A DNA stretch of 64,000 bases from Gemmatimonadota bacterium (GTDB taxonomy: Bacteria > JBHIER01 > G020348925). The translations under genes were made by a program, and so were the position numbers. The notes below the pieces were generated by a model. The model was not told the origin of the DNA, did no database searches, and was given only the letters and a program-made list of their open reading frames with translations. Within the stretch, counting starts at the first letter, position 1; every line of letters begins with the position of its first letter. The stretch is from positions 3,549,688 through 3,613,687 of the forward strand of contig CP070758.1 of the NCBI GenBank assembly GCA_020348925.1. The letters are read 5' to 3'. Positions 1-64,000 of this stretch are shown one piece after another.

Positions 1-584
1 TGCTCATCAGCACGGTCGGATATGCCTTTTATAACGATCCAGGGGATATTGTGCAATTGACAGATCCTGGCCACTCCTGCTCCTTCCTGCTCCACACACT
101 CTCCTTGAAAGCGTTTCCACAATGCTTCCCTTTCATGTACTTCTTTTACAACACGATCCCCACTGAGAACGTCGCCAGCGACAGTTTTTCGCTTTTGCAT
201 TGTTTCATTTGAAACCTGAAGGGCATAATGAAACAAATTTGCATCTGCGTAATACACTTTATCTTTCAAATTGTTATCATCGATGGTATCGTATTCGATG
301 ACTCGCCTTGAAATAACAACATCACCTATCTTGCGTTCCGGGGATATCGCGCCTGCAACACCACAGTTCACAATAATGCCGGGGTGAAACCGTTCGATCA
401 AGAGCCTCGCTCCTTCAGCCCCCTGCACTTTTCCTGAACCCGTTTTCGCTACCATAACATCCTCATCACCGTATCGAAGGAGGAAGAAAACATACGTCTT
501 GATTGACTCTCTTCTGATCTCTTCAAGTTTCGAGCGCAGTGGTTTCGTCTCTTTTCCGAAGGCAGAAACGATTCCGATCCTCAT
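1..584 (-). CDS. mtnN: MTA/SAH nucleosidase (PNP/UDP phosphorylase family), runs off the window start
   Basis: Translated by hand from ATG at 584: MRIGIVSAFGKE...KTGSGKV...IIVNCGVAGAISPERKIGDVVIS...LSGDRVV...CVEQEGAGVARIC...PWIVIKGISDRAD. These are typical MtnN motifs. Not in the ORF track because it is open-ended. Confidence 0.8.
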   Translation of the reverse strand, partial: MRIGIVSAFGKETKPLRSKLEEIRRESIKTYVFFLLRYGDEDVMVAKTGSGKVQGAEGARLLIERFHPGIIVNCGVAGAISPERKIGDVVISRRVIEYDTIDDNNLKDKVYYADANLFHYALQVSNETMQKRKTVAGDVLSGDRVVKEVHEREALWKRFQGECVEQEGAGVARICQLHNIPWIVIKGISDRADE

Positions 585-632
585 GAGTGTTCCTCGTTTT
601 TTCAAATCCTCTGTTTTATTTTGAGGATATGG

Positions 633-662
633 AAAAGCCCCGCAGTGATTTCCGCAGGGCTT
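633..662 (-). terminator. Rho-independent terminator
   Basis: Minus strand GCCCTGCGG-AAATCA-CTGCGGGGC followed by TTTT. Confidence 0.7.
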
Positions 663-690
663 ACTATGTTAGGTCACTTTCTCTAGAGTT

Positions 691-819
691 CTATCTTTTT
701 TTAAAGACAATGGCAAAGAGCAGGAATATGATAGTTACAATCCATAGTGGGTGGATGAGGAATCCTAAAGCAAATGTGGTGACGGCAAAAAAAACACAGA
801 TAATCGTTAGACAACCCAA
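691..819 (-). CDS. Putative 42-aa two-TM membrane protein, or read-through tail of the 844..1992 gene
   Basis: In frame after the TAG at 844-846: (HQDKAHSV)LGCLTIICVFFAVTTFALGFLIHPLWIVTIIFLLFAIVFKKR*. TTG at 819; lies before the terminator. Confidence 0.4.
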   Translation of the reverse strand: MGCLTIICVFFAVTTFALGFLIHPLWIVTIIFLLFAIVFKKR

Positions 820-843
820 AACAGAATGTGCCTTGTCTTGATG

Positions 844-1992
844 CTACATGTATTTCCCTAAGATTTTCGCTACATTGAGATCGAACTCTCCGATGATCTG
901 AGTCTCTTTTCGACTCCTGTTGGGATCATTTTCATTGATCCATTGGTAGAATCGCATATGACCCATGAGTGTCGCTTCTTGCGCAATGGGCAGAAAGAGC
1001 TTCTGCAGCTCGTTCTGGGTTATAATTTTTATTTTTCCACTCTTGACAGGCAAAAAGAAATCATTTTCCTCGATGACGATACGCCCGGTGAGCTGAGCAT
1101 CCTTTTTCTCTTGACCCTCTTCGAAGTAGTTTCTGAAACGATCGACCTTGTTGTATTCCAGCGTCATCGGATCGACGATATTTGCTGCGTAATCTTCAAC
1201 GCCCGCAGAATCCGGATTGAGGAAGGTCACAGGCTCCTCGCCACTGCCAACAAACTGCTTTTCATCAGGGTACCAGATACCTCCGGTATTTGTAATATTT
1301 CCAACAATTAAGATCGTATCGGGTGCAGAGGCGACAAGGGTGTACTTTTTCGTTTCAGTAATGATGGAATCGAGGGGGAAACTGAGAAAAAATTTGTTCG
1401 TTGCGGGGTGGAGCCAGGCGTCAAAACCAGAAATGCTCGAATATTCCTGATACCATTCACCTTTGAGCTGGTCAATTGTGACAGGTACGTAGGTATCCAT
1501 ATTCCGTTGGTGAGTGGCCAGACCTGCATAGCCGACACCTACAATCAAGGCCAACAGGACTGGGATAATGTATTCCCATAGCCACAAGCCTTTATCTCTC
1601 TTTTTCTTATCACCAATCAGCACGGTTGTTGCGGCTGCCACTTTACCGTAATCGGTTTCTTCGACCTCCTCGTGAAATTCCAGCGGAAACGCAAGGGCTC
1701 GGACAATGCCGTAGCCGGCGATTTTTTTGCCAACTCCGGCGTCAGTAATGAGCGTATCCAGTGCGGAATTCTCCGCATCATTTTCAGTATCCAAAGAGAA
1801 TGTGGCTTTGAGTTGAGCGTCGTCGAGTTTATATGTGATGCCCAAGCCATCAAGGTACTCCTTGGCGGCGTCTTCGCACCCTGCGACATCCAGTGTGAGT
1901 TTGTGGTTTGTCTTGTCAGTCTTGCGCTCAATCAGGGTGGGTACTTTCCGGTCATTTACATCCATTTTGACCCTCCCGACTTTGTTGGTCAC
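844..1992 (-). CDS. Hypothetical membrane-anchored protein
   Basis: 382-aa ORF with one TM segment (YIIPVLLALIVGVGYAGL); no family recognised. Confidence 0.7.
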   Translation of the reverse strand: MTNKVGRVKMDVNDRKVPTLIERKTDKTNHKLTLDVAGCEDAAKEYLDGLGITYKLDDAQLKATFSLDTENDAENSALDTLITDAGVGKKIAGYGIVRALAFPLEFHEEVEETDYGKVAAATTVLIGDKKKRDKGLWLWEYIIPVLLALIVGVGYAGLATHQRNMDTYVPVTIDQLKGEWYQEYSSISGFDAWLHPATNKFFLSFPLDSIITETKKYTLVASAPDTILIVGNITNTGGIWYPDEKQFVGSGEEPVTFLNPDSAGVEDYAANIVDPMTLEYNKVDRFRNYFEEGQEKKDAQLTGRIVIEENDFFLPVKSGKIKIITQNELQKLFLPIAQEATLMGHMRFYQWINENDPNRSRKETQIIGEFDLNVAKILGKYM

Positions 1993-2277
1993 GTGGAATA
2001 GTTACACTTTCATACATTCGAATATAGCGCTTTTTCGCGGTCTTCAAAATACTTAAATTTAAGTGAACTGTCAAGTTAAATTTCGCTCCAGGAACTGTTT
2101 TTAGCGATCTTTCCGGAGTCCGAGATCCCTGGGGATTTTACACCTGCTGTCAATTTCTCGGGATACATGCAAGGCGTCCAGGAAATAGTGCTGAAACTTG
2201 AAACAGAGGATAGAATGAATGAAGTATTATGTTTGTATTCAATAGTGTAAGTCATTATATTTCATAAGGAAAAGTAA

Positions 2278-3102
2278 TTGCTGGTGCTTTTCATCGTATT
2301 CGGGAGGATAAGAGCCTTGCGCTATACAGAGCGTGTGAAATTTCACCACATGATATCCATTTCAGTACTCATTTCCTTTGTGGGATGTTCCGGAAGGGGG
2401 GATTTTCAGAGCGGAATTCTCACATCCTTGACATTACCTGAGAACTCGCGCCAGATCCTTTTCGTGACCGTATCCTCCTGGAATGATGTTCAAGGAACAC
2501 TGCGGCTCTTTGGCAGAACTGAATCCGGCTGGAAGGCAGAATGCGATGACATACCTGTCGTTCTCGGAAGAAACGGTCTTGGTTGGGGGAGAGGTCTTCA
2601 TGCTCTTAATCTGGCCGGCCCCCAGAAAATGGAGGGAGACGGAAGAGCACCGGCGGGTGTGTTCGACCTGGGAACATCCTTCGGCTATGATCTGCAAAGG
2701 CCGGATGGAAGCTCCTACCCTTACCGGCAGGCAGCCGAACACGACTATTTCATCGACGATGTCGACTCACCCACCTATAATCAATGGCAATCCCTGGACG
2801 ATTCAGCGGATACAGATCCGTATTACTACTGGACGTCCTTCGAGAGAATGAGGCGCGATGATGACCTCTACGAACTGGGGATTGTGGTGAAGCACAATAT
2901 GGATCCGGTTGAAAAGGGAAGGGGGAGTGCCATTTTTTTCCACGTCTGGCGAGGCCCGGATCAACCGACAGCGGGTTGCACCGCCATGTCGAAGGAGCAT
3001 CTCCTGACACTGCTCCGTTGGCTTGATCCGTCAAAGTATCCCCTTCTTGTGCAGGTTCCTGAAAACGTGCTGAAAAAAGGTCTCCTCAGGATTGATCATT
3101 GA
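2278..3102 (+). CDS. L,D-transpeptidase (YkuD family), probable lipoprotein; true start may be the ATG at 2350
   Basis: K.EGDGRAPAG motif, GSAIFFHVW and PTAGC catalytic His/Cys, lipobox-like FVGC. Confidence 0.85.
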   Translation: MLVLFIVFGRIRALRYTERVKFHHMISISVLISFVGCSGRGDFQSGILTSLTLPENSRQILFVTVSSWNDVQGTLRLFGRTESGWKAECDDIPVVLGRNGLGWGRGLHALNLAGPQKMEGDGRAPAGVFDLGTSFGYDLQRPDGSSYPYRQAAEHDYFIDDVDSPTYNQWQSLDDSADTDPYYYWTSFERMRRDDDLYELGIVVKHNMDPVEKGRGSAIFFHVWRGPDQPTAGCTAMSKEHLLTLLRWLDPSKYPLLVQVPENVLKKGLLRIDH

Positions 3103-3715
3103 GTGTTTCATCGAAGAATTCCCCGTGATTCTGCTTCGTGGGTTGGCCATAATTATTATGAAAAAGTTCTTTCTTTCGACCAGTGAAACTATGGGGCGAT
3201 TTCGAAAATAAGCGAAAGTTGAGTTGAAAGCCCTAAATCATTGTAATGTTGTGAAAGCAACCCATTTGACTGACATTCGGATTGATTTTACGATTAATCC
3301 AGGATGGACTTTCTTATTGCTCTTTCTATCCTTCAACAACTCTCGGAGGCAACCTCTTTTGCCCCACAGGACCACAGGAATGATCGCCGAGTTACAGCGA
3401 TTCCAATGGTTTTGGACGATCCGCACCATAAAAATGCCTGTCCAAACTGCAACGTTACAAACGATTATAATGACCGCTCGGCAAGCCAACAGTTGCTCCA
3501 AAAATCGATGGGATTAAGTTTGGTGGGATTGCAGGAATAAATGTCGTTTATGCATCGTGAAACGTGAAGGAGAGGCTCAGTTATAACCTCACGTTCAAAA
3601 AGTTGTTTGCAAGATATGAGTGACAAAAAGCTCTGAGATCTTTCCCCTACATCCACGACCAGGAGAATTTTGCAAAAAAAACGAATCCCATCAAGTCGCC
3701 AGTTGCATATTTATA

Positions 3716-3743
3716 TTGACATTTCATGTATTTCTGATATATT
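3716..3743 (+). promoter_or_regulatory. sigma70-type promoter of the RiPP cluster
   Basis: TTGACA-N16-TATATT with extended -10 TG. Confidence 0.65.
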
Positions 3744-3905
3744 GATAAAAAGTTACATTCGGAAATCCAGGCCAACCAGAGGAGACCCATCCGATACAGT
3801 TTAAATTCCCCTGGTTGGAAATCGGAATTATTAAATTCTTCTGCAACAATGTATTTGTATTCTGGGATCTGTTATTTGGAATTTCACGGAAAGGAGGTGA
3901 TAACC

Positions 3906-4106
3906 ATGAGTGAAGTGATGGATTGGGGTGAGTGTAGTATTGATAGTATCTATGCTTCTAAGTGCGACTCAAACGCTTGCAAGAGTGGCTGCCGCTGCGC
4001 CTGTAGTTGCCCGCCAGGTGTGAATTCTGCAAGAAACAGTGATGCTACTAGTGCCAGCAATACCGTCTCTGTTTATGCAACTTATAAAGAAACCGAAACG
4101 CACTAG
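3906..4106 (+). CDS. Cys-rich RiPP precursor peptide (66 aa), resembling CLI_3235-type precursors
   Basis: SD AAGGAGGTGA at 3891-3900. Sequence MSEVMDWGECSIDSIYASKCDSNACKSGCRCACSCPPGVNSARNSDATSASNTVSVYATYKETETH, directly upstream of a radical SAM/SPASM gene. Confidence 0.85.
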   Translation: MSEVMDWGECSIDSIYASKCDSNACKSGCRCACSCPPGVNSARNSDATSASNTVSVYATYKETETH

Positions 4107-4220
4107 AGAACCCGAGGCACTCATCTTTGAAGTTCTCAGGAACCCGGAAGAATATGAGCGGTACAAGAGGAGTATAGCGGCTAGAATTTCTTGCACTCAC
4201 CCGTTGTTTCAGGTTGCACT

Positions 4221-4252
4221 CGTGAGTCGTCTCAGTTCTGAGGCGGCTCACG
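4221..4252 (+). promoter_or_regulatory. Strong stem-loop between precursor and maturase genes (mRNA stabiliser or partial terminator)
   Basis: CGTGAGTCGTCTCAG-TT-CTGAGGCGGCTCACG; fully paired when G-U is allowed. Confidence 0.6.
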
Positions 4253-4353
4253 CGCCCCTTTTCGGAAAGGGTAAAGAGGAGGAACAAATAACTATTTGCT
4301 CTTTTGTCATCGCCCATTGATTAGTGGGAAGGTTAAGAAGGGGGGAATATATA

Positions 4354-5838
4354 ATGAAACAGAGTCCTTTTGTTCATAAATTCAAGACCGCAAAAAATCA
4401 TTATATTTATGATGTCAATACGAATAACATAATAAAAACCAGTCAAATAATTAACGACATAATAGACGACTATGGTACGCTCTCCCCTTCGGCGATTATT
4501 CGCAAATGGACGAAGAAATACGAGGCAAAATCGATCAGAGAATCTTTAAATTACATTCAGAATTCTTATAAATCTCAGGGCATATTTTCTTCTGATCGGC
4601 CAATCACGATGGAATACCCGATGTGTGAAAAACATTTTTGCGAGTCTTTGCAAAGTAAGTTAAGCGATCTTATATTGAACGTTACGGAGAGATGTAATTT
4701 GAGATGTAAATATTGTACCTATTCGGGAAGTTACTATTACTCGAGAAAACATTCGATGAGAAATATGTCCTGGGAGGTTGCAAAAAAAGCGATAGACTAT
4801 TTCCACTCGCATAGTCAGGCTTCAGAGAAGGTGTATGTATCTTTTTATGGAGGAGAACCTTTGCTCAATTTCGATCTTATTAAAAGAAGCGTAGAATATA
4901 TTAAAAAATCCACCAAATGGCCTCCCATTATCTTTCACATTACTACCAACGGAACATCACATAATGAAGAAGTAATGAAATTTCTAATAGATAACGATGT
5001 ATTACTCCAAGTGAGCATCGATGGACCATCAGAGGTGCATGATAGATATAGAGTTTTCAAAAATGGTAGGAGGTCTTTTAACGCAGTTAGTAAAAATCTG
5101 CAAAAACTGAAAGAAATGGACAAAGACTACTTCAAAGACAGAGTTTCTTTTACGGTCACACTTTCTCCACCATATAAATTATTAGAAGTCTATCGGTTTT
5201 TCTCTACTAATGAGTTGGTTGCCCTAAATACCCTGAGTGTCAATTTTGTAAACTCCTTCGATACAAATTTCTTCAATATTTTTTCGGATCAGGAAAACAA
5301 ATCTCAACTGAAGGCGCATCTTAAGATTTTAAGAGAACGGTATGTTGATTTGAGGGCTAATTCCACCACGACATCTTTCAATGAATTTTTAGGCGAGCTT
5401 TTTGAACGATCTCTAATAACAATTCACCGGAGGGACCGGAAGCCGATGGGAAAAAGTTGTGGACCTAATGGTATCTGTGTTCCTGGAACAAGAAGGTTGT
5501 TTGTGAATGTTGAGGGTAAACTCTACCCATGTGAAAGGGAGGGAGAAACGTTTTGCATTGGCAATGTGGGAACCGGTGTAGAACGTCGGAAAGTATGGTC
5601 TCTGATTAAAAGATATATCGATGAAAGTACTGTAGACTGCACAAACTGCTGGGCTGTCAGACTCTGTTCATTATGTTTAGCTGAAGCAACGAAAAACCAC
5701 CATTTTGATTATGCAAGGAAGAGAGAAAACTGCCCTCATGAAAGTTTGAAGTTTCAAAGAGGTTTAATTCTCTATGCAGAGATCATGGAACGGAATCCGA
5801 AAGCCTTTGATTTTGTAAAAGATATGACTATCGAGTAG
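4354..5838 (+). CDS. Radical SAM/SPASM peptide maturase, CcpM-like (Cys-rich peptide system)
   Basis: N-terminus PFVHKFKT..HYIYDVNTN, CNLRCKYC, FYGGEPLL, SIDGP..HD.YR, SPASM Cys cluster (GICVPG..LFVNVEGKLYPCE...CTNCWAVRLCSLC...C). Confidence 0.9.
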   Translation: MKQSPFVHKFKTAKNHYIYDVNTNNIIKTSQIINDIIDDYGTLSPSAIIRKWTKKYEAKSIRESLNYIQNSYKSQGIFSSDRPITMEYPMCEKHFCESLQSKLSDLILNVTERCNLRCKYCTYSGSYYYSRKHSMRNMSWEVAKKAIDYFHSHSQASEKVYVSFYGGEPLLNFDLIKRSVEYIKKSTKWPPIIFHITTNGTSHNEEVMKFLIDNDVLLQVSIDGPSEVHDRYRVFKNGRRSFNAVSKNLQKLKEMDKDYFKDRVSFTVTLSPPYKLLEVYRFFSTNELVALNTLSVNFVNSFDTNFFNIFSDQENKSQLKAHLKILRERYVDLRANSTTTSFNEFLGELFERSLITIHRRDRKPMGKSCGPNGICVPGTRRLFVNVEGKLYPCEREGETFCIGNVGTGVERRKVWSLIKRYIDESTVDCTNCWAVRLCSLCLAEATKNHHFDYARKRENCPHESLKFQRGLILYAEIMERNPKAFDFVKDMTIE

Positions 5839-5920
5839 GAGTTGGGAGAATTTTTTAGAAAAAAGTGTTTTACCCCCTTGTAATTCCCCAATAAATTCAT
5901 AAATATAGACAGAGAATTTT

Positions 5921-7792
5921 ATGGTTGATTTGTCCGATCTTTTCAAGATACCAATACAACAGACAAACGCCAAGTTCTCGCTTCTATTCCGTGCACTCGC
6001 CTTTACCTGGCAAACGGGTAAGTTTTTCACTATCCTGATATTAATAGTCAACATTATATCCGCCCTTTTTCCTGCGGCAAATTTATTTATTGTAAAAAAT
6101 GTGATTGACAGTATCGTCAATCTTCTGAATACTCAAAGGAGTGGTGGCTTAAAGGATTTATCCCTATGGATCGCATTATTGATTGGCATATGGGTTATTC
6201 AACATATCATCAGTACCTTACAGACAAGTGCATCATCGTGGTTGGATCTTCGCGTCAAACAAAATGCTCAAATTTCCATTATGCGCAAATGTTCAGAATT
6301 TGATATCGCTTTTTTTGAAAATCCAACTAATTTGAATATGGTGCAAAATGCATATGTGGGTGCCACGGGCGATATATTTTATGTCATGATCCTTTTCTTC
6401 AGTGTCATTGAAACGATTGTTACTCTTATAAGTTTCATCGCCATACTTTTTGGATTACACTGGGTGAGTGTTATGATAATCATTGCAACGACTCTACCAC
6501 AAATTTTTTCCAATAGATATTTTGCCAAAAGAAGATGGGAAATTACTACGGGTCTCGTGGAACCTCGTCGTATGAGTAGTTATTATTCAAGTGTAGTAAC
6601 TCGGAGAGGAGTCGCCAAGGAGATTCGACTGTTTGGTCTCTTTAAACACTTTCTCGATCGGTTCATATCTTTCACGGGTCAATTTAGACAGATTGAAAAG
6701 ACCTTTCTTAAAAAACAGGCAGTGATAAACTTCCTGGTTAACCTTATTACTATTGCCGGTTCTTCACTTATCTGGCTTTATATCTTACACCGGGCGATTG
6801 GTGGAACAATCAGCATTGGTGATATTGTGTTTTATACTGGAGCAGTATCAAGCTTTCAAGGTGGTTTATCCACGGTGTTTTCTTATGCAGGACAGGTTTT
6901 TCAGCATGTGCTTTTTCTGGGAAACTTCTTTTCGTTCTTAGACCTTGACCCTTTCAAGGTCGAGGGCGCACTTAAAGGTCCAGCAAATGTGATTGGAAAT
7001 CGGAGTGGTCATGTGAAACCACCTGTAATACTCAGAAAGGGTATTGAGTTTAAAAATGTCTCATTCAAATATCCGCAGACCGATAAATTGGTATTGAACA
7101 ATATAAGCCTTTTTTTACCTCCTAAGGAATCAGTCGCTTTAGTCGGAGAAAATGGGGCTGGAAAAACTACCTTGATAAAACTTTTAGTTCGCCTCTATGA
7201 TCCTACTGAGGGTCAGATACTTATTGATGATAGAGATATAAGAGACTACGATTTGGAAAGTCTTCATCGAATATTCGCAGAGATTTTTCAAGATTATATC
7301 TGCTATCCTTTGACCGTGCGTGAAAATATTGGATATGGGAATATCGAAAGAATTGATGATATATCGTCCATACAAAGAGCTTCGCAACTTGCTGGAGTGC
7401 ATGAATTTATTGAACGCTTCCCAGATAAATATGAGACCTATCTCGGACGTCTCTTTCAAAAATCGAACATCGACCTCTCGGTTGGTCAATGGCAAAAAAT
7501 AGGTCTGGCTCGTGCATTAATGCGAGAAGATGCACCCGTGTTGATTTTGGACGAACCGACTGCAGCTTTGGATGTGTATGCCGAGTATGAAATGTATAGG
7601 CAATTTAGCGCAATGATGGCAAATCGTTTAACAATAATTATTTCCCATCGATTCTCTACTGTTCGTGCTGCCCATCACATTTTGGTTCTTCATGAAGGAT
7701 GTTTAGTAGAACAAGGTAGTCATGAGAAGTTGATGAATCAGGATACATTATACAAAGAAATGTACACTATTCAAGCCGATCGCTTTAAATAA
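5921..7792 (+). CDS. ABC exporter (permease + ATPase) without C39 peptidase domain
   Basis: Multiple TMs, GENGAGKTT, LSVGQWQK, LILDEPT, ISHR. Confidence 0.92.
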   Translation: MVDLSDLFKIPIQQTNAKFSLLFRALAFTWQTGKFFTILILIVNIISALFPAANLFIVKNVIDSIVNLLNTQRSGGLKDLSLWIALLIGIWVIQHIISTLQTSASSWLDLRVKQNAQISIMRKCSEFDIAFFENPTNLNMVQNAYVGATGDIFYVMILFFSVIETIVTLISFIAILFGLHWVSVMIIIATTLPQIFSNRYFAKRRWEITTGLVEPRRMSSYYSSVVTRRGVAKEIRLFGLFKHFLDRFISFTGQFRQIEKTFLKKQAVINFLVNLITIAGSSLIWLYILHRAIGGTISIGDIVFYTGAVSSFQGGLSTVFSYAGQVFQHVLFLGNFFSFLDLDPFKVEGALKGPANVIGNRSGHVKPPVILRKGIEFKNVSFKYPQTDKLVLNNISLFLPPKESVALVGENGAGKTTLIKLLVRLYDPTEGQILIDDRDIRDYDLESLHRIFAEIFQDYICYPLTVRENIGYGNIERIDDISSIQRASQLAGVHEFIERFPDKYETYLGRLFQKSNIDLSVGQWQKIGLARALMREDAPVLILDEPTAALDVYAEYEMYRQFSAMMANRLTIIISHRFSTVRAAHHILVLHEGCLVEQGSHEKLMNQDTLYKEMYTIQADRFK

Positions 7793-8301
7793 TAACGAAG
7801 ATATTTTCTCAAGAAAGGCTCTTCGGTCAAGATAAAGATCCACTCGCCGTTTTGGGTTCAGCTTCATAAAAGATATCGATTTGAATTTTTCTTATACTTC
7901 CATGCAATTCAGTTAATGTGAAATAAATAGAGTGCATTTCGGCTTATCATAGATTATGTTATGTTCAATTCAGTCATGCAGGGGGTTTCAAGGATTTTCA
8001 CCTGCGAGACAGAAATGAGCATACTTTGAGCACCTTTGAAGAGAGTTCTCTCATGAGGTAAAGGACTTGAAGACGACCATAAAATGCACGCAGTTCTTAA
8101 CCGAGAAGGCAAGAAAGCGAAGGGCAAGATCGCTATGAAGGTGGCCGGTGAATCCTCAATTGAGGACAGAGATGCAATCTGACAAGGCAATTTAACTCGG
8201 GCTACCATCGTCACTACACTCATCATGACGCGGGTTCAGGGCGACGTTCAATGCCTCCTGGGAATACGTTAACCTCTATTTCAAGCAAGGGAGCAGATGC
8301 C

Positions 8302-8835
8302 ATGGAAAGAATGGTCCAAACTTCGCCAAAGGTGGTTCTCTTGACCGTATGGATCGTATTCGCTGTATTTATCGTAACACTTCATTTGGGGTGCGCAAAC
8401 CGCTTCTCACGCGGTCATGATCATAAGAGACTCGTTCGGCTCTATTTCGAAGAGGGAATAAATCAGGGGAATGTGAATGTTGCGGATGAAATACTCGCAT
8501 CGAATTTCGTGAAATATAACAATGGCGCCAAGTCCGAGGAAGTCGGCCCGGATGTTCTCAAGCAAGCCATCACATCACATATCACCAACAATACTGAGTA
8601 CAAGTTTCACATCGAGGACCTCTTGGCTGAAGGAGACAAGGTGGCGGTACGTTGGCAATGGCGAAGTATAAACGTAAAATATGGTAAGCCCAAGGAGGTG
8701 ATAAGTCAGGGCATCTCGATTTTTTATTTTGAAGACGGGAAAATAGAGGAATTGTGGCAAGCGTTTGATGTCTGGAGCTTCAATAAGCAATTGGGATTTG
8801 AACATATACCGCCTGCATCCACGGAGGGCAACTAA
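8302..8835 (+). CDS. SnoaL-like/ester cyclase (NTF2 fold) protein, possible lipoprotein
   Basis: LVRLYFEEGINQGN.VADEILA, FHIEDLLAEGDKVAVRW, GKIEELW..FD; lipobox-like LGC. Confidence 0.8.
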   Translation: MERMVQTSPKVVLLTVWIVFAVFIVTLHLGCANRFSRGHDHKRLVRLYFEEGINQGNVNVADEILASNFVKYNNGAKSEEVGPDVLKQAITSHITNNTEYKFHIEDLLAEGDKVAVRWQWRSINVKYGKPKEVISQGISIFYFEDGKIEELWQAFDVWSFNKQLGFEHIPPASTEGN

Positions 8836-8968
8836 GATTGGACCACAGTGGGTATATGATATTCAATGAGAACGCGGTGCCGGTATCCCACTTATTGCAT
8901 TCGAGTGACGATTTAATATAGAAATGTGTCTATTCAGTCAAGCGATCCGAAATTTTGGAGGACACCCC

Positions 8969-10261
8969 ATGAATATAAACCGATTTAAACGTTTTTCTCT
9001 GGATCGACACGCTCTGTCGTGGGAGTACATCATCAGGCTACCATTGATTTTCTTTTTGATTGTCATTCTGCCGGTGTGCGTTTTTGGCACTGATCAGAAT
9101 TCAATTCTTGGGCCACCTCCTGGTAGTTATAGAATCCTGTCGGAGGACGGACAGGTGCAATTCCCCTTTGAGCTCTACCGCGAGGATATCCGTTTTGAGG
9201 GTGAAGTGAACGGTAAAAAAGTGCGCATGCTTCTGGATAACGGTATTCTCTGGGATCAGATCTTGTTCTTCGGAAGTCCGTATATTGATTCATTGGGCCT
9301 CACATATGACGGCGAAGTTGAAGTTGGTGGTGGTGGCGAAGGCAACCGTGTCAATTCCAATACGGCCTCCGGGGTGACCATCCGCTTTCCGGGTGTGGAA
9401 TTTACCGGCCAGACGGCCATCGTCACGCCGTTCAGCTCCGGTCTGAGCAATTTTTGGGAGGGTGCCGAGGGTCAGGTGAGTGGCACGTTCCTGAAGCATT
9501 TTGTGGTGGAACTCAATTTCGATACTATGATCGTAACCCTCACTGAACCCACGAAGTTCATATACACCGGGAAAGGCGCGGTGCTTCCAATGAAGTCTCT
9601 CCCCCAGGGTGCCTGGGCTATTCCTGCGAGGCTGGAATTGTCGGACGGTCGAACTCTTTCTCTGGATATCATGATGGATCTGGGTGACGGGAATCCGCTG
9701 TTTCTCGTGACGGATGAGGCCAACTCCATCGGGCTGCCTGACAAGACTATCCAAGCCAGCCTGGGTTTTGGCGTCCAGGGTGAGATGCACGGTCATTACG
9801 GCCGGGTCCGGAGCCTTGAAATTGGTGGGTACAAGGTGGATGATATAGTGGCGAGCTTTGTCTCCAGAGATTACGGCGGCATCGTTTTTCACGAGGCCAC
9901 TGTGGGGCTGCCGGTGCTGTCGCGTTTCAACTTCACGTATGATTATCCGTCACAGAGAATGTTTATCGAGCCGAATCACAGGTTTACAGATCCGTTTGAA
10001 CATGATATGACCGGTATGACGTTGAAACGGAATGAAGAGGGATATCTTGCCGTCTCCGCCCTGCACCCCGATTCTCCTGCCAGCGAAGCGGGGCTTCGGA
10101 TTGATGATGTTGTGACAAAAGTCAACGGTAGAACTACCGAACAATTGGATTACTGGGATCTGCGACCGATGTTTCGGCAGGAAGGTAAAATAGTCCTTCT
10201 GACGGTATCGCGTGATGGCGAAGAATTTGAACTGTCCGTTACGCTTCGGCGAGTTCTTTGA
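8969..10261 (+). CDS. Secreted two-lobe aspartyl protease (retropepsin-like) with C-terminal PDZ domain
   Basis: MLLDNG and IMMDLG Asp motifs, G..VLSRFN.TYDY, PDZ motif SPASEAGLRIDDVVTKVNG. Confidence 0.8.
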   Translation: MNINRFKRFSLDRHALSWEYIIRLPLIFFLIVILPVCVFGTDQNSILGPPPGSYRILSEDGQVQFPFELYREDIRFEGEVNGKKVRMLLDNGILWDQILFFGSPYIDSLGLTYDGEVEVGGGGEGNRVNSNTASGVTIRFPGVEFTGQTAIVTPFSSGLSNFWEGAEGQVSGTFLKHFVVELNFDTMIVTLTEPTKFIYTGKGAVLPMKSLPQGAWAIPARLELSDGRTLSLDIMMDLGDGNPLFLVTDEANSIGLPDKTIQASLGFGVQGEMHGHYGRVRSLEIGGYKVDDIVASFVSRDYGGIVFHEATVGLPVLSRFNFTYDYPSQRMFIEPNHRFTDPFEHDMTGMTLKRNEEGYLAVSALHPDSPASEAGLRIDDVVTKVNGRTTEQLDYWDLRPMFRQEGKIVLLTVSRDGEEFELSVTLRRVL

Positions 10262-10336
10262 ACTGCATTAGAAAAGCGATCATTTTCATTAAGGATTCCT
10301 CTGTCGCGTTGACACCACTGATTTCATGTTTAACAT

Positions 10337-12103
10337 ATGAACCCGGCACATCAGAATAATAAAAAAAAGAGAATTACGGTATCAAGTGTCGGCTATGTCT
10401 TGAAGGAGATTATCTGGCCGCGCAAGAAACTGGTGTTTGTGGGGATGATTCTCATCATCATCAACCGTCTTTCAGGGCTTGTACTGCCTGGCGCGGGAAA
10501 GTATCTCATCGACGAGGTCATTTCCAAATCGAACACGTCACTGTTGTATCCGCTGCTTTTTGCCGTCGGCGGTGCTGTGTTCGTTCAGTCCGTCTCCTCC
10601 TTTGCCCTCACCCGGTTGTTGAGCGTCGAGGCGCAGCACCTCATCTCCGTCTTACGGTCGAAGGTCCAGAAGCATATCATCTTTCTTCCCCTGCGATTTT
10701 TCGACAACACCAAAACAGGCGAACTGGTCTCGAGAATCATGACCGATGTGGAGGGCGTGCGCAACCTGGTGGGGACAGGACTGGTACAGCTTTTTGGCGG
10801 TATCCTGACATCAATCGTAGCCCTGTCCCTGCTGATTCGGATCAATCCGCTGATGACGCTGTATGTCTTGGTGCCGTTGATTGTTTTCGGTCTGGTGTCG
10901 CTCAAGGCCTTTGGTTTTATCCGCCCTATTTTTCGCGAGAGAGGAAAGATCAATGCCGAGGTTACAGGTCGTCTAACGGAATCGCTGAGCGGTATCCGCG
11001 TGATCAAAGGGTTCAATGCGGAGAATTATGAAATCGGTGTGTTTGCCAAGGGCGTCGAACGTCTGTATCTGAATGTGAAAAAATCGTTAACGGCAACGAG
11101 CCTCGTGACATCCTCGGCGACACTTTTGCTCGGGATCGCCAGCGTCGTCATCATGGGCCTGGGGACCACAATGATTTTAAACGGTAACATGACGATCGGT
11201 GATTTTTTCGCTTTTTCCCTGTACCTCGGCTTCTTGATTGCGCCCATAGTACAGATGAGCAATATCGGCAGTCAGATGACCGAGTCATTTGCCGGTCTCG
11301 ACCGCACCGAAGAGATAATGAACACGGTCATAGAAGGGGAGGAGCCGGAACGGATCCACACGTTTGACACGATCAAGGGTTGCGTTGTGTTTGAGGACGT
11401 GAGCTTTTCCTATGACAGGGACACACCTGTTGTGAAGGATATTTCCTTTTCAGCGCCCGCCGGTTCGGTCATTGCGCTTGTCGGTTCATCCGGCTCGGGG
11501 AAAACGACCATCGCCGGTCTGGCCGCCTCGTTTTTTATGCCGGACAGAGGCAAAATCACGGTGGACGGCATCGATCTCTCCACGGTCAGGCTGGAGAGCT
11601 ACCGTTCCCATCTGGGTGTTGTTCTGCAGGACGAATTTTTATACGAAGGCACCATTGCCGAGAATATTCTCTTTTCAAAACCCCAGGCGACAAAAGAGGA
11701 ATTACTGGCAGCCGTGGCTGCGGCACACGTCGATGAATTTACCGAGCGCTTTGAAAACGGCTTGGATACACTCATCGGTGAACGGGGCGTCAAATTGTCC
11801 GGCGGTCAAAGACAGCGGGTGGCTCTTGCCAGAGCCATACTTGCCGATCCGAGAATATTGATTCTCGATGAAGCGACGTCCAACCTGGATACAGAGAGCG
11901 AGCTCTTTATTCAGGAGAGCATGGCGAAACTGATGAAAGGCAGAACGACATTTGTCATCGCCCACAGGCTCAGCACGATCAGAGAGGCGGATCAGATTCT
12001 GGTCGTTGAGGACGGACGGATTGCCGAACAGGGAGACCATAAAGATCTGATTAAGTTAAAGGGTCGCTATTATCAATTGTACAAGTACCAGGCCAGGATA
12101 TAA
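10337..12103 (+). CDS. ABC transporter ATP-binding/permease (MdlB/MsbA-like)
   Basis: GSSGSGKTT, LSGGQRQR, ILDEATS, IAHRLST. Confidence 0.92.
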   Translation: MNPAHQNNKKKRITVSSVGYVLKEIIWPRKKLVFVGMILIIINRLSGLVLPGAGKYLIDEVISKSNTSLLYPLLFAVGGAVFVQSVSSFALTRLLSVEAQHLISVLRSKVQKHIIFLPLRFFDNTKTGELVSRIMTDVEGVRNLVGTGLVQLFGGILTSIVALSLLIRINPLMTLYVLVPLIVFGLVSLKAFGFIRPIFRERGKINAEVTGRLTESLSGIRVIKGFNAENYEIGVFAKGVERLYLNVKKSLTATSLVTSSATLLLGIASVVIMGLGTTMILNGNMTIGDFFAFSLYLGFLIAPIVQMSNIGSQMTESFAGLDRTEEIMNTVIEGEEPERIHTFDTIKGCVVFEDVSFSYDRDTPVVKDISFSAPAGSVIALVGSSGSGKTTIAGLAASFFMPDRGKITVDGIDLSTVRLESYRSHLGVVLQDEFLYEGTIAENILFSKPQATKEELLAAVAAAHVDEFTERFENGLDTLIGERGVKLSGGQRQRVALARAILADPRILILDEATSNLDTESELFIQESMAKLMKGRTTFVIAHRLSTIREADQILVVEDGRIAEQGDHKDLIKLKGRYYQLYKYQARI

Positions 12104-12304
12104 CTCGAAGTCGAATCTCAATACATTTGAATTAGGGTATGCGGGATAAACTTTTCATAAGGTAGCCGAAACTCCTGAGGGGCTACATATGAAATCAGAT
12201 TCCATGGCAGGATTAAAAATTCGAATGAGAGAGGCGGGTAGTCAATGCGCAAACAGCCGTAAATTTCACGGCCCAACTTTCCATAATTCAATAATTAAGG
12301 AGAA

Positions 12305-13360
12305 ATGAAGATGGCTTTGGTAATACTGATTCTAAAAGTTATTGGTATTCTTGTCGGATTATTTGTCCTTGAACTGGCGTTCGTGGCCTTTATCCCTGGC
12401 TTTTCGGTTCCAGAGCAACGCCTGGAAAGATCGAATCAGCAGTTGAAGAGTGTGGACGCAAAACTGCCCTCGTCAAGAAAGGATGTAAGCTTCAAGGTTA
12501 AAGGAACATCATTAAGCGCATGGCTGTTCGTGCCTGAGAATGTGTCCGCACCGGTTCCCTGCATCATTATGGGACATGGTCTCGGAGGCACCAAGGATAT
12601 GGGTCTCGAATCGTATGCTGTGCGTTATCAGGAAGCAGGCTTCGCAGTGCTCGCATTCGATTACCGATATTTTGGCGAAAGCGGGGGCCAACCTCGACAG
12701 TTGATCTGGATCCCGTACCAACTTGAAGATTATGCAGCAGCGATCGAGTATGCGCGGGGTCTCAAGGAGATCGATCCGGCAAGAATTGCCCTGTGGGGCA
12801 CCTCTTTCAGCGGCGGGCATGTTATCGTAACTGCTGCAAAAAATCACAACGTTGCGTGTGTCGTCGCACAATGTCCCTGGCTGGATGGTTTCGCGGCAGC
12901 AAGGATTGGATATAAAATACAAGGCCTCAGAAAGGGTCTTCGCATGATAATGCACGGACAACGTGACATGGTCAGATCCTGGTTCGGTCTTTCGCCCCAT
13001 AAAATACCTATCGTGGGCAAGCCGGGGAGTGTTGCCATGTTGGCTTTTTCAGAAGCGTATGAAGCTCTCGAAAAACTTGCACCGGAGAGTTTTATTAACG
13101 AAGCCTGTGCTCGTATCATGATACGGATGGACAAATACAGGCCGATCAAAAAGGCCCAGCACGTGCGTTGCCCGCTTCTGCTTCAAATTTGTGATCATGA
13201 CGAACCAGTCCCGATGAGCGTCATTGAAGAAGCTGCATGTAAAATGGGAGGTGGGTCAGAAGTGAAACACTATCCGATCGGCCACTTTGATATCTACACC
13301 GGAAATTATTTCGAAAAAGCCGTAAGCGATCAGCTTGATTTCTTCACGAGACATCTCTGA
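12305..13360 (+). CDS. Alpha/beta hydrolase with N-terminal membrane anchor
   Basis: HGLGG, FDYRYFGESGG, nucleophile GTSFSGG, C-terminal GHFDIY. Confidence 0.85.
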   Translation: MKMALVILILKVIGILVGLFVLELAFVAFIPGFSVPEQRLERSNQQLKSVDAKLPSSRKDVSFKVKGTSLSAWLFVPENVSAPVPCIIMGHGLGGTKDMGLESYAVRYQEAGFAVLAFDYRYFGESGGQPRQLIWIPYQLEDYAAAIEYARGLKEIDPARIALWGTSFSGGHVIVTAAKNHNVACVVAQCPWLDGFAAARIGYKIQGLRKGLRMIMHGQRDMVRSWFGLSPHKIPIVGKPGSVAMLAFSEAYEALEKLAPESFINEACARIMIRMDKYRPIKKAQHVRCPLLLQICDHDEPVPMSVIEEAACKMGGGSEVKHYPIGHFDIYTGNYFEKAVSDQLDFFTRHL

Positions 13361-13530
13361 GACATGGATGGAGACGATCCGATCTGTTTTAGCCCATTTG
13401 CTTTTCCATGTGAATCCTCCCGAATTCGTAAGCACAACTTGAATCTCCAACGTAGCCTGAGCATGTGTTGCATTTCGGATAAGATGAGTTCTTCATAAGT
13501 GTTGTAAACAATTTGAGTTGAATAAATTTC

Positions 13531-13559
13531 TTGACTTATCTCAGGAATCGAACTATACT
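13531..13559 (+). promoter_or_regulatory. sigma70-type promoter of hutH
   Basis: TTGACT-N17-TATACT. Confidence 0.6.
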
Positions 13560-13635
13560 ATGATCTCTTTGAAACCCCGGGATAAGAGCCCCCGGCCGAA
13601 TTTCACAATAGGAATCAAAATTATGGAGGTAAAGA

Positions 13636-15162
13636 ATGCCAGTTCGTGTTGACGGAGATCATCTCACTATCGAAGATGTCGTTCGAGTGGCCCGGGAAAA
13701 CGAGGAAGTCCAGATCCCACAAGAAATCATAGATAAAATCCTCGAAAACAGAGCGATTGTTGAGAAAAAGATTGAAGAACAGGCTGTCATGTATGGGGTT
13801 ACAACTGGCATCGGGGAGCTTTCCGAAGTTGTGTTGACGCCCGAGCAGACCCGCGATTTTCAGAAATACCTCATTTACAGCCATGCTGCCGGTTGCGGCG
13901 AGCCGGTCCCCGTCGATGCAGCACGGGCGGCTATTCTGAGCAGGATCAATGTCCTCTCCAATGGAAGATCAGGTGTCCGGCCCCTCATTGTTCAAACGCT
14001 TGTGAACATGTTGAACCGGGGTGTCACCCCGGTCATGTGTCAGCGGGGATCGGTTGGGGCGTGCGGGGATCTTTCCCCCATGGCCCAGATGGCCCTTGTC
14101 CCCATGGGTGAGGGTGAGGCCTTTTATCAGGGTGAGCGCATGAACGGTAAGACGGCCATGGAGAAGGCGGGTATTCCCATCATTGAGTACGAGGCACGCG
14201 ACGGATTGGCCACCATCAACGGATCGAACGTCATCACCGGTATGGGGTCTCTTCAGCTCTACGATGCGGAGCGCTGGCTCAAGACCTCTGAAATTGCTGC
14301 AGCCATGACGCTCGATGCCCTCAACGCCAATATGCTGGCCTATGACGAGAGGATCCACAAGGCGCGAGGGTATCAGGGAGCCATCGAATGTGCCGAGAAT
14401 ATCAGACGGCTTGTCGAGGGCAGCGATTACCTGAAAGAGAAGGGAAAAAAAGTTCAGGATGCTTACAGCCTGAGAAGCACACCTCAGGTTGTCGGTGCGG
14501 CCAAGGACACGCTTCAATTTTCAAGGGGGATGTTTCTTACGGAACTGAACGGTGTGGGTGACAACCCGATTTTCTTTCCGGATGATGGGGGGACGGTCAT
14601 CACCGGTGCGAACTTTCAGGGGACGCCCCTGGCCTTCGGTCTGGAGTTTCTGGGGACGGCCGTGACTACTGTGGCTGCTCTGTCAGAGAGAAGAACCAAC
14701 AGGCTGCTCAATCCCAATCTCAGCATGGGGCTCCCTGCCTTTCTCACGAAGGGGGCAGGCATGTTCGCCGGACTCATGCTCACTCAGTACACAGCCGGAA
14801 TGCTCGTCTCCGAGAATCGAGTGCTCAGTCATCCTGCTGCCACCGGGTCGATCCCGGCGGCTGCTGACCAGGAAGATTTCGTCAGCATGGGTATGACAAC
14901 CGCCATCAAAACGAGACAGATCATCGATAACGCCAATGGGGTTCTTGCCATCGAACTGATGGCCGCGGCCCAGGCCCTTGATTTCAGGAAACCGTGGAAG
15001 CACGGTCCCGGTATTCAGGCAGCATATGATGCTGTTCGAAGACATGTCGATCATTTGGAGGAAGATCGACCCCTCTACGACGATATCAATCAACTTACCG
15101 CAGAGGTGAAATCCGGTCAAATTCTTAAGGAAGTGGAAAAGGCCATCGGACCTTTGAAGTGA
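13636..15162 (+). CDS. hutH: Histidine ammonia-lyase (MIO-dependent aromatic amino acid lyase family)
   Basis: YGVTTGIG, LIYSHAAG (His-type SH), GSVGACGDLSPM, QDAYSLRSTPQV, ANFQG, QEDFVSMG. Confidence 0.85.
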   Translation: MPVRVDGDHLTIEDVVRVARENEEVQIPQEIIDKILENRAIVEKKIEEQAVMYGVTTGIGELSEVVLTPEQTRDFQKYLIYSHAAGCGEPVPVDAARAAILSRINVLSNGRSGVRPLIVQTLVNMLNRGVTPVMCQRGSVGACGDLSPMAQMALVPMGEGEAFYQGERMNGKTAMEKAGIPIIEYEARDGLATINGSNVITGMGSLQLYDAERWLKTSEIAAAMTLDALNANMLAYDERIHKARGYQGAIECAENIRRLVEGSDYLKEKGKKVQDAYSLRSTPQVVGAAKDTLQFSRGMFLTELNGVGDNPIFFPDDGGTVITGANFQGTPLAFGLEFLGTAVTTVAALSERRTNRLLNPNLSMGLPAFLTKGAGMFAGLMLTQYTAGMLVSENRVLSHPAATGSIPAAADQEDFVSMGMTTAIKTRQIIDNANGVLAIELMAAAQALDFRKPWKHGPGIQAAYDAVRRHVDHLEEDRPLYDDINQLTAEVKSGQILKEVEKAIGPLK

Positions 15163-15372
15163 GGAATAAAAATCTCAGAGGTTACGCCGGCCAATTCGTG
15201 GCCTCTGAAAGAAGAGAGATATCCCACGGGAAGGGATTTTCCCAAACGTCAATCAATTCTTTTTTATCATTTAGCCACAAAAGCGCACAAAATTGCGCAA
15301 AATATGTAACCACTAACTGGAGAGGGCCTCGTACGATACAGGTATCGTAACCCCAACCCCTGGACGTTTTCA

Positions 15373-15759
15373 TTATGTCTCTGTGACTTTTTTACCTTCG
15401 AAGATGGCCTGACCTTCAGGGGATAGCAGTACGTAGAGGGTGTAAATACCCAAGGCGGTCCCGAAGGGGATGGATAACAGGTTCAGTGCCGCAAGAATGA
15501 ATCCGAGAATTCGGCCCCACTGTTGATGTTTCAGTATGCCTATGCCGACAATTATGTCGGGAAGTGAAAGGATCAGAAAAAGCCCGGTGATAAAAGTGGC
15601 GATAATGGTAAGGATACTCAACGCTTCGGGTTCTCCGCCTTCGATTTTGGCGATGAGACCCGCTCCGATCAAGAGAGATGCGACGAACAGCCCGATGATC
15701 AAACCCATGGCACCCCATACAATCCATAAAATTCCGACGACCTTAACATGACCTGTCAT
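15373..15759 (-). CDS. Small integral membrane protein
   Basis: Three to four TM segments, W.R.LG and LLSIPFGTALGIY motif; SD AGGAGG. Confidence 0.75.
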   Translation of the reverse strand: MTGHVKVVGILWIVWGAMGLIIGLFVASLLIGAGLIAKIEGGEPEALSILTIIATFITGLFLILSLPDIIVGIGILKHQQWGRILGFILAALNLLSIPFGTALGIYTLYVLLSPEGQAIFEGKKVTET

Positions 15760-15875
15760 ACGTCACCTCCTTCTCTTCTTGAACTCTCATATTGAAACCT
15801 ATCTCTCTCAGAGAGCCTTTTTCGCTCATGAGAAAGCGAATAGGACTCCCGGTACAATGTGGATTTTTCCCGTTT

Positions 15876-16607
15876 TTAAGTAACTCTCATAACACCCAAG
15901 TGCTTCCTGATAAACTTGAGGATGCACCATTCGTATTTAGAACCATCGATTACTCTGAAAAAAGCTTCAGATACCGGGTGTGGATGATCCTGGCTCGTTT
16001 CATCCATTTTTCTGTTCTTGTCGACATCATGAACCAGAATGAAACCGCCCGGACGCATCATGGGAAGCCCCTTCTCAATATCCGTCAAAGCACCTTCATA
16101 GGTATGATCACCATCGACTAAATAAGTTTCAACTTTCCCCCTGAAAACTTCGGCAATGTGGGGAACGATCGCTTTTGAATCGCCGTTGTGCAGCTCAAGA
16201 TGTTCATCAGCTATGCCGGTCTCGATGAGATTTCTTCTTGCGATTGCAGGGTATGTACCCTCCGAATAACTGTCGTTGTCGATACAGATAAGTTTTCCCC
16301 TGCCGTTTTCAACGATGGCCTTCGCCCACCCTACGGCCGTTCCACCCAAGTGTGTTCCAACTTCAACAATACAGTGGGGTTTGTAGTACTTGGCAAAGGC
16401 ATACACGAATCGTCCGAATCGGGGGTGATCCCTACAACGAACGTCCTTCGCGGTCGAAGGCGGTGAACCTTGAAAGTTCGGTGCAATATCGTAGGGCGCT
16501 GACAAAAACAGATCGAACACCTCTCGATCAAAACAGAGGGTGCCCTCTATACGACGGAGCCCCAAATATTTCAGAAAAATTTTCTCAATGAATCTCATAC
16601 GCGTCAC
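15876..16607 (-). CDS. Class I SAM-dependent methyltransferase (Methyltransf_24-like)
   Basis: IVEVGTHLGGT, GDS, LVDGDHTYEG, GGFILVHD. Confidence 0.85.
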   Translation of the reverse strand: MTRMRFIEKIFLKYLGLRRIEGTLCFDREVFDLFLSAPYDIAPNFQGSPPSTAKDVRCRDHPRFGRFVYAFAKYYKPHCIVEVGTHLGGTAVGWAKAIVENGRGKLICIDNDSYSEGTYPAIARRNLIETGIADEHLELHNGDSKAIVPHIAEVFRGKVETYLVDGDHTYEGALTDIEKGLPMMRPGGFILVHDVDKNRKMDETSQDHPHPVSEAFFRVIDGSKYEWCILKFIRKHLGVMRVT

Positions 16608-16757
16608 ACTATTATCCTATTGAAAAAATACAATAGCGCTTTGCCTAAAAATATGTAAGGCGCTTCAGGAAGCAACGTTTTTTTCTCGGAAAGATGAATA
16701 CCAGACGGATACTGTTACATATGAGAAAGAGACGGATTTTAAGGTGTTGAGAGGGGA

Positions 16758-17093
16758 TTAGGCGAAACTGGCGATTGCCGTTTCAAGCGTCTCGTAGTGG
16801 GAAAACAGATTATCCATTTTAAGAAGCTGCATAATGGTGCCGATTCGTCCGCAGCAGCGAGCTAATTTGAGATCACCGCTCATATTTCTGAGCCTGGTGA
16901 GTACGTCCACCAGTACTCCAATTCCGGCAGCGTTGATCCATTTCACTTCTTGCAAGTCCACGACAATTTTTCTCAGATCTTTCGAGAGGAGTTCTTCCAG
17001 GGTTGCTCGAAATTCCGTCGTCTCCGGCCCCCCCATGATTACGCCCTGTGGCTCTAAAATAACTATGTCTTTCAAATGTTTTGTAGTAATCAT
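16758..17093 (-). CDS. STAS-domain anti-sigma factor antagonist
   Basis: KIVVDLQEVKWINAAGIGVLV...GDLKL, 111 aa. Confidence 0.85.
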   Translation of the reverse strand: MITTKHLKDIVILEPQGVIMGGPETTEFRATLEELLSKDLRKIVVDLQEVKWINAAGIGVLVDVLTRLRNMSGDLKLARCCGRIGTIMQLLKMDNLFSHYETLETAIASFA

Positions 17094-17260
17094 GGCACTT
17101 CCCTTTCAATTCCACTGTTCAATCTTTATGACGATCCGAAATGCGGAAAAGTTGCAAACATTTCTTGAACCGAATGGCAGGAGCCTGGCCTGAAAACTGA
17201 GAAGCGGATGCATCGGGAAGAATGAGCGTGGATAGGCTCGAACTTCTTTTGAAAGGGGAA

Positions 17261-17767
17261 TTAAAAACTGTGGATCACTTTTCCGATGACGTGTCGAACG
17301 TCGAGCATACCGTCGAAACGGCTGTCAAAATCGGTAGCCGCGCCTCGATTGTCACCCATTACGAAGATGGACCTTGGAGAGACGGTATAGGGGCCCCAGT
17401 TGTTCCAGACATCGACCTCGGGGGGCCAATCGATTGTATCGGGTGGTGCTGGAAAAAGATAGGGTTCGTGCAGTACTGAGCCGTTTATGTGGACGAGGCC
17501 TTCTCTCATCTCGATGGTGTCGCCGCCGATCGCAACACATCGCCTCCCATAGCTTCTCTTGCCTTGACGTGGATCTTTAAAGATGACAATCTCTCCTCTA
17601 TGGGGGTTACGGAATTTGTAGATCGGTTTGAAAACGAGAACGCGGTCACCCGGTTCTATGGTCGGACTCATGACGTCACCCGGTATATAGTACATCTGAA
17701 AGATCCATATGCGGACGGCGACGAATAGAAGGAGAAGGATGAAAATAAATCCGAGTTTCCTTTTCAT
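17261..17767 (-). CDS. Signal peptidase I (S26) homolog with substituted catalytic residues
   Basis: One TM, IPGDVMSPT..PGDRVLV.K, RGEIVIF, YGRRCVAIGGD, FVMGDNR...DSR. Confidence 0.8.
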   Translation of the reverse strand: MKRKLGFIFILLLLFVAVRIWIFQMYYIPGDVMSPTIEPGDRVLVFKPIYKFRNPHRGEIVIFKDPRQGKRSYGRRCVAIGGDTIEMREGLVHINGSVLHEPYLFPAPPDTIDWPPEVDVWNNWGPYTVSPRSIFVMGDNRGAATDFDSRFDGMLDVRHVIGKVIHSF

Positions 17768-17845
17768 GATTATGCAACCTGTGTTGGAAGGTTGTGAGAC
17801 CCTCGTATAATTTCAATGTCTTTCCTTGCGCGATCTCTGTCAGAA

Positions 17846-19642
17846 TCACTCTCCTGGGAACTTTCTTCTGACCATTTCTCTATTGTAGGCACCTATGAGA
17901 TCCTCGTGGGTGAGGTATCCCAAAACTTTGTCTTTGATTTGAGGATCAACTACAGGAATCATGCCATAGTCCGATTCGATAAATTTGAGATTGGCACTGT
18001 AGAGATCCTCGTCAGGTGTAACGACCACCAATCTCGTCATGAGATCGGCGGCGATGACCAGTTCGTGAAGTCCGTTCTCAAGGAAAATGGTGCGAATGTC
18101 TCTCAATGAGATGATTCCCCGGAGCTCATGTTTTTCGTTGATGACGGGAAAATAGGTTTCCGATCTTTGGGAGATCATTTTCAGGAGATCCCTGACAGGC
18201 GTATGCTCGTAAACCAGTGGGACGTCCTCCTGAGGAGTGAAGGCATCACGCACTTTGATCTGTTCGAGGATATTGACGGTGAAATCGCCGATGTGGGCCG
18301 GTGAATCCTTCTGAGCCGGGACCTGCTTTTCGTAGATGGACCACCGTCGTCCGAAAAGAAAAGCTGTGGCCGAGACAAGCATCATGGGTACCAGCAAGCC
18401 GTATCCACCGGTCATTTCACAGACCATGAAGAGGGCTGAGATGGGAACGTTGGCCGCCCCTGCAAAAAAAGCGCCCATGCCTACAACAACAAAAGCCGTC
18501 GGTTGTGTAATACTCTGCGGAAAGAGACTTTGGCTTGCCAGCCCGAAGGCACCGCCCAGCATACCTCCGATGAACAGAGAAGGAGCGAACACGCCGCCGC
18601 TTCCACCTGAGCTGATGGTGAACCCGGTAGCCAACATCTTCAGCAGACCGAGGGTCAACAGCAACTGGATGGTGAGCTCGCCATTGATGGCCTGCTGCAC
18701 CCAGCCGTAGCCCATGCCCAGAACCTGAGGGAAGAAAAAACCGAGCACACCCAAGAGAAGACCGCCCAGAGCCGGCTTGAAATGGCTCTTGATCGGTATG
18801 CGGTGAAAGAAGTCGCGTAGCCCGTAGAAGATTTTTATGTAGAGCCCTCCCATGAGGGCGCAAAACACCCCTAAGATGGCATAGAAGATCAGTTCCACGG
18901 GATGTGTGAACTTAAATTCGGCTGAGGAGAAGAGCCTGCCCCAGCCGTGAAAAGAGGAGAAAATGGAGTAGGCCACGATTGAGGAGATGACGGATGGAAT
19001 GATGGCTCCTGCCTCAATATCCTCTTTGTAGAGCACCTCCGCACTGAAAATGGCACCTCCGAGTGGGGTTTTGAAGATGCTTCCTATTCCGCCCGCGGCA
19101 CCGGCGATGACCATCTGCCGACGCTCGTGGCTGGTGAGTTTCAGCCTCGTGGCCAGAAAGGAACCGAACCCGGCACCGATCTGGGCAATGGGTCCCTCAC
19201 GACCCGCGCTTCCGCCGGACCCGATTGTGAGGATGGATGAAATAGTCTTTATAACCGGCACCCTCTTACGAATAATGCCCCGTTGATTATGGAATGAATC
19301 GATGACGGCGTCGGTACCGTGTCCTTCGGCCTCTGGCGCAAAGGTGTAGACGAGCAAACCGGCCAGCAAACCACCGATGGCCGGAACGAAAAGAAAGGCC
19401 CAGCGACGGTATTCCCCCACAATGGGTGAACTCATCACTTCGCCGCCCGGAGAAGGGGGAACATAGCCGCACAGGAAATTCATGAAGAAGATGTTGCTCC
19501 ACTCCAGAAGGTAGAAAAAGATGACTGCCCCGAACCCGGCCACAACACCGATTGATATTCCGATCAGCAGCCACTTGCCCGAGAGCCGGAGCTCATACCC
19601 TCCGGTTCGAAGCCCTAAGAATCGTTTTTGCGGAAACCTCAA
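17846..19642 (-). CDS. CLC-family chloride channel/transporter with two CBS domains
   Basis: PEAEGHGTD, GSAGREGP, GGVFAPS, C-terminal CBS pair. Confidence 0.93.
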   Translation of the reverse strand: MRFPQKRFLGLRTGGYELRLSGKWLLIGISIGVVAGFGAVIFFYLLEWSNIFFMNFLCGYVPPSPGGEVMSSPIVGEYRRWAFLFVPAIGGLLAGLLVYTFAPEAEGHGTDAVIDSFHNQRGIIRKRVPVIKTISSILTIGSGGSAGREGPIAQIGAGFGSFLATRLKLTSHERRQMVIAGAAGGIGSIFKTPLGGAIFSAEVLYKEDIEAGAIIPSVISSIVAYSIFSSFHGWGRLFSSAEFKFTHPVELIFYAILGVFCALMGGLYIKIFYGLRDFFHRIPIKSHFKPALGGLLLGVLGFFFPQVLGMGYGWVQQAINGELTIQLLLTLGLLKMLATGFTISSGGSGGVFAPSLFIGGMLGGAFGLASQSLFPQSITQPTAFVVVGMGAFFAGAANVPISALFMVCEMTGGYGLLVPMMLVSATAFLFGRRWSIYEKQVPAQKDSPAHIGDFTVNILEQIKVRDAFTPQEDVPLVYEHTPVRDLLKMISQRSETYFPVINEKHELRGIISLRDIRTIFLENGLHELVIAADLMTRLVVVTPDEDLYSANLKFIESDYGMIPVVDPQIKDKVLGYLTHEDLIGAYNREMVRRKFPGE

Positions 19643-19822
19643 GCTTATTTAATTCCTCAGGTTTAACATTCCACGTCCCAAATCCAAAATCAAAACAGAA
19701 ACCTATAATTCAAAATCCAAAACTCAAAATCCTAAAAAGTGACTCCAATATTAATGTTTCGAGACCCTTGACGCAAGAGATTCTTTCGTGTGTATTTCTG
19801 TCAGTGCGGTTTCTTCAAGATT

Positions 19823-20995
19823 TTACTCTACTTCCAGGATGGCACATTTGAGATATTCTGTTTCCGGCATGGAGAGAAGAATGGGGTGATCCGGGGCCTG
19901 TGTTCGGAGTTCGATCAGCCGGACTTTTCTTTTCACATCGGCAGCGGCTCCCCGGATCAAAGACAGAAAAGCTCCGCGATCGACGTGATAGGAACAGGAA
20001 CAGGTGACGAGGATGCCTCGGGGTGAGAGGATGTTCAGGGCTCGACGGTTGATCTCCCGATAGCCCCTCAGTCCTTCAGTCAATTTTGATTTGCTTTTCA
20101 CAAAAGCCGGAGGATCAAGGATAATGCACTCGAATTTCCTGTGCTTTTTATGAAAATGCGCTAAGGTATAAAAGGCATTTCCGGCGTGGAACGTGCTCCT
20201 GTCTGAGAAATCGGAGAGCGCGGCATTTCTATCTGCCCATTGAATAGCCTTTTCGGAAGTATCTACGCCGGTGACCTCATCTGCCCCGAAATGAGCCGCG
20301 TGGAGGGCCCAGGCACCGGAATAACAGAAGCAGTCTAGGACCGAAGCGCCTGCGACAAGTTTCCTCAACCTCTTGTAATTCTCCCATTGATCAAGGTAGA
20401 GTCCGGTTTTCTGGCCCTCCAAGAGATCAACCTCAAGTTTCAGATCTTTTTCCCGTACAACAACAGGACCTTTCAGAGTGCCCTTCATCACTTTTTTATA
20501 TAAAGGGATGTTCTCGAGTTCCCGAGGCGTACTATCATTTTTAACGAGAATCACTTCCGGATGAAAAAGGTCATCCAACACCTCAACGATCAGATCGAGT
20601 TGTGCTTCCATACCAGCCGTTGAGGTTTGCACTACGAAATGATCCTCGTAGCGGTCGATGATGAGCCCGGGTAAAAGATCACCTTCACTGAAGACGAGAC
20701 GATAGAACTCACGTTCACATGCGAGCCTTTGTCTGTATTCGAAAGCGTTCTGGATACGTCGCTGGAAGAAATGCCCGTCGATCTCCTCCTGATGGAGGCT
20801 CAGAATCCGAACGCAGATTAAGGAATGAGGATTGATGTAACCTCGACCGACGAAGCTGCTTTTCAAATCGAAGACATCGACGAGTTCTCCGGGTTCATAG
20901 TCTTTCAATGAATCACTGATCTCATTGCTGTAGATCCAGAGATGACCCTTTTTTATCCGTCGTTCCTCGTTTTTCTTTAAATGGACTCTCTTCAT
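19823..20995 (-). CDS. rlmI: 23S rRNA m5C1962 methyltransferase (RlmI family)
   Basis: PUA domain GHLWIYSNEI, EGDLLPGLIIDRY, GQKTGLYLDQ, ILDPPAF, TCSCS, ETEYLK. Confidence 0.9.
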   Translation of the reverse strand: MKRVHLKKNEERRIKKGHLWIYSNEISDSLKDYEPGELVDVFDLKSSFVGRGYINPHSLICVRILSLHQEEIDGHFFQRRIQNAFEYRQRLACEREFYRLVFSEGDLLPGLIIDRYEDHFVVQTSTAGMEAQLDLIVEVLDDLFHPEVILVKNDSTPRELENIPLYKKVMKGTLKGPVVVREKDLKLEVDLLEGQKTGLYLDQWENYKRLRKLVAGASVLDCFCYSGAWALHAAHFGADEVTGVDTSEKAIQWADRNAALSDFSDRSTFHAGNAFYTLAHFHKKHRKFECIILDPPAFVKSKSKLTEGLRGYREINRRALNILSPRGILVTCSCSYHVDRGAFLSLIRGAAADVKRKVRLIELRTQAPDHPILLSMPETEYLKCAILEVE

Positions 20996-21238
20996 CGAAT
21001 CAAAGTGTTTCTTTTTAAAATTTGTGTTTTGGATTTCGGATTCTGCCAGAGGTCAAGATGAGAAAGATTCACCATACATTTTCACATGATTTGTTATGAA
21101 TAGCCGATTCCGAATGCTCTCTGCCTCTTTTATCAGGGTCATTATAGTGTGAAACTTTTTAAGAATCAAGGGAAAAGTTTGCAAATTGCAGAGGCATGAA
21201 TAGGTCGAACTGCGAAGCGACACGATAATTATTTTGGA

Positions 21239-22291
21239 TTACTCCAAAATATACTGATGAAAATAAGAAGGCCACGCTTGCCATCCGTGTTTACATGTCC
21301 ATAAAAAACCGTTTCTATATGTGAGTCCTGCTTCTGGAGGGTCATAAAAAACGTAAAATCCTGTTGGTTCGAGAGTTTCCTTTTGGAGGAGATAAAGTCT
21401 GTTGGATCGAGAGGTGCTGAGTAGAAACCGTTGGCCGTTCCAGGCGATCCCGGATGGACGCTCCGTTGGCGGATCGTAGGTTTCGATCACGGTCATATCT
21501 GGTCCGTGTTTATAGATTCTGCTTTCTCTGGATGAGCATGACCACATGTTTATCCCATCGTATGTTACGTCATCAAAAAGGACATGCACATCCGGTCCAT
21601 GGATACTCTCCGGTGTGTCATACCGGGTTTCTGTTCGCAGGGTTGTATCCGGTTGAACGGCCATTTTATAGAGATACGTTTTGTCGTCCTCGAAGGCGAT
21701 AGAAACCCAGAGATAGTGGGTTCCATTTTCTTCCGTGGCTGTCAATCCATAGGGTGTGGTGTAGGAGCTCTTATTGGGATTCGAGCCAGGGGAATCGAAA
21801 TACTTCACCCATTTCAAACCCTCAGCGTCGTTGAGCACATAGATACGCTGTCGCGTTCCGGCGCTCGTCCAGGGGATGTCCCCGGTCCAGGCTAATCCGT
21901 TCGGTGTGGGGGAGGGTCCTTTCTTTGAACTCTGGTAGTAAAGCATTTTGCCGAGAGTGATATCGAAAGAATTCAGGTCTTCGTAGACCATGAGAAAGAA
22001 TGTGGTAAAGGTTTCAAAATATGCTTTGGTCACAGTAAGAGTGTGGTTCTCTCCGCCGAGGATATTCGAAATACAGTAATTTCCGAGACTGTCTGTGACA
22101 GTGCTGTTTATACCGATAGTTACATTTGCATCGGGCAGTGGTTCGTTTGTGACGCTGTGGTACACCGTTCCGGAGACGGAGTAGTGGGGGAGTTCCGGAG
22201 CGTCCACCCAGTGCTTCTGTTTTTTAAAACAGGAAACGAGAAGTGTCAGGATGAGGATGCAGTGGAGAAGTATTATTGTTCTATGAAACAA
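21239..22291 (-). CDS. Lipoprotein with carboxypeptidase-regulatory-like domain plus beta-propeller (paralog 1)
   Basis: Lipobox LLVSC; SVSGTV...EPLPDANVTI..TDSLGNY; repeated P.GLAW/TYDG..WS blades; clearly paralogous to 26879..27928. Confidence 0.75.
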   Translation of the reverse strand: MFHRTIILLHCILILTLLVSCFKKQKHWVDAPELPHYSVSGTVYHSVTNEPLPDANVTIGINSTVTDSLGNYCISNILGGENHTLTVTKAYFETFTTFFLMVYEDLNSFDITLGKMLYYQSSKKGPSPTPNGLAWTGDIPWTSAGTRQRIYVLNDAEGLKWVKYFDSPGSNPNKSSYTTPYGLTATEENGTHYLWVSIAFEDDKTYLYKMAVQPDTTLRTETRYDTPESIHGPDVHVLFDDVTYDGINMWSCSSRESRIYKHGPDMTVIETYDPPTERPSGIAWNGQRFLLSTSRSNRLYLLQKETLEPTGFYVFYDPPEAGLTYRNGFLWTCKHGWQAWPSYFHQYILE

Positions 22292-22311
22292 CGGGATTCA
22301 CCCTACAGTGT

Positions 22312-23757
22312 TTATTCGACTTTCTCAACTTTGATACAATCGACGAACATATAGGCGGGTACGAAGCCTCCTATCCACAGCTCAATTCTCAGTGTGTTAT
22401 CTGCCGGACAATAGAGAGACTCTTCAGACGCGTACGATACCCACTCTGTCCCATGAATGATTAATTCTGTTTCGTCTCTTTCTTCGCCGACATCGCCAGT
22501 CGTTAATACGATTTTCCCCCCTCGATCGCTTTCGTTCGCCTTTCCCCAACAACTCACTATGTAATAACTGTCTTCTGCCTGTGATGGTAGTTCAATGTAT
22601 GCTGCGGGCTGTGTACAGCCCCCACCGATAAACAGAGACTGTCTTCCGCAACCGGGAGCCGGATCGGCTACAAACATCTCCTGAAAAATCCATCGCCAGC
22701 CTGTGGTGTCTTCGTCAGATTCGAAGGAATTGAAATAAACGATATTCGAGGGAAGACATTCGTCCATTCGTAAGATGAGATTCACAATCTTCATTATATC
22801 CAGCACATCGACAACCCCATCCCCGTCACATTTGTACGTCGGCCCATTGCAGTCAGCCGCCTGGGATTCCTCTGACGAAGGATTGTAAATACCTAAGAAA
22901 ATATGAACAGCTTCAACGATATCCAGAACATCTATGACACCGTCACCATTAATATCACCTTTCGAGCGGGCGGGGATGACACCGTTGCATGTCACAGGGA
23001 CTTCAACCCATCCTCCTCCTGATACTTCTAAAATTCCTTCGCATGGTCCCGGTTTCTCAGGGTGGCAAGAAACTATGACATCTCTTGATTGGCCTACGTT
23101 TAATTCAAAGATATTCGGATAAGCGCTGGCGCAATTTTCAGAGAAAATATGTACGTTAGCACTTCGAGTTCCTACGTTACAAATAATCAATGTATCAATT
23201 CCTACGCTCCCGATCCATATATCGCCAAGATCAAACTCTGCAGATGATATTTCCAACATTGGATCACAACAAAATATATCTATATAACCATTTTCAACAG
23301 AGTGTGTATATTCCATTCCTGAAGAGTTGGCAAGCTTTGTATTGAATAGAGTCAAAGGATAGTATTCCCCTTCTGCACAATTCCAAGTAATATCGAGGGT
23401 GAACTCAGCTATCGAACCGGAACCTGGAGCGATGAATGTGCCGATACCTGTCCCGGCAAACTTCACCACGCCTGGATCAGGATTGCTAGCTTGGAATATG
23501 TGTAAGTCCGCAGATCGATCTGTCCTGGTTAAACTCGCTGGATCGATAGTGAAACAGTCAGGATCGAATATCATATCGAATTGAATAGCTGCGACATTAC
23601 CATCATTCTCCAAACTGATTGTGAGAGATCTATTAGTGTCTCCCGTGCACGCGAATCCAATATCATCCACTCTCAGCACCATCTGGCCAAAGACACCGCC
23701 ATTTAGTAATAAAATAAATGCTGTGGTTAGAATTAAGAAAAGAGTATTCTTTGTCAT
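22312..23757 (-). CDS. Secreted cohesin + Ig(ASH-like) + dockerin + C-terminal jelly-roll domain protein
   Basis: SD AAGGAG and signal peptide; cohesin-like ISLEN..VAAIQFDMIFDP...GSGSIAEFTL; dockerin GDINGDGVIDVLDIV / ADCNG....CDGDGVVDVLDI. Confidence 0.8.
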   Translation of the reverse strand: MTKNTLFLILTTAFILLLNGGVFGQMVLRVDDIGFACTGDTNRSLTISLENDGNVAAIQFDMIFDPDCFTIDPASLTRTDRSADLHIFQASNPDPGVVKFAGTGIGTFIAPGSGSIAEFTLDITWNCAEGEYYPLTLFNTKLANSSGMEYTHSVENGYIDIFCCDPMLEISSAEFDLGDIWIGSVGIDTLIICNVGTRSANVHIFSENCASAYPNIFELNVGQSRDVIVSCHPEKPGPCEGILEVSGGGWVEVPVTCNGVIPARSKGDINGDGVIDVLDIVEAVHIFLGIYNPSSEESQAADCNGPTYKCDGDGVVDVLDIMKIVNLILRMDECLPSNIVYFNSFESDEDTTGWRWIFQEMFVADPAPGCGRQSLFIGGGCTQPAAYIELPSQAEDSYYIVSCWGKANESDRGGKIVLTTGDVGEERDETELIIHGTEWVSYASEESLYCPADNTLRIELWIGGFVPAYMFVDCIKVEKVE

Positions 23758-23831
23758 TATATGGCTCCTTGGACACGTGTCATTCAATGTTCAAGATTTG
23801 GGATCAATCCACTATGAATTGGTTTAAATTA

Positions 23832-24414
23832 CTATTCTACACACTCAACTTTCAGGCAATCTACGAATATACTATGACCGGAAAAGTACCCATGTACAAT
23901 TATTCCTATTTGCAGTCTATGATTACCGGTGCAGAATACGGACTCCTCAGTTGTATACAAATTCCATTCAGGACCTTCTATGCGCAATTCTATTATATTG
24001 TCTTCATCCCATCCATGTTCCGGAGTCGTTAAGACGATACTTCCATAATTCATACTTTTGCCCCAACAACTCATCGTATAATATCCTTCTTTGGATTGCG
24101 GTTGAAACTCAAGGATAGCTATCGGCTGCATGGAAGCTGCCCCTCCTCCAATGTGGAGAGATTTTCTTCCGCACCCTGGTACTGAATCATCGATAAACAT
24201 TCTGGTCGATAAGCCTATCCAGTCAATAGTGTCTTCTGAGGTTTCAAAGGAATTGAAATAGATGACATTTCCCGGAAGACATTCATCTAATTGTAGAATT
24301 ATATTGACGATTTTCAAAGCGTCCAGGACATCCACGATGCCATCTCCGTTGCAGTTTCCGCGCGGTCCGTTGCAGTCTGCTGCCCAATACCAACTGGGGT
24401 AAAAAGGCCAGAGC
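23832..24414 (-). CDS. 3' part of a paralogous dockerin protein, truncated by the assembly gap
   Basis: WAADCNGPRGNCNGDGIVDVLDALKIVNII followed by the same NVIYFNSFE...DCLKVE domain as 22312..23757. Confidence 0.8.
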
Positions 24415-24514
24415 NNNNNNNNNNNNNNNNNNNNNNNNNNNNNNNNNNNNNNNNNNNNNNNNNNNNNNNNNNNNNNNNNNNNNNNNNNNNNNNNNNNNNN
24501 NNNNNNNNNNNNNN
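24415..24514. other. Scaffold gap (100 N)
   Basis: Run of N. Confidence 1.
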
Positions 24515-24598
24515 ATTTGGGTAAGCCTTGATTTGCACTATATTCTGTTGTGATCACAAGGGAAATCTCGAAAAAAAGGGAAATTTTTTTTGAAAATC

Positions 24599-24752
24599 GG
24601 AAATAGGTATACCTCACAGAGTGGGGAATTTTGGTATTGGGTAAACATAGAGCACGGTCTTTAAAACGTCGAATTTGCCACTTCTAAGCCGACAGGAGGC
24701 GCGTACTTTAGGGGAAATAGGTATACCTCACAGAGTGGGGATTTTTGGCATT
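24599..24752 (+). repeat. Two 40-bp direct repeats (24599-24638, 24713-24752), iteron-like
   Basis: GGAAATAGGTATACCTCACAGAGTGGGGA[A/T]TTTTGG[T/C]ATT; 2 mismatches, 114-bp offset. Confidence 0.9.
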
Positions 24753-24864
24753 TGTGATTTCGACAGACTTGTATTTAAATTGAAGAACCGGATCCGATTT
24801 CAATGAGCTGCAAATTTTGCAGTTGAAACGACCAAACTTTTATCATTAACAATCAACTTTGTCT

Positions 24865-24897
24865 AAAAAGGGGCTTGTAACCGCAAGCCCCATTTTT
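24865..24897. terminator. Bidirectional intrinsic terminator
   Basis: AAAAA-GGGGCTTG-TAACCG-CAAGCCCC-ATTTTT. Confidence 0.7.
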
Positions 24898-25178
24898 ATT
24901 TATACAGCATGCGTTTTTTTGAAAAAAAACTTGACAAGGTATTGACAACGAATTATTATTAAGTTGTCCTAAATAAAGGACGATTAAATCACGACTCGTA
25001 GAGTCGCTAAGCGTTTTGTTAGACTCTTATGAGTCGTCGAAACAAACTAAACTCAACGCCACTTTTTATGGGTTGTGGATGTGAGGGGTGGCGATTATAA
25101 AAAGGAGTGGTGTTTTTTATTTGCTTCAAAAAGAAGCGATAAGATGAAAATAATTATTCGATGAAAGGAGGTTATCAG

Positions 25179-25427
25179 ATGAAAAATGAAATAAAAGTAA
25201 CAGATATTGAGTTCGCAACAACCCTCCTATATCATGAAATCCCCATAACAGACACAGAAAAAAACGGCAGTAAAATAATTTTTATATTCGAGAACAATCC
25301 CCGTATTAGAGAATTACAAATCAAGTTTATCAATGGTGATCTTGCGGTTGACCTCAAAAAGTTTATGGCATTGCTTAGGTCGACTAAGGGATTGTTCATT
25401 TTCGGTAGTACAAAAGATAACCATTAG
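25179..25427 (+). CDS. DUF5659-like small protein
   Basis: SD AGGAGG; TDIEFATTLL...KIIFIFE...FINGDLAVDLKKF pattern. Confidence 0.65.
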   Translation: MKNEIKVTDIEFATTLLYHEIPITDTEKNGSKIIFIFENNPRIRELQIKFINGDLAVDLKKFMALLRSTKGLFIFGSTKDNH

Positions 25428-25456
25428 CATGATAGAAGTGAGAGGAGGTGTAAAAG

Positions 25457-25663
25457 ATGAATAATTGCGAATGGTGCTTAAAAGACGCAGAGAGTATAGT
25501 CGCAGAAAGAAGATGTGTTAACGGAAAATATTTCTGGGATAACGCTCGAACTCTCTGTAGTCTGTGTTCAGCGAGACATCGGGAAATTTTTGGCCAAAAT
25601 AGCTTTGAATGGTCAATCAATACAATAGCTGAAAATGTACGGTGTTTAGTTGAGATTAATTAG
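25457..25663 (+). CDS. Small putative zinc-binding protein
   Basis: SD GAGGAGGTG; CEWC ... CSLC pairs. Confidence 0.55.
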   Translation: MNNCEWCLKDAESIVAERRCVNGKYFWDNARTLCSLCSARHREIFGQNSFEWSINTIAENVRCLVEIN

Positions 25664-25766
25664 ACCCCAGAAAATTTAAAAAGTGGTGTCATCTATGTTT
25701 TAAATAAGGGTCTATTGAATTAACAAGTAGTTCTTTAAAGTGATATGAAAAGAAAGGAAAAATGAA

Positions 25767-26900
25767 ATGGATGATGGGAGGACGGGAGGTTTCATAGAGA
25801 CATATGTAAAATGGGTTGAACCCTGGATAGACGGCCCAAGGTCTTACCATGAATGGACTGCAATTATGATGCTTGGTACTGTTTCATCAGACAAGATATA
25901 TATAGTCCAGGGTGACGACAAAATACACATGAACCTTTACACCCTTTTGATAGGAGATTCCTCTTATATGAGAAAAGGTTCTTGTATTCGGCAATCGGTC
26001 AAATTACTAAATGAAGTAGATCCCGAACTTATATGTCCGACGTTTTCTTCAACTGAATCTTTTTTCGGTAGCGATTTGAAGGGTTTAATGCCTCTTGGTG
26101 AGTTTGATATGTTTCTTGAACATGCATCAAAGGATTACGCAAAAGGATTCAAGTCTCTAATAACAGATTTGTATGAACCACTTCCATCAGGTGCTTATAA
26201 GAGAAAGACTCGAAGTGAAAATGTTCAGGTGATAGGCCACACAAACATTAGCATTTTTGGAGCTACCGCTTTGTCGTGGATTAGAGATAGAATACGTCCA
26301 AATGACTTTATGGGTGGGTTCCTTCCAAGATTTTGTCCTGTACTTGAAACTAAACGAGACAGGGAAATTATAAGGATACGTCCGAAAGCAGATGAAGCCA
26401 TGAAAGAAAATCTCGTACGTTTCCTGAGAGAGTTACATGGAGAGCTTAAAGGGGAAATTGACACAAGGGGATACATTAATAAATACGACGAATGGGGTCG
26501 TAACTTTGAGCTTGAAATAAAAGATACTCCGAACGAGGAGCTACTGAGTCCTTACTACACACGTCTTGAAGGAGTAATGCACAAATTGACTGTTCTTAAC
26601 CACATTTCGAATTGTTTCAATAGCGATTCACCATACTATTACTTTCCCGACGTAAAAGCATTTAGCGAGGCCAAGACACACGTGATAGCCCTTTCTCACA
26701 ATGTAAGGGAGCTGTTACAGCTTTTGCCTTTGAGTAAGGATAGACGGGAACAAGAGAGGCACAGAATAAAGGAATATTTGAGAAAAAATGGGATCACAAA
26801 CCGAAGTGAGTTCTTACAGAATGCAGTGAAATGTTCAGGCAAAGAATTAACCTGGCACCTTGAACGTTTGCGACGTTCCTATTCGATACGATATTTGTAG
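25767..26900 (+). CDS. DUF3987-like replication helicase/ATPase domain protein, probably C-terminally truncated
   Basis: NLYTLLIGDSSYMRKGS, EFD, LITDLY, ISIFGAT, GGFLPRF; last codons overlap the end of the opposite-strand gene. Confidence 0.75.
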   Translation: MDDGRTGGFIETYVKWVEPWIDGPRSYHEWTAIMMLGTVSSDKIYIVQGDDKIHMNLYTLLIGDSSYMRKGSCIRQSVKLLNEVDPELICPTFSSTESFFGSDLKGLMPLGEFDMFLEHASKDYAKGFKSLITDLYEPLPSGAYKRKTRSENVQVIGHTNISIFGATALSWIRDRIRPNDFMGGFLPRFCPVLETKRDREIIRIRPKADEAMKENLVRFLRELHGELKGEIDTRGYINKYDEWGRNFELEIKDTPNEELLSPYYTRLEGVMHKLTVLNHISNCFNSDSPYYYFPDVKAFSEAKTHVIALSHNVRELLQLLPLSKDRREQERHRIKEYLRKNGITNRSEFLQNAVKCSGKELTWHLERLRRSYSIRYL

Positions 26901-27928
26901 AACCAGCCAGTTCTCCCGTGTTTGCAAGCCCAGAGGAAGCCATCTCTGTATTCAAGGCCTGTTACAGGTGATTCCTGAAGGACGTAATATCCTGTTGACG
27001 TGAGGTTGTCTCCATTCAGCAGATACAGTCTGTTGGAACGTTGGGTCGTCAACCAGAAATTGCTTCCGTCCCAGGCGATACCTGAGGGTCGCTCGTCCGG
27101 GGGATCGTATGTTTCGATAACATTCATATCATTTTGATGTTTATAGATCTTGTGTTCTCTTGCTGAACACGACCAGAGGTGTGCTCCGTCGTACGTCAGA
27201 TCGTCGAGGAGAACCGTAACATCCGGCCCATAAACACTGTTCGGTGTTTTATAGCGGGCTTCCGTGGAAAGGGTTGCGTCCGACCTGACGGCTGATTTAT
27301 ACGTATACGCAGCTCCATCGTCGAAGGCAACCGATACCCAGAGATACCTGGTTTCACCTTCCTGGGTGGCCGTTAAGCCATAGGGGGTTGTGTATTTCTC
27401 CTTGGGAGGAAAAGAGCCGGGTGAATCAAGATAGTTCACCCAGTTCAACGTTCCGTTGAGTCTGTATATTCTTTTGCGAAGCCCGTCACTGGACCACGGA
27501 TTATCCCCAGTCCAGCAAAGTCCGTTCGGTTCACGATATGGCCCTTGAAATCGATCGCTGAAGTAGATGATTTTGCCCAGGATAATATCGAAAGAGTCAA
27601 GATCCGCGTACCCCAACAGCAAAATTGTCTCGAACGTTTCAAAGTACGCCTTTGTTACGGTGACGTTATGGCTTGCTCCGCCGGGGACATTGGAGATGGT
27701 GTATTGGCCGAGGCTGTCTGTGAGAGCACTCTGGTCTTCGATAATCACTCTCGCTCCGGGCAACGGCTCATTTGTGACACTGTGGAAGACCCTGCCGGAA
27801 ACGGTGTAATTCGGCAGCTCCGGCCCGATTGCCTCGTGGCCCTGTTTTTTAAAGCACGAAAAAAAGAGGAATGAAACTATGACAAGGCACGAAAGAGATT
27901 GTATTGTTCTGGGTATAAAGGCTGTCAT
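26879..27928 (-). CDS. Lipoprotein with carboxypeptidase-regulatory-like domain plus beta-propeller (paralog 2)
   Basis: Lipobox LFFSC; shares HSVTNEPLP, VTKAYFETF, YTTPYGLTAT, ERPSGIAW with 21239..22291. Confidence 0.78.
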   Translation of the reverse strand: MTAFIPRTIQSLSCLVIVSFLFFSCFKKQGHEAIGPELPNYTVSGRVFHSVTNEPLPGARVIIEDQSALTDSLGQYTISNVPGGASHNVTVTKAYFETFETILLLGYADLDSFDIILGKIIYFSDRFQGPYREPNGLCWTGDNPWSSDGLRKRIYRLNGTLNWVNYLDSPGSFPPKEKYTTPYGLTATQEGETRYLWVSVAFDDGAAYTYKSAVRSDATLSTEARYKTPNSVYGPDVTVLLDDLTYDGAHLWSCSAREHKIYKHQNDMNVIETYDPPDERPSGIAWDGSNFWLTTQRSNRLYLLNGDNLTSTGYYVLQESPVTGLEYRDGFLWACKHGRTGWFYKYRIE

Positions 27929-28429
27929 TTTAATTGCCGAACCTTGAGCCTGGATTATTTGCCACAGAGGCACTGAGACACAGAGACAATCGAAATACAA
28001 TATGCTATATTATATCAACATAAAAGTTTGTTTTTAGAAAAGTTTTATGTTCACTGTCCTCCGTCAGTCCATTCTTCAGCCCAAGTGGGACGCACATCGG
28101 AACATCAGCGCATCAGTGGGAAGAAGATCAGATAACCGGGATATCAGATGTATTGTGTCCACCGCTCTATTCTTTTCATGTTCCTGTCTCCTGATCCCTT
28201 CAAACGTCAAAGGGCCTAAGAAGGCATGAGAAGGCTTTATTCTTTCAGTTTTTCTCTCTTCTTTTGCCCTCTTCAACGAGTATCCTGCTCACTGATCACC
28301 TGATTCTCTAGTATGCTCATAGAGTACTGTACTTAGTTTGTTTGCTGAGCACATTTGTGTAATATGTAAATACTTGATTGCAGCTCTGCTGTGCTATGAA
28401 TTAATCAAGTTAAAGGTGGCTCTTCTGTC

Positions 28430-28865
28430 CTATCGATCTGGTAACATCTGATGACCTATTTCAATTACATCAAGAATGTCGATGTCGCAATCCCCGTTGA
28501 TATCTGCAGCCCACAATTGATATTGTGTGGGTTCGAAGCCAATACCCAAAATGAAATATTCAACAAAGATGAGATCAACGATATCAATAGAGCCGTCTTG
28601 TGAAACATCGCCAATACTCCTTTTGACAGTGACGGTTGCAGGCAACCTGATTATGGGATGAGCAAGATCGTTGGAAGTTATGATGATGTCGAAGGTGTAC
28701 GTTGAATCGGGGGATCTCCCTTTGTGTTTTTTGTGTCGTGTGTGGTTGATATCGCAGGGGCTGTTGTCTCGAGTCGGATATTGTATTCCTTTGAGCAGAG
28801 AGCGGTAAAAACTGAAGCAGCAAAATTGCACTCACAGCAGTATATATCTTTTGTTTTTCAGACAT
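28430..28865 (-). pseudogene. Frameshifted or internally deleted secreted dockerin protein
   Basis: SD AAAGGAGG and signal peptide MSEKQKIYTAVSAILLLQFLPLSAQ in one frame; IIITSND..GDVSQDGSIDIVDL...ADINGDCDIDILDV dockerin in another frame. Confidence 0.65.
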
Positions 28866-29116
28866 TAGCTCCTCCTTTATGGGGTAAAAGGAGTTGAGTT
28901 ACAATAGAGCGTTTAGTATTCGTATTTTCTGGTCAGGATGTTGATAGCGAAACAGGCAAACCGGGTAACGGATCAGGTGTCTATGTTACAATCCTCTTTA
29001 CCTCCGTATAACGTGTGTTGAGTTTACTAACCTCAAGTTCCCAATATATATTCTGTAATTTCTTTGTCAAGGCCCGATTACCTCATGGCCCTGCTATTCT
29101 AAGTTTTATAAAACTC

Positions 29117-29145
29117 TTGACATGCTGAAGCGTCTATAATATATT
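29117..29145 (+). promoter_or_regulatory. sigma70-type promoter for tRNA-Lys/tmRNA
   Basis: TTGACA-N17-TATATT; a divergent TTGACA-N16-TATATT lies at 29043-29070 on the minus strand. Confidence 0.65.
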
Positions 29146-29257
29146 TGGAAGCCCGATCCGGAGAGAAATTGAGATCTACGCGACCGATTCGGAGTCATAT
29201 TTTTGGTACGTTGGGATGAGGGGTAGAAGAGCCGGGTCGGATGTTCTTTGATACCGT

Positions 29258-29333
29258 GCGCCCATAGCTCAATTGGTAGAGCAGCGGACTCTTAATCCGT
29301 TGGTTCGGGGTTCAAGTCCCTGTGGGCGTACCA
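29258..29333 (+). tRNA. tRNA-Lys (CTT)
   Basis: 76-nt cloverleaf, anticodon arm GCGGA-CTCTTAA-TCCGT, GTTCAAGTC T-loop, encoded CCA. Confidence 0.97.
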
Positions 29334-29340
29334 ATATTTT

Positions 29341-29694
29341 GGGGGCGACAGGTTTCGACGGGGATAGAGGGGGCAGGGATAGCAGGTCGAGCATTCCCAA
29401 TAACTCGTTAAACTGACGGGAACCAAATGTAAGTGCAAACGGTTATTCTTACGCACTGGCTGCTTAATGCAGCTCGTTCTCACCGGCCCTGCCTGTTGGG
29501 CTGGATGAGGGCGTCGTAAAAAACAGGCTGGCCTCTCCTTCACGCCGAGGGAGAAGAGGTGAGATTTTATCGGCTGGTGCCCTCCGGATCCCGCTTGTTG
29601 GAGCCGGATGGCATGAGACTCAAAAAGCAAGCTAAGCCTGTAGAGGTCCCTGTGACCGTATCTTCGGACGTGGGTTCGATTCCCACCGCCTCCA
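29341..29694 (+). ncRNA. ssrA: tmRNA; tag (A)NGYSYALAA*
   Basis: 5' GGGGGCGACAGGTTTCGACG, tag ORF 29435-29467, 3' GGTTCGATTCCCACCGCCTCCA; full CCA not encoded. Confidence 0.96.
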
Positions 29695-29890
29695 CTGCGT
29701 CCCTCGTAAGCCACCGTGAAACATCCTCACCGGCGGCTTTTTGATTTTAAAGATGGGCCACAGAGGCACTGGGATACAGAATATGTATAATGATAAATGC
29801 GGTGATATGTGGTAAACGCAAAGACAGTGTCACTGCCAGGGAGGCCGTGTTACAGGCGGCAGGTGAAAGCAGTTTTATTCCAGAACGCGG

Positions 29891-29942
29891 GAGATTGCTT
29901 CGCGGCGCCTGTCCCGGATACAGTACCGGGGCTCGCAATGAC
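29891..29942. repeat. REP-like extragenic element
   Basis: GAGATTGCTTCG...CTCGCAATGAC ends enclosing an internal hairpin CCCGG-ATACAGTA-CCGGG. Confidence 0.6.
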
Positions 29943-30016
29943 AGGCAGGGAGTGACTATTGTGCGGGAGGCCGTATTGTACGCGACAGGACAATTTTTCA
30001 AAAATTGCCCGATGCG

Positions 30017-30042
30017 GGAACTTTTCGGGCGGGACATTTGTT
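30017..30042 (+). promoter_or_regulatory. ECF (SigR/SigH-type) autoregulated promoter
   Basis: GGAAC-N18-GTT directly upstream of the sigma gene. Confidence 0.7.
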
Positions 30043-30124
30043 TTTTTATGTTGCGAAGCGTAAAGAACGGCGGACGATATTTCGACCAGCGGCATGAGGC
30101 CGGAGTGCAGGGGGGGATGGTTCG

Positions 30125-30709
30125 ATGAGGCGCTGGCGAAGACGCCGGACGAAGCAAGGGGAATTTGAAGAAACAGCACTGAGCCATTTCGATTCCCTAT
30201 ACAACGCCGCCGTCCGAATGACAGGGAGTGCGTGGGAGGCCGAAGATCTCGTTCAGGAAACCTACATGAAAGCCTACGCCTCTTTCCATCAGTTTCAGCG
30301 GGGCACGAATTGCAAGGCATGGCTCTTTCGAATTTTGATGAATACATACCTTAACACTTATCGGAAAGACAAAAGAGAAGCCCAGGCTCTTTCTCTTGAG
30401 ATCCCTGAGGATGGTTACATTTTCAATAGATTTGAAGAGGAGATTCCGAACTTCGGGGAGGTTATGGGCGAAGAGTTTTTGGGGAAACTCGTAAGCGATG
30501 ACGTGAAACGCGCCATCGATGACCTTCCAGCGGAGTTCAGAGCCGTCGTTCTTCTGTCGGATTTGGAATCCTTGACGTATCAAGAGATCGCGGATGCTCT
30601 GGATTGCTCGCTGGGGACGGTCAAATCACGGCTTTTTCGAGGGAGGCGAATGCTCCAGAAGAGCCTGTGGGACTACGCCGTGGAGAAAGGCATCGCGAGG
30701 AGGAGATGA
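30125..30709 (+). CDS. ECF RNA polymerase sigma factor, SigR/SigH-like
   Basis: [51 protein letters not shown]...[11 protein letters not shown]. Confidence 0.93.
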
Positions 30710-30710
30710 G

Positions 30711-31541
30711 ATGACCTGTGAACAAGCCACAACCCGTCTCCACGAGTTTCTGGACCACGAGCTGTCCGGGCAGCGCCACTCCGAGGTCGGTGCACATCTT
30801 GCGTCGTGTCCGTCGTGCAGACGAATGTACGAGTTCGAGCAACAGCTTCGGAATACCGTCTGGGAGAAAGGCCGCGAAGAGAAAGCCCCCGCTTACGTCT
30901 TCGAAAGGGTCAAACGAAACGTATTTGAAAAGAAGAAGAGAGAAGTGAAGGATCGTTCCGAACGCTCGTGGATGGGACTGAGACCGGCTTGGAATTGGGC
31001 CGTCGCCGCCCTTGTCGCTGTCACCGTGGCGGGGACCTGGGTGGCCCTGAGGGGGAAAGGAGGACCTCCGCCCTTGCTGGCGGAGCTGGTGGGCGATCAC
31101 ATGCAGTACGCTGAGGCTGAGAAGCCGTCGGAAATGGTCTCCTCCGACGCTGATGAAATCGAGATCTGGTTGGAGGGGAAACTGGGGTACGCCATCGTGG
31201 TGCCCCGGTTCGAAGGGCCACATATGCACCTCATCGGGGGCAGGATCCTGGATGTGAAGGGGATGAAGGTGGCCTACCTCTTTTATCAGGGGGACGGGCG
31301 CGCGCTGTCCCTGTATGTGACAAAGGTTTCGACCGCCGAGCTGTGTGCCAAGGATAAGCTTCAACTCCAGGATTGCCGGCTCTGCCTCGTGAAGTTTCAC
31401 AACTGCGAGCTGTGCATCAGTAAATTTCGGGACTACAACATCCTGTCCTGGGAGGAGGAAGGGGTCACCTATGCCATGGTCTCGGATTTGGATAGTGAGC
31501 ACATGCTCGATGTGACGTGCCCCCGAGGCATCCCAAGTTGA
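30711..31541 (+). CDS. Zinc-binding (ZAS, zf-HC2) transmembrane anti-sigma factor
   Basis: MTCE....HLASCPSC (HxxxCxxC), one TM, external domain with LIGGR..VAYLFY. Confidence 0.88.
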   Translation: MTCEQATTRLHEFLDHELSGQRHSEVGAHLASCPSCRRMYEFEQQLRNTVWEKGREEKAPAYVFERVKRNVFEKKKREVKDRSERSWMGLRPAWNWAVAALVAVTVAGTWVALRGKGGPPPLLAELVGDHMQYAEAEKPSEMVSSDADEIEIWLEGKLGYAIVVPRFEGPHMHLIGGRILDVKGMKVAYLFYQGDGRALSLYVTKVSTAELCAKDKLQLQDCRLCLVKFHNCELCISKFRDYNILSWEEEGVTYAMVSDLDSEHMLDVTCPRGIPS

Positions 31542-31573
31542 GAGAACGAAATCTATTTCAAAGGTACTGATTT

Positions 31574-32308
31574 ATGGAAGAAGTGACTATTTTTGCGGCA
31601 TTTATTGCGGGTGTTATATCCTTTGGATCACCTTGTGTCCTGCCGCTCGTTCCGGCCTATATATCCGTCATCTCCGGAATCTCCCTCGATGAGCTCAAAG
31701 GGGGCCACGATAAAAAACTGGTCTGGAGAAAGGTGAGCCTCAATTCAATCGCCTTTATTCTGGGATTTTCGACTGTGTTCGTTCTCCTGGGGGCATCGGC
31801 CACGGTTGCGGGCCAGTTTCTGTTGAGCAAACTGACGGTTATTACCAAGATTGCCGGGGTGCTCATTATTATCTTCGGGCTGCACACCATCGGTCTCTTT
31901 CGGCTTAAATTTTTATATTACGAAAAGCGGTTTCAAGCCCAACAAAAGTCCGTCGGCCTTTTAGGCTCCTTCGTTATTGGATTGGCGTTTGCCTTTGGTT
32001 GGACGCCCTGCATTGGTCCGATTCTGGCGGCTATTCTTATTGTGGCCGGGACTCAGGAGACGGTGCTGCAGGGCATCTCCCTTCTGGCCATCTATTCGCT
32101 CGGCCTCGGGTTGCCCTTCTTCATTACCGGCCTCAGCATCAATTTCTTCCTGGGCATGTTCAGTAAGATGAAGTGGAAGTTTTTCCGCACCATCGAGATC
32201 GTCAGCGGAGTGTTCCTGATCGTTGTCGGCGTCCTCATCTTTACGAATTATCTCTCTATTATTAGTAGCGTACTCATGCAGTGGTTTCCGTGGCTCAATT
32301 TGGGATAG
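31574..32308 (+). CDS. ccdA: CcdA (DsbD transmembrane domain) electron transporter
   Basis: SFGSPCVLPLVP and FAFGWTPCIGPIL. Confidence 0.92.
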   Translation: MEEVTIFAAFIAGVISFGSPCVLPLVPAYISVISGISLDELKGGHDKKLVWRKVSLNSIAFILGFSTVFVLLGASATVAGQFLLSKLTVITKIAGVLIIIFGLHTIGLFRLKFLYYEKRFQAQQKSVGLLGSFVIGLAFAFGWTPCIGPILAAILIVAGTQETVLQGISLLAIYSLGLGLPFFITGLSINFFLGMFSKMKWKFFRTIEIVSGVFLIVVGVLIFTNYLSIISSVLMQWFPWLNLG

Positions 32309-32321
32309 GAAGGTGCACATC

Positions 32322-32855
32322 ATGCCGATTCGAATGAAACAATGGAGTCTGTTCCTCTTTGTCCTGATAGTGACCGTGAATGGGATGCGGTGCTCGGGCA
32401 GGCAGAAGGAGGCTACGCACGCCGATCTTCAGATTGCACCGGATTTCACCCTGAACGACCTGAACGGTCGAACCGGCAAACTGTCGGACTATCGAGGCAA
32501 AGTCATCATATTGGACTTCTGGGCAACCTGGTGTGGGCCCTGCCACATGCTCATCCCGCACTTTAACGATCTGTATACGAAGTATAAGGAGGCCGGATTC
32601 GAGATCGTCGGAGTGGCCCTAGATCAGGGAGGAGCCAAGCTGGTGAAACCCTTTGTGGAGAAACATTCGATCGCCTATACGAACTTCATCGGAAACCATG
32701 ACGTGGCCATGAAGTACGGGGGCCTGCGAGGTATTCCGACGACCTTTGTTCTTACGAAAGAGGGTCGGATTTTCAAGAAATATGTTGGAGTTCCCCCCAA
32801 CCCACGGGATACGTTTGAAAATGATATTCGAACGTTACTCTCTCTGGAGGGTTGA
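32322..32855 (+). CDS. TlpA/ResA-family thiol-disulfide reductase, probable lipoprotein
   Basis: APDFTL, DFWATWCGPC, GIPTTF. Confidence 0.9.
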   Translation: MPIRMKQWSLFLFVLIVTVNGMRCSGRQKEATHADLQIAPDFTLNDLNGRTGKLSDYRGKVIILDFWATWCGPCHMLIPHFNDLYTKYKEAGFEIVGVALDQGGAKLVKPFVEKHSIAYTNFIGNHDVAMKYGGLRGIPTTFVLTKEGRIFKKYVGVPPNPRDTFENDIRTLLSLEG

Positions 32856-32999
32856 GATGCGGCCAGAATAAGGAGGTGATATCGACTCAGAGACTTTCAC
32901 ATGATATGGATCGAAAAAGAGTTCAACGTATTATGAGAGTTCCGCAGTACGTAAAAAACCGTTACATTGTTGCTGTCATTGTTTTGAAAGGAGGATAAC

Positions 33000-34397
33000 A
33001 TGAAAGGTACGGTCGGAAGAATAGTGGCGCTGGTGGTTGTTGTGATCATTGGCGTGGCAGCAATATATTTCGTTGCTTCAAACGCGGGCAACAAGGTCGT
33101 CCCGCCAGTGGCTGAAGGGGAAAAGGTGTCCTCAGGTGAAACAGCTGAAGGCACAGTCGTTGCTACCGGGCCTCAGCCGCAAATTCAATTCGAGGAGATG
33201 GTGTACGATTGGGGTACGGTCTACCAGAACCAAAAGGTCCCCCACGTATTTAAATTTAAAAACGTGGGTGAAGTCGATCTGGTCATAGAGAATGTGAGGT
33301 CCTCGTGAGGATGCACGGCAGCGTTGCTGTCGGAAAAGGTTATTCCCCCCAAGGGTGAAGGTGAAATAAAAGTCACTTATAATTCCGGGAAACGGAAAGG
33401 TTCCCAGTCCAAGTCCGTTTCGGTTGAAACGAACGACCCCAATAACAAGAAGCTGTCGTTGAAGGTAAAAGGCATTGTGAAAGAGGCGGTGGCGTGCAAA
33501 CCCGATCGGCTCAATTTCGGCAAGATCGTCCAGGGAGATACCCAAATGCGGGAGGTCACAGTCACACCGGGTGAGGGCGAAAAGGTGAAAGTGAACAAGG
33601 TGGAGTCCTTGTCGGAATATGTGACGACCAAGCTTTCAAAGAATCCCGAGGGTGAAGGCTATGTCGTTCAAGTGACGCTGAGCCCGAAAGCTCCGCGGGG
33701 CCGTCTGGACGGACAGGTGAAAGTCTACACGGACAATGAAAACGCGCGGGAAATTACAGTCTATGTGAATGCCACGATCACCGGGGAGATCGTCTTCGTC
33801 CCGGATCGGGTAACTCTCATTGTCCAGAAGGAACAGGAGAACCAGGGGGCGACGGTCACCGTGCACAAGGAGCGAGAGGGGACCTTCGCAATTACGAAGG
33901 TCGAATGTGACGTGTTGCATGTGTCGACGGAACTTCAGACTTTGGAGGAGGGAAGACGTTACACTGTGCTTCTGAATGCCTCGGACCAAGTCGACATCGG
34001 AAGGGACAGCGGCACCCTGACCCTTCACACCGATGCGCCGGACGATCCTGAGGTGAAAGTTCCTCTGACACTCATTGTTCGCGGCAACTTGAACATCATC
34101 CCAGAGCAACTGTCCTTCGGCCTGGTCAATCAGGGAGATCAGAGGACGAAAACGATCACCGTGTCGACGAGTAAGGAAAAACTCAAGATCAAAAAAGTGA
34201 AATGCGACTTGGGCTTTTTGACGACGAATGTGGAGGAGAGAGAAGCCGGGAAAAGCTTCCAAATCAAAGTCACCACAGAGGCGAACGCGCCTGATGGGCA
34301 GTTCGATGGAACATTGACGATAGAGACCGACGATTCGCTTCAGCCGAAGGTGGAAATTCCGGTGAACGGGAGAGTTCGCGCCAAACCCTCGACGTAA
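33000..34397 (+). CDS. Membrane-anchored DUF1573/multi-Ig domain selenoprotein (Sec at TGA 33306-33308), 465 aa
   Basis: ORFs 33000..33308 and 33324..34397 are in one frame. The junction reads VRSS-U-GCTAALLSEKVIPPKGEGEI, matching the DUF1573 V..SCGCT...I.PG motif. A hairpin follows the TGA. Confidence 0.85.
33316..33332 (+). promoter_or_regulatory. Candidate bacterial SECIS hairpin
   Basis: CGGCAGC-GTT-GCTGTCG stem starting 7 nt after the TGA, with a G-containing apical loop. Confidence 0.6.
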
Positions 34398-34430
34398 GAG
34401 ACGAACCCAGCACATGCAGAGTGTGAACAC

Positions 34431-34931
34431 ATGGAACCGAGAAAAGTGTGGCGGTCCGTTGTAAAGGAGGCGGTGTGGATTATTCTTGTTTCATCCTTGA
34501 TCGGCTTTACTGTGAATCTCTCTTTTGTGATCGACGTCTTGCGCGGCGAAAGGGCCGTCAGTCCCGAACAGAAGATTGATTCGATTCTCAACAATAGCGA
34601 CGTAACGCCGGTCACGCTTCCTGAAGCAAAGAGAGCCTTTGACTCGAACAGCGCTCTTTTTGTCGACTCCCGAAGTGCGAAGGATTATGCTGAAGGCCAC
34701 ATCCTGGGCTCGATCAATCTGCCCTGGGAGGATTTCGAAGAGCTCAAGGCCGACCTCGAGGCTCTGATCCAGGAGGACAGAACAATCATCACCTATTGCG
34801 GAGGTTCGTGCGATAGCAGTGCTGAGTTGGCCGAGGCGTTAAGAGCACATGGTTTTACACATGTAAAGGTCCTTTTGGACGGATGGCCGTTGTGGGTCAA
34901 AGCACAATACCCGGTGGATGCATTCGAATAA
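34431..34931 (+). CDS. Membrane-anchored rhodanese-domain protein
   Basis: N-terminal TM, FVDSRS..DYAEGHILGSINLP, active-site loop YCGGSCDSS, LLDGWPLW. Confidence 0.88.
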   Translation: MEPRKVWRSVVKEAVWIILVSSLIGFTVNLSFVIDVLRGERAVSPEQKIDSILNNSDVTPVTLPEAKRAFDSNSALFVDSRSAKDYAEGHILGSINLPWEDFEELKADLEALIQEDRTIITYCGGSCDSSAELAEALRAHGFTHVKVLLDGWPLWVKAQYPVDAFE

Positions 34932-34991
34932 AAGGGACAGAACAGAGCCCCAACCGAGCATGTTGTCGGTAACAAATGAGAAGAGAAGGGG

Positions 34992-35480
34992 GTGAGTTTT
35001 TTCGAGTTTCTGAAGCAAGTTGTCTCGCACAAAATCCTGGGATTTTTCTTTCGGATGTTATTAGGGGCGACGTTCCTGTACGCCTGCTACGATAAGATCC
35101 TTCATCCGGAGGCGTTCGCCGAGGCCGTGGCCAACTATCGGATGCTTCCCGCAGCCCTGGTGGGACTCTTGGCCGTGACATTGCCCTGGGTGGAACTCTT
35201 CTGCGGGTTATTCCTCATCCTGGGCCTGTTCATCCGCAGTAGCGCCCTCATCGTTTCCCTCATGTTTTTCGTATTCAGCATCGCCCTGTCCGCCGCCGTC
35301 CTGCGAGGCATCGATATCGATTGTGGCTGCTTCCGTGTCACGGATGGCGGTCACAGCGTGACCGTCGGTTTGATTCTCCGGGATCTCGGCTATCTCGTGT
35401 TAAGCCTTCACGTGCTTTTTTTCGATAAGGGATTTCTGAGTTTCTCGCCGCTCATACGACAATTGCGTCGCAAAGCGTAG
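34992..35480 (+). CDS. MauE/DoxX-family membrane protein
   Basis: R..LGATFLYA..DKI, LPWVEL..GL.LILG, RGIDIDCGCF. Confidence 0.88.
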   Translation: MSFFEFLKQVVSHKILGFFFRMLLGATFLYACYDKILHPEAFAEAVANYRMLPAALVGLLAVTLPWVELFCGLFLILGLFIRSSALIVSLMFFVFSIALSAAVLRGIDIDCGCFRVTDGGHSVTVGLILRDLGYLVLSLHVLFFDKGFLSFSPLIRQLRRKA

Positions 35481-35686
35481 CCTGACAGGAGAGGAGTTCC
35501 CCCGTTATCGGTTCCCTTGGGGGTGGATATTTGAACGGAAGCGGTTGTCCCATGAGAAGCTACGTTCCCAAGCGGAGTTCGGGAAGGAGGGACGGTTCCC
35601 TAACCGTTCGACGAAGTGCCCCTTATCCGAGCCGCCGTAGAACCTCGTCACGCTCACCGAATGACGTCCCTTGAGGGATCTCCCAC

Positions 35687-36568
35687 CTATCGTACCGCTA
35701 AGGCGACAGAGCCCAGTACGAGGGCGCTGCCAGCGATCATGCGAAGGTTCATCGTTTCCCCGAGTATGACCCATCCCAGAAAAACCGCCACGACCGGTGT
35801 CACCAGGACGATAAAAGAAAGCCGCGTAACTTGAATTCGTTTCAGAAGCCAGTAGTACATGACAAAGGCGATGACGGTCCCGATCATTGAGAGGTACACC
35901 AGCGCCCCGATCGAATTTTTTGTGATAAGAAAATCGCTCGGGTTCTCCCGCATCAATCCGCAGAAGAGGAGTAGGATCGCCCCGAAGAACATTTGGACGG
36001 CAGTCAGGACGAAGGGATTCACCTGCGTCAGGTCCCGTTTGACCATGATGTTGCTTGCGGCCATAACTGCCGCGCTGAAGAGCAGGGCTCCCGCACCCCA
36101 TAGGCTTGCATTCGTTCCCAGGGTGAGATTATCGGAAAATATGAGGACGACCCCACACAGTCCCCCGGCTATTCCAGAGATTTTTTTAAAACTGAGCTTC
36201 TCCTCGGGAATGGTAAAGTGAGAGAAGAGGGCGACGTGGAGGGGGAAGGTGGAAAAGAGCACGGCCGTCAGGCCTGAAGGTATATACTGCTCTCCCCAGT
36301 AGACGGCTCCGTACCCCATGCCGACGAGAAGACCGGTGAGGATCATAAGATACCAGGTTTTTTTTTCGCGGGAAAACGATATCCTTTTCAACAGGATTAT
36401 GATGGTGAGGACGGCACTGGCGAGGGCGAAACGAAGGCCTGCTGAGAGAAAGGGAGGTGAATCTTCCAGCCCTATCTTAATAGCCAGCCACGTGGAACCC
36501 CATATGAGACACAGGAGGCAGAAGGCAAGGGCAGAGAGGTATTCTTTTCCAGATTCTGAGGATGTCAC
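35687..36568 (-). CDS. EamA/DMT family transporter
   Basis: IWGSTWLAIKIG...PPF.SAGLRF, about 10 TM. Confidence 0.9.
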   Translation of the reverse strand: MTSSESGKEYLSALAFCLLCLIWGSTWLAIKIGLEDSPPFLSAGLRFALASAVLTIIILLKRISFSREKKTWYLMILTGLLVGMGYGAVYWGEQYIPSGLTAVLFSTFPLHVALFSHFTIPEEKLSFKKISGIAGGLCGVVLIFSDNLTLGTNASLWGAGALLFSAAVMAASNIMVKRDLTQVNPFVLTAVQMFFGAILLLFCGLMRENPSDFLITKNSIGALVYLSMIGTVIAFVMYYWLLKRIQVTRLSFIVLVTPVVAVFLGWVILGETMNLRMIAGSALVLGSVALAVR

Positions 36569-36678
36569 GCCGACGATCTTTTTCCTTTTTCATGCATTGT
36601 GAGAAGTGTGCATCCCGGTCTTATCCGTCGAGACACTCCGGGCAGTGCCAAAAGTTCGGTTCATCCGCAAGGGCAGGG

Positions 36679-37554
36679 TTACAGACCTCTCAGAAACTCG
36701 GGGCGGAGACATGCGTCTCCGGCGTGAAGCGCTTCGTCAATGGTCTGCACTAATTTCTCTTTATCCCGAGGCAGTGTCCCTGCTAAGGGGAGATAGTTGG
36801 AGGCGTGATTTGTTCGAAAAATGCAGCCGGAAAGTCCATGCAAATTGTCGATGATCAGTCGCATCTCTCTCAACATGTCCAAGGGTTCAGGGAGCGCGAA
36901 CGACCCTTGTCTCCATTCATCATAGAGCTCTGTTCCGGGGACGATCATCAGGGTGAGTAAGGAGAAGAAGCGAGGATCCATCTGGCTGACGGCCCTGCCT
37001 GTCGCTTCCGCATGCTCCCGCCACATATCAAGACCTCCGAGACCCAATAATCCGATGACGGAAACTTTGAGACCGGCAGCCTGAGCTTGGCGCACGGCCT
37101 CAATCATCTCCTGGGAGGTGGCACCCTTCTTCACGCGGCGCAGGACTTCGTCGCTGCCGCTTTCAAGACCGATATAGATAATGGTCAGTTTCAGCTTGCA
37201 GAGTTCCGCAAGTTCCTGACTGCTCTTGTTCAGAATGTCCCGGGCATTGGCATAGATGCCTACTCTTTGAAGAGCCGGGAAAGCGGAATTGAGAGCTTCA
37301 AGGATCGTCTTGAGGCGGCGCTGACTGAGGACGAGCCCATTGCCGTCGCACAGGAAGACCCGGCGCGTATGGGGGGCTGCCGTCTTGGCCATCTCGATAT
37401 CCTCCAACACGTCTTGCTCGGCCCGCACGCCGAAGGATTTCTCCAGATACGTCGGACAGAAGGTGCAGGTGTTCTGCGAGCAGCCGTACGTTACTTGTAA
37501 CAGATAGCTCCCTGCTTCGCTCGGAGGGCGGATTATGGTCCCTGTATAACGCAC
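36679..37554 (-). CDS. Radical SAM protein of unknown function
   Basis: IIRPPSEA.SYLLQVTYGCSQNTCTFC, YIGLESGSD, FRTNHASNYLPL. Confidence 0.88.
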   Translation of the reverse strand: MRYTGTIIRPPSEAGSYLLQVTYGCSQNTCTFCPTYLEKSFGVRAEQDVLEDIEMAKTAAPHTRRVFLCDGNGLVLSQRRLKTILEALNSAFPALQRVGIYANARDILNKSSQELAELCKLKLTIIYIGLESGSDEVLRRVKKGATSQEMIEAVRQAQAAGLKVSVIGLLGLGGLDMWREHAEATGRAVSQMDPRFFSLLTLMIVPGTELYDEWRQGSFALPEPLDMLREMRLIIDNLHGLSGCIFRTNHASNYLPLAGTLPRDKEKLVQTIDEALHAGDACLRPEFLRGL

Positions 37555-37901
37555 TTTATCTACTTCAATATGACGCTCTATCGTTTTGAAAAAACATATG
37601 GAGTGAACACCGTCTTGCTGGCAGTGTCCATGTGTTCTGTAAACTTTTTGATCTCAGCTTTTTGACTCATAAAGGGAACGAAAGTTTCTCGGAGACTCCA
37701 TGAAGAGTCCGCTTTGTCGTGGTTGCTCTCATTCTTTCGATCATCGAAGCCTCCCTTTTCACCCATACGATGACAGAGAGAAACGACGGAGACTTTACCA
37801 TCGCCACGGAGATCGTGCTTGGGGCGGCAGGACGAAGCAGTCTCAAGCCGGCCAAGCCGTGCCTCAGTTGCAGGCACAGGGAGTCCCTCAGGGGCGGAGC
37901 G

Positions 37902-39476
37902 TTACTTCTCGAATATCTCCGTGGCCTGGATGATGTTGACCCTGGTTACATTCAACGGATAACCCTCGTAGATCTTATCCTGTTCCGAAATCTCAGGTGG
38001 CGTCGATCCGGGATCCTGGTAGGTTATGGGCGTGATGGCATTGGTCACTAAAGCATTTTTTACCTTGACCGCATCCTCACAGGTCATGGCTACCTTGAGA
38101 TTTTCGAATTGGAGGTATCTCTTGATGGCCGCATTGACGTCATCGACGGTCAATGTGCGCAGTTTTTCGTCAATATTCTCGATGAAATTCTTCACCTGAT
38201 ACTCGAGAGGCAGCTTCTTTTCAAAATCAGAGCCGATCTCGTTGATGAGTCGCTGCGTGTCGTAGAATTCCGAATCCATCTGATATCCAAGTCGGCGGCT
38301 CAATGTCTGGGTCCACTGCTTGGAGTAATTGAGGACAAACTGGCGCGACAGCTCAAAATCCTCCTCGGAGAGTCCCTTCTCAACCAGATTTTGGAGCTCC
38401 TTGACCGCTGCTTTCAGTGAAAAAAGGGCGTTCTCCTGGGCCACGGGCCGGATCCAAATGCTGAAAAACTGTTGCCGCCGCGGAATGTTGGGGCGGGCGA
38501 AGCGGCCCATGCCCTGGATGAAGTTTTCTATGTAGGAGTAATCTCCGTAATTGAGGCCCCGGGCTTCTCTGAGAGTATTGTAGAGCACGCCGACCGACAT
38601 GCGATGCTCACCCAGATAGGAGTTGGCCACCATGAGGGCGTAGAAATCGTCGTCCGCCCTGGTCACATCGATGGGACAACCGATGGAGATGGCCGATGCC
38701 CGACCGGGTTTTTCCACCAACAAAACCTCAATACCGTCGATGGGCTCAGGATCGGGAAGACCCATCGGTTTGACCTTGCCCTTGGGAAGTGTCTCGAAGT
38801 CCTGTCTGACCCTCTCGATAAACTCCGCTGGATATCCGCCGGCGAGGCCGATTGTTATCCGGTCCTTGGTGTACATTTTCTTGTAGAAACGTTTTACGTC
38901 ATCGAGAGTGATGGACTTGAGCCCCTGGACTGTGCCTTCATTGGGATGGCCGTAAGGATGGTTCTGGTAGAGTAAAATGTTCAAAGCCTCCTTGCCCAGA
39001 TCCTCGTCGTCGGTGCCCCGAAGTGTTTTTTCAAGATAGTTGAGTAGCTGGTCCCTGTTGCGCTCAAAGTCGTCGGGATCGAACCTCGGATGAAGCAAAA
39101 GGTCAGAGAAAATCTTGTAAAACTTCTTGAGATGATCCCTGTGGACATTCCCGGTGAACACGGTCACCTCCTTATCGGCCTGAACACCGATCCCCGCGGC
39201 CATGGGGTACAGGGTTGTGATGACCTCCTGGTACGTCAATTCTTCCGTTCCGCCGGATCCGAGTACATTGGCCGTGAGTGTGTTCAACCCCTCTTTGCCC
39301 GGTGGATCATAGATTGATCCTGAATGGACGAATATGCGGAAGGCGATGAGGGGTGAATCGGGGCTTGGAATTTGACTTGTCTTCACCTCTGTTTCACTGT
39401 ATGCATTGAAATTCATCATGGTACCCATCATAATGAGTGTAAGCGCACATGCAAAAAAACGGCCTGTTGTGTTCAT
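37902..39476 (-). CDS. M16B peptidase non-catalytic subunit
   Basis: Pitrilysin-like fold (GSIYDPPGKEGL, HPYGHP..GT, LREARGLNYG); lacks HxxEH; overlaps the partner stop codon. Confidence 0.85.
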   Translation of the reverse strand: MNTTGRFFACALTLIMMGTMMNFNAYSETEVKTSQIPSPDSPLIAFRIFVHSGSIYDPPGKEGLNTLTANVLGSGGTEELTYQEVITTLYPMAAGIGVQADKEVTVFTGNVHRDHLKKFYKIFSDLLLHPRFDPDDFERNRDQLLNYLEKTLRGTDDEDLGKEALNILLYQNHPYGHPNEGTVQGLKSITLDDVKRFYKKMYTKDRITIGLAGGYPAEFIERVRQDFETLPKGKVKPMGLPDPEPIDGIEVLLVEKPGRASAISIGCPIDVTRADDDFYALMVANSYLGEHRMSVGVLYNTLREARGLNYGDYSYIENFIQGMGRFARPNIPRRQQFFSIWIRPVAQENALFSLKAAVKELQNLVEKGLSEEDFELSRQFVLNYSKQWTQTLSRRLGYQMDSEFYDTQRLINEIGSDFEKKLPLEYQVKNFIENIDEKLRTLTVDDVNAAIKRYLQFENLKVAMTCEDAVKVKNALVTNAITPITYQDPGSTPPEISEQDKIYEGYPLNVTRVNIIQATEIFEK

Positions 39477-40813
39477 TTCTCACCTCCGTAGGTGAGGGTC
39501 ACAATGGTACGATTTTCCACGCCGAAATATTGTTGAGCGACGTCCATAACATCCTGGGGTGTGACTTGGTCGTAGAGCATGTAGACGCGGTTGACCGTCT
39601 CATAGTCAGCCGTCATCTGGAGATAATGGGCCAACGTCCCGGCGATACGGCCGGGAGTATCAAGTCCCATGGCGAAATTGTATTTCATGTGGGATTTGAT
39701 CTCAGCCAAACGTTCCTCTGAGACCGGTGATTTTATCGTCTCTTCGATGGCCGCAAAGATCTCTTCCCGGACCCGCTCCATATCCTGTTCGTCCTTGATG
39801 CGGGTCACAATCGTGAAGAGCGGCGGGTCTCGATGATCGGTACAGCCACCGTAAATAAATTCGACGACGGCCTCTTCAACCACAAGCTTCCGATAGAGGG
39901 GCGAACTTTCTGAAAAAGCGAGCTGGGACATGAGGTCCAGAGCCGGCATATCGATCTGCCGATCACTGAAAGCCGGACCATGGTACCCGATGAGGAGAAT
40001 CGGCATCGTCGGGTTGTCCCAGGTGATATGGGCTGTCTTCTCTTCGGTCTGGGGTGGCTCGACAGGAATATCCACCTTGTAGTCGCTTCGCTCCCAGTCG
40101 CCGTAATATTTCTTAACGAGCCGGATGAGAGTGTCCTGATCGAAGTCGCCGACGACGACGATGATGCTGTTATCGGGCCTGTAGTAGCGGTCGTGGAACT
40201 GAAGGCTGTAATTGTACAGGTTGGGCATGTTCTCGATATCCTGGAGAAAGCCCATGGTGGTATGTTTGTACGTGTGAGTGGTGTACGCGTTATCGTGGAG
40301 CTTTTCGAACATGATCAAGAAGGGGTTGGATGAGTTCATGTTGTATTCGCCGAGGACCGCACCGGCCTCCTTCCTGAATGCCTCCTCCGAGTATTTCAGG
40401 TTTTTGAACCGGTCCGACTCCAGGTCGATGATGGTCTCCAGAGCGTCCTTCGTGCCCACCAGATGGTAGCAGGTGTAATCATCGGTGGTGAAGGCGTTGT
40501 CGTCGATGCCGTAGCTCTGCAGTATCTCATCGTACTTATCGGATGGATATTTTTCCGTCCCCCGGAACATCATGTGCTCGAAGAAGTGGGCGAAGCCGGA
40601 TCGGCCCGGTTCCACCTCATTTCGCGAGCCAGCCCGGACAACGGTGTAGTAGGCGATCAATCCCGGACTGTCGTAGGGAACGGAGACCACTTTCAGGCCG
40701 TTGTCCAGGATGACCTCGTTGACCTTGTAGGGAAAGACCTTGGAATGAGCCCCGTTCGACCCCATGACCAGCCCTATCAGGACGAATGCCACAAGGGCAA
40801 AACCTTTTGTCAT
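39473..40813 (-). CDS. M16B zinc peptidase catalytic subunit
   Basis: Signal peptide, GFAHFFEHMMFRGT (HxxEH), NAFT. Confidence 0.92.
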   Translation of the reverse strand: MTKGFALVAFVLIGLVMGSNGAHSKVFPYKVNEVILDNGLKVVSVPYDSPGLIAYYTVVRAGSRNEVEPGRSGFAHFFEHMMFRGTEKYPSDKYDEILQSYGIDDNAFTTDDYTCYHLVGTKDALETIIDLESDRFKNLKYSEEAFRKEAGAVLGEYNMNSSNPFLIMFEKLHDNAYTTHTYKHTTMGFLQDIENMPNLYNYSLQFHDRYYRPDNSIIVVVGDFDQDTLIRLVKKYYGDWERSDYKVDIPVEPPQTEEKTAHITWDNPTMPILLIGYHGPAFSDRQIDMPALDLMSQLAFSESSPLYRKLVVEEAVVEFIYGGCTDHRDPPLFTIVTRIKDEQDMERVREEIFAAIEETIKSPVSEERLAEIKSHMKYNFAMGLDTPGRIAGTLAHYLQMTADYETVNRVYMLYDQVTPQDVMDVAQQYFGVENRTIVTLTYGGEK

Positions 40814-40947
40814 ACGCCACCTCCTTTGATTTTAAAAGTAGTATAGTTATCACACCCCTAAATGATGGACACGCTCCAAAGTGGAGTGTAAATATATGGA
40901 TGAGACAGAGGAAAGTCAAGGTGTGTCTAGATTGCATCCAATAGGTC

Positions 40948-40981
40948 CTCCCCTTTTTCAAAGGGGAGTTAGAGGGGATTT
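40948..40981. repeat. REP-like palindromic element
   Basis: CTCCCCTTT-TTC-AAAGGGGAG followed by TTAGAGGGGATTT. Confidence 0.5.
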
Positions 40982-41024
40982 CAAGAGTTGGGGCGAAGGC
41001 AGAATTCTAACTCCAAATCAGGCT

Positions 41025-41049
41025 GGGGCAGGAGTTGTCCTCCTGCCCC
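41025..41049 (-). terminator. Stem-loop downstream of the 41096 gene
   Basis: GGGGCAGGAG-TTGTC-CTCCTGCCCC, perfect 10-bp stem. Confidence 0.55.
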
Positions 41050-41095
41050 CTAAGAGTGTCGAAATGACATTCTGTTTTTACGTATAAGTATGACT

Positions 41096-41530
41096 TTATT
41101 CCGTAACAGGAGTACCCGTTCCCTCAAGCGGCTTATAAATAACGGCCACCAGGATGCCCAGAATGACCATCTCAATGAGTCCGATGAGGAACCAGTAGAT
41201 GACGAACTTGAAGGGGATGGGGTAGACCGTCCATTGCCAGATGGACGTAATGAGACTGTAGAAAAGAGCCATCAGAATCCCGAACCGAACGCCCTCGATA
41301 AGGCCCTTGCCCTCACGGCCTCTGATGAAAATATAGCAGAAGAGAAAAGCCCACAGGAGAGTGAAGATATACCCGATGGGCATGACTTTCATCATCTCAG
41401 AATCGGACCGTGTAACCTCCTGTATCTCTTCGTACACAGGGCCCATCAAACCCATGTGGAAGATGAAATCGAGGATCATCATGGCCACGAAGACGGCGAT
41501 ACCGGCGATCACGAACCGTTTGACGTTCAT
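41096..41530 (-). CDS. Four-TM membrane protein (DUF1761-like)
   Basis: SD AAGGAGG before MNVKRFVIAG; EGVRFGIL motif; four hydrophobic segments. Confidence 0.75.
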   Translation of the reverse strand: MNVKRFVIAGIAVFVAMMILDFIFHMGLMGPVYEEIQEVTRSDSEMMKVMPIGYIFTLLWAFLFCYIFIRGREGKGLIEGVRFGILMALFYSLITSIWQWTVYPIPFKFVIYWFLIGLIEMVILGILVAVIYKPLEGTGTPVTE

Positions 41531-41683
41531 AACAGCCTCCTTTGGAAAGGTGAGGTTTATAATACCATGATATTTTATGATGGCAAAGGCGATTTTATAC
41601 TTCTTCAAGCTTGCATCGAGCCAGTTCTATGGTTTTCTTACTCCGGTCAGGGCCTTTTCGTTCTCTTCAGGGTCGTCAGAATA

Positions 41684-41914
41684 CTAGGCGGGAAACTCAC
41701 CCGGAAGACCATGTGGATTATGGGTCGGGAAATAGTAGTCGTCAAGTCTTTTTCCACCATATAGGGATTTGAAATCGTCGTCAATGGAAATGGCCATTTT
41801 CGAGGAGGGTCCTGCGGAAGAAATGGTCCCGGAATCACTGAGAGACTTTACATTTTCGGTAACATCGTGATCCGTTGCATTTCCCACCTTGATTTCCAAA
41901 ACAGTCAGTCCCAT
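41684..41914 (-). pseudogene. Degenerate clan AA aspartyl protease remnant
   Basis: SD GAGGTG, MGLTVLEIKVGN...ENVKSLSDSGTISS resembles the MGLT..V.N...FLIDSGA start of small aspartyl proteases, then loses similarity. Confidence 0.45.
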
Positions 41915-42031
41915 TTCATTCACCTCTAAGTGTATAAAGGAGATGTAAAAATGGTCTGGAAATGTATTTCCATAACTTGACGAATAATAAAACAAAGAGA
42001 GTCTCAAGTCAATAGAAAATCAGTTAAGCGT

Positions 42032-45000
42032 TTAGAATGCATGACCCAGAGCCACCAGCCAGCGGAATTCGAGTTCATCCTCGTCCGGGAGAGGATGACT
42101 GACATAGACCGGGAAATCGGCACGGATGATGTACTTTCCCAAGCGAGGGGGTATTTTGGGAACCGTCCAGAGGAAGCCGAGGCCGGCGTCGTGTTGAAAC
42201 GTGAAGGTGTAATCTTTCTGGCGGATGTCCCCCATATCGAAGAAGGCATAGTTTTCGATTGTGCTGAGATGTTTTCCGATCAAGGGTAGTGTTGCTAAAG
42301 GGCGCCTCAATATTTTTGGAAAATTGAGTTCGAGGTTGAAAGCGAGAATACGATTCCCGATTTCATTCTGTTCCAGGTAACCCCGCATGTTCCCTCCACC
42401 GCCCTTGTGGAGATGTCCGTCTTTCCGCCAAACATTCGGAAGCCCTCCTTTGCTTCGATAGAATTGGGCGTCGTACTCCTCGGCCGGATTGGCTCCAGTG
42501 AGGTAAAACTGTCGTTGCATCGGCACATCACCCTCTCCGTGTCCCCAGTAGAATCGGCTATTCATGTGCCAGGAACGGCCCAGATTGAAGTTCTTCACGA
42601 CAGCCACGTCGACCCGACTGAAATCGTAATCGCTCTTGAAGGTGTTGGTGACAAAGCTGGCACAGAGATGAGTGTGGACTCGCCTGGTTCGGGTGTGATG
42701 GCCGAACTGTGCTTCGACGGTAGTAACGACACCATCATCCCAGGGTGAGATGAGATAGGAGGCATCATGTAGCTCCATTCGCTGTGCCGTCAGATCGAGG
42801 GTCGTATAAGGGAATCCTCCGAGCATGCGCCGGTAGACATCGCTGAATCCAAGGGCGATTTCCGATCGGCCCTCAATACGGCTACCCTTCAGGATGAAAT
42901 TGGTAAGCCGTCCGAAATGCCTGACCGGAGTTGTGTAGTGTATATTATAATCGAACTCACCGCTCATCGGACCGATCCACAAGCCTCCCCGGAAGTGATG
43001 ATCGGCGCTGTATTCCGTCTTCATATAACTCCCCTCGCAGATCAATCCCGACTTGAGACCGTCGACGTCATTGTACGCGAAGGAGGGACGAAAAGTGATG
43101 TGATAGGCGTCCCACGTGGGGTAGTCCACATAGAGGTTGTCCAGGCGAACGTCGAGTTTGGGAAGCAGACCGGACCGATTATTGAGCCGGCTCGTTTCAG
43201 CCAAGCGGAGGCTTGGATCGATTTCGGCTGATATCGCTTTTGTGGGAAGGCTGACCGATGCTGTGTACATCCGATTGAATTCATCCCAGCCGTACCATGG
43301 CTCCAGAACGATGGCTCCCTCCTCCTGTTTCGAAAATTGATCGATGGGGATGATGAGCTTCTGCCGTGTGCCGTCGGCCAGAGTGAGCACGAGGTCGATG
43401 GGCATAATAATCTCGCCGCAACGCCTTAACCCGATGTTCACTTCATATTGTCCGCTGGACAGCTTCTTGTTCTTGAGGGAAGCGACGGCATAATCGCACG
43501 TCTTCGTCGTGTTCCACCACTGCTCGAAGAACCAGTGCAAAGGGCGGCCGCTGATCTCCTCGGCGATGGCCATGAAGTCATCAGGATACGGATGGTGAAA
43601 TGTATAGCGTTCATAGTACGTTCGTACTACTTCGTTGAAGACATCGTCCCCCAAGACATATTCGAGCATGTAGAGGGTGATGGCCGGCTTGTTGTAGGCT
43701 GAGTTCCGATACGTCAGTCGCTCCCTGGTTTGATCGGAATGGATGAGGACCTTCTCCTCGTACCCTGTTTTGGCCAGGGTGAGATATTTGTGGTAGCGTG
43801 ACAGGCGCATGTTTCTCTTTTGATAGAAGGTTCTCTCGTACCACGTTTTGAGGTCCGGCCAGTCGAGGTTTTCATATTCCTCGACCAGGCTGTCCAGGGC
43901 GAAGGCGGTCAGGTAGGTGGTGAAGCCTTCGTCGAGACAGGGGTAGGCCGTTTCGTTGCTACCCACAGCTCCGTAGAACCAGTTGTGACCGATCTCGTGG
44001 TAAAAGAGGTACTGATAACTGGGGCTTGTCCCACCGCACATGACGATCATCGGATACTCCATACCCTGATCGACGTCTGCGACCGTCATCTGAGGATAGG
44101 GGTACGTGCCGAAGTTCTCCGAGAAGAGGCGGATCGCGTTGCGTGTCGCTTCGGCCGCATCGTGCCAGGTGTGAGCTTTTCGCTCACGGACAAGGGTGTA
44201 GATATGAACCCCCTCCCATTCTGCAGTACCGATGCGGAAGGTGCGATCGGCGCACCAGGCAAAATCGTGAACGTTTTCGGCCCGGAAGATCCACGTTTTT
44301 GTTGTATCGCCTCGCAGGTTTATTTTGGGCCACAGGTACTCAGGCGTACCTCCGTAATTCTTTATGTCCAGCTTTTCCATGAGAGTGTCTGGGAGGACGT
44401 CCGCTCTGTTTATAAGGACCCCGGTAGCCCCGACAATGAAATCCGATGGCACAGTGATTTCAACATCGAAGGAGCCGAATTCTCCGTAAAACTCGTGGCC
44501 GAAGTGCTGATCGGTGTGCCAGCCGCCGCAGTCGTCGTAGACGCATATTTTCGGATACCACTGGGAGATCACGAATTGACCACCTTGTGCATTGATCCGC
44601 CAGGCTCGCTTGCCGATCTTTGTGACAAAATCCATTTCAAAGGCCGCCTGCTCTCCGGGTGGGAGGGGTCGATTCAACGGAACTCTCATGATGGTATTGT
44701 CCGTCTCTTGGGCGAGGAGATCCCCGCTTCCGTTTCGGAGATGGGAGATCTGAATCCAGCCCCGGTCCTCCCCATTCAGGTCTGCCAGGGTGTAATTGTG
44801 TCGTGACCGAAATTTGTTATCAAGGTAACTGCCCGGTTGAAACGCGTTCTGATAGAGGTGAAAGTGGACCTCGTACAAAGTGTCGGGTGAATTGTTGGTG
44901 TACATCAGAATTTCGTGGCCCGTCAACTTCTCTTCATGCGTATCCAAAGAGACCCGAATAGTATAGACTACAGCCTGTTGCCAAGCAATTACCGAACCCC

Positions 45001-45067
45001 AGCCGCAAAGGAGCACGAGGATGATGGCTGACATGAAGAGACGGGCAAGGACCTGTTTGGGTTTCAT
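42032..45067 (-). CDS. Secreted M1-family metalloaminopeptidase with C-terminal putative outer-membrane beta-barrel
   Basis: WYPKICVYD, AENVHDFAW, GMEYP, HEIGHNWF..DEGFTT; C-terminal amphipathic strands, NMRGY and terminal Phe. Confidence 0.88.
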   Translation of the reverse strand: MKPKQVLARLFMSAIILVLLCGWGSVIAWQQAVVYTIRVSLDTHEEKLTGHEILMYTNNSPDTLYEVHFHLYQNAFQPGSYLDNKFRSRHNYTLADLNGEDRGWIQISHLRNGSGDLLAQETDNTIMRVPLNRPLPPGEQAAFEMDFVTKIGKRAWRINAQGGQFVISQWYPKICVYDDCGGWHTDQHFGHEFYGEFGSFDVEITVPSDFIVGATGVLINRADVLPDTLMEKLDIKNYGGTPEYLWPKINLRGDTTKTWIFRAENVHDFAWCADRTFRIGTAEWEGVHIYTLVRERKAHTWHDAAEATRNAIRLFSENFGTYPYPQMTVADVDQGMEYPMIVMCGGTSPSYQYLFYHEIGHNWFYGAVGSNETAYPCLDEGFTTYLTAFALDSLVEEYENLDWPDLKTWYERTFYQKRNMRLSRYHKYLTLAKTGYEEKVLIHSDQTRERLTYRNSAYNKPAITLYMLEYVLGDDVFNEVVRTYYERYTFHHPYPDDFMAIAEEISGRPLHWFFEQWWNTTKTCDYAVASLKNKKLSSGQYEVNIGLRRCGEIIMPIDLVLTLADGTRQKLIIPIDQFSKQEEGAIVLEPWYGWDEFNRMYTASVSLPTKAISAEIDPSLRLAETSRLNNRSGLLPKLDVRLDNLYVDYPTWDAYHITFRPSFAYNDVDGLKSGLICEGSYMKTEYSADHHFRGGLWIGPMSGEFDYNIHYTTPVRHFGRLTNFILKGSRIEGRSEIALGFSDVYRRMLGGFPYTTLDLTAQRMELHDASYLISPWDDGVVTTVEAQFGHHTRTRRVHTHLCASFVTNTFKSDYDFSRVDVAVVKNFNLGRSWHMNSRFYWGHGEGDVPMQRQFYLTGANPAEEYDAQFYRSKGGLPNVWRKDGHLHKGGGGNMRGYLEQNEIGNRILAFNLELNFPKILRRPLATLPLIGKHLSTIENYAFFDMGDIRQKDYTFTFQHDAGLGFLWTVPKIPPRLGKYIIRADFPVYVSHPLPDEDELEFRWLVALGHAF

Positions 45068-45192
45068 AGTTCCCCCTTTCAGCAGAGATGAAAGTCCGGG
45101 TCAAAAATACATAAGAAAAGCATAAAAATCAAGGAGGGATCGTGCCGGCTGCTACATTTCGTTAGAAAAGACGGTCGAAATTGAAAAAGGGC

Positions 45193-45221
45193 TTGACGTT
45201 GGGGCTTTTTTATTGTATGCT
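45193..45221 (+). promoter_or_regulatory. sigma70-type promoter of recJ
   Basis: TTGACG-N17-TATGCT. Confidence 0.5.
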
Positions 45222-45348
45222 ATATTTGTCCGTTGAGCTGTGGTTCCATGAGACTGTTCGACAGGACGGAACTGTGGTGTTCAGGGCTCAATGTGACTTC
45301 GGTATGACTTTTAACGATCGTTCCTGCGAGATGAGCTCAAAGTAATTC

Positions 45349-47070
45349 ATGGATATGTTTTTGCATGATTGGTGGTTACCAAACGCTCGACCCAAATTGG
45401 TCGAAACTATTTCGAGTCAATTATCCTTAACACGCCCAATAGCAACGATTCTTGCCAACCGTAGATATGAAAATACGGAGGAGGTCTTCTCTTTTCTCCA
45501 CCCAAGACTTGAGTCTCTTCACGACCCCTTCATATTACCGGATATGGAGATCGCTGTCCGCAGAATCTTAAGGGCTGTGGACGAAAAGGAGCCTATTGTT
45601 ATATACGGACATGACGATGTGGACGGAATGACGAGCGCCCTTGTTCTGTGCGAGGTGATAAGAAAGCTCCAGGGTTCGGTTTCTTCGTATGTTCCGAATC
45701 GAATTGCAGAGGGCACCGGACTCAGTTTTGACAATGTGAACAGACTCGCCCATCAGGGTGCGAAACTCATTGTCACTGTCGATTGCGCAGTTGAGAGTCG
45801 GCGTATCGGTGAAAACGTCCACCGGCTTCCCCTCGATATTATTATTACGGATCATCACGAGGTGCATGATGTCGTGCCCCTGCCCTTTTCTTTTGTCAAT
45901 CCGAAACGGAGTGATTCTGCCTATTTTTTCAGAGAGTTATCAGGAGTGGGAGTGAGTTTCAAATTAGCTCAGGCGCTCCTGTTGGAGCGGGGTCATGCCG
46001 TGCACCCATTTTTTGACAAGATCGGGGATCTGATAGCCCTGGGGACACTGGCCGATAAGGTCCCTCTCGTTGACGAGAATAGAGTTTTTACAAGATTGGG
46101 ATTTGAGCTCATGAATAAACGGTTGCGACCAGGTTTAGGTGCTATCGGGGACCTTTTCAACGAGAACGAAACGATACAAACAGGATTTGTGATGAGGAAA
46201 ATGATTCCGATTCTCAGTTCCGCTCATTCGGTGAAAGGTCGGAATGCCGGTTTTGATCTCCTGCAGACAGAGAACCGGAATCGGGCAGCTCAGATAGCTG
46301 GAAAACTTCGGAAGGCCAGCCAGGAGTGGCAACAGATGCTTCTCGAATCGTACCAGCGAATTTTAGAGCAGGTGGGAGAGGACCATGATAGAAACCTGAT
46401 CTTGATTGTCGATGAGCGGACGCCACCCGGTGTCCTCGGAGCGACCGCTGCAAAGCTCATGAGAGACCATCACTGTCCTGCAATTATGTTAAGTTTCTAT
46501 GAGGATCGATATTTGGGTGAAGGGCGAGCTCCCAAGGGAATAGACCTTGTGGATCTCTTGAGTCAATGTCGTGATCTCCTCATCACTTTCGGAGGTCACA
46601 AGCAGGCTGCGGGTTTTTCGCTCTTTCCGGAATATGTTACAGATTTTCAGGAACGCCTGAAAGAACTGATCCAAGACATGGTCGTACCGGTCACACTCTC
46701 CAGACGACTTGATTTGGAAACAGATTTATGTGCCTTTGATCAACGTTTTTTCAGGGAGTATGATCTCTTGGCTCCTTTTGGTCGGGAGAATCCGAATCCA
46801 TTTTTCATGTGCCGTGGCGTCAACATCAAATCCACATCTGCTGAGGAACTCGATGAACAGTATATAGGTATCGGGACCGTCCGCGAGTTTCCCTTGATTG
46901 CGTTCCGGCACCAGCAGGAAATCCACTCGAAGCTCAAGGACCATCTTTCAACACCATGTGATATTGTGATCCAAATTGTAACCCTGTACGGAAATACGCC
47001 GCATATGCTCCTGAGGGATTTACGAAGAGCTGAGTTTTTCAAGCATAGCAATCATCGGTCTTCTTCTTAG
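45349..47070 (+). CDS. recJ: Single-stranded DNA exonuclease RecJ (DHH/DHHA1)
   Basis: LHDPFILPDM..AV.RI, DVDG, TVDC, TDHH, LSGVGV.FKL, LGTLAD.VPL..ENR, FGGHKQAAG, PFG..NP. Confidence 0.88.
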   Translation: MDMFLHDWWLPNARPKLVETISSQLSLTRPIATILANRRYENTEEVFSFLHPRLESLHDPFILPDMEIAVRRILRAVDEKEPIVIYGHDDVDGMTSALVLCEVIRKLQGSVSSYVPNRIAEGTGLSFDNVNRLAHQGAKLIVTVDCAVESRRIGENVHRLPLDIIITDHHEVHDVVPLPFSFVNPKRSDSAYFFRELSGVGVSFKLAQALLLERGHAVHPFFDKIGDLIALGTLADKVPLVDENRVFTRLGFELMNKRLRPGLGAIGDLFNENETIQTGFVMRKMIPILSSAHSVKGRNAGFDLLQTENRNRAAQIAGKLRKASQEWQQMLLESYQRILEQVGEDHDRNLILIVDERTPPGVLGATAAKLMRDHHCPAIMLSFYEDRYLGEGRAPKGIDLVDLLSQCRDLLITFGGHKQAAGFSLFPEYVTDFQERLKELIQDMVVPVTLSRRLDLETDLCAFDQRFFREYDLLAPFGRENPNPFFMCRGVNIKSTSAEELDEQYIGIGTVREFPLIAFRHQQEIHSKLKDHLSTPCDIVIQIVTLYGNTPHMLLRDLRRAEFFKHSNHRSSS

Positions 47071-47196
47071 GGTGCGAGGCGGGAATTGCGAAAACCCGCA
47101 TCCAAAGAATCTGAAAAGACTTGATCTGTATGGTGAAATATAGTATACTTTTGAGCAGTGGTTAAGAAGGTTTCATCGATCTCTTTGAAGGATATT

Positions 47197-47943
47197 ATGA
47201 CTGAGACAAGACGATTTTCAACGGCGCTCATTGATAGGTTGCGATCTGCGGAAGCCGTGGCTGTTCTCACAGGTGCCGGCATATCCGCTGAAAGCGGGGT
47301 GCCGACCTTTCGCGGGCAAGATGGTCTGTGGAAAAAATACAGGCCGGAAGAATTGGCCAATTTCGATGCGTTCATGCGTAATCCCACACTTGTCTGGGAG
47401 TGGTACAATTATCGGCGTGAGCTCATCTCGGAAGTCGATCCAAATCCCGGTCATTACGCCTTGGCACAGTTGGAAAAAATGTGCGACACCTTCACTCTCA
47501 TCACTCAGAATGTTGACGGATTACACCAGCGAGCAGGCAGTAAGAGAGTTCTTGAATTGCACGGCAATATTACAAAAAACAGGTGCGTTTCATGTTCCAA
47601 GACAGATGGTGTGAGCAGGACAATTGATGATCTTCCGCATTGTGACTGCGGCGGACTTCTCCGGCCTGATGTGGTTTGGTTCGGAGAGTCGCTGCCGCAG
47701 AAGGAATTGGAATTAGCCTTCGATACGGCCTCCAGGAGTACGGTCTTTCTCAACATCGGCACCTCAGGCGTCGTTCAACCAGCCGCATCCTTATCGCTTG
47801 TGGCCAGGAGGAACGGGGCCTACGTGTGTGAGATTAACATTGAGGAAACGGTCCTGTCGGGTCAGATGGATGAAACGATTTTGGGGCCGTCAGGTGAAAT
47901 AATGCCTCATCTTGTGGAGTTACTCAAAAAAAACAGAATGTAA
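47197..47943 (+). CDS. cobB: NAD-dependent deacylase, class III sirtuin
   Basis: TGAGISAESGVPTFRG, WEWY..RR, ITQNVDGLHQRAG, LHG, RPDVVWFGE, GTSGVVQPAA. Confidence 0.93.
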   Translation: MTETRRFSTALIDRLRSAEAVAVLTGAGISAESGVPTFRGQDGLWKKYRPEELANFDAFMRNPTLVWEWYNYRRELISEVDPNPGHYALAQLEKMCDTFTLITQNVDGLHQRAGSKRVLELHGNITKNRCVSCSKTDGVSRTIDDLPHCDCGGLLRPDVVWFGESLPQKELELAFDTASRSTVFLNIGTSGVVQPAASLSLVARRNGAYVCEINIEETVLSGQMDETILGPSGEIMPHLVELLKKNRM

Positions 47944-48315
47944 AAACGTGGGATTTTTTGCGAAAAAACCCTGAGTATTACGAAGCGACCTCTCCTCCAG
48001 CCATTTCAATTTGGCGTTTGCTCATACTTCGGAAGGCCAAAATTATCAAGGAGAAAGGAACAAAATGCTGGAAAGAGTGTTCGAGTTATTAAGAACGATG
48101 GTGACGCCTGCTGAGCGATGTGAACCGCAACCGATTCTCCGGCGTGGAACGGATTACGCCCGTAACAGCGCATCGTTTCTCTCAATACTTTTGTGAAGCG
48201 ATCTTCGTCCGGCAGTAGGAGGTGACTTGATCCTGGCAGCGTCATTGTATTTCTTCCGTATCTTGATTTGTATGACGCCGACTCTTTTATTTTCGAAAAG
48301 GATAGTACACATTCC

Positions 48316-50415
48316 ATGAAGAGGATAATATACTTATTAGGTGCGATCCTGGTTGTGACATCTGTTTTGCAGTGTGCTCGATTCAATACGTATTATAATG
48401 CTCAACAATATTTTCAGCAAGCTGAACAGGCTCGAGAACGCTCCACGACATCTCAACTCTCCTCGTCGGAGATCGACTTGTATAACAAAGCTATCAAGAA
48501 GGCTTCGAAGGTCATAACGTTCTATCCCAAAAGTAAGTTGGTGGACGATGCTCTTCTCTTGATGGGAAAGGCCTTTTATCGTAAGGGCGAATATTCGAAG
48601 GCACAGAGAAAATTTAACGAGCTCATTTCAAATTTTCCCGAGAGCAATTTGAGCAATGAAGCCACCTTCTGGTTGGGGAGATCATATTTCGCTAACGGTG
48701 ATTATGTGAAAGCAGAAAAATCTTTGTCCGGCATTGTGACTCAAAAAAAGGCGAGGACGTGGGCCGCTGAGGCCCAATTTCTCTTGGCTGAAATGGCTTT
48801 TCTCAAACACCGTTATAAATATGCCTTGGGGGAATACGAGAAGGTTGTGAAGGGGTTTCCCAAGAGTTCTCGAAGTGCTGAGGCTCAGTACAGGATCGGA
48901 CAGTGCCTGACACTCTTGGATAGCCCCTACGAAGCCCGATTAGCCTATGATCAGGTTTTTTCCTTCGACCCACACGATACGCTCAAACTGAATGCCATGT
49001 TCAGTGTCGGGCAATCTTTGAGAGAGGAGGGGAGGTACGATCAGGCCATTGATGTTTTTGAGGAACTTCTGAGGGACTCCCGAAACATGGACTATTATTC
49101 GGCCATTCGTCTGGAGATTGCCGAATCTGAAGCGGAAAAGGGGGCTTTGGAGGCCGCCATTTCAGAATATGAAAAAATCATAGAGGACTATCCAAAGTCC
49201 GAAAGCTCTGCCGAAGCCCAGTACAGACTCGGATTGATTTATCTTGAAATTCTCGAGGATTTCGAAAAAGCCAAGGAGCATCTCGATTCAGTGAAAATGG
49301 AATATGCCAAATCACAATATGCGGAGCAGGCCCAGGGTATCAGTAGAAATATCGAAAAATTGACGGGCCTCTATTACAAGCTTTCACCGCCGCCGGTCGA
49401 TTCGACGGTTGCTGCGTCGATACCTTCGTTGGGAGATCAAACGCTGGTGATGAGATCTGATGATGCTGCTCTTGATGAACTCGTCGACTCCATCCTGGCG
49501 AGTGTGGGTGCGCTGGAGGAGGAGGCGCAAACCGGAGTCGCGTTTCCCGGACAAATTCCAGGAACCGGGCTGGTGAATCTTCCGAGGTCTGCGACGGAGG
49601 CGCAACCCGGAGTCCCGGTACCCGGACAGGTTTCAGGACGTGAACATGTTCCGGGAACTGCATCGGACACTCCTCCGGCCACGATTGAAAATCAAGGGGC
49701 AGCTGTCGATACGGCCGAAGTCCATTTTAAATTGGCCGAACACTATTTGTTCCATTTTTTCAAAGCCGATTCGGCCTTGAAACACTATCGAACCGTGTTG
49801 GACAGATACCCCGAGAGTGATTATGGCGCGAAATCGGCGTATGCGATAGCCTGGATAACTGACATAATTCTGAACGAGGCCACGGCGGCGCAGGAAGCCT
49901 ATTTGAGCACGATTGCGAATTTTCCTGGAACACCATACGATAAGGCCGCTCGAGTGGCTTTAGGAGAACGGTCGACACCTGAACAGGATTCGTCCTTGGC
50001 TCAAGAACAGTTTCTTGAGGCTGAGACAATGTTTCTGAGGGGAGGGGATGTCGATTCACTCATACGGGCCTATCAGAAAGTGATTGACGAATATCCCGAG
50101 AGTTCATATGCGCCGAAGGCGGGTTATACTATTGGCTGGATTTTAGAATATGTGGTGTCGAATCCACAGGCGGCTGAGGAGGTCTACGAGAAACTCCAGA
50201 ACGAATATGGTGATACGGAATTCGGCGGTGAAGCAAAAATAAAACTTGGAATGGTCCAACGGGCGAAACAGCAGGAGAAACAGCCGAAAAGGAAAGAGAA
50301 AAAGGAGAAAAAAGACGTAACACCGGAAGAATCATTGAACCTCGATGATATTGAGAGGGAATTGCTGGAGGAGGGGCCTATTATTTATACTGAAACTGAT
50401 GTCACCCGTAATTAA
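48316..50415 (+). CDS. TPR-repeat lipoprotein (BamD/CpoB-type repeats; N-terminus reminiscent of PorW/SprE)
   Basis: Lipobox VLQC, ARFNTYYNA, repeated YP.S..A..A.Y units. Confidence 0.82.
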   Translation: MKRIIYLLGAILVVTSVLQCARFNTYYNAQQYFQQAEQARERSTTSQLSSSEIDLYNKAIKKASKVITFYPKSKLVDDALLLMGKAFYRKGEYSKAQRKFNELISNFPESNLSNEATFWLGRSYFANGDYVKAEKSLSGIVTQKKARTWAAEAQFLLAEMAFLKHRYKYALGEYEKVVKGFPKSSRSAEAQYRIGQCLTLLDSPYEARLAYDQVFSFDPHDTLKLNAMFSVGQSLREEGRYDQAIDVFEELLRDSRNMDYYSAIRLEIAESEAEKGALEAAISEYEKIIEDYPKSESSAEAQYRLGLIYLEILEDFEKAKEHLDSVKMEYAKSQYAEQAQGISRNIEKLTGLYYKLSPPPVDSTVAASIPSLGDQTLVMRSDDAALDELVDSILASVGALEEEAQTGVAFPGQIPGTGLVNLPRSATEAQPGVPVPGQVSGREHVPGTASDTPPATIENQGAAVDTAEVHFKLAEHYLFHFFKADSALKHYRTVLDRYPESDYGAKSAYAIAWITDIILNEATAAQEAYLSTIANFPGTPYDKAARVALGERSTPEQDSSLAQEQFLEAETMFLRGGDVDSLIRAYQKVIDEYPESSYAPKAGYTIGWILEYVVSNPQAAEEVYEKLQNEYGDTEFGGEAKIKLGMVQRAKQQEKQPKRKEKKEKKDVTPEESLNLDDIERELLEEGPIIYTETDVTRN

Positions 50416-50437
50416 AGAATGGTAGATCTGCGAACGT

Positions 50438-51244
50438 ATGCCCATCCATACCTGTCACATTCTATCCCATGAACGACTTTCAGGTGATGTGTATCGGTTG
50501 AAATTTGTTTCGGAGCCCATATGTCGTGGTGCGCAACCGGGTCAGTTCGTCCATATCCGTGCAGATGTTCAATCCGATCCTCTTCTGCCCAGGCCTTTTA
50601 GCATCCATGATATTGATCGTGAAGTGATGGGTGTTGAGATCCTTTTCCAAGTGGTAGGATCTGGAACTCGCATTCTGTCCTCGAAGCGAAAGGGAGAATC
50701 GATCGAGGTCCTCGGCCCACTGGGACGCGGGTTTGGCGTTGACCACGAGCGGAGGATATCAGTCCTCGTTGCCGGTGGGATTGGTCTTGCGCCGTTCCCA
50801 TTCCTGATCAAACGCCTTCGTGAGAGTGGCCATTCGGTCTTCGTTTTAGCCGGTTGGAAAACAGTTGAAGAGATCGTCGGACTTGAGCGAATTGAGTCCT
50901 CGGGTGCTTCTGTTGACGTCGCGACAGAGGACGGGAGGCGAGGCTCTTGTGGGACTGTTACGAAACTCCTCAATACCCGGTTGAGGGCCGGAGATTTTGG
51001 TTCGGAATCGGAAATCGGTCTCTATGCCTGTGGGCCAGGTGCGATGTTGGCCACAGTAGCTCACATGGCCCGTCAATATAATGTGCCTTGTCAGGTTTCC
51101 CTGGAAGAGAGGATGGCCTGTGGTGTCGGAGCATGCTATGGTTGCGCAGTATTGGCGGCCGATAGAGAAAACGCTTGCCCCGAGTACAAGCTGGTCTGCA
51201 AAGACGGCCCTGTCTTTGATATGAATGAGGTTTGTCTGAAATGA
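50438..51244 (+). CDS. pyrK: Dihydroorotate dehydrogenase electron transfer subunit
   Basis: PGQFVH, LPRPFSI, GPLGRGF, GGIGLAP, EERMACGVGACYGC...VCKDGPVF. Confidence 0.93.
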   Translation: MPIHTCHILSHERLSGDVYRLKFVSEPICRGAQPGQFVHIRADVQSDPLLPRPFSIHDIDREVMGVEILFQVVGSGTRILSSKRKGESIEVLGPLGRGFGVDHERRISVLVAGGIGLAPFPFLIKRLRESGHSVFVLAGWKTVEEIVGLERIESSGASVDVATEDGRRGSCGTVTKLLNTRLRAGDFGSESEIGLYACGPGAMLATVAHMARQYNVPCQVSLEERMACGVGACYGCAVLAADRENACPEYKLVCKDGPVFDMNEVCLK

Positions 51245-52161
51245 GCGTCGATCTGTCAGTGAAAGTCAGCGCCATCCGTTTGAGGAATCCGGTGCTCGTT
51301 GCCTCCGGCACCTTTGGTTACGGTGAGGAGTATGCCGATCACATTGATGTTCGGAAGCTGGGCGGTATTGTCACCAAGTCGATTTCTCTCCATCCTCGGC
51401 CGGGGAATCCTCCGCCGCGGATTGCGGAGACCCCGTGTGGAATGCTGAATGCCATCGGATTGGCGAACGTCGGCGTTCACCGATTCATTGAGGAGAAACT
51501 GCCGTTCTTGCGATCCCTGGATGTGCCCATTATTGTCAATATTGCCTGCAGCACCGTGAGTGAATATGCCGAAGTGGCTGCAATTCTGAGCGAGTGCGAT
51601 GGTCTGGCAGGAATTGAGATAAACATCTCCTGCCCGAATGTCGAACGCGAAGGGATGGCCTTTGGAAGTGATCCGAGCACAGCTCACACGGTTGTGGCGG
51701 CCGTGCGTCAAGCGACACATCTCCCCGTTATCGCGAAATTGACACCGAATGTGACCGATATAGTGACCATTGCCCAAAGCGTTGTCGATGCCGGAGCTGA
51801 TGCCATCTCACTCATCAATACCCTTGTCGGGATGTCCATAGACATTAACAGTCGCAGGCCGAAGCTGGCCAACATCACCGGTGGTCTCTCCGGACCGGCC
51901 ATTCGACCGGTGGCTTTGGCTCTGGTGTGGAAAATCGTTCGACTTGGGACCGTTCCGGTGATTGGAGTTGGTGGCATCACAACGACGGAGGATGCCCTCG
52001 AATTCTTTATCGCCGGCGCGACAGCCATTCAGATCGGTACAGGCAATTTTGTTGATCCCAGAACGCCGTTACGCATTATTGAGGAGTTGAAAACGTTCCT
52101 TGAGGAGGAGGGTTTGGAATCAATATCCGAGCTGATAGGGAGTCTCACAATTGAGCCTTAG
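51241..52161 (+). CDS. pyrD: Dihydroorotate dehydrogenase 1B catalytic subunit
   Basis: ASGTFGYG, GNPPPRIAET, MLNAIGL.N, EINISCPN, KLTPN, GGLSG.AI.P. Confidence 0.95.
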   Translation: MSVDLSVKVSAIRLRNPVLVASGTFGYGEEYADHIDVRKLGGIVTKSISLHPRPGNPPPRIAETPCGMLNAIGLANVGVHRFIEEKLPFLRSLDVPIIVNIACSTVSEYAEVAAILSECDGLAGIEINISCPNVEREGMAFGSDPSTAHTVVAAVRQATHLPVIAKLTPNVTDIVTIAQSVVDAGADAISLINTLVGMSIDINSRRPKLANITGGLSGPAIRPVALALVWKIVRLGTVPVIGVGGITTTEDALEFFIAGATAIQIGTGNFVDPRTPLRIIEELKTFLEEEGLESISELIGSLTIEP

Positions 52162-52567
52162 AAGAGCGGTGAGAGAAACTCTTCTTCTCTGGATTGTCGT
52201 CGGAACGGCCCTTCAGGGGTGTTCCACGACGCCGAGGTACCGTGTCGGGGGTGGAATGGACACCGTTCAGACGGGTATCGCCTCGTATTACGGGTCAAAA
52301 TACCATGGGCGGAAAACCGCCAACGGCGAGGTTTTCGACATGTACGGCGTATCAGCTGCGCATAAAGACCTGCCCTTTGGGACAAGAATAGAAGTGACGA
52401 ATCTGAACAATAATAAAAAACTCATCGTCCGGATCAACGATCGTGGTCCCTTTGTCAAAGGGAGAATATTGGACCTGTCTTATGGGGCGGCAAAAGAATT
52501 GGATATGATCGAGTCGGGAACGGCACCGGTCCGGATCAAGGTGCTCGAATTAGGAGAAGGGAGATAG
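52151..52567 (+). CDS. rlpA: RlpA-family lytic transglycosylase lipoprotein (DPBB domain only)
   Basis: Lipobox LQGC, GIASYYG..HGRKTANGE, AAHK.LP, RINDRGPF..RILDLS. Confidence 0.9.
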   Translation: MSLRRAVRETLLLWIVVGTALQGCSTTPRYRVGGGMDTVQTGIASYYGSKYHGRKTANGEVFDMYGVSAAHKDLPFGTRIEVTNLNNNKKLIVRINDRGPFVKGRILDLSYGAAKELDMIESGTAPVRIKVLELGEGR

Positions 52568-52569
52568 AA

Positions 52570-53385
52570 ATGGCATCGCTATTTATAAAAAAATTGGAGC
52601 GGATTTGTCGGAAAAATGAAAGTCTTGTGTGTGTCGGGCTGGATGTGGATATGAATCGTATACCGACGTTTCTGCATGACGTGGGCGAACCCGTTCTAAC
52701 CTTTAACAGGGCCATTATTGATGCGACCCACGATCTCGTCTGCGCCTATAAACTCAATATCGCATTTTATGAAGTTTTGGGTGCCGAAGGGCTTCAGCAA
52801 TTCCGAAAGACCGTTGATCATATTCCGGACGATGTTATCAAAATTGTCGACGCGAAAAGGGGCGACATCGGGAATACGGCCCGCATGTACGCAAAAAGTT
52901 GCTTCGAGTATTATGGTGGCGACGCCGTCACTGCCAGTCCTTACCTCGGTCGTGATTCGCTTCAGCCGTTTCTCGATTATGAGGAGAAATGTACGTTTGT
53001 ATTGTGTCTTACTTCAAATCCCGGATCGAAGGATTTCCAATATCTGTCGCTTGGGGGGAAAACGCTGTATCAACTCGTCGCCGAAAATGTGAACCGATGG
53101 AATGAGAAGAGGAATTGCGGTTTGGTTGTCGGGGCCACACATCCCGAAGAACTGAAAAAGGTTCGTGAGATTGCTCCGGAGCTTCCGTTTCTCATTCCCG
53201 GGATCGGTGCGCAGGGGGGGGATGTTGGCCAAACGGTTCGGTTCGGAACGGACAAGAAGGGCGAAAGGGCCATAATTAATTCCTCCCGCGGGATCATCTA
53301 CGCCTCCGCCGGGAAGGACTTTGCGGATGCGGCTCGGGCGAAAACAAAAGAACTTCGTGAGGCCATCAACACATGGAGGTCGTGA
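52570..53385 (+). CDS. pyrF: Orotidine-5'-phosphate decarboxylase
   Basis: CVGLD, DAKRGDIGNT, TSNPGS, VVGAT, PGIGAQGG, NSSRGI. Confidence 0.95.
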   Translation: MASLFIKKLERICRKNESLVCVGLDVDMNRIPTFLHDVGEPVLTFNRAIIDATHDLVCAYKLNIAFYEVLGAEGLQQFRKTVDHIPDDVIKIVDAKRGDIGNTARMYAKSCFEYYGGDAVTASPYLGRDSLQPFLDYEEKCTFVLCLTSNPGSKDFQYLSLGGKTLYQLVAENVNRWNEKRNCGLVVGATHPEELKKVREIAPELPFLIPGIGAQGGDVGQTVRFGTDKKGERAIINSSRGIIYASAGKDFADAARAKTKELREAINTWRS

Positions 53386-53480
53386 CCATTGCGAAACAAA
53401 AGGCAGGAGGGTCGTTCAGATGATTACGTTTTCAAGCACAGGAAGGTTATTCGAACGTTTGCAATAAGGAGGTTTTGATC

Positions 53481-54062
53481 ATGATCGCGAAAGATGAAAT
53501 GCTCAATATATTCCAAGAGACGGGTGCACTTTTATCAGGCCATTTTCTTCTGACATCGGGTCTGCACAGTCCGCAGTATTTTCAGTGTGCTTTGCTCCTT
53601 CAGTATCCGCAGCATACGATGCGGCTTTGCGGTGAACTCGCCAACGCTTTCTCCGGGAAGGAGATCGACCTCGTCATCGCTCCTGCGATCGGAGGTATTG
53701 TTGTGGCACAGGAAGTGGGACGCGTTCTGAACAAGAGATCGATATTTGCCGAGAGGGAGGGCGGCGTCATGAGCCTGCGGCGTGGATTTTCTATTCAACC
53801 CGGAGAAAAGGTGTTGGTGACGGAGGACGTTATTACGACCGGGGGTTCGGTCAAGGAAGTGATCGATCTCGTGGAGAAAAACGGTGGGGACGTCGTCGGT
53901 GTCGGCGTCATTGTCGATCGCAGCCGCGGCAAATTCACACTGGACGTCCCCTTTATCCCTCTCCTTGAAATGGACGTCGTCGTGCACCAACCCGAGGCGT
54001 GTCCCTCGTGTAAGGACGGAATCCCCATCGTGAAACCTGGCAGCAGAAAAAGGAAATCCTGA
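53481..54062 (+). CDS. pyrE: Orotate phosphoribosyltransferase
   Basis: GHFLLTSGLHS.QY.QC, LRRGF, EDVITTGGS, KPGSR. Confidence 0.95.
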   Translation: MIAKDEMLNIFQETGALLSGHFLLTSGLHSPQYFQCALLLQYPQHTMRLCGELANAFSGKEIDLVIAPAIGGIVVAQEVGRVLNKRSIFAEREGGVMSLRRGFSIQPGEKVLVTEDVITTGGSVKEVIDLVEKNGGDVVGVGVIVDRSRGKFTLDVPFIPLLEMDVVVHQPEACPSCKDGIPIVKPGSRKRKS

Positions 54063-54066
54063 TCCA

Positions 54067-55977
54067 TTGAAAATACTCCGAATTTCAGCATGTGCGGGTT
54101 TCCGCCTCTTTTTCCTCATTTGTCTCCACTCAATATCTTTTTGCGATGTGGGAGCAGATTCGTCGTCTGTGACCGTAACGACATCAAAGCCTGCCTACTA
54201 TCGCTATGAAATCGTTGAAGTTACGGTCCACCTCAATTATTCAGATCAACATCTTATTGCTCCCGATACAATCTATGCGTCCGTCTCTCGAAACGGATCT
54301 GTCGTGCCCACAATCGCTCAAATGGTCCGAGTTCCCTGTCTTTTCGGCGGTGTTGAGGGACTTTGGCACGGGTATTGGCCTATTCCCTGGAATCCGGTTT
54401 TGGGAACATATGTCGTTGAAACGGAGGTGTTCGCTTCGGATTCAACGGACACCCTTCGAGCCCGGGCGCCCTTCGAAATCATCGGAAGACCGCTACAGCC
54501 CTTGGAGCCGGGCATGTGTGTCATGACCATAGAGTCGACGATCGATTTTCTCAAAACGCCCTTTCCCGTTCCCTTCGATGCTTCCGGTTCAGAGGAAAGT
54601 TTCCTAACGTGGGCGCGTTTTCTCGGGGCCGATGCGATCTGGTATTCGGTCGGCCAAACCATGGAAGGAGAATCCGGTGTCACCGATCAAGATCCATGGT
54701 ATCCGCTCAATGTTCGGCTTTTCCCAGAGGTGGCGTTAAAAACCAAGGAAGCGGGGTTCCGTTTTGGGGGTTGGATTGGATGTTATTTTCTCTGGGGTGA
54801 AAATCTGAAGGAGCTCGACTACACGTATTCGTGGGATTACTGGAAGCCGACGGGAAAAATGTACCGACCTCACCGCGTTTCAATCACTGATGAGAAACGG
54901 CTGTCCGACATCATTGGTTTGGTGAGGATGCTGGATGCTGATCCTCATGTCGATTACGTCGGACTGGATTACATTAGAACAGGTTTTGGTGGGTATGAGA
55001 TGGTGGAAGATTTCGTGAGAGCAATGAGTGTCGGAACACCGTGTGAATGGCATGACGACTCAGTTTTTGAGAAGAGAAGGTGGCTTGCCTTGGAGATCGA
55101 GGTCGAGAAGGACTCCGGAATTGTCGAGAAGTGGCAATGGTACTGTGCGCATAGAGTGGCACAGAACATACGTACTATTGTTGAACGATCCGGTTTGAAG
55201 AAACCGTTGTGGGTCTTCCTTCTCGGCTGGAGACACGGTCAGGAGCACGGCCAGGATCCGATTATGTTCCACGATGCGGGGGCTTCATGGTGTGCGGTCA
55301 TGCTCTATGAATCGAATGCGGATCACTGCCGGGAGATGAATAAGAGCTGGTCGTCATATCTTGAAAAAGGGCGGGTGAATCTTATTGTCGGAGAGTCGGT
55401 GGATTGGGAGCTGCTGCAGAGAAGCACGGAGCCTCCGGGGCCTGAGGAGTTTTATCGACGAGTGACGGAAGCGGTTGACGGTCTGTACGGGGGTGCACCG
55501 GTGGAGGGTGTTTTTTGGCACGATCTCAATCGGGGTGCCTGGGGGAAGCGGGGACCGTACCGAAGGTTGGAGTGGGCTGTAACAGGGGCCGCCTCGTTTT
55601 CCTATGTCAGATCGCAGAACGGCCGATTCCCTCTTCTCGTCTCCCTCGGAGTGCCGGATGAGATGCTATCGGGTACGACGTTTACAATGACCGTGCATTT
55701 GGAGAATAAAGGGTGTTCAGATGTCAATGATGTTGTGGTTGAACCGATCGAGATGCCGGGGATTACGTTTCTCAAGAGCGGTCCCATACCTGTGGGTACC
55801 CTTCGGTCCAACACGGAAACGCGCCTCAATTGCCGATGCGTTTTCTCCGGGTCGGAGAATGATGGTACCCATATTATGATAGCCACGCGGACAAAATGGG
55901 CGCCAGAAACACATCAAAATCAATACGTTAGTTTTGCGTATCTTAGGCGCGCATCTAAAAAGATATTGACAAAATAG
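54067..55977 (+). CDS. Secreted hypothetical protein with putative glycoside-hydrolase-like TIM barrel and Ig-like terminal domains
   Basis: Signal peptide, VDYVGLDYIR motif, C-terminal TVHLENKG Ig-like segment. Confidence 0.6.
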   Translation: MKILRISACAGFRLFFLICLHSISFCDVGADSSSVTVTTSKPAYYRYEIVEVTVHLNYSDQHLIAPDTIYASVSRNGSVVPTIAQMVRVPCLFGGVEGLWHGYWPIPWNPVLGTYVVETEVFASDSTDTLRARAPFEIIGRPLQPLEPGMCVMTIESTIDFLKTPFPVPFDASGSEESFLTWARFLGADAIWYSVGQTMEGESGVTDQDPWYPLNVRLFPEVALKTKEAGFRFGGWIGCYFLWGENLKELDYTYSWDYWKPTGKMYRPHRVSITDEKRLSDIIGLVRMLDADPHVDYVGLDYIRTGFGGYEMVEDFVRAMSVGTPCEWHDDSVFEKRRWLALEIEVEKDSGIVEKWQWYCAHRVAQNIRTIVERSGLKKPLWVFLLGWRHGQEHGQDPIMFHDAGASWCAVMLYESNADHCREMNKSWSSYLEKGRVNLIVGESVDWELLQRSTEPPGPEEFYRRVTEAVDGLYGGAPVEGVFWHDLNRGAWGKRGPYRRLEWAVTGAASFSYVRSQNGRFPLLVSLGVPDEMLSGTTFTMTVHLENKGCSDVNDVVVEPIEMPGITFLKSGPIPVGTLRSNTETRLNCRCVFSGSENDGTHIMIATRTKWAPETHQNQYVSFAYLRRASKKILTK

Positions 55978-55994
55978 AACAATTGTGGTATTTT
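55966..55994 (+). promoter_or_regulatory. sigma70-type promoter of ugd
   Basis: TTGACA-N17-TATTTT with extended -10 TG. Confidence 0.55.
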
Positions 55995-56040
55995 TAGCCT
56001 TTAAAATTGGTTAGTAGCCACTCAAAGTGAGGAGATAACG

Positions 56041-57342
56041 ATGAGAAAAATTTGTATGATCGGGACAGGATATGTTGGTCTCGTAACGGGAGCGTGTTTT
56101 GCTGACTTCGGCAATTCGGTCTTATGTGTCGATGTCGATTCGGAGAAGATAGAACTGCTTAAGAATTCGGTGGTCCCGTTCTTTGAGCCGGGCTTGAAAG
56201 AGTTTATTGAACGAAATACAGCCAGACAACGACTCGGATTTTCCGACGACGTCGAATGGGGTATTCGCGAGTCAGAGGTTATTTTTATTGCGGTGGGGAC
56301 ACCTTCCCTCCCTGACGGAAGCGCGGATTTATCTCAGGTTTTCTCTGTTTCGGAGAAAATTGCGGAAAACATGACCGAATACAAGGTGGTGGTCAATAAA
56401 AGTACCGTCTCCGTAGGTACGGGCGCAAAGGTGGCGGACGTCGTTCGAACGCATCAGAAAAAACCTATTCCTTTTGATGTCGTTTCAAATCCGGAGTTTT
56501 TGAGGGAAGGATCTGCTCTTGAGGACTTTATGCGACCTGACAGAGTTGTTATTGGCGCCACAAGCGATCGTGCCCTGGATATCATGTCTGAAATATACCG
56601 GCCCTTGTACTTGATTGAAACGCCGATTATCAAGACGAACCTGGAAACGGCAGAACTGATCAAGTATGCATCGAATGCGTATTTGGCAACGAGAATTTCG
56701 TTTATTAACGAAGTAGCCAATCTCTGTGAGAAGGTTGGAGCGGATGTCAATGTTGTCGCCAAGGCCATGGGCTTGGATGGTAGAATTGGACCGAAATTCT
56801 TGCATGCGGGTGCGGGGTTTGGGGGATCATGTTTTCCCAAAGACACGCGAGCGCTGATTAAAATTGCTGAACAAGCGGGTTCGCAAATATCCATTGTGGA
56901 AGCAGCCATTGCTGTGAATCAAAATCAGAGAGAAGTCGTTTTCCAGAAGATTCAAAAAATGAATGAATCCCTTGAGGGAAAATGTATCGGCTTTCTGGGT
57001 CTCTCGTTCAAACCGAAGACCGATGACATGCGTGAAGCTCCATCGATTACGGTAATTGAAAAATTGATCCAGCACAAGGCTACGATCAAGGCGTACGATC
57101 CCGTAGCCCAGGAGAATGCGAAGAAAGTCCTGAAGGATATTGAATACTGTCAGGATCCTTACAGTGTAGCCGAACATACTGATACCCTTGTGGTTATGAC
57201 TGAGTGGAATGAATTTCGTGAACTCGATTTCCCGCGAATTAAAGAGGTCATGAATGTGCCAAAAATTGTTGACGCCAGAAACGTATACGATCCTGAAAAA
57301 ATGAGGGAATTGGGCTTCGAGTACGCCGGAATCGGAAGATGA
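56041..57342 (+). CDS. ugd: UDP-glucose 6-dehydrogenase
   Basis: GTGYVGL, AVGTP, NKSTV, SNPEFLREG, GFGGSCFPKD, FKPKTDDMRE. Confidence 0.95.
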   Translation: MRKICMIGTGYVGLVTGACFADFGNSVLCVDVDSEKIELLKNSVVPFFEPGLKEFIERNTARQRLGFSDDVEWGIRESEVIFIAVGTPSLPDGSADLSQVFSVSEKIAENMTEYKVVVNKSTVSVGTGAKVADVVRTHQKKPIPFDVVSNPEFLREGSALEDFMRPDRVVIGATSDRALDIMSEIYRPLYLIETPIIKTNLETAELIKYASNAYLATRISFINEVANLCEKVGADVNVVAKAMGLDGRIGPKFLHAGAGFGGSCFPKDTRALIKIAEQAGSQISIVEAAIAVNQNQREVVFQKIQKMNESLEGKCIGFLGLSFKPKTDDMREAPSITVIEKLIQHKATIKAYDPVAQENAKKVLKDIEYCQDPYSVAEHTDTLVVMTEWNEFRELDFPRIKEVMNVPKIVDARNVYDPEKMRELGFEYAGIGR

Positions 57343-57592
57343 TATCCTTTCGGCAGATAAAGGAAGCCAACGGTTCAGGCGAGGAATTGACCTCATGAGG
57401 CATTTTATACAACCGGCACGTACGTTTGCACTATGCGAAACTGAAGGTTCATCAAAGCAAACATCGCCGGTCATCGGATTGTATAGACATTTATGTCGGA
57501 AGTGAGCGGTATTCTCATCTCTGTTCGAAAATTCAGCCTGTTGGTCGACGGTTCACTCCCTTGTCGTACGCGCCAACATAGAATTCAAGGAA

Positions 57593-59350
57593 ATGTCAGC
57601 TTTCGGGAAAAACCTTTTGTGTCGTATGGAAAGTATCATGAATCACTCTCATGTGTTTAAATCGAGATGCACATCTCGACGGACCCCCTCTTCTCTCGAT
57701 CCGCTGTTGAACGGAAGATTGAAATTGTTCTGTTTTCTATGGGTCGCGGTCCTTTTTCTGCTTCACACTCTGACCTTGTGTGAGGCTCAGAGCCAACAAG
57801 GAGTTACGGAAACGGTAAAAATTGACAGTCTGAAGGAAGAATGGAAGTCCAAGATGCAGCTTCAGCTCATGGAAGAGATAGCGTTGGAGGGTATCATTGA
57901 CCCGGAGCAGTATGTCTTGGGTCCTGGGGATGAAGTGATCATCAATATTTGGGGAGATGTGAGTGCGGGGTTCGAATTTCTTATTCCGCCAAGGAGTGCG
58001 GTTACTCCTGAGGGAAAAATTCTCATACCTACGATTGGAGACATAAGTGTTGGTGATCAGACCTTGGCCCAGGCTTCGAAGGCTATCGCTCGTGAGGTCA
58101 AGAAGAAATTTAGGAATGTCACGGTGACGGTGAACCTTGGCAAGCTCCGCAAGTTTCGGGTATTTGTCCTGGGAGAAGTCAGCATTCCCGGGACATATGT
58201 GGCTAAGGCTATTGATCGAATTTCCGCTTTGGTCGAGCGGGCTGGCGGATTCACCCCGAAATCATCAACACGGAAAATTGAAATACGACGTGGAGAACAT
58301 GAAATCCTCTCTGCCGATTTGGTCCTTTTCAATTGGACAGGAAATTTAGAGTATAATCCCTATGTTCTTGAGGGTGATGTCATCTTTGTTCCGGTAAAAT
58401 TGGATTCTGTGAGCATTTCAGGGGCTGTAAACTTGCCCGGTGATTACGAATATAAAGAGGGAGACACACTCAAGGATCTCATCAAAATAGCGGGAGGGCT
58501 TTCCAGCGGAGCTTACTTGACAAAAGCTGAAATTGTTCGCTTCCTACCCGATGGGCTTACAACCGAACACCTCACAATAGATTTGGACACGCTTCTTGGG
58601 CAAGATAATCCGGACGGGCATTTTGCCCTGCAAAAAGACGATCAGGTATTCATACGATCGAAGCCGGAGTGGCGGATACGGCGAACCGTTACACTTGAAG
58701 GAGAGGTTCGCTATCCAGGGGAGTATGCCATTGACAAGGATAATACAAATCTGAGTGAGATTATTGAGAAGGCCGGAGGATTTACTGTCGATGCTTCTCT
58801 CGATGAAGCCAAAGTGATCCGACAGATCTATACTGAGATTGTTGATCCCGAATATGAACGCCTTCGTCGAATGAGTGTGGCAGATATGACTGCTGAGGAG
58901 CGCGAGTATTTCAAAACAAAATCGAGAGAGCAGCCGGGTATCGTTGTTGTGGACTTTGAACGATTGTTTAACGACCGTGATGTATCCCAGGACATTGTTC
59001 TGAAACCTATGGATATAATAACCATCCCAAAAGTGCGGAATACCGTCACCGTCAGTGGGGCGGTGGACAACCCCGGCTCGATCATTTATAAAGCGAAAGG
59101 GTCCGTTGATTATTATATTGATCAGGCGGGCGGATACACCAAAGAGGCTCGCAAGAGTAAGGTGAGACTCATTAAGGGCGACACAGGAGTATGGTTGCGA
59201 CCGGATGAGGTGAATGAGATCAAGCCTGGCGATACCGTCTGGGTTCCAGAGAAGCCGGACAGAGATTGGTGGGCCCTTTTTCGAGATTTTATGTGGGTTT
59301 CGGCACAGATAGCGACAGTAGCTATTGTGATCAAACAGATCGCCTACTAA
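57593..59350 (+). CDS. Polysaccharide export protein with multiple SLBB domains (Wza/KpsD-like); start uncertain
   Basis: YVLGPGD.V.INIWG, repeated V.GEV..PG.Y and I..AGG units. Confidence 0.88.
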   Translation: MSAFGKNLLCRMESIMNHSHVFKSRCTSRRTPSSLDPLLNGRLKLFCFLWVAVLFLLHTLTLCEAQSQQGVTETVKIDSLKEEWKSKMQLQLMEEIALEGIIDPEQYVLGPGDEVIINIWGDVSAGFEFLIPPRSAVTPEGKILIPTIGDISVGDQTLAQASKAIAREVKKKFRNVTVTVNLGKLRKFRVFVLGEVSIPGTYVAKAIDRISALVERAGGFTPKSSTRKIEIRRGEHEILSADLVLFNWTGNLEYNPYVLEGDVIFVPVKLDSVSISGAVNLPGDYEYKEGDTLKDLIKIAGGLSSGAYLTKAEIVRFLPDGLTTEHLTIDLDTLLGQDNPDGHFALQKDDQVFIRSKPEWRIRRTVTLEGEVRYPGEYAIDKDNTNLSEIIEKAGGFTVDASLDEAKVIRQIYTEIVDPEYERLRRMSVADMTAEEREYFKTKSREQPGIVVVDFERLFNDRDVSQDIVLKPMDIITIPKVRNTVTVSGAVDNPGSIIYKAKGSVDYYIDQAGGYTKEARKSKVRLIKGDTGVWLRPDEVNEIKPGDTVWVPEKPDRDWWALFRDFMWVSAQIATVAIVIKQIAY

Positions 59351-59380
59351 ATATCGGCAGTTTTTCCATTGAGTAGAACC

Positions 59381-60634
59381 ATGGCTCGCGATTCCAATAT
59401 TTTCGAATACCTCCATGTGCTCGTGAAATGGAGAAAGTTCATTCTTCTTAATTTTCTCATCGTGTGCCTTCTCGCTGCCATAATCAGTCTGATCCTTCCC
59501 AAGTGGTACAGGGCCACGACGACCGTTCTGCCGCCCGAGGAACAAACGTTCGGAATGGGGCTGTCCTCAATGTTAGGCGACCTTCCTTTGGGGGGGCTCG
59601 GTATACCGGGAATCACCACTCCCGGTATTATGTATGTGGCTATACTTGAGAGCAGGACGGTCAGAGAACGTGTGGTTCAGAAATTGAACTTAATGGATAT
59701 TTATAACTCCAAGAATATGGAGGAGGCGGTAAGGACTCTCGGGACCAGAACACGGGTCGAGATTTCGGAAGAAGGTGTGGTTCAGCTTCAGGCCACAGAT
59801 CGAATGCCTCAGCGGGCAGCATCCATTGCCAACGCGTACGTCCAGGAGCTCGATAGAAAGAATACCGAGTTAAATGTTGCTCAAGCGCGGAATAATCGCA
59901 TCTTCATTGAAGAACGTCTGGCTCAGAACAAGGAGGCCCTGAGGACCGCAGAGGAGGATCTGCGTCACTTTCAGGAGAAATATAAGGCCATCTCTTTGCC
60001 GGAGCAGACGGCGGCAGCCCTTGAAGCGGCCGCGGAAGTCATTGGCGAGATGCGGACCCTGGAGGTGAAGCGAGATGTCTTGCTGGCCACTATGAAACCC
60101 ACCAATCCAAATGTCGTTCAAGTTCAGACTCAGATTGACGCTCTGCAGAACCAGTTGGAGCGGATGGAATTCGGTGCGGGAGGAAAACCGGAGAGCGATG
60201 ACTCAACGGAGACCGATCGAAACAGTGAAATTTATGTTCCCTTTTCGGAAGTCCCGACTATCGGGCTCGAATTGGCCCGGTTAATGAGGGAGCTTAAGAT
60301 TCAGGAGGTGATTTTCGAGCTGTTGACGAGTCAGTATGAACAGGCCAAAATTCAGGAGGCGAAGGATACTCCCACAGTGCAGGTCTTGGATCAGGCTGTG
60401 CCGCCTGAAAAAAGAACGAAACCGAAGAGAAAAGTCATCGTGATAGTTGCTGGGATATGTAGTTTCTTTTTGAGTACGTCTTACGCCTTTCTGAAGGAGT
60501 ATCTGGAGCGACTCAACAGAACGAAGAATACTGATTATCAAAGGGTTCAGGGCATCTCTCAAGCGATTCGAAGCGACTTGAACTGGTTGAGAGAAAACAT
60601 CTTGAGGCGAAAGAGAAAGAATGCACAGGAATGA
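59381..60634 (+). CDS. Polysaccharide chain-length determinant (Wzz/Wzc periplasmic domain, no kinase)
   Basis: Two TMs, PKWYRATTTVLPP, coiled coil, VQVLDQAVPP..KPKR. Confidence 0.88.
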   Translation: MARDSNIFEYLHVLVKWRKFILLNFLIVCLLAAIISLILPKWYRATTTVLPPEEQTFGMGLSSMLGDLPLGGLGIPGITTPGIMYVAILESRTVRERVVQKLNLMDIYNSKNMEEAVRTLGTRTRVEISEEGVVQLQATDRMPQRAASIANAYVQELDRKNTELNVAQARNNRIFIEERLAQNKEALRTAEEDLRHFQEKYKAISLPEQTAAALEAAAEVIGEMRTLEVKRDVLLATMKPTNPNVVQVQTQIDALQNQLERMEFGAGGKPESDDSTETDRNSEIYVPFSEVPTIGLELARLMRELKIQEVIFELLTSQYEQAKIQEAKDTPTVQVLDQAVPPEKRTKPKRKVIVIVAGICSFFLSTSYAFLKEYLERLNRTKNTDYQRVQGISQAIRSDLNWLRENILRRKRKNAQE

Positions 60635-61995
60635 ATATTTTAAGAAACACAGCGATAATATTTTCATCCAAGATGGTTTTGTGCATACTGAATTTCGCTA
60701 AGAGTGTTTTGATTAATCGAATCTTAGGACCCTTTGGTAAAGGACAGTTTGCACTCATAACCCTGATTCCAAAACTCCTAACAACACTTGGAAATCTTGG
60801 AATCGGGGTTTCTAATGTCTATTATACTGGTCGGTGAAAAGACAACATATCTCATATTGCCTCAACATCTCTTGTCGTTGCCTTGCTTTTGGGATTCATC
60901 ATCATCGGCCTGCTTTTTTTTTCAATCGATTACATACCTGACTCTCTGCTCAAGGACGTTCAAAACAAGAAGATCCTCATTGCAAGCTTGATGATCCCAT
61001 TCGGCTTACTAAACATTTATCTCAGTTCAATACTTCTGGGGAGTGATCGTACCAAGGAGGTAGGAGTTTTGTGGATTTTGGCGCCCTCCACACTCATATT
61101 GTATTTGATTGTTCTTACCATATTTTTTCAGACAGGAGTTATGGGTGCTGTATCGGCTTGGATATTGTCAACGATGAGTGTCACGGTATTCTCGGTGATT
61201 TTCGTAGGCCGGCGGGTTAAGTTACGGTTAAAAATGAATGTGCACTTTCTTAAAAAATCACTCGTTTATGGTCTCAAAGCGCATCTCGGGACATGTACCC
61301 AATTTCTGAATTATAGATTAGACATGTTTTTTGTTCAGTATTTCTTGGGATTTACTCAATTAGGGTACTACTCCCTCGCTGTTGCTTTTTCAGAGCTTCT
61401 GTGGGATATCCCTTACTCAGTGAGCACCGCATTATTTCCAAAGGTGTCGTCATCTTCTATGGAAGAGGCAAGCAGCTTAACGCCGAAGATCTGCAGAAAT
61501 ACGGTATTTGTGATGATCATACTTTCCCTGGGTGTATTCGTCTTTTGTGAAATAATAATTCGTATTGCCTATTCACAAGTTTTCCTGCCGTCGGTCGTAC
61601 CGCTGAGAATACTTCTTCCCGGAATCGTCATCCTGAGTATATCGAAAGTTTTATCCGGTGATTTGTCGGGAAGAGGGATGCCTATCTTCAGTACTCGAGC
61701 GTCGATAGCTTCGCTGTTTCTCAATGTTCCTTTAAATTTTTTCCTCATTCCGAAATGGGGAATCGCAGGGGCAGCCTTTGCCTCGACCGTTTCTTACACC
61801 GCACAGACTTTCATCGTCATCTACTACTTTGTGAAAATTTCGAAAAACAGAGTTTTCGATACCCTCATCATCAAGCCGGCAGATTTTCACGCTTATCGGT
61901 CTCTTGTTCTGGAACAATTGAATAAATTGGTTTTAAAAAAAAACTTCTTCCACCTGATAAGGAAAAGAAACAGTGAAGCATTGGGATACATATAA
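60631..61995 (+). pseudogene. wzx: Wzx-type flippase interrupted by an in-frame TGA (60835-60837)
   Basis: ORFs 60631..60837 and 60883..61995 share a frame; R.LGP.GKG, LNYRLD, LGYYSLA, LIPKWGIAGAAFA. Confidence 0.75.
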
Positions 61996-62740
61996 TATCC
62001 AGGATTCGATAGCAGAGGTGGATGCGTCCACAAATTTGGCTTTATATATGCGGAATGCTTATTCCGAAAAAATTGAAGCAATTCTTAATTCATGTTTCGA
62101 TGCGGGTGACTTCGTCTTGGATATAGGCTGCGGAATCGGAAAGTGGGTGACATACCTTCTGGGGAAAGATATAAATTGCATAGGGATTGATTCTTCCGAA
62201 ATTGCCATTGAAAAGGCAAAGACACATCTGGAGAAAATTTCCCGTGCAGACGCAGTGAAAATGGGTGACGCAGCCCGTTTAGAATTCAAAGGGAAAAGCT
62301 TTGACGGAATAATATCCTTCGGCCTTTTGGAACATTTTCCGGATCATGAAAAAATACTGAATGATTGGGTTTCACTGTTAAAGGATGGCGGTAGGATCGT
62401 TCTTTCAGTCCCGAATGCTCTCAGGCTCGATTGGTTGATTTGGAATGCACTCTGGGTTCATATGATCAGAAGGCGCCGTGCGGTCACTTTGGCTCCCCGA
62501 TTGAGAGGATTCGTGACAACGTTTCACGGCTATGAAGAAAGGTGGACACCCAGGTATTTTACAAAACTCTGTCGGCGCAGCGGACTCAGATCTATAGAGA
62601 CGAAAACTCTGTTTACTTTACCCGCCCCGCTGTTCTATCATCTCTCAAATCGATTACCGAGCAAAGTATTCAGGCTATTAACCTCTGAAAATGAGTCGAA
62701 ACGATGGGGACTCTATATTGTTGTGGTGGCACGGAAGTAG
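61973..62740 (+). CDS. Class I SAM-dependent methyltransferase
   Basis: VLDIGCGIG, GDA..L.F, FGLLEH, LKDGG.IVLSVPN. Confidence 0.88.
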   Translation: MKHWDTYNIQDSIAEVDASTNLALYMRNAYSEKIEAILNSCFDAGDFVLDIGCGIGKWVTYLLGKDINCIGIDSSEIAIEKAKTHLEKISRADAVKMGDAARLEFKGKSFDGIISFGLLEHFPDHEKILNDWVSLLKDGGRIVLSVPNALRLDWLIWNALWVHMIRRRRAVTLAPRLRGFVTTFHGYEERWTPRYFTKLCRRSGLRSIETKTLFTLPAPLFYHLSNRLPSKVFRLLTSENESKRWGLYIVVVARK

Positions 62741-62814
62741 TTACGTAGGATCGTGCCAGGGCATATGACGTTGCACGATACCGTTTCTACAGGAATTGTT
62801 GGGGAGAAACTTCG

Positions 62815-64000
62815 GTGGAAAGAATAACAGCGAAAGGGATATCTCTGAGGAATATAAGTGTTTCAATGTGGAAGGTGGCGCTGATACAGGGCGTGGGAAT
62901 TTTAGCGTTCCTGTATCTTTTTTTTCATAAAGAGCTTGGGATACTGGGGATACTTCTTTTCTGTTCCGTATTGGCTGGACTCCTGATCCTGTTTGAGCCA
63001 AAATTGGGCCTTCTCTTATGCATCGCTTTCAACATCACGAGCGCTTCTGCCTTTTTTCTTGGCGGTTTGTATCTGGGTGTTGCGGCGGTGACTATTGCAG
63101 CCTGGATTCTACAAAGATTGGCCACCGAGCCAGTTGTTCTTCGGTCTCCTCAGAATCAGCTCATTTATGCATTTACAGCAGTGGCAACTTTCTCCCTCGT
63201 TTTCTGTACCGATCTTGGTCGCGGGTTCGAGTCAATGACGGTCTATTTAAAAGTTGTCGCGTTATACATCTTGATTGTTAATATCGTCGACTCGGCAAGA
63301 TTCTTGAAAGTGGTATTATGGGTCATTATTCTATCCGGACTTTCAATTTCGCTTTTGGGTATGTATCAATTTCTCTCTTCACCCCACTTTGCGGTATGGA
63401 TGAACCGAATTGCAAGTACCAGACAAGACCCAAATAATCTGGCCCTGACGCTTGTTTCTGTGTTTCCCTTAGCAATTGCACTTCTGAGGGCCGAGAGAGG
63501 AAAAAAGAGAAAAATATTCCTGTTTTTTGTTAGCGTAATTATTTTTTTTACAATTCCACTTACTCTCTCAAGAGGTGGATTCCTCGCTTTAAGTGCTATT
63601 CTTTTTGTCTTTATGATGAAAGCTCGGAAGAAAAAAATAGCCGTGTTGCTCCTTGTATCGATTATAGGATGTTCAATCCTTCTTCTTCCTGGTGAAGTCT
63701 GGGAGCGGATTGGAACATTAAGTGCAAAGTCGATCGATCGATCCATTCAGATGCGTATGATGCTTTTTAAGGGTGGTCTCAATATGTTTCTTGATCATCC
63801 ACTTTTTGGGGTTGGCATTGGAAATTTTATAATCCATTCTGTGCATTATTCAGGGGTGTTCATACCGAGCTTCGCCCATAATATGTTTATACATGTCGCT
63901 GCAGAGATGGGTATTTTGGGAATTCTTTTTTTCTCATCTTTACTTTGGATGACGTGGCGATATCAACGACGAGTGCAACAGGCGGCTTTTCACGAAAACG
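62815..64000 (+). CDS. O-antigen ligase/polymerase (Wzy_C) family protein, runs off the window end
   Basis: Translated by hand: RIASTRQDPNNLAL, LTLSRGGFL, DHPLFGVGIGNF, FAHNMFIHVAAEMGILG; GTG start with GGGGAG SD. Confidence 0.85.
   Translation, partial: MERITAKGISLRNISVSMWKVALIQGVGILAFLYLFFHKELGILGILLFCSVLAGLLILFEPKLGLLLCIAFNITSASAFFLGGLYLGVAAVTIAAWILQRLATEPVVLRSPQNQLIYAFTAVATFSLVFCTDLGRGFESMTVYLKVVALYILIVNIVDSARFLKVVLWVIILSGLSISLLGMYQFLSSPHFAVWMNRIASTRQDPNNLALTLVSVFPLAIALLRAERGKKRKIFLFFVSVIIFFTIPLTLSRGGFLALSAILFVFMMKARKKKIAVLLLVSIIGCSILLLPGEVWERIGTLSAKSIDRSIQMRMMLFKGGLNMFLDHPLFGVGIGNFIIHSVHYSGVFIPSFAHNMFIHVAAEMGILGILFFSSLLWMTWRYQRRVQQAAFHEN

Follow-up and report, generated by a model that had tools for sequence, protein, structure and literature searches.

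Genes and features of the locus

The forward strand of the window, by which we mean the whole stretch of 64,000 nucleotides analysed, carries at 3716–7792 three genes in the order precursor peptide, radical SAM/SPASM maturase and ABC exporter (Table 1). The first-pass annotation had described here a promoter, a strong Shine–Dalgarno sequence and a 66-residue precursor with seven cysteines, a PPG sequence and a cysteine-free polar tail, and all of these lie where it placed them. The identity given to the two larger genes is likewise borne out, the maturase matching Pfam Radical_SAM at 73.4 bits and the exporter ABC_tran at 104.3 bits.

Table 1. Positions of the features of the locus in the window.
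Feature	Position	Strand	Basis
Sigma-70-like promoter candidate, TTGACA-16 nt-TATATT, TG-extended	3716–3743	+	11/12 positions match
Shine–Dalgarno sequence AGGAGG	3892–3897	+	8 nt upstream of ATG 3906; read from sequence
Precursor peptide gene, 66 aa	3906–4106	+	ORF and alignment with 14 maturase-adjacent peptides
Predicted 14-bp stem-loop, then CGCCCCUUUU, U run 4259–4262; between precursor and maturase genes	4221–4252	+	Folding
Radical SAM/SPASM peptide maturase, 494 aa	4354–5838	+	Pfam, TIGR04068, structural match
ABC exporter, fused permease and ATPase, 623 aa	5921–7792	+	Pfam

The precursor has the sequence MSEVMDWGECSIDSIYASKCDSNACKSGCRCACSCPPGVNSARNSDATSASNTVSVYATYKETETH. Residues 1–9 form the putative recognition motif, followed by a cysteine region (10–35) with cysteines at 10, 20, 25, 29, 31, 33 and 35, the last four making a C-x-C-x-C-x-C run (29–35) that leads into P36-P37-G38; the tail of 31 residues contains no cysteine, and 14 of the 31 are Ser, Thr, Asn or Asp. 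Translation from an upstream in-frame ATG at 3849 would yield 85 residues; this start was rejected because it has no Shine–Dalgarno sequence and the N-termini of related peptides fit 3906. A six-frame scan of the 5.04-Mb genome gave 13 C-x-C-x-C-x-C runs in total, and this precursor is the sole small ORF of the genome in which such a run adjoins a radical SAM gene. It is matched by no Pfam or NCBIfam model, no relative was found among 1.84 billion representative proteins, and neither HMMER nor a word search returned a whole-peptide relative.

The promoter candidate ranks first among 17 promoter-like sites in 3200–8400, a region in which such sites are not enriched (17 versus 13.1 ± 3.8 in shuffled sequences). 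It is suggestive, in that its sequence would fit a promoter without proving one, and the genes are presumably expressed. The stem-loop between the precursor and maturase genes occurs in the MFE structure of 4100–4353 and again in the centroid structure, and the segment as a whole has z = −2.46. A terminator scan did not call it because the run contains only 4 U, and it is a candidate for either an attenuating terminator or a stabiliser.

The exporter matches ABC_membrane weakly (25.7 bits, slightly below the cut-off of 28), its best NCBIfam match is MsbA-type (282.6 bits, below cut-off), Pfam identifies no C39 peptidase domain, and its start codon has no clear Shine–Dalgarno sequence. End to end, it shares 26% identity with the ABC gene that comes immediately behind the maturase in a related locus, L009. 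Within the island there is no leader protease, no subtilisin-type protease gene, no immunity gene and no gene for an outer-membrane export partner, and no dehydrogenase or other client gene adjoins it.

The segment 3849–7792 has 38.8% GC against 49.5% for the genome, which places it in the lowest 0.34% of genome segments of the same size. The description of the whole cluster as AT-rich holds for the maturase and exporter genes (37–39% GC; GC3 of 0.37 and 0.35, against 0.51–0.64 in five flanking genes), but not for the precursor gene, which at 46.8% GC differs from the remainder of the island. The host is an uncultured sediment bacterium and is diderm, with LpxC and 13 Omp85-family matches, in agreement with the Gram-negative type proposed for it. 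Two genomes of its phylum were compared, this one and G001 (87% complete); a search of G001 did not recover the cluster, and two left-flank genes are retained there with a different gene beyond. The proposal of horizontal acquisition gains from the foreign composition and from this distribution, but not from the island borders, where a mobility gene, a tRNA and a flanking repeat were all looked for and none was found. On the basis of composition and patchy distribution, we conclude that the operon is part of an island of foreign composition that was probably acquired horizontally.

The maturase and its relatives

The maturase begins at ATG 4354, as do 23 of 23 aligned homologues, and an upstream GTG at 4324 was rejected on that ground. 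An RRE, which the first-pass annotation had marked for a search, is present at the N-terminus (approximately residues 7–75), comprising three strands and three helices in the AF2 model (pLDDT 85.1). The cluster motif is C114-x3-C118-x2-C121. The match to SPASM is weak (17.8 bits versus the 21.5-bit cut-off), and seven conserved SPASM cysteines are present at 375, 393, 429, 432, 438, 441 and 460. Of the solved structures, the thioether synthase CteB (5wgg) comes closest, both by profile (E 1.2e-60, residues 5–467) and by fold (Foldseek, E 6.6e-22, TM 0.61–0.73). CteB is a SCIFF maturase, sharing with this enzyme the assembly of RRE, radical SAM barrel and SPASM domain, but the identity is only 26% and the SCIFF model gives 162.4 bits, its cut-off being 425. 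SCIFF precursors have six cysteines in a different pattern.

The best-matching named family is CcpM (TIGR04068), at 367.3 bits (E 1.2e-109) over the full length, below its cut-off of 500 bits. RumMC (NF035951) is second at 271.9 bits over residues 19–503, far under its cut-off of 720. Among the families that NCBIfam describes as thioether formers, RumMC is followed by PapB (188.8 bits) and the SCIFF maturase; QhpD, which we take to be a thioether former acting on a cysteine-containing peptide, gives 173.7 bits. CcpM, lachnocin (229.0 bits) and GG_samocin (207.0 bits) are named peptide maturases for which NCBIfam gives no chemistry. Cyclophane formers score 99 bits or less, the values for these and other non-thioether families being 99.4 for YhhB, 82.4 for DynA, 73.8 for FxsB and 64.1 for DarW. 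An anaerobic sulfatase maturase, the alternative raised in the first-pass annotation, finds no support, that family scoring only 112.4 bits against 367 for CcpM, and the enzyme carrying an RRE on which a complex model places the N-terminus of the precursor.

Taken by themselves, the CcpM score and alignment would fit an ordinary CcpM/CLI_3235 bacteriocin system of Clostridia and Paenibacillus. Such systems, of which SacP23 of Paenibacillus polymyxa is described as an example (PMC10731318), comprise a TIGR04068 maturase, a TIGR04065 precursor, and TIGR04066 and TIGR04069 partners. The window's locus resembles them further in the order of short leader, alternating cysteine run and polar cysteine-free tail, and in the inclusion of an ABC exporter. 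In the trees, however, the maturase falls within neither the CcpM nor the RumMC clade, but groups with enzymes of uncultured bacteria other than Firmicutes in a distinct and well-supported clade. All 18 of the 18 locus enzymes above the TIGR04068 cut-off form one clade, with a support of 99, from which the window's enzyme is excluded, and an AU test rejects the union of its five-row clade with the CcpM clade (delta lnL 46.2, p 0.013, the groups having been named after the tree was seen). The RumMC clade, including its sub-cut-off relatives, is separate with a support of 100, and is among the closer named clades. A search of the window's genome for TIGR04066, the CcpM accessory protein, gave no match; the protein was found in 2/2 CcpM-bearing genomes tested and in 0/2 class-A genomes tested. 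The lack of a subtilisin-type protease gene in the island is a further difference.

An ordinary CcpM/CLI_3235 system is therefore disfavoured, and we regard it as very improbable. What stands of the first-pass reading is that CcpM is the best-matching named family, and that true CcpM enzymes, most of them from Firmicutes, are indeed partnered by C-x-C-x-C precursors in the loci retrieved; the system itself, with a sub-threshold maturase and an unmatched precursor, falls outside. Judged from its sequences it belongs to a distinct clade with its own precursor type and without a family name, a sister group to known peptide-antibiotic systems.

The precursor class and leader recognition

In many of 158 loci with related maturases, small ORFs containing C-x-C-x-C adjoin the maturase gene. 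Fourteen of these maturase-adjacent peptides have in common with that of the window an N-terminal Met-x-Glu-Val-type motif, a cysteine run and a polar tail, which is 18–47 residues long in the 14. The core shared across the class is C-x-C/S-G-C-x-C-x-C, and the residues common to all are the cysteine run and one glycine only. The mean column identity of the alignment is 22%, and the apparent relatedness depends on the short motif and the cysteine run. The window's peptide is atypical in that its first cysteine is at residue 10, versus 16–29 in 24 other peptides; three isolated cysteines precede its run, and serine replaces the second run cysteine of the others. The tail is strongly conserved within a 12-member Zixibacteria-type subfamily (P0122–P0124, P0126–P0133 and the L010 peptide, identical to P0122). 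TIGR04065 matches none of the class-A peptides (0/15), against 10/11 CLI_3235-type controls, 7 of them above cut-off; the leader motif of the window's peptide differs from that of the CLI_3235 type.

In 4/15 class-A loci the maturase gene has an ABC gene after it. An exporter without a peptidase domain lies directly after the maturase in the window, L009, L025 and L011, and in L055 an exporter follows with one ORF between. The RumMC clade is unlike the window in having its precursors downstream of the maturase. These match Apre_1838 (L063, L044) or, weakly and below cut-off, CA_C0660 (L072), and those of L105 and L111 gave no clear match to named families. RumC has four cysteines in two pairs in place of the alternating run.

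The model of the complex of precursor and maturase gave a median ipSAE of 0.68, against 0.00 for the best control, a mark attained by 116 of 157 solved complexes and by 2 of 215 mismatched pairs; contact agreement between runs was at least 29%, and partner pLDDT at least 35. The confident contacts connect peptide residues 1–5 and 7–9 with residues 25–30 (the third RRE strand), 17–18 and 63–77 of the enzyme. The N-terminal motif of the precursor is thus predicted to sit on the RRE, the modelled leader docking on the third strand as in CteB. This result may stem from the memory of the model, since a comparable complex, that of CteB and its leader (5wgg), is among the solved structures. The fold of the precursor itself is uncertain (pLDDT 36), and so the model is silent on the core and its topology.

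Chemistry, topology and role of the product

We consider it probable that the locus is a minimal, horizontally acquired three-gene operon for a thioether-crosslinked RiPP, with binding through the RRE, a hairpin product and export. The first nine residues of the peptide (MSEVMDWGE) would add to the RRE as a β-strand, and the enzyme would make intramolecular thioethers from peptide cysteines to carbons of other residues. After reductive cleavage of SAM, a hydrogen would be abstracted from the acceptor residue, which a cysteine sulfur bound at an auxiliary Fe–S cluster would then capture. The exporter would carry the product over the inner membrane.

Because the layout is that of a cysteine run, PPG and a long cysteine-free polar tail, the product is most likely a hairpin, with the C-x-C-x-C-x-C strand predicted to be laddered to the tail; the first-pass annotation had likewise proposed a hairpin with nested thioethers. 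The best precedent for this topology is provided by the StsB/StsA and BlaB/BlaA sactipeptides, in which alternating C-x-C-x-C donors are laddered to every other residue of the returning strand of a hairpin, the run of StsA being described as linked to G-x-G-x-G by three sactionines (PMC10288494). The analogy has limits, since the StsB and BlaB enzymes are described there as MftC-like, not CcpM-like, and the acceptors form a G-x-G-x-G strand, whereas from G38 on the window's peptide contains that single glycine. RumMC likewise combines radical SAM and SPASM domains with an RRE, and in its product RumC1 four thioether bridges are described as holding a double hairpin (PMC6760926); donation from cysteines to downstream residues is predicted to form a hairpin here also. 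For the named CcpM family no solved product structure was found in the literature searched, where SacP23 is described as active with linkages 'to be elucidated' (PMC10731318).

Within the thioether reading, S-to-Cα (sactionine) links are slightly favoured over non-alpha ones. The same operon might instead install ranthionine links, from sulfur to Cβ or Cγ of tail Asp, Asn, Thr or Ser, as PapB, the SCIFF maturases, QhpD and CrpC do; we hold this as possible at low confidence. The tail is rich in just these residues, the matches to PapB, QhpD and the SCIFF maturase are strong, the nearest solved structure is a SCIFF maturase, and CrpC, a SPASM enzyme with a cysteine-rich substrate, is described as installing ranthionines (PMC13692751). 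Against this, RumMC, a sactipeptide maturase in NCBIfam, outscores any NCBIfam-named ranthipeptide maturase, and its clade is one of the nearer ones. Known ranthipeptides have donors and acceptors interleaved at short range. The division into an N-terminal donor run and a C-terminal cysteine-free acceptor tail is the layout of the sactipeptide hairpins described for StsA and RumC1 (PMC10288494, PMC6760926).

The cysteines might alternatively be metal or cluster ligands, a role that an alternating run could fill, with the enzyme forming C–C or C–O crosslinks on W7, Y16, Y57 or Y60, epimerising the peptide or performing a new transformation of cysteine. SPASM enzymes are described as polyfunctional, such that full-length similarity can mislead on function (PMC10288494), and no characterised member of the window's clade was found in the literature searched. 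The far lower scores of the cyclophane-forming and other non-thioether families, and the lack of conservation of the aromatic residues across the class, make non-thioether chemistry improbable.

A thioether-crosslinked product, which we prefer, may serve as an antibiotic. We regard it as doubtful that the producer keeps the peptide for its own use, in the periplasm or as a signal, in a way comparable to the exported thioether-crosslinked small subunit of quinohemoprotein amine dehydrogenase or to SCIFF-type peptides. The host is diderm, and a lone inner-membrane exporter with neither an outer-membrane partner nor an immunity gene in the island would imply periplasmic delivery; the QhpD match points the same way. 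The QHNDH system employs an ABC exporter. No dehydrogenase or client gene adjoins the island, however, and SacP23, the only peptide of the neighbouring family to have been studied, is described as antibacterial (PMC10731318), as is RumC1 (PMC6760926).

The maturase and its place among radical SAM families

Comparison of sequences indicates that the operon is not a member of the CcpM/CLI_3235 family but belongs to a sister clade that is unnamed and has a precursor type of its own. Aside from that membership, the reading in the first-pass annotation of a sacti- or ranthipeptide-type cluster is essentially right, and the finding is real. The maturase matches Radical_SAM (73.4 bits) and Fer4_12 in Pfam, with SPASM sub-threshold at 17.8 against 21.5 bits. 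When it is aligned with 23 homologues the C-x3-C-x2-C cysteines C114, C118 and C121 are invariant in all 24 sequences, as are seven C-terminal cysteines (375, 393, 429, 432, 438, 441 and 460), and the seven-cysteine region aligns with the SPASM region of CteB. CteB is the closest solved structure, matched by a profile search at E 1.2e-60 over residues 5-467 and by Foldseek with the AlphaFold2 model of the maturase at E 6.6e-22 (TM 0.61-0.73). The model has a mean pLDDT of 85.1, and at residues 7-75 contains three strands (7-11, 16-20 and 25-29) and three helices (31-39, 45-52 and 58-75), with pLDDT values of 84-97. As modelled, this segment is a RiPP recognition element (RRE) fold, an element for which the first-pass annotation had proposed a search.

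No curated family accepts the maturase, since every NCBIfam score lies under its cut-off. CcpM (TIGR04068), the model proposed at the outset, gives 367.3 bits against 500, followed by RumMC (NF035951; 271.9 against 720), the lachnocin maturase (229.0 against 550), GG_samocin (207.0 against 300), PapB (188.8 against 340), QhpD (173.7 against 453) and the SCIFF maturase (162.4 against 425). Membership of the SCIFF, PapB and QhpD families is rejected on these scores. Several of the nearest named relatives (RumMC, PapB and the SCIFF maturase) form thioethers from peptide cysteines, and QhpD does so too. The enzyme is thus probably of the thioether-forming sacti- or ranthisynthase type with an RRE, the crosslinking itself being predicted. 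An anaerobic sulfatase maturase lacking a peptide partner had been named as the reading that would count against such a cluster; this is rejected, as TIGR03942 gives 112.4 bits against 349, and the window's maturase has an RRE and a Cys-rich peptide encoded beside it.

How is the maturase related to others? In a word-indexed search 8000 candidates were scored, 4489 of them at E ≤ 0.001; among the best 120 of these there are 11 near-full-length homologues (P0003-P0013) that are 58-71% identical, and the next full-length protein is 48% identical. Alignment scans added 159 loci, 79 from genomes (at most 43% identical) and 80 from metagenomes (at most 46%), of which 158 yielded a maturase ORF. An NCBIfam scan at E 1e-75 took in 88 of the 136 locus enzymes that reach 400 aa. 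Eighteen exceed the CcpM cut-off (515-639 bits) and two that of RumMC; 14 have RumMC as a sub-threshold best match (353-543 bits), and 33, like the window's maturase, have CcpM in that position (259-377 bits). The other 21 match no family at E 1e-75.

A FastTree phylogeny of 111 rows combined the window's maturase with 24 word-search proteins and 86 enzymes drawn from the 158 loci. All 18 bona fide CcpM enzymes group together (support 99), with the window's maturase outside, and 16 RumMC-type enzymes make up a clade of their own (support 100). The window's maturase and its 11 close homologues make up a 12-row clade (support 100). This is nested in a 27-row clade (support 98), among whose members are the enzymes of L012 (a WOR-3 bacterium), L009 (Krumholzibacteriia) and L041 (Patescibacteria group). 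The same three groups are found in a quick IQ-TREE tree of 44 rows under a mixture model, with supports of 99, 100 and 100/95. An AU test on groups chosen after the tree had been seen rejects the best topology in which the ten CcpM rows and the window's five-row clade are united (p 0.013, delta lnL 46.2). Membership of the CcpM equivalog is therefore rejected on the sub-cut-off score, the position outside the CcpM clade in both trees and the AU test, and that of RumMC/RumC on its score, the separate RumMC clade and a precursor that matches no NCBIfam model. The phylogeny proposed in the first-pass annotation returns a supported clade, but one lying outside those of both CcpM and RumMC.

The precursor peptide and its counterparts

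The precursor has cysteines at positions 10, 20, 25, 29, 31, 33 and 35, followed directly by P36-P37-G38 and a Cys-free tail of 31 residues, of which 14 are Ser, Thr, Asn or Asp. The original description of seven cysteines, a PPG turn and a polar, Cys-free tail is therefore accurate. No Pfam or NCBIfam model matched the peptide even at E 10, and this applies to the CLI_3235 model (TIGR04065) that had been suggested for it. The peptide was its own sole match in a word-indexed search of 5.8 billion proteins, with no relative. A phmmer search of 1.84 billion representatives again gave no relative: besides the precursor it returned a pair of long proteins with Cys repeats (1841 and 542 aa) that we regard as composition matches. 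A profile search (A2) found relatives of other peptides of the class described below, and none for the window's precursor.

Small C-x-C-x-C ORFs adjoin the related maturases in many loci, and fall into recognisable types. Those in bona fide CcpM loci begin Met-Lys/Arg-Lys-Leu, and TIGR04065 matches 10 of the 11 tested, seven of them over the 26-bit cut-off. In RumMC-like loci the peptides lie downstream of the maturase, with Apre_1838 in loci L063 and L044, and CA_C0660, sub-threshold, in L072. Fourteen further peptides, which we designate class A, come from the region of the tree that holds the window's maturase and from several branches next to it; they share an N-terminal motif, a Cys run and a polar tail with the window's precursor. 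Counting that precursor, TIGR04065 matches 0 of 15, against the 10 of 11 CcpM-adjacent controls, and assignment to the CLI_3235 precursor family is rejected on this comparison.

The shared N-terminus of class A is Met-x-Glu/Asp-Val/Ile-hydrophobic, then Gly. The Cys run follows, and the class-A tails are 18-47 residues long. A common core, C-x-C-G-C-x-C-x-C, can be drawn through the window's precursor, a Zixibacteria-type subfamily and two other peptides, although in the window's precursor Ser27 replaces the second cysteine. The tail is strongly conserved in the Zixibacteria-type subfamily, which argues that it has a function there. The window's precursor is atypical in having three extra isolated cysteines (10, 20 and 25), so that its first cysteine is at residue 10, compared with 16-29 in the other 24 peptides. 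Mean column identity across class A is 22%, and the class thus rests on architecture and gene context, not on whole-peptide homology.

A complex of the maturase (24-row alignment) with the precursor (15-row alignment) was predicted alongside three controls. The ipSAE values were 0.61, 0.68 and 0.69, the median of 0.68 comparing with 0.00 for the best control; among solved complexes 116 of 157 attain the mark applied, and among mismatched pairs 2 of 215. Contact agreement between runs was at least 29%, and partner pLDDT at least 35. A comparable CteB-leader complex has already been solved, and the pass may therefore reflect likeness to it and not the affinity of this pair. The confident contacts run from precursor residues 1-5 and 7-9 to maturase residues 25-30, the third strand of the RRE, together with 17-18, 32-33 and 63-77. 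The same precursor residues also touch parts of the C-terminal domain, and the remaining residues of the peptide are placed without confidence. Docking of a leader on the third strand is the usual mode of an RRE, and the contacting residues coincide with the sole conserved non-Cys motif of class A. The RRE is thus predicted by the model to bind the N-terminal leader of the precursor.

The operon, its partners and the origin of the island

The features of the operon and of other loci are collected in the table. As the first-pass annotation had it, a strong SD precedes a 66-residue precursor gene, followed by genes for a radical SAM/SPASM enzyme and an ABC exporter.

Coordinates of features in the window and in loci (L-numbers) fetched around related maturases
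Feature	Position	Strand	Remarks
Promoter-like site	3716-3743	+	TTGACA, 16 nt, TG-extended TATATT; 11 of 12 matches
AGGAGG (SD)	3892-3897	+	8 nt before ATG 3906
Precursor ORF, 66 aa	3906-4106	+	
14-bp stem-loop, then CGCCCCUUUU	4221-4252	+	within the 247-nt spacer from precursor to maturase
Radical SAM gene, 494 aa	4354-5838	+	82-nt gap follows
ABC exporter gene, 623 aa	5921-7792	+	
SnoaL-like, aspartyl-protease + PDZ and second ABC exporter genes	8251-12103	+	host-like GC
Aspartyl-protease/PDZ gene	8924-10261		51% GC, host-like
ORF, 508 aa	13636-15162	+	resembles histidine/phenylalanine ammonia-lyases; carries Ala-Cys-Gly
tRNA-Lys (CTT), then tmRNA gene	29258-29695	+	8 nt apart; tag peptide ANGYSYALAA
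Second-type precursor	L029:5513-5710		
Second-type precursor	L032:3910-4086		
Second-type precursor	L051:5466-5642		
Second-type precursor	L035:5549-5719		
Second-type precursor	L067:2631-2801		
Second-type precursor	L048:3714-3887	-	
Second-type precursor	L049:6946-7104	-	
Cys-motif ORF	L016:3688-3990		deltaproteobacterial
Cys-motif ORF	L038:3323-3658		deltaproteobacterial
Four tandem precursor genes	L020:2912-3852		Fibrobacteraceae

The proposed promoter was located, but 17 promoter-like sites were found against 13.1 ± 3.8 expected in shuffled sequence; as such sites are no commoner here than in shuffles, the promoter is plausible and nothing stronger. Transcription from it would give a 5′ leader of about 155 nt. 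The region of about 800 nt from the YkuD-domain gene to the precursor gene (3103-3905) has no convincing ORF or Rfam match, and a scan of 2000-9000 with Rfam gave a single chance-level match, to STnc400 (E 0.13, at 25.7 bits where the gathering score is 80). The stem-loop 3′ of the precursor gene may yield the usual excess of precursor over enzyme transcript. Alternative starts at ATG 3849 for the precursor and GTG 4324 for the maturase were rejected, as was an overlapping ORF at 4039-4320 as a second peptide, this having neither a Cys motif nor an SD.

When 43 neighbouring ORFs from 15 class-A loci were scanned against Pfam, an ABC exporter (permease and ATPase, without a peptidase domain) was found directly after the maturase in L009, L025 and L011, and after one intervening unassigned ORF in L055. 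In the other 11 loci, several of them truncated by contig ends, none was seen beside the maturase. The exporter of the window is 26% identical to that of L009 over its full length. Class-A locus L094 adjoins a Mutator-family transposase. TIGR04066, the partner present in CcpM/CLI_3235 systems, was not found in the window's genome; a control search of two genomes of each kind detected it in both that carry CcpM (those of L042 and L056), and in neither of the class-A pair (those of L009 and L025). The TIGR04069 model likewise gave no match in the window's genome; it matched no control genome either and had no positive control. A search of the island for a protease gene found none. To its right, no link to the operon was found for the SnoaL-like gene, the aspartyl-protease/PDZ gene or the second ABC exporter (ABC_membrane, 146.9 bits). 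Further along, the 508-residue ORF has Ala-Cys-Gly where the cofactor-forming triad is presumably Ala-Ser-Gly.

The genome is a single closed contig of 5,038,017 bases (5.04 Mb) with 49.5% GC. The segment 3849-7792 has 38.8% GC, and just 0.34% of same-size genome windows are as low. Third-position GC is 0.37 in the maturase gene and 0.35 in the exporter gene, against 0.51-0.64 in five flanking genes measured. The AT-richness described initially is borne out for these two genes; the precursor gene of the island, at 46.8% GC, does not share it. An LpxC gene (303.6 bits) and 13 Omp85-family matches in the genome show the host to be diderm, in agreement with the Gram-negative type first suggested.

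The phylum is represented by two genomes in a collection of 199,900 species; 39 other listed relatives of the window's genome have only the domain in common with it. The second genome (G001; 87% complete, 670 contigs) has no close maturase homologue, with a best match of E 8.1e-16 over residues 102-231 and none at E 1e-40. It retains the two left-hand neighbours of the island, orf382 and a YkuD-domain gene (YkuD 60% identical), followed by a different gene, and a good match to the aspartyl-protease/PDZ gene was not found there. Given this divergence, a clean empty site is not demonstrable in that genome. At the edges of the island a tRNA, transposase, integrase and convincing flanking repeat were all looked for and not found; the best direct repeat is an unconvincing 17 nt at 88% identity, and the nearest tRNA is at 29258. 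Composition and patchy distribution make horizontal acquisition, as originally proposed, a reasonable inference from sequence, though one to which the edges add no mobility gene. Contigs of four sediment-metagenome runs were compared with 1500-10500, the parts they leave uncovered being uninformative, and gave no joints that skip the island. In one run (X1), which may be the source sample, contigs cover 1500-4465, reaching the maturase gene from the left flank, and 7743-10500, which takes in the end of the exporter gene and the right flank.

Predicted product and related precursor arrangements

A course for the reaction can be drawn from established knowledge of SPASM thioether synthases. Precursor residues 1-9 would dock on the RRE, and a cysteine of the run would coordinate an auxiliary cluster of the maturase. 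Cleavage of SAM would give a 5′-deoxyadenosyl radical that abstracts a hydrogen from the acceptor residue, and the acceptor carbon radical would then couple with the cysteine sulfur. The cycle would be repeated along the run, and the ABC exporter would deliver the product to the periplasm.

StsA and RumC1 (PMC10288494, PMC6760926) are hairpin sactipeptides whose layout the precursor matches, and in StsA a C-x-C-x-C motif is laddered to G-x-G-x-G (PMC10288494). Since the donors, the Pro-Pro-Gly turn and the Cys-free tail correspond to those of hairpin sactipeptides, by analogy we favour a nested ladder with S-to-C-alpha links. Non-alpha thioether links to Asp, Asn, Thr or Ser of the tail are a serious alternative: the PapB, QhpD and SCIFF maturases all match the window's maturase, and CrpC installs ranthionines on a Cys-rich substrate (PMC13692751). 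The favoured ladder-hairpin, if correct, would make the product a peptide scaffold that is compact and very stable.

A broader reading, which taken as a whole we consider unlikely, is that the window's clade and the class-A peptides constitute a new RiPP subclass of uncultured diderm phyla. On that reading an extreme N-terminal tag of about nine residues would recruit the maturase, the C-x-C-G-C-x-C-x-C strand would be zipped to the polar tail by a thioether ladder, and a plain ABC pump would export the product to the periplasm. The tag may persist on the mature molecule because no dedicated protease acts. C10, C20 and C25 would be free for metal or redox chemistry, or would add links, and the product might have a role other than killing competitors.

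Genome mining drew attention years ago to peptides with alternating-Cys runs that accompany CcpM-like radical SAM enzymes, and a 2011 paper reportedly defined the TIGRFAMs of the CcpM system. For the specialist the operon is a useful lead and not a surprise, being of a well-known kind. SacP23 of Paenibacillus polymyxa (PMC10731318) is a CLI_3235 peptide acting against Gram-positive bacteria, whose cluster has TIGR04068, TIGR04066 and TIGR04069 together with an ABC transporter and a subtilisin-like protease; that study anticipates thioether links without determining them. In the literature searched, with subscription papers and supplements outside it, we found no other experimental study of the CcpM/CLI_3235 family, no determination of what a CcpM-like enzyme does to alternating-Cys peptides, and nothing on the window's clade or class-A peptides, on which publication elsewhere is possible. 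The locus is about the simplest version available, with one precursor, one enzyme, one pump and a motif of about nine residues, without accessory proteins; this minimal gene set and short recognition motif make it convenient for heterologous reconstitution. It also reveals a large unnamed branch of the enzyme superfamily in sediment-dwelling candidate phyla, whose own precursor type escapes current family models and precursor annotation.

Other arrangements occur among the fetched loci. An apparent second unnamed precursor type of 52-65 aa, mostly in Krumholzibacteriia, has a single C-x-C-x-C, ends in Asn-Gly and begins Met-Tyr/Phe-Arg/Thr-Lys/Glu-Leu, L049 excepted. Its genes lie just downstream of a separate maturase clade, except in L048, where the gene is upstream of the maturase on the opposite strand, and L049, where it is 1.5 kb away, also on the opposite strand. 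Two of these peptides were tested and gave no NCBIfam match, nor did their maturases match any family at E 1e-75. The ORFs of L016 and L038, of 100-111 aa, lie upstream of the maturase and start with an Arg-Arg-Gly-Phe-Leu/Phe-type stretch that by eye resembles a twin-arginine export signal, which would point to Tat export of a radical SAM substrate. The four tandem genes of L020 encode divergent C-x-C-x-C precursors upstream of one maturase.

Follow-up and report, generated by a model that had tools for sequence, protein, structure and literature searches.

Positions 33000 to 34397 of the window (a 64,000-nucleotide stretch of Gemmatimonadota contig CP070758.1) hold two open reading frames in one frame, 33000–33308 (102 aa) and 33324–34397 (357 aa), with TGA 33306–33308 as the sole stop between them. 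Read through, the frame gives a product of 465 aa (...VRSS-U-GCTAALLSEKVIPPKGEG...), and both this arrangement and the translation agree exactly with a sequence-only reading made earlier. A ribosome-binding site (AGGAGG, 32989–32994) lies ahead of the start at 33000. The same-strand order is ECF sigma factor, anti-sigma factor, CcdA, TlpA-like thioredoxin, predicted selenoprotein, rhodanese and MauE, with the following features:

30125–30709, + strand: ECF-type sigma factor, first of the same-strand cluster (Sigma70_r2, Sigma70_r4_2)
30711–31541, + strand: anti-sigma factor of the zf-HC2 (ZAS) type (zf-HC2; weak RsrA-like NCBIfam match)
31574–32308, + strand: CcdA/DsbD-type membrane electron transporter (DsbD_TM, 5.9e-19)
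32322–32855, + strand: exported TlpA/ResA-like thioredoxin-fold protein with WCGPC (ResA subfamily, 2.1e-30; AhpC-TSA, Redoxin)
33000–34397, + strand: predicted OS_HP2/DUF1573 selenoprotein gene, 465 codons plus TAA stop (frame, PF07610, NF041425, start context)
33003–33083, + strand: hydrophobic N-terminal helix, residues 2–28, signal anchor or signal peptide (DSSP H2-28)
33183–33482, + strand: Ig-like beta-sandwich domain 1, residues 62–161 (PF07610, NF041425, model)
33306–33308, + strand: predicted UGA Sec codon, residue U103, position 1 of the U-G-C-T motif (homologue column, second contig)
33316–33332, + strand: SECIS-type hairpin, 7-bp stem, GTT apical loop (fold and comparative tests)
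33489–34379, + strand: Ig-like domains 2–4, residues 164–261, 264–361 and 364–460 (model, three DUF1573 stretches)
34431–34931, + strand: rhodanese, one domain behind an N-terminal membrane helix, periplasmic by prediction (Rhodanese, 5.2e-19)
34992–35480, + strand: MauE/DoxX membrane protein carrying CGC-F (MauE, 1.7e-24)

The anti-sigma start was set at 30711 on its Shine-Dalgarno-like context (longest frame from 30594); the TlpA-like protein, whose longest frame runs from 32223, also has a weak MauD match (5e-4). MauE is single-copy in the genome, and its CGC is retained in 25/25 homologues. Promoter and terminator scans at the operon gave nothing above shuffles, and the operon boundaries were drawn tentatively, from strand and short gaps only.

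The Pfam domain PF07610 (DUF1573) matches residues 62–160 (E = 3e-39; 133.4 bits against a cut-off of 26.1) and straddles the TGA at residue 103, while NF041425, the 'OS_HP2 family (seleno)protein' model, scores 104.8 bits (cut-off, 100) and is matched by 45/45 aligned homologues at E of at most 0.001. The U/C-x-C (UGC) motif sits at the conserved position of this family. OS_HP2 was published as a selenoprotein family in 2007 (PMC1976440); a 2008 paper (PMC2398784) tied it to pfam07610 and gave its motif as UxC, and the UxC/UGC motif is tabulated for it in PMC2398784 and in two reviews (PMC9312934, PMC13188914). As described in the parts of these sources that deal with it (PMC1976440, section 12; tables of PMC2398784, PMC9312934 and PMC13188914), members of the family pair Sec forms with Cys homologues and have a stem-loop downstream, matching this locus; the same parts assign it no function, and the papers listed under the name DUF1573 include none that reads as a functional study. 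The selenoprotein family is thus not new; the new part is the operon context with the MauE machinery. Calling the gene hidden, as had been done from the letters, holds for naive ORF callers but not beyond them, since the family is published and the NCBI annotation library includes NF041425. The gene shares its Pfam domain and U-G-C position with OS_HP2 members but belongs to a different lineage and sits in an operon of sigma/anti-sigma, CcdA, TlpA, rhodanese and MauE genes. Its four-domain, 465-aa form is common only to itself, a same-family genome and a KSB1 orthologue, whereas other OS_HP2 members have one to three domains. Cys-type DUF1573 (PF07610) proteins have the same fold with a C-G-C-T motif, Cys replacing Sec, and some of them lie upstream of rhodanese and MauE, as this gene does.

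Homologues carry either TGA (26/47 loci) or Cys (TGC/TGT; 21/47 loci) in the U103 column, in a scan that was blind to the distinction because the alignment starts after that column. The TGA-bearing loci come from several phyla. In a separate comparison, TGA held the column in G001 (59% identity), G003 (43%), G023 (29%) and G020 (28%), and Cys occupied it in 14/22 scored segments. The in-frame UGA lines up with Cys or another UGA, the coding sequence is conserved to either side of it (43 to 60% identity in the downstream frame), and the [C/U]-G-C-T motif is present in the homologues, which bears out the proposal that the TGA occupies the first Cys position of the DUF1573 motif. The rival view, in which the TGA arose by nonsense mutation and marks a pseudogene, or by misassembly of a true TGC/TGT codon, could appeal to the unexceptional folding energy of the hairpin region (below), but it is scarcely credible given the recurrence of TGA in the same column, the conserved downstream frame and a DUF1573 domain that spans the TGA. 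Against it also stands a second sample's contig, which covers 33306–33308 with zero differences and so carries TGA where the earlier reading had asked whether reads might show TGC/TGT; the contigs compared come from one study, one of them possibly the source, and the second-study runs X3 and X5 do not span the TGA.

Two separate genes, namely a 102-aa membrane peptide ending at the TGA and a 357-aa protein starting from TTG 33324, would match the plain ORF list. This division would, however, cut one DUF1573 domain (62–160) in two; residues 62–161 are modelled as one sandwich with pLDDT above 95; its second product would lack an export signal, and no Shine-Dalgarno sequence lies ahead of 33324. 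We give it practically no credence.

The hairpin at 33316–33332 (CGGCAGCGTTGCTGTCG, loop GTT) begins 10 nt past the U of UGA. Its 7-bp stem, reported in the sequence-only reading, is recovered when the region is folded to minimum free energy. In folding energy the 71-nt stretch does not stand out (z = −0.16; 87/200 shuffles equal it), and taken by itself the hairpin could be due to chance. Generic minimum free energy likewise did not separate Sec genes from Cys genes (P = 0.20), and the count of uninterrupted stems (stem window, +8 to +44) was therefore used as the SECIS test instead. A stem of at least 7 bp was present in 23/27 Sec genes against 1/21 Cys genes coding the same peptide motif (Fisher P = 1e-8, with kin not independent). 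Three orthologues (43 to 60% protein identity) share seven consecutive identical codons at the hairpin, within a 23-nt identical run that is the only all-identical nucleotide run of at least 8 nt across their gene; against a background of 41/160 identical codons, this run length was reached by 60/10,000 shuffles. One stem pair switches between C-G (8 sequences) and U-A (5 sequences) through two synonymous third positions, and none is broken. These comparative tests (stem counts, synonymous constraint and pair switch) take the hairpin beyond chance as a conserved stem-loop directly 3′ of the UGA. In selD of the same genome, the hairpin has an identical GTT loop, with C-G as its closing pair. 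The GTT loop was also tried as a SECIS signature of the organism and rejected: genome-wide, 5 matches follow an in-frame TGA, against a mean of 5.5 over all 64 loops. The three other GTT-loop matches look non-coding by eye.

Sec machinery, proposed earlier as a check, was found in full in this 96.3%-complete genome, with tRNA-Sec (65.8 bits; cut-off, 47; anticodon TCA, hence tRNA-Sec(UCA)), selA (598.8 bits), selB (396.5 bits) and selD (372 bits) all exceeding curated cut-offs. SelD itself carries one in-frame TGA and is Sec-containing. Across the genomes compared, selA was present in 4/4 with the TGA form and in 1/5 with the Cys form only. TGA is an ordinary stop elsewhere: 14 of the window's 38 long open frames end in it, as do three operon genes. 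The family's Cys forms are evidently functional (21/47 loci), which would suit a UGA read without selenium, whether through near-cognate suppression or, at scarce selenium, through tRNA-Sec charged with Cys, so that Cys, Trp or another residue would replace Sec. The complete machinery with its Sec-dependent selD, the constraint on the SECIS-type hairpin at the nucleotide level and the normal use of TGA as a stop make such decoding very unlikely. The frame, the PF07610 span, the Sec machinery and the homologue column thus uphold the earlier claim of a single 465-aa gene in which UGA specifies Sec. Judged from sequence, 33000–34397 is very likely one exported, membrane-tethered, 465-residue OS_HP2/DUF1573 gene whose UGA would be read as Sec by SelA, SelB, SelD and tRNA-Sec under the direction of the hairpin.

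The AlphaFold2 model (pLDDT, 92.8) has an N-terminal helix, a linker (residues 30–51, disordered, pLDDT below 50) and four beta-sandwich domains, with helix 2–28 and sandwiches 62–161, 164–261, 264–361 and 364–460; an N-terminal anchor, one UGC Ig domain and about three further Ig-like domains had been predicted and are what the model gives. K and R residues stand ahead of the hydrophobic run, and the membrane orientation of the helix was predicted by the positive-inside rule. U103-G104-C105 lies in the domain 1 turn between strands 94–101 and 105–109, and none of domains 2–4 has a CxC motif. Residues 359–446 match a choice-of-anchor D domain, and PF22544 is matched at 2.2e-23. The best Foldseek matches of the model are hydin-type ciliary proteins with HYDIN/CFAP65/VesB-type (ASH/MSP-like) Ig domains, which are structural and eukaryotic and have no Sec/Cys pair; the match is to the repeated domain but not to how the domains are arranged, hence the low TM-scores of about 0.2. 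A sequence search of solved structures returned no related entry. The fold is a generic Ig/ASH array, adhesin- and hydin-like, without catalytic precedent. It is not a thioredoxin fold with CxxC or UxxC: the model is all-beta and Ig-like, its Foldseek matches are Ig arrays and its motif is UxC.

Conservation of the neighbourhood is uneven. The order CcdA, TlpA, selenoprotein gene, rhodanese is kept in the same-family genome, and linkage to MauE is probable in G001. A nearby CcdA, TlpA, rhodanese or MauE gene was found at 0/46 other close homologue loci (tblastn, 1e-5), where the neighbours are unrelated and no neighbour is conserved across lineages; the redox-operon context is not family-wide. 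Lineage-specific neighbours of close homologues include a TetR gene, a tandem DUF1573 paralogue and, in Desulfuromonadales, Rieske/PetC. Viewed from MauE, a CxC-type DUF1573 domain lies 1.1 to 1.5 kb upstream on the same strand in 5/29 MauE loci of other, unrelated genomes, with no further CxC-type DUF1573 match elsewhere in the 12-kb stretches; the remaining 24/29 lack a DUF1573 neighbour. A rhodanese homologue is directly upstream of MauE in 19/29 of these loci.

According to a 2026 preprint (10.64898/2026.03.05.709764), MauE replaces DsbB and has its CXC (CGC) as the active site. No family match to DsbA (DSBA), DsbB or VKOR was found in the present, 96.3%-complete genome. The selenoprotein is co-encoded with MauE and predicted to be extracytoplasmic, as would suit the carriers of MauE/DsbB-type generators (DsbA, MauD), and its UxC pair resembles MauE's own CXC active site in spacing; it differs from those carriers in being an Ig-like sandwich without thioredoxin fold or CxxC. 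The Sec form between the CcdA/TlpA and rhodanese/MauE pairs, the absence of DsbA, DsbB and VKOR matches, the recurrence in five unrelated genomes and the substitution of MauE for DsbB together provide a concrete, testable hypothesis for DUF1573/OS_HP2.

Under this hypothesis, the U-G-C pair, on the turn of the membrane-proximal domain, would cycle between selenol/thiol and selenenylsulfide as part of the envelope's thiol-disulfide system, which the neighbouring genes encode. MauE (quinone-linked, DsbB-like, with its own CGC) and the periplasmic rhodanese would form the oxidising side, CcdA and the TlpA-like thioredoxin the reducing side, and the whole system would stand under the ECF sigma/ZAS anti-sigma pair. 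The selenoprotein might then be a carrier, catalyst or substrate of the MauE/CcdA system. Such a redox role within the neighbouring system, suggested by gene context, is possible but short of probable; 'redox-active', the term used for the UGC domain in the sequence-only reading, likewise stands as a prediction. A narrower proposal, offered as doubtful, is that MauE and rhodanese have the U-G-C Ig-like domain as their dedicated redox partner in the periplasm, either a non-thioredoxin carrier (of a selenenylsulfide) replacing the missing DsbA or a specialised client.

A true selenoprotein might alternatively use its U-G-C at the cell surface to bind sulfane sulfur or else a soft metal or metalloid (e.g., Cu, Hg, As or Se species), with the Ig array as spacer or adhesin. 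A CxC/UxC on an exposed turn could chelate, a rhodanese, a transferase of sulfur or selenium, adjoins the gene, redox neighbours are absent at most homologues and the fold resembles adhesin-like and ASH arrays. The operon, however, has no metal-handling genes, and the recurring partners are MauE with its disulfide-forming CGC, thioredoxin-fold proteins and CcdA proteins, and we regard ligand binding as unlikely. A Sec-containing OS_HP2/DUF1573 protein encoded amid envelope redox genes is very probably the best explanation of the locus as a whole.

As a selenoprotein call, the result is routine: a family already in the NCBI models gains a 465-aa gene in correctly joined form, where plain ORF callers would leave two pieces. 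The linkage to MauE bears on the question of MauE's periplasmic partner. If the redox-partner reading is true, the organism's only recognisable disulfide-generating system would include a selenoprotein, and DUF1573/OS_HP2 would gain its first function, with a selenium-dependent step in bacterial oxidative protein folding.

The UGA at 33306-33308 of the window gene is very probably a selenocysteine codon, and sequence comparison supports the interpretation of 33000-34397 as a selenoprotein gene. The gene opens with an ATG at 33000, behind an AGGAGG at 32989-32994, and its 102-codon frame closes at the TGA; past it, the same frame is open until TAA 34395-34397. A sequence-only reading had taken these two ORFs for one gene with VRSS-U-GCTAALLSEKVIPP on read-through and a 7-bp hairpin at 33316-33332. 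Frame and local sequence were confirmed in the window sequence, and the hairpin (CGGCAGCGTTGCTGTCG, loop GTT) is part of the minimum-free-energy fold. The read-through product (465 residues) matches PF07610 (DUF1573; E = 3e-39, three stretches) over residues 62-160, so that one domain straddles the TGA. Elsewhere TGA works as an ordinary stop, closing 14 of the window's 38 open frames of at least 250 codons and three genes of the selenoprotein operon.

The codon was checked against contigs of one study; two runs of a second study had no coverage of it. A second sample of the first study yielded a contig over 32936-33472 without differences, which speaks against a TGC or TGT in the reads, although the best-matching contig may be the source itself. 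Contigs of other runs had single-base differences at window positions 33485 (G>A), 33547 (T>C, in three runs, the near-identical best-matching contig among them) and 33620 (T>C), indicating strain-level variation within the selenoprotein gene, away from the TGA.

The window's own genome (G000) is a single contig of 5,038,017 bases (96.3% complete). The selenocysteine machinery on which the proposal depended was found in full, with tRNA-Sec (65.8 bits, cut-off 47, anticodon TCA) and a selD-selB-selA cluster (372, 396.5 and 598.8 bits, respectively), each above cut-off:

G000:C1:2516704-2521550, minus strand, outside the window: selD, selB and selA (L009, L016 and L017; profile scores)

This selD contains a single in-frame TGA, located at its active-site position, so the machinery is being used. 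For consistency, selA was also compared with the form of the gene: it scored above cut-off in four of four genomes with the TGA form; it was found in one of five genomes with Cys forms only (all five 95-100% complete).

Residues 65-161 match NCBIfam NF041425, "OS_HP2 family (seleno)protein" (104.8 bits, cut-off 100), as do all 45 aligned homologues (E <= 0.001). OS_HP2 is one of the new selenoprotein families of the Olavius algarvensis symbiont metagenome (PMC1976440), and the 2008 GOS paper enters it with pfam07610, the motif UxC and 354 Cys homologues (PMC2398784); the available portions of these two papers assign it no function. A full-text literature search on DUF1573, judged by its listing, found no functional study. 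The selenoprotein is thus an addition to a known family, and its description as hidden holds for plain ORF callers only, the family being published and modeled. With the family described in 2007 and covered by NCBI's models, the finding has little novelty.

The read-through protein was searched against 41 genomes and matched in 11. In each of four other genomes (G001, of the same family, 59% identity; G003, 43%; G023, 29%; G020, 28%), the best match contains exactly one TGA, in the same column, within U-G-C-T. Across 22 segments scored at this column, U occupied 6 rows (5 genes), Cys 14 and another residue 2. Species-representative genomes were scanned with an alignment (A2) that begins just past the U/C column and therefore carries no bias there. 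As the sequence-only reading had anticipated, Cys or TGA fills the U103 column, with TGA in 26 and TGC/TGT in 21 of 47 loci (25 and 19 until the assignment of three off-register loci); because of the search pattern, CTAAL[LA]S[EA]K, the sample covers a single subfamily, and the proportions are not representative of DUF1573 as a whole. TGA forms came from KSB1, Thermodesulfobacteriota/"delta," Acidobacteriota, Spirochaetes and CSSED10-310 MAGs, and Cys forms from Desulfuromonadales, Aminicenantes, Auribacterota, Poribacteria and others. A domain-1 tree needed 3 Sec/Cys changes (2-3 over bootstraps), of which well-supported branches force only 1, and placed the window gene in an all-Sec clade with locus L041 and the KSB1 orthologue L042 (support, 97/89).

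Tandem DUF1573 paralogues occur at G023:C17:99559-101817 (L024/L039) and at L056 (3447-4562), a form without in-frame TGA lying directly upstream of the Sec form in the same orientation. Downstream of the Cys form, seven Desulfuromonadales loci of one lineage (L057, L059, L063, L064, L066, L070 and L071) have a gene for a Rieske/PetC-type iron-sulfur protein. G000 (23 query matches) also holds many very large open frames (up to ~3,700 aa; e.g., G000:C1 2319332-2325766 and 3091909-3096284) with repeated DUF1573-like Ig domains and no TGA.

The 71-nt stretch with the hairpin folded no better than its own shuffles (z = -0.16; 87 of 200 as good), so the hairpin alone is not beyond chance. All five TGA genes of the 41-genome search have a hairpin of at least 7 bp starting 10-17 nt after the UGA. 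It is letter-for-letter identical in the window gene, G001 and G003, whose proteins are only 43-60% identical; codons +3 to +9 of the codon alignment form a 23-nt run, the only all-identical run of at least 8 nt in the gene. As background, 41 of the 160 columns with identical residues also have identical codons; the codon identity at +1 to +10 has a hypergeometric P of 0.003, and a run of 7 arose in 60 of 10,000 shuffles. Total folding energy did not separate Sec from Cys genes (mean, -11.9 versus -10.8 kcal/mol; P = 0.20). An uninterrupted stem of at least 7 bp within +8 to +44 was present in 23 of 27 TGA genes (window included) versus 1 of 21 Cys genes, all encoding the same peptide motif; the P values (Fisher, 1e-8; Mann-Whitney, 5.5e-7) overstate the case because the sequences are related and not independent. 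Three hairpin classes correspond to three Sec groups on the domain-1 tree. The largest has 14 sequences (13 distinct); at one stem pair, 8 have C-G, 5 have U-A and none has a broken pair, both columns being synonymous third positions (Ala GCY, Lys AAR); 1 of 500 shuffles matched this covariation, a single pair that could reflect one event.

A 9-bp stem starts 27 nt after the selD UGA of G000; its loop is again GTT, with a closing C-G pair. As a SECIS sign the shared loop is suggestive only, since hairpins behind in-frame TGAs of G000 show no enrichment for it (5 hits, against 5.5 for the average of all 64 loops; by eye, the remaining three hits look non-coding). Two Desulfuromonadales Cys forms (L068 and L087) carry, at +9 to +24 after the Cys codon, a weakened 6-bp hairpin with G-U pairs and the same sequence as the window gene's hairpin class, which may be what is left of a SECIS once Sec had given way to Cys.

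The 465-aa product was modeled with AlphaFold2 on the 45-sequence alignment, with C in place of U (mean pLDDT, 92.8; pTM, 0.73).

Features of the AlphaFold2 model
Residues 2-28: helix
Residues 30-51: disordered linker
Residues 62-161: beta-sandwich domain 1
Residues 164-261: beta-sandwich domain 2
Residues 264-361: beta-sandwich domain 3
Residues 364-460: beta-sandwich domain 4

The model places U103-G104-C105 in domain 1, at the turn that joins strands 94-101 and 105-109; the sequences of domains 2-4 have no CxC. Given the basic residues ahead of the hydrophobic helix, the bulk of the protein should face outward (positive-inside rule). Foldseek against the PDB returned tandem Ig-like arrays only (hydin/CFAP-type ciliary proteins, cadherins, an RTX adhesin and an S-layer protein; TM-scores near 0.2), and no sequence-related PDB chain was found. 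Homologues have one to four domains (117-483 aa, some truncated at contig ends), the U/C domain being the first in every one.

The window gene is the fifth in a row of seven genes on one strand, spaced 13-144 nt apart.

Genes of the selenoprotein operon
30125-30709, same strand: ECF sigma factor (family matches)
to 31541, same strand: zf-HC2 anti-sigma factor (family matches)
31574-32308, same strand: CcdA/DsbD_TM transporter (family matches)
to 32855, same strand: exported TlpA/ResA-like thioredoxin, WCGPC (family matches and sequence)
33000-34397, same strand: selenoprotein (window gene)
34431-34931, same strand: membrane-anchored rhodanese (family match and sequence)
34992-35480, same strand: MauE/DoxX protein, CGC-F motif (family match and sequence)

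An EamA gene, convergent, follows MauE; promoter and terminator scans around the operon were uninformative. A tRNA-Lys(CTT) gene and, directly after it, a tmRNA gene (tag ANGYSYALAA) lie at 29258-29695, ~430 nt before the ECF sigma gene. G001 keeps the order CcdA, TlpA, selenoprotein, rhodanese as far as its contig end. The redox-operon context is not family-wide: tblastn (1e-5) found no operon-type neighbours at the other 46 close homologue loci, and neighbour clustering gave lineage-specific partners only. Around the KSB1 orthologue lie genes for Lon, a HepT/MNT pair, a BamB-like protein and a beta-helix protein; around a Desulfobacterium locus, genes for T2SS-F, YidD and a TPR protein.

MauE was present in 49 of 151 sampled genomes, and the 29 best-scoring loci from other genomes (L118-L146) were inspected with 6-kb flanks. 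A homologue of the window rhodanese lies directly upstream of MauE on the same strand in 19 of them. In 5 of the 29, from genomes of different families, a CxC-type DUF1573 domain (SCGCT three times, ECGCT and TCPCT once each) lies 1.1-1.5 kb upstream on the same strand, with no DUF1573 hit elsewhere in those flanks; a back-of-envelope estimate would put the chance expectation at ~0.04 loci. The CGC motif is kept in 25 of 25 MauE homologues recovered by tblastn. Several lie within long open frames (279-376 aa), which, where rhodanese is upstream, may be rhodanese-MauE fusions; naive start-codon choice could also explain them.

A 2026 preprint (10.64898/2026.03.05.709764) shows that DsbB of E. 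coli can be replaced by MauE of Caldithrix and of Desulfatibacillum, with a CXC (CGC) motif in a periplasmic loop as the active site, and expects a further partner, probably thioredoxin-like; the words rhodanese, DUF1573 and selenocysteine do not occur in its text. The periplasmic rhodanese PspE with DsbC partly replaces DsbA/DsbB (Chng et al. 2012, cited in PMC5403849). A literature search pairing MauE with rhodanese gave nothing relevant by title. Given the conserved adjacent pair and the preprint's silence on it, rhodanese may be MauE's missing periplasmic partner. DsbB (PF02600), VKOR (PF07884) and DSBA (PF01323) had no match in the 96.3%-complete G000, where MauE is single-copy and within the selenoprotein operon; by these searches, the operon is the organism's only recognisable disulfide-generating locus, with the U-G-C protein inside it.

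We tentatively propose, with some doubt, that the U-G-C protein acts in an envelope thiol-disulfide system under the ECF sigma/ZAS anti-sigma pair. Sec103 and Cys105 would form a reversible selenenylsulfide, exchanging with MauE/rhodanese as the oxidising arm and with CcdA/TlpA as the reducing arm, and the selenoprotein would be carrier, catalyst or client. The main functional rival, surface binding of a metal, metalloid or sulfane sulfur by U-G-C, appears unlikely. What interest remains comes from the recurrence of the DUF1573(CxC/UxC)-rhodanese-MauE arrangement and from the apparent lack of DsbA, DsbB and VKOR, which in combination make the function of OS_HP2/DUF1573 testable.
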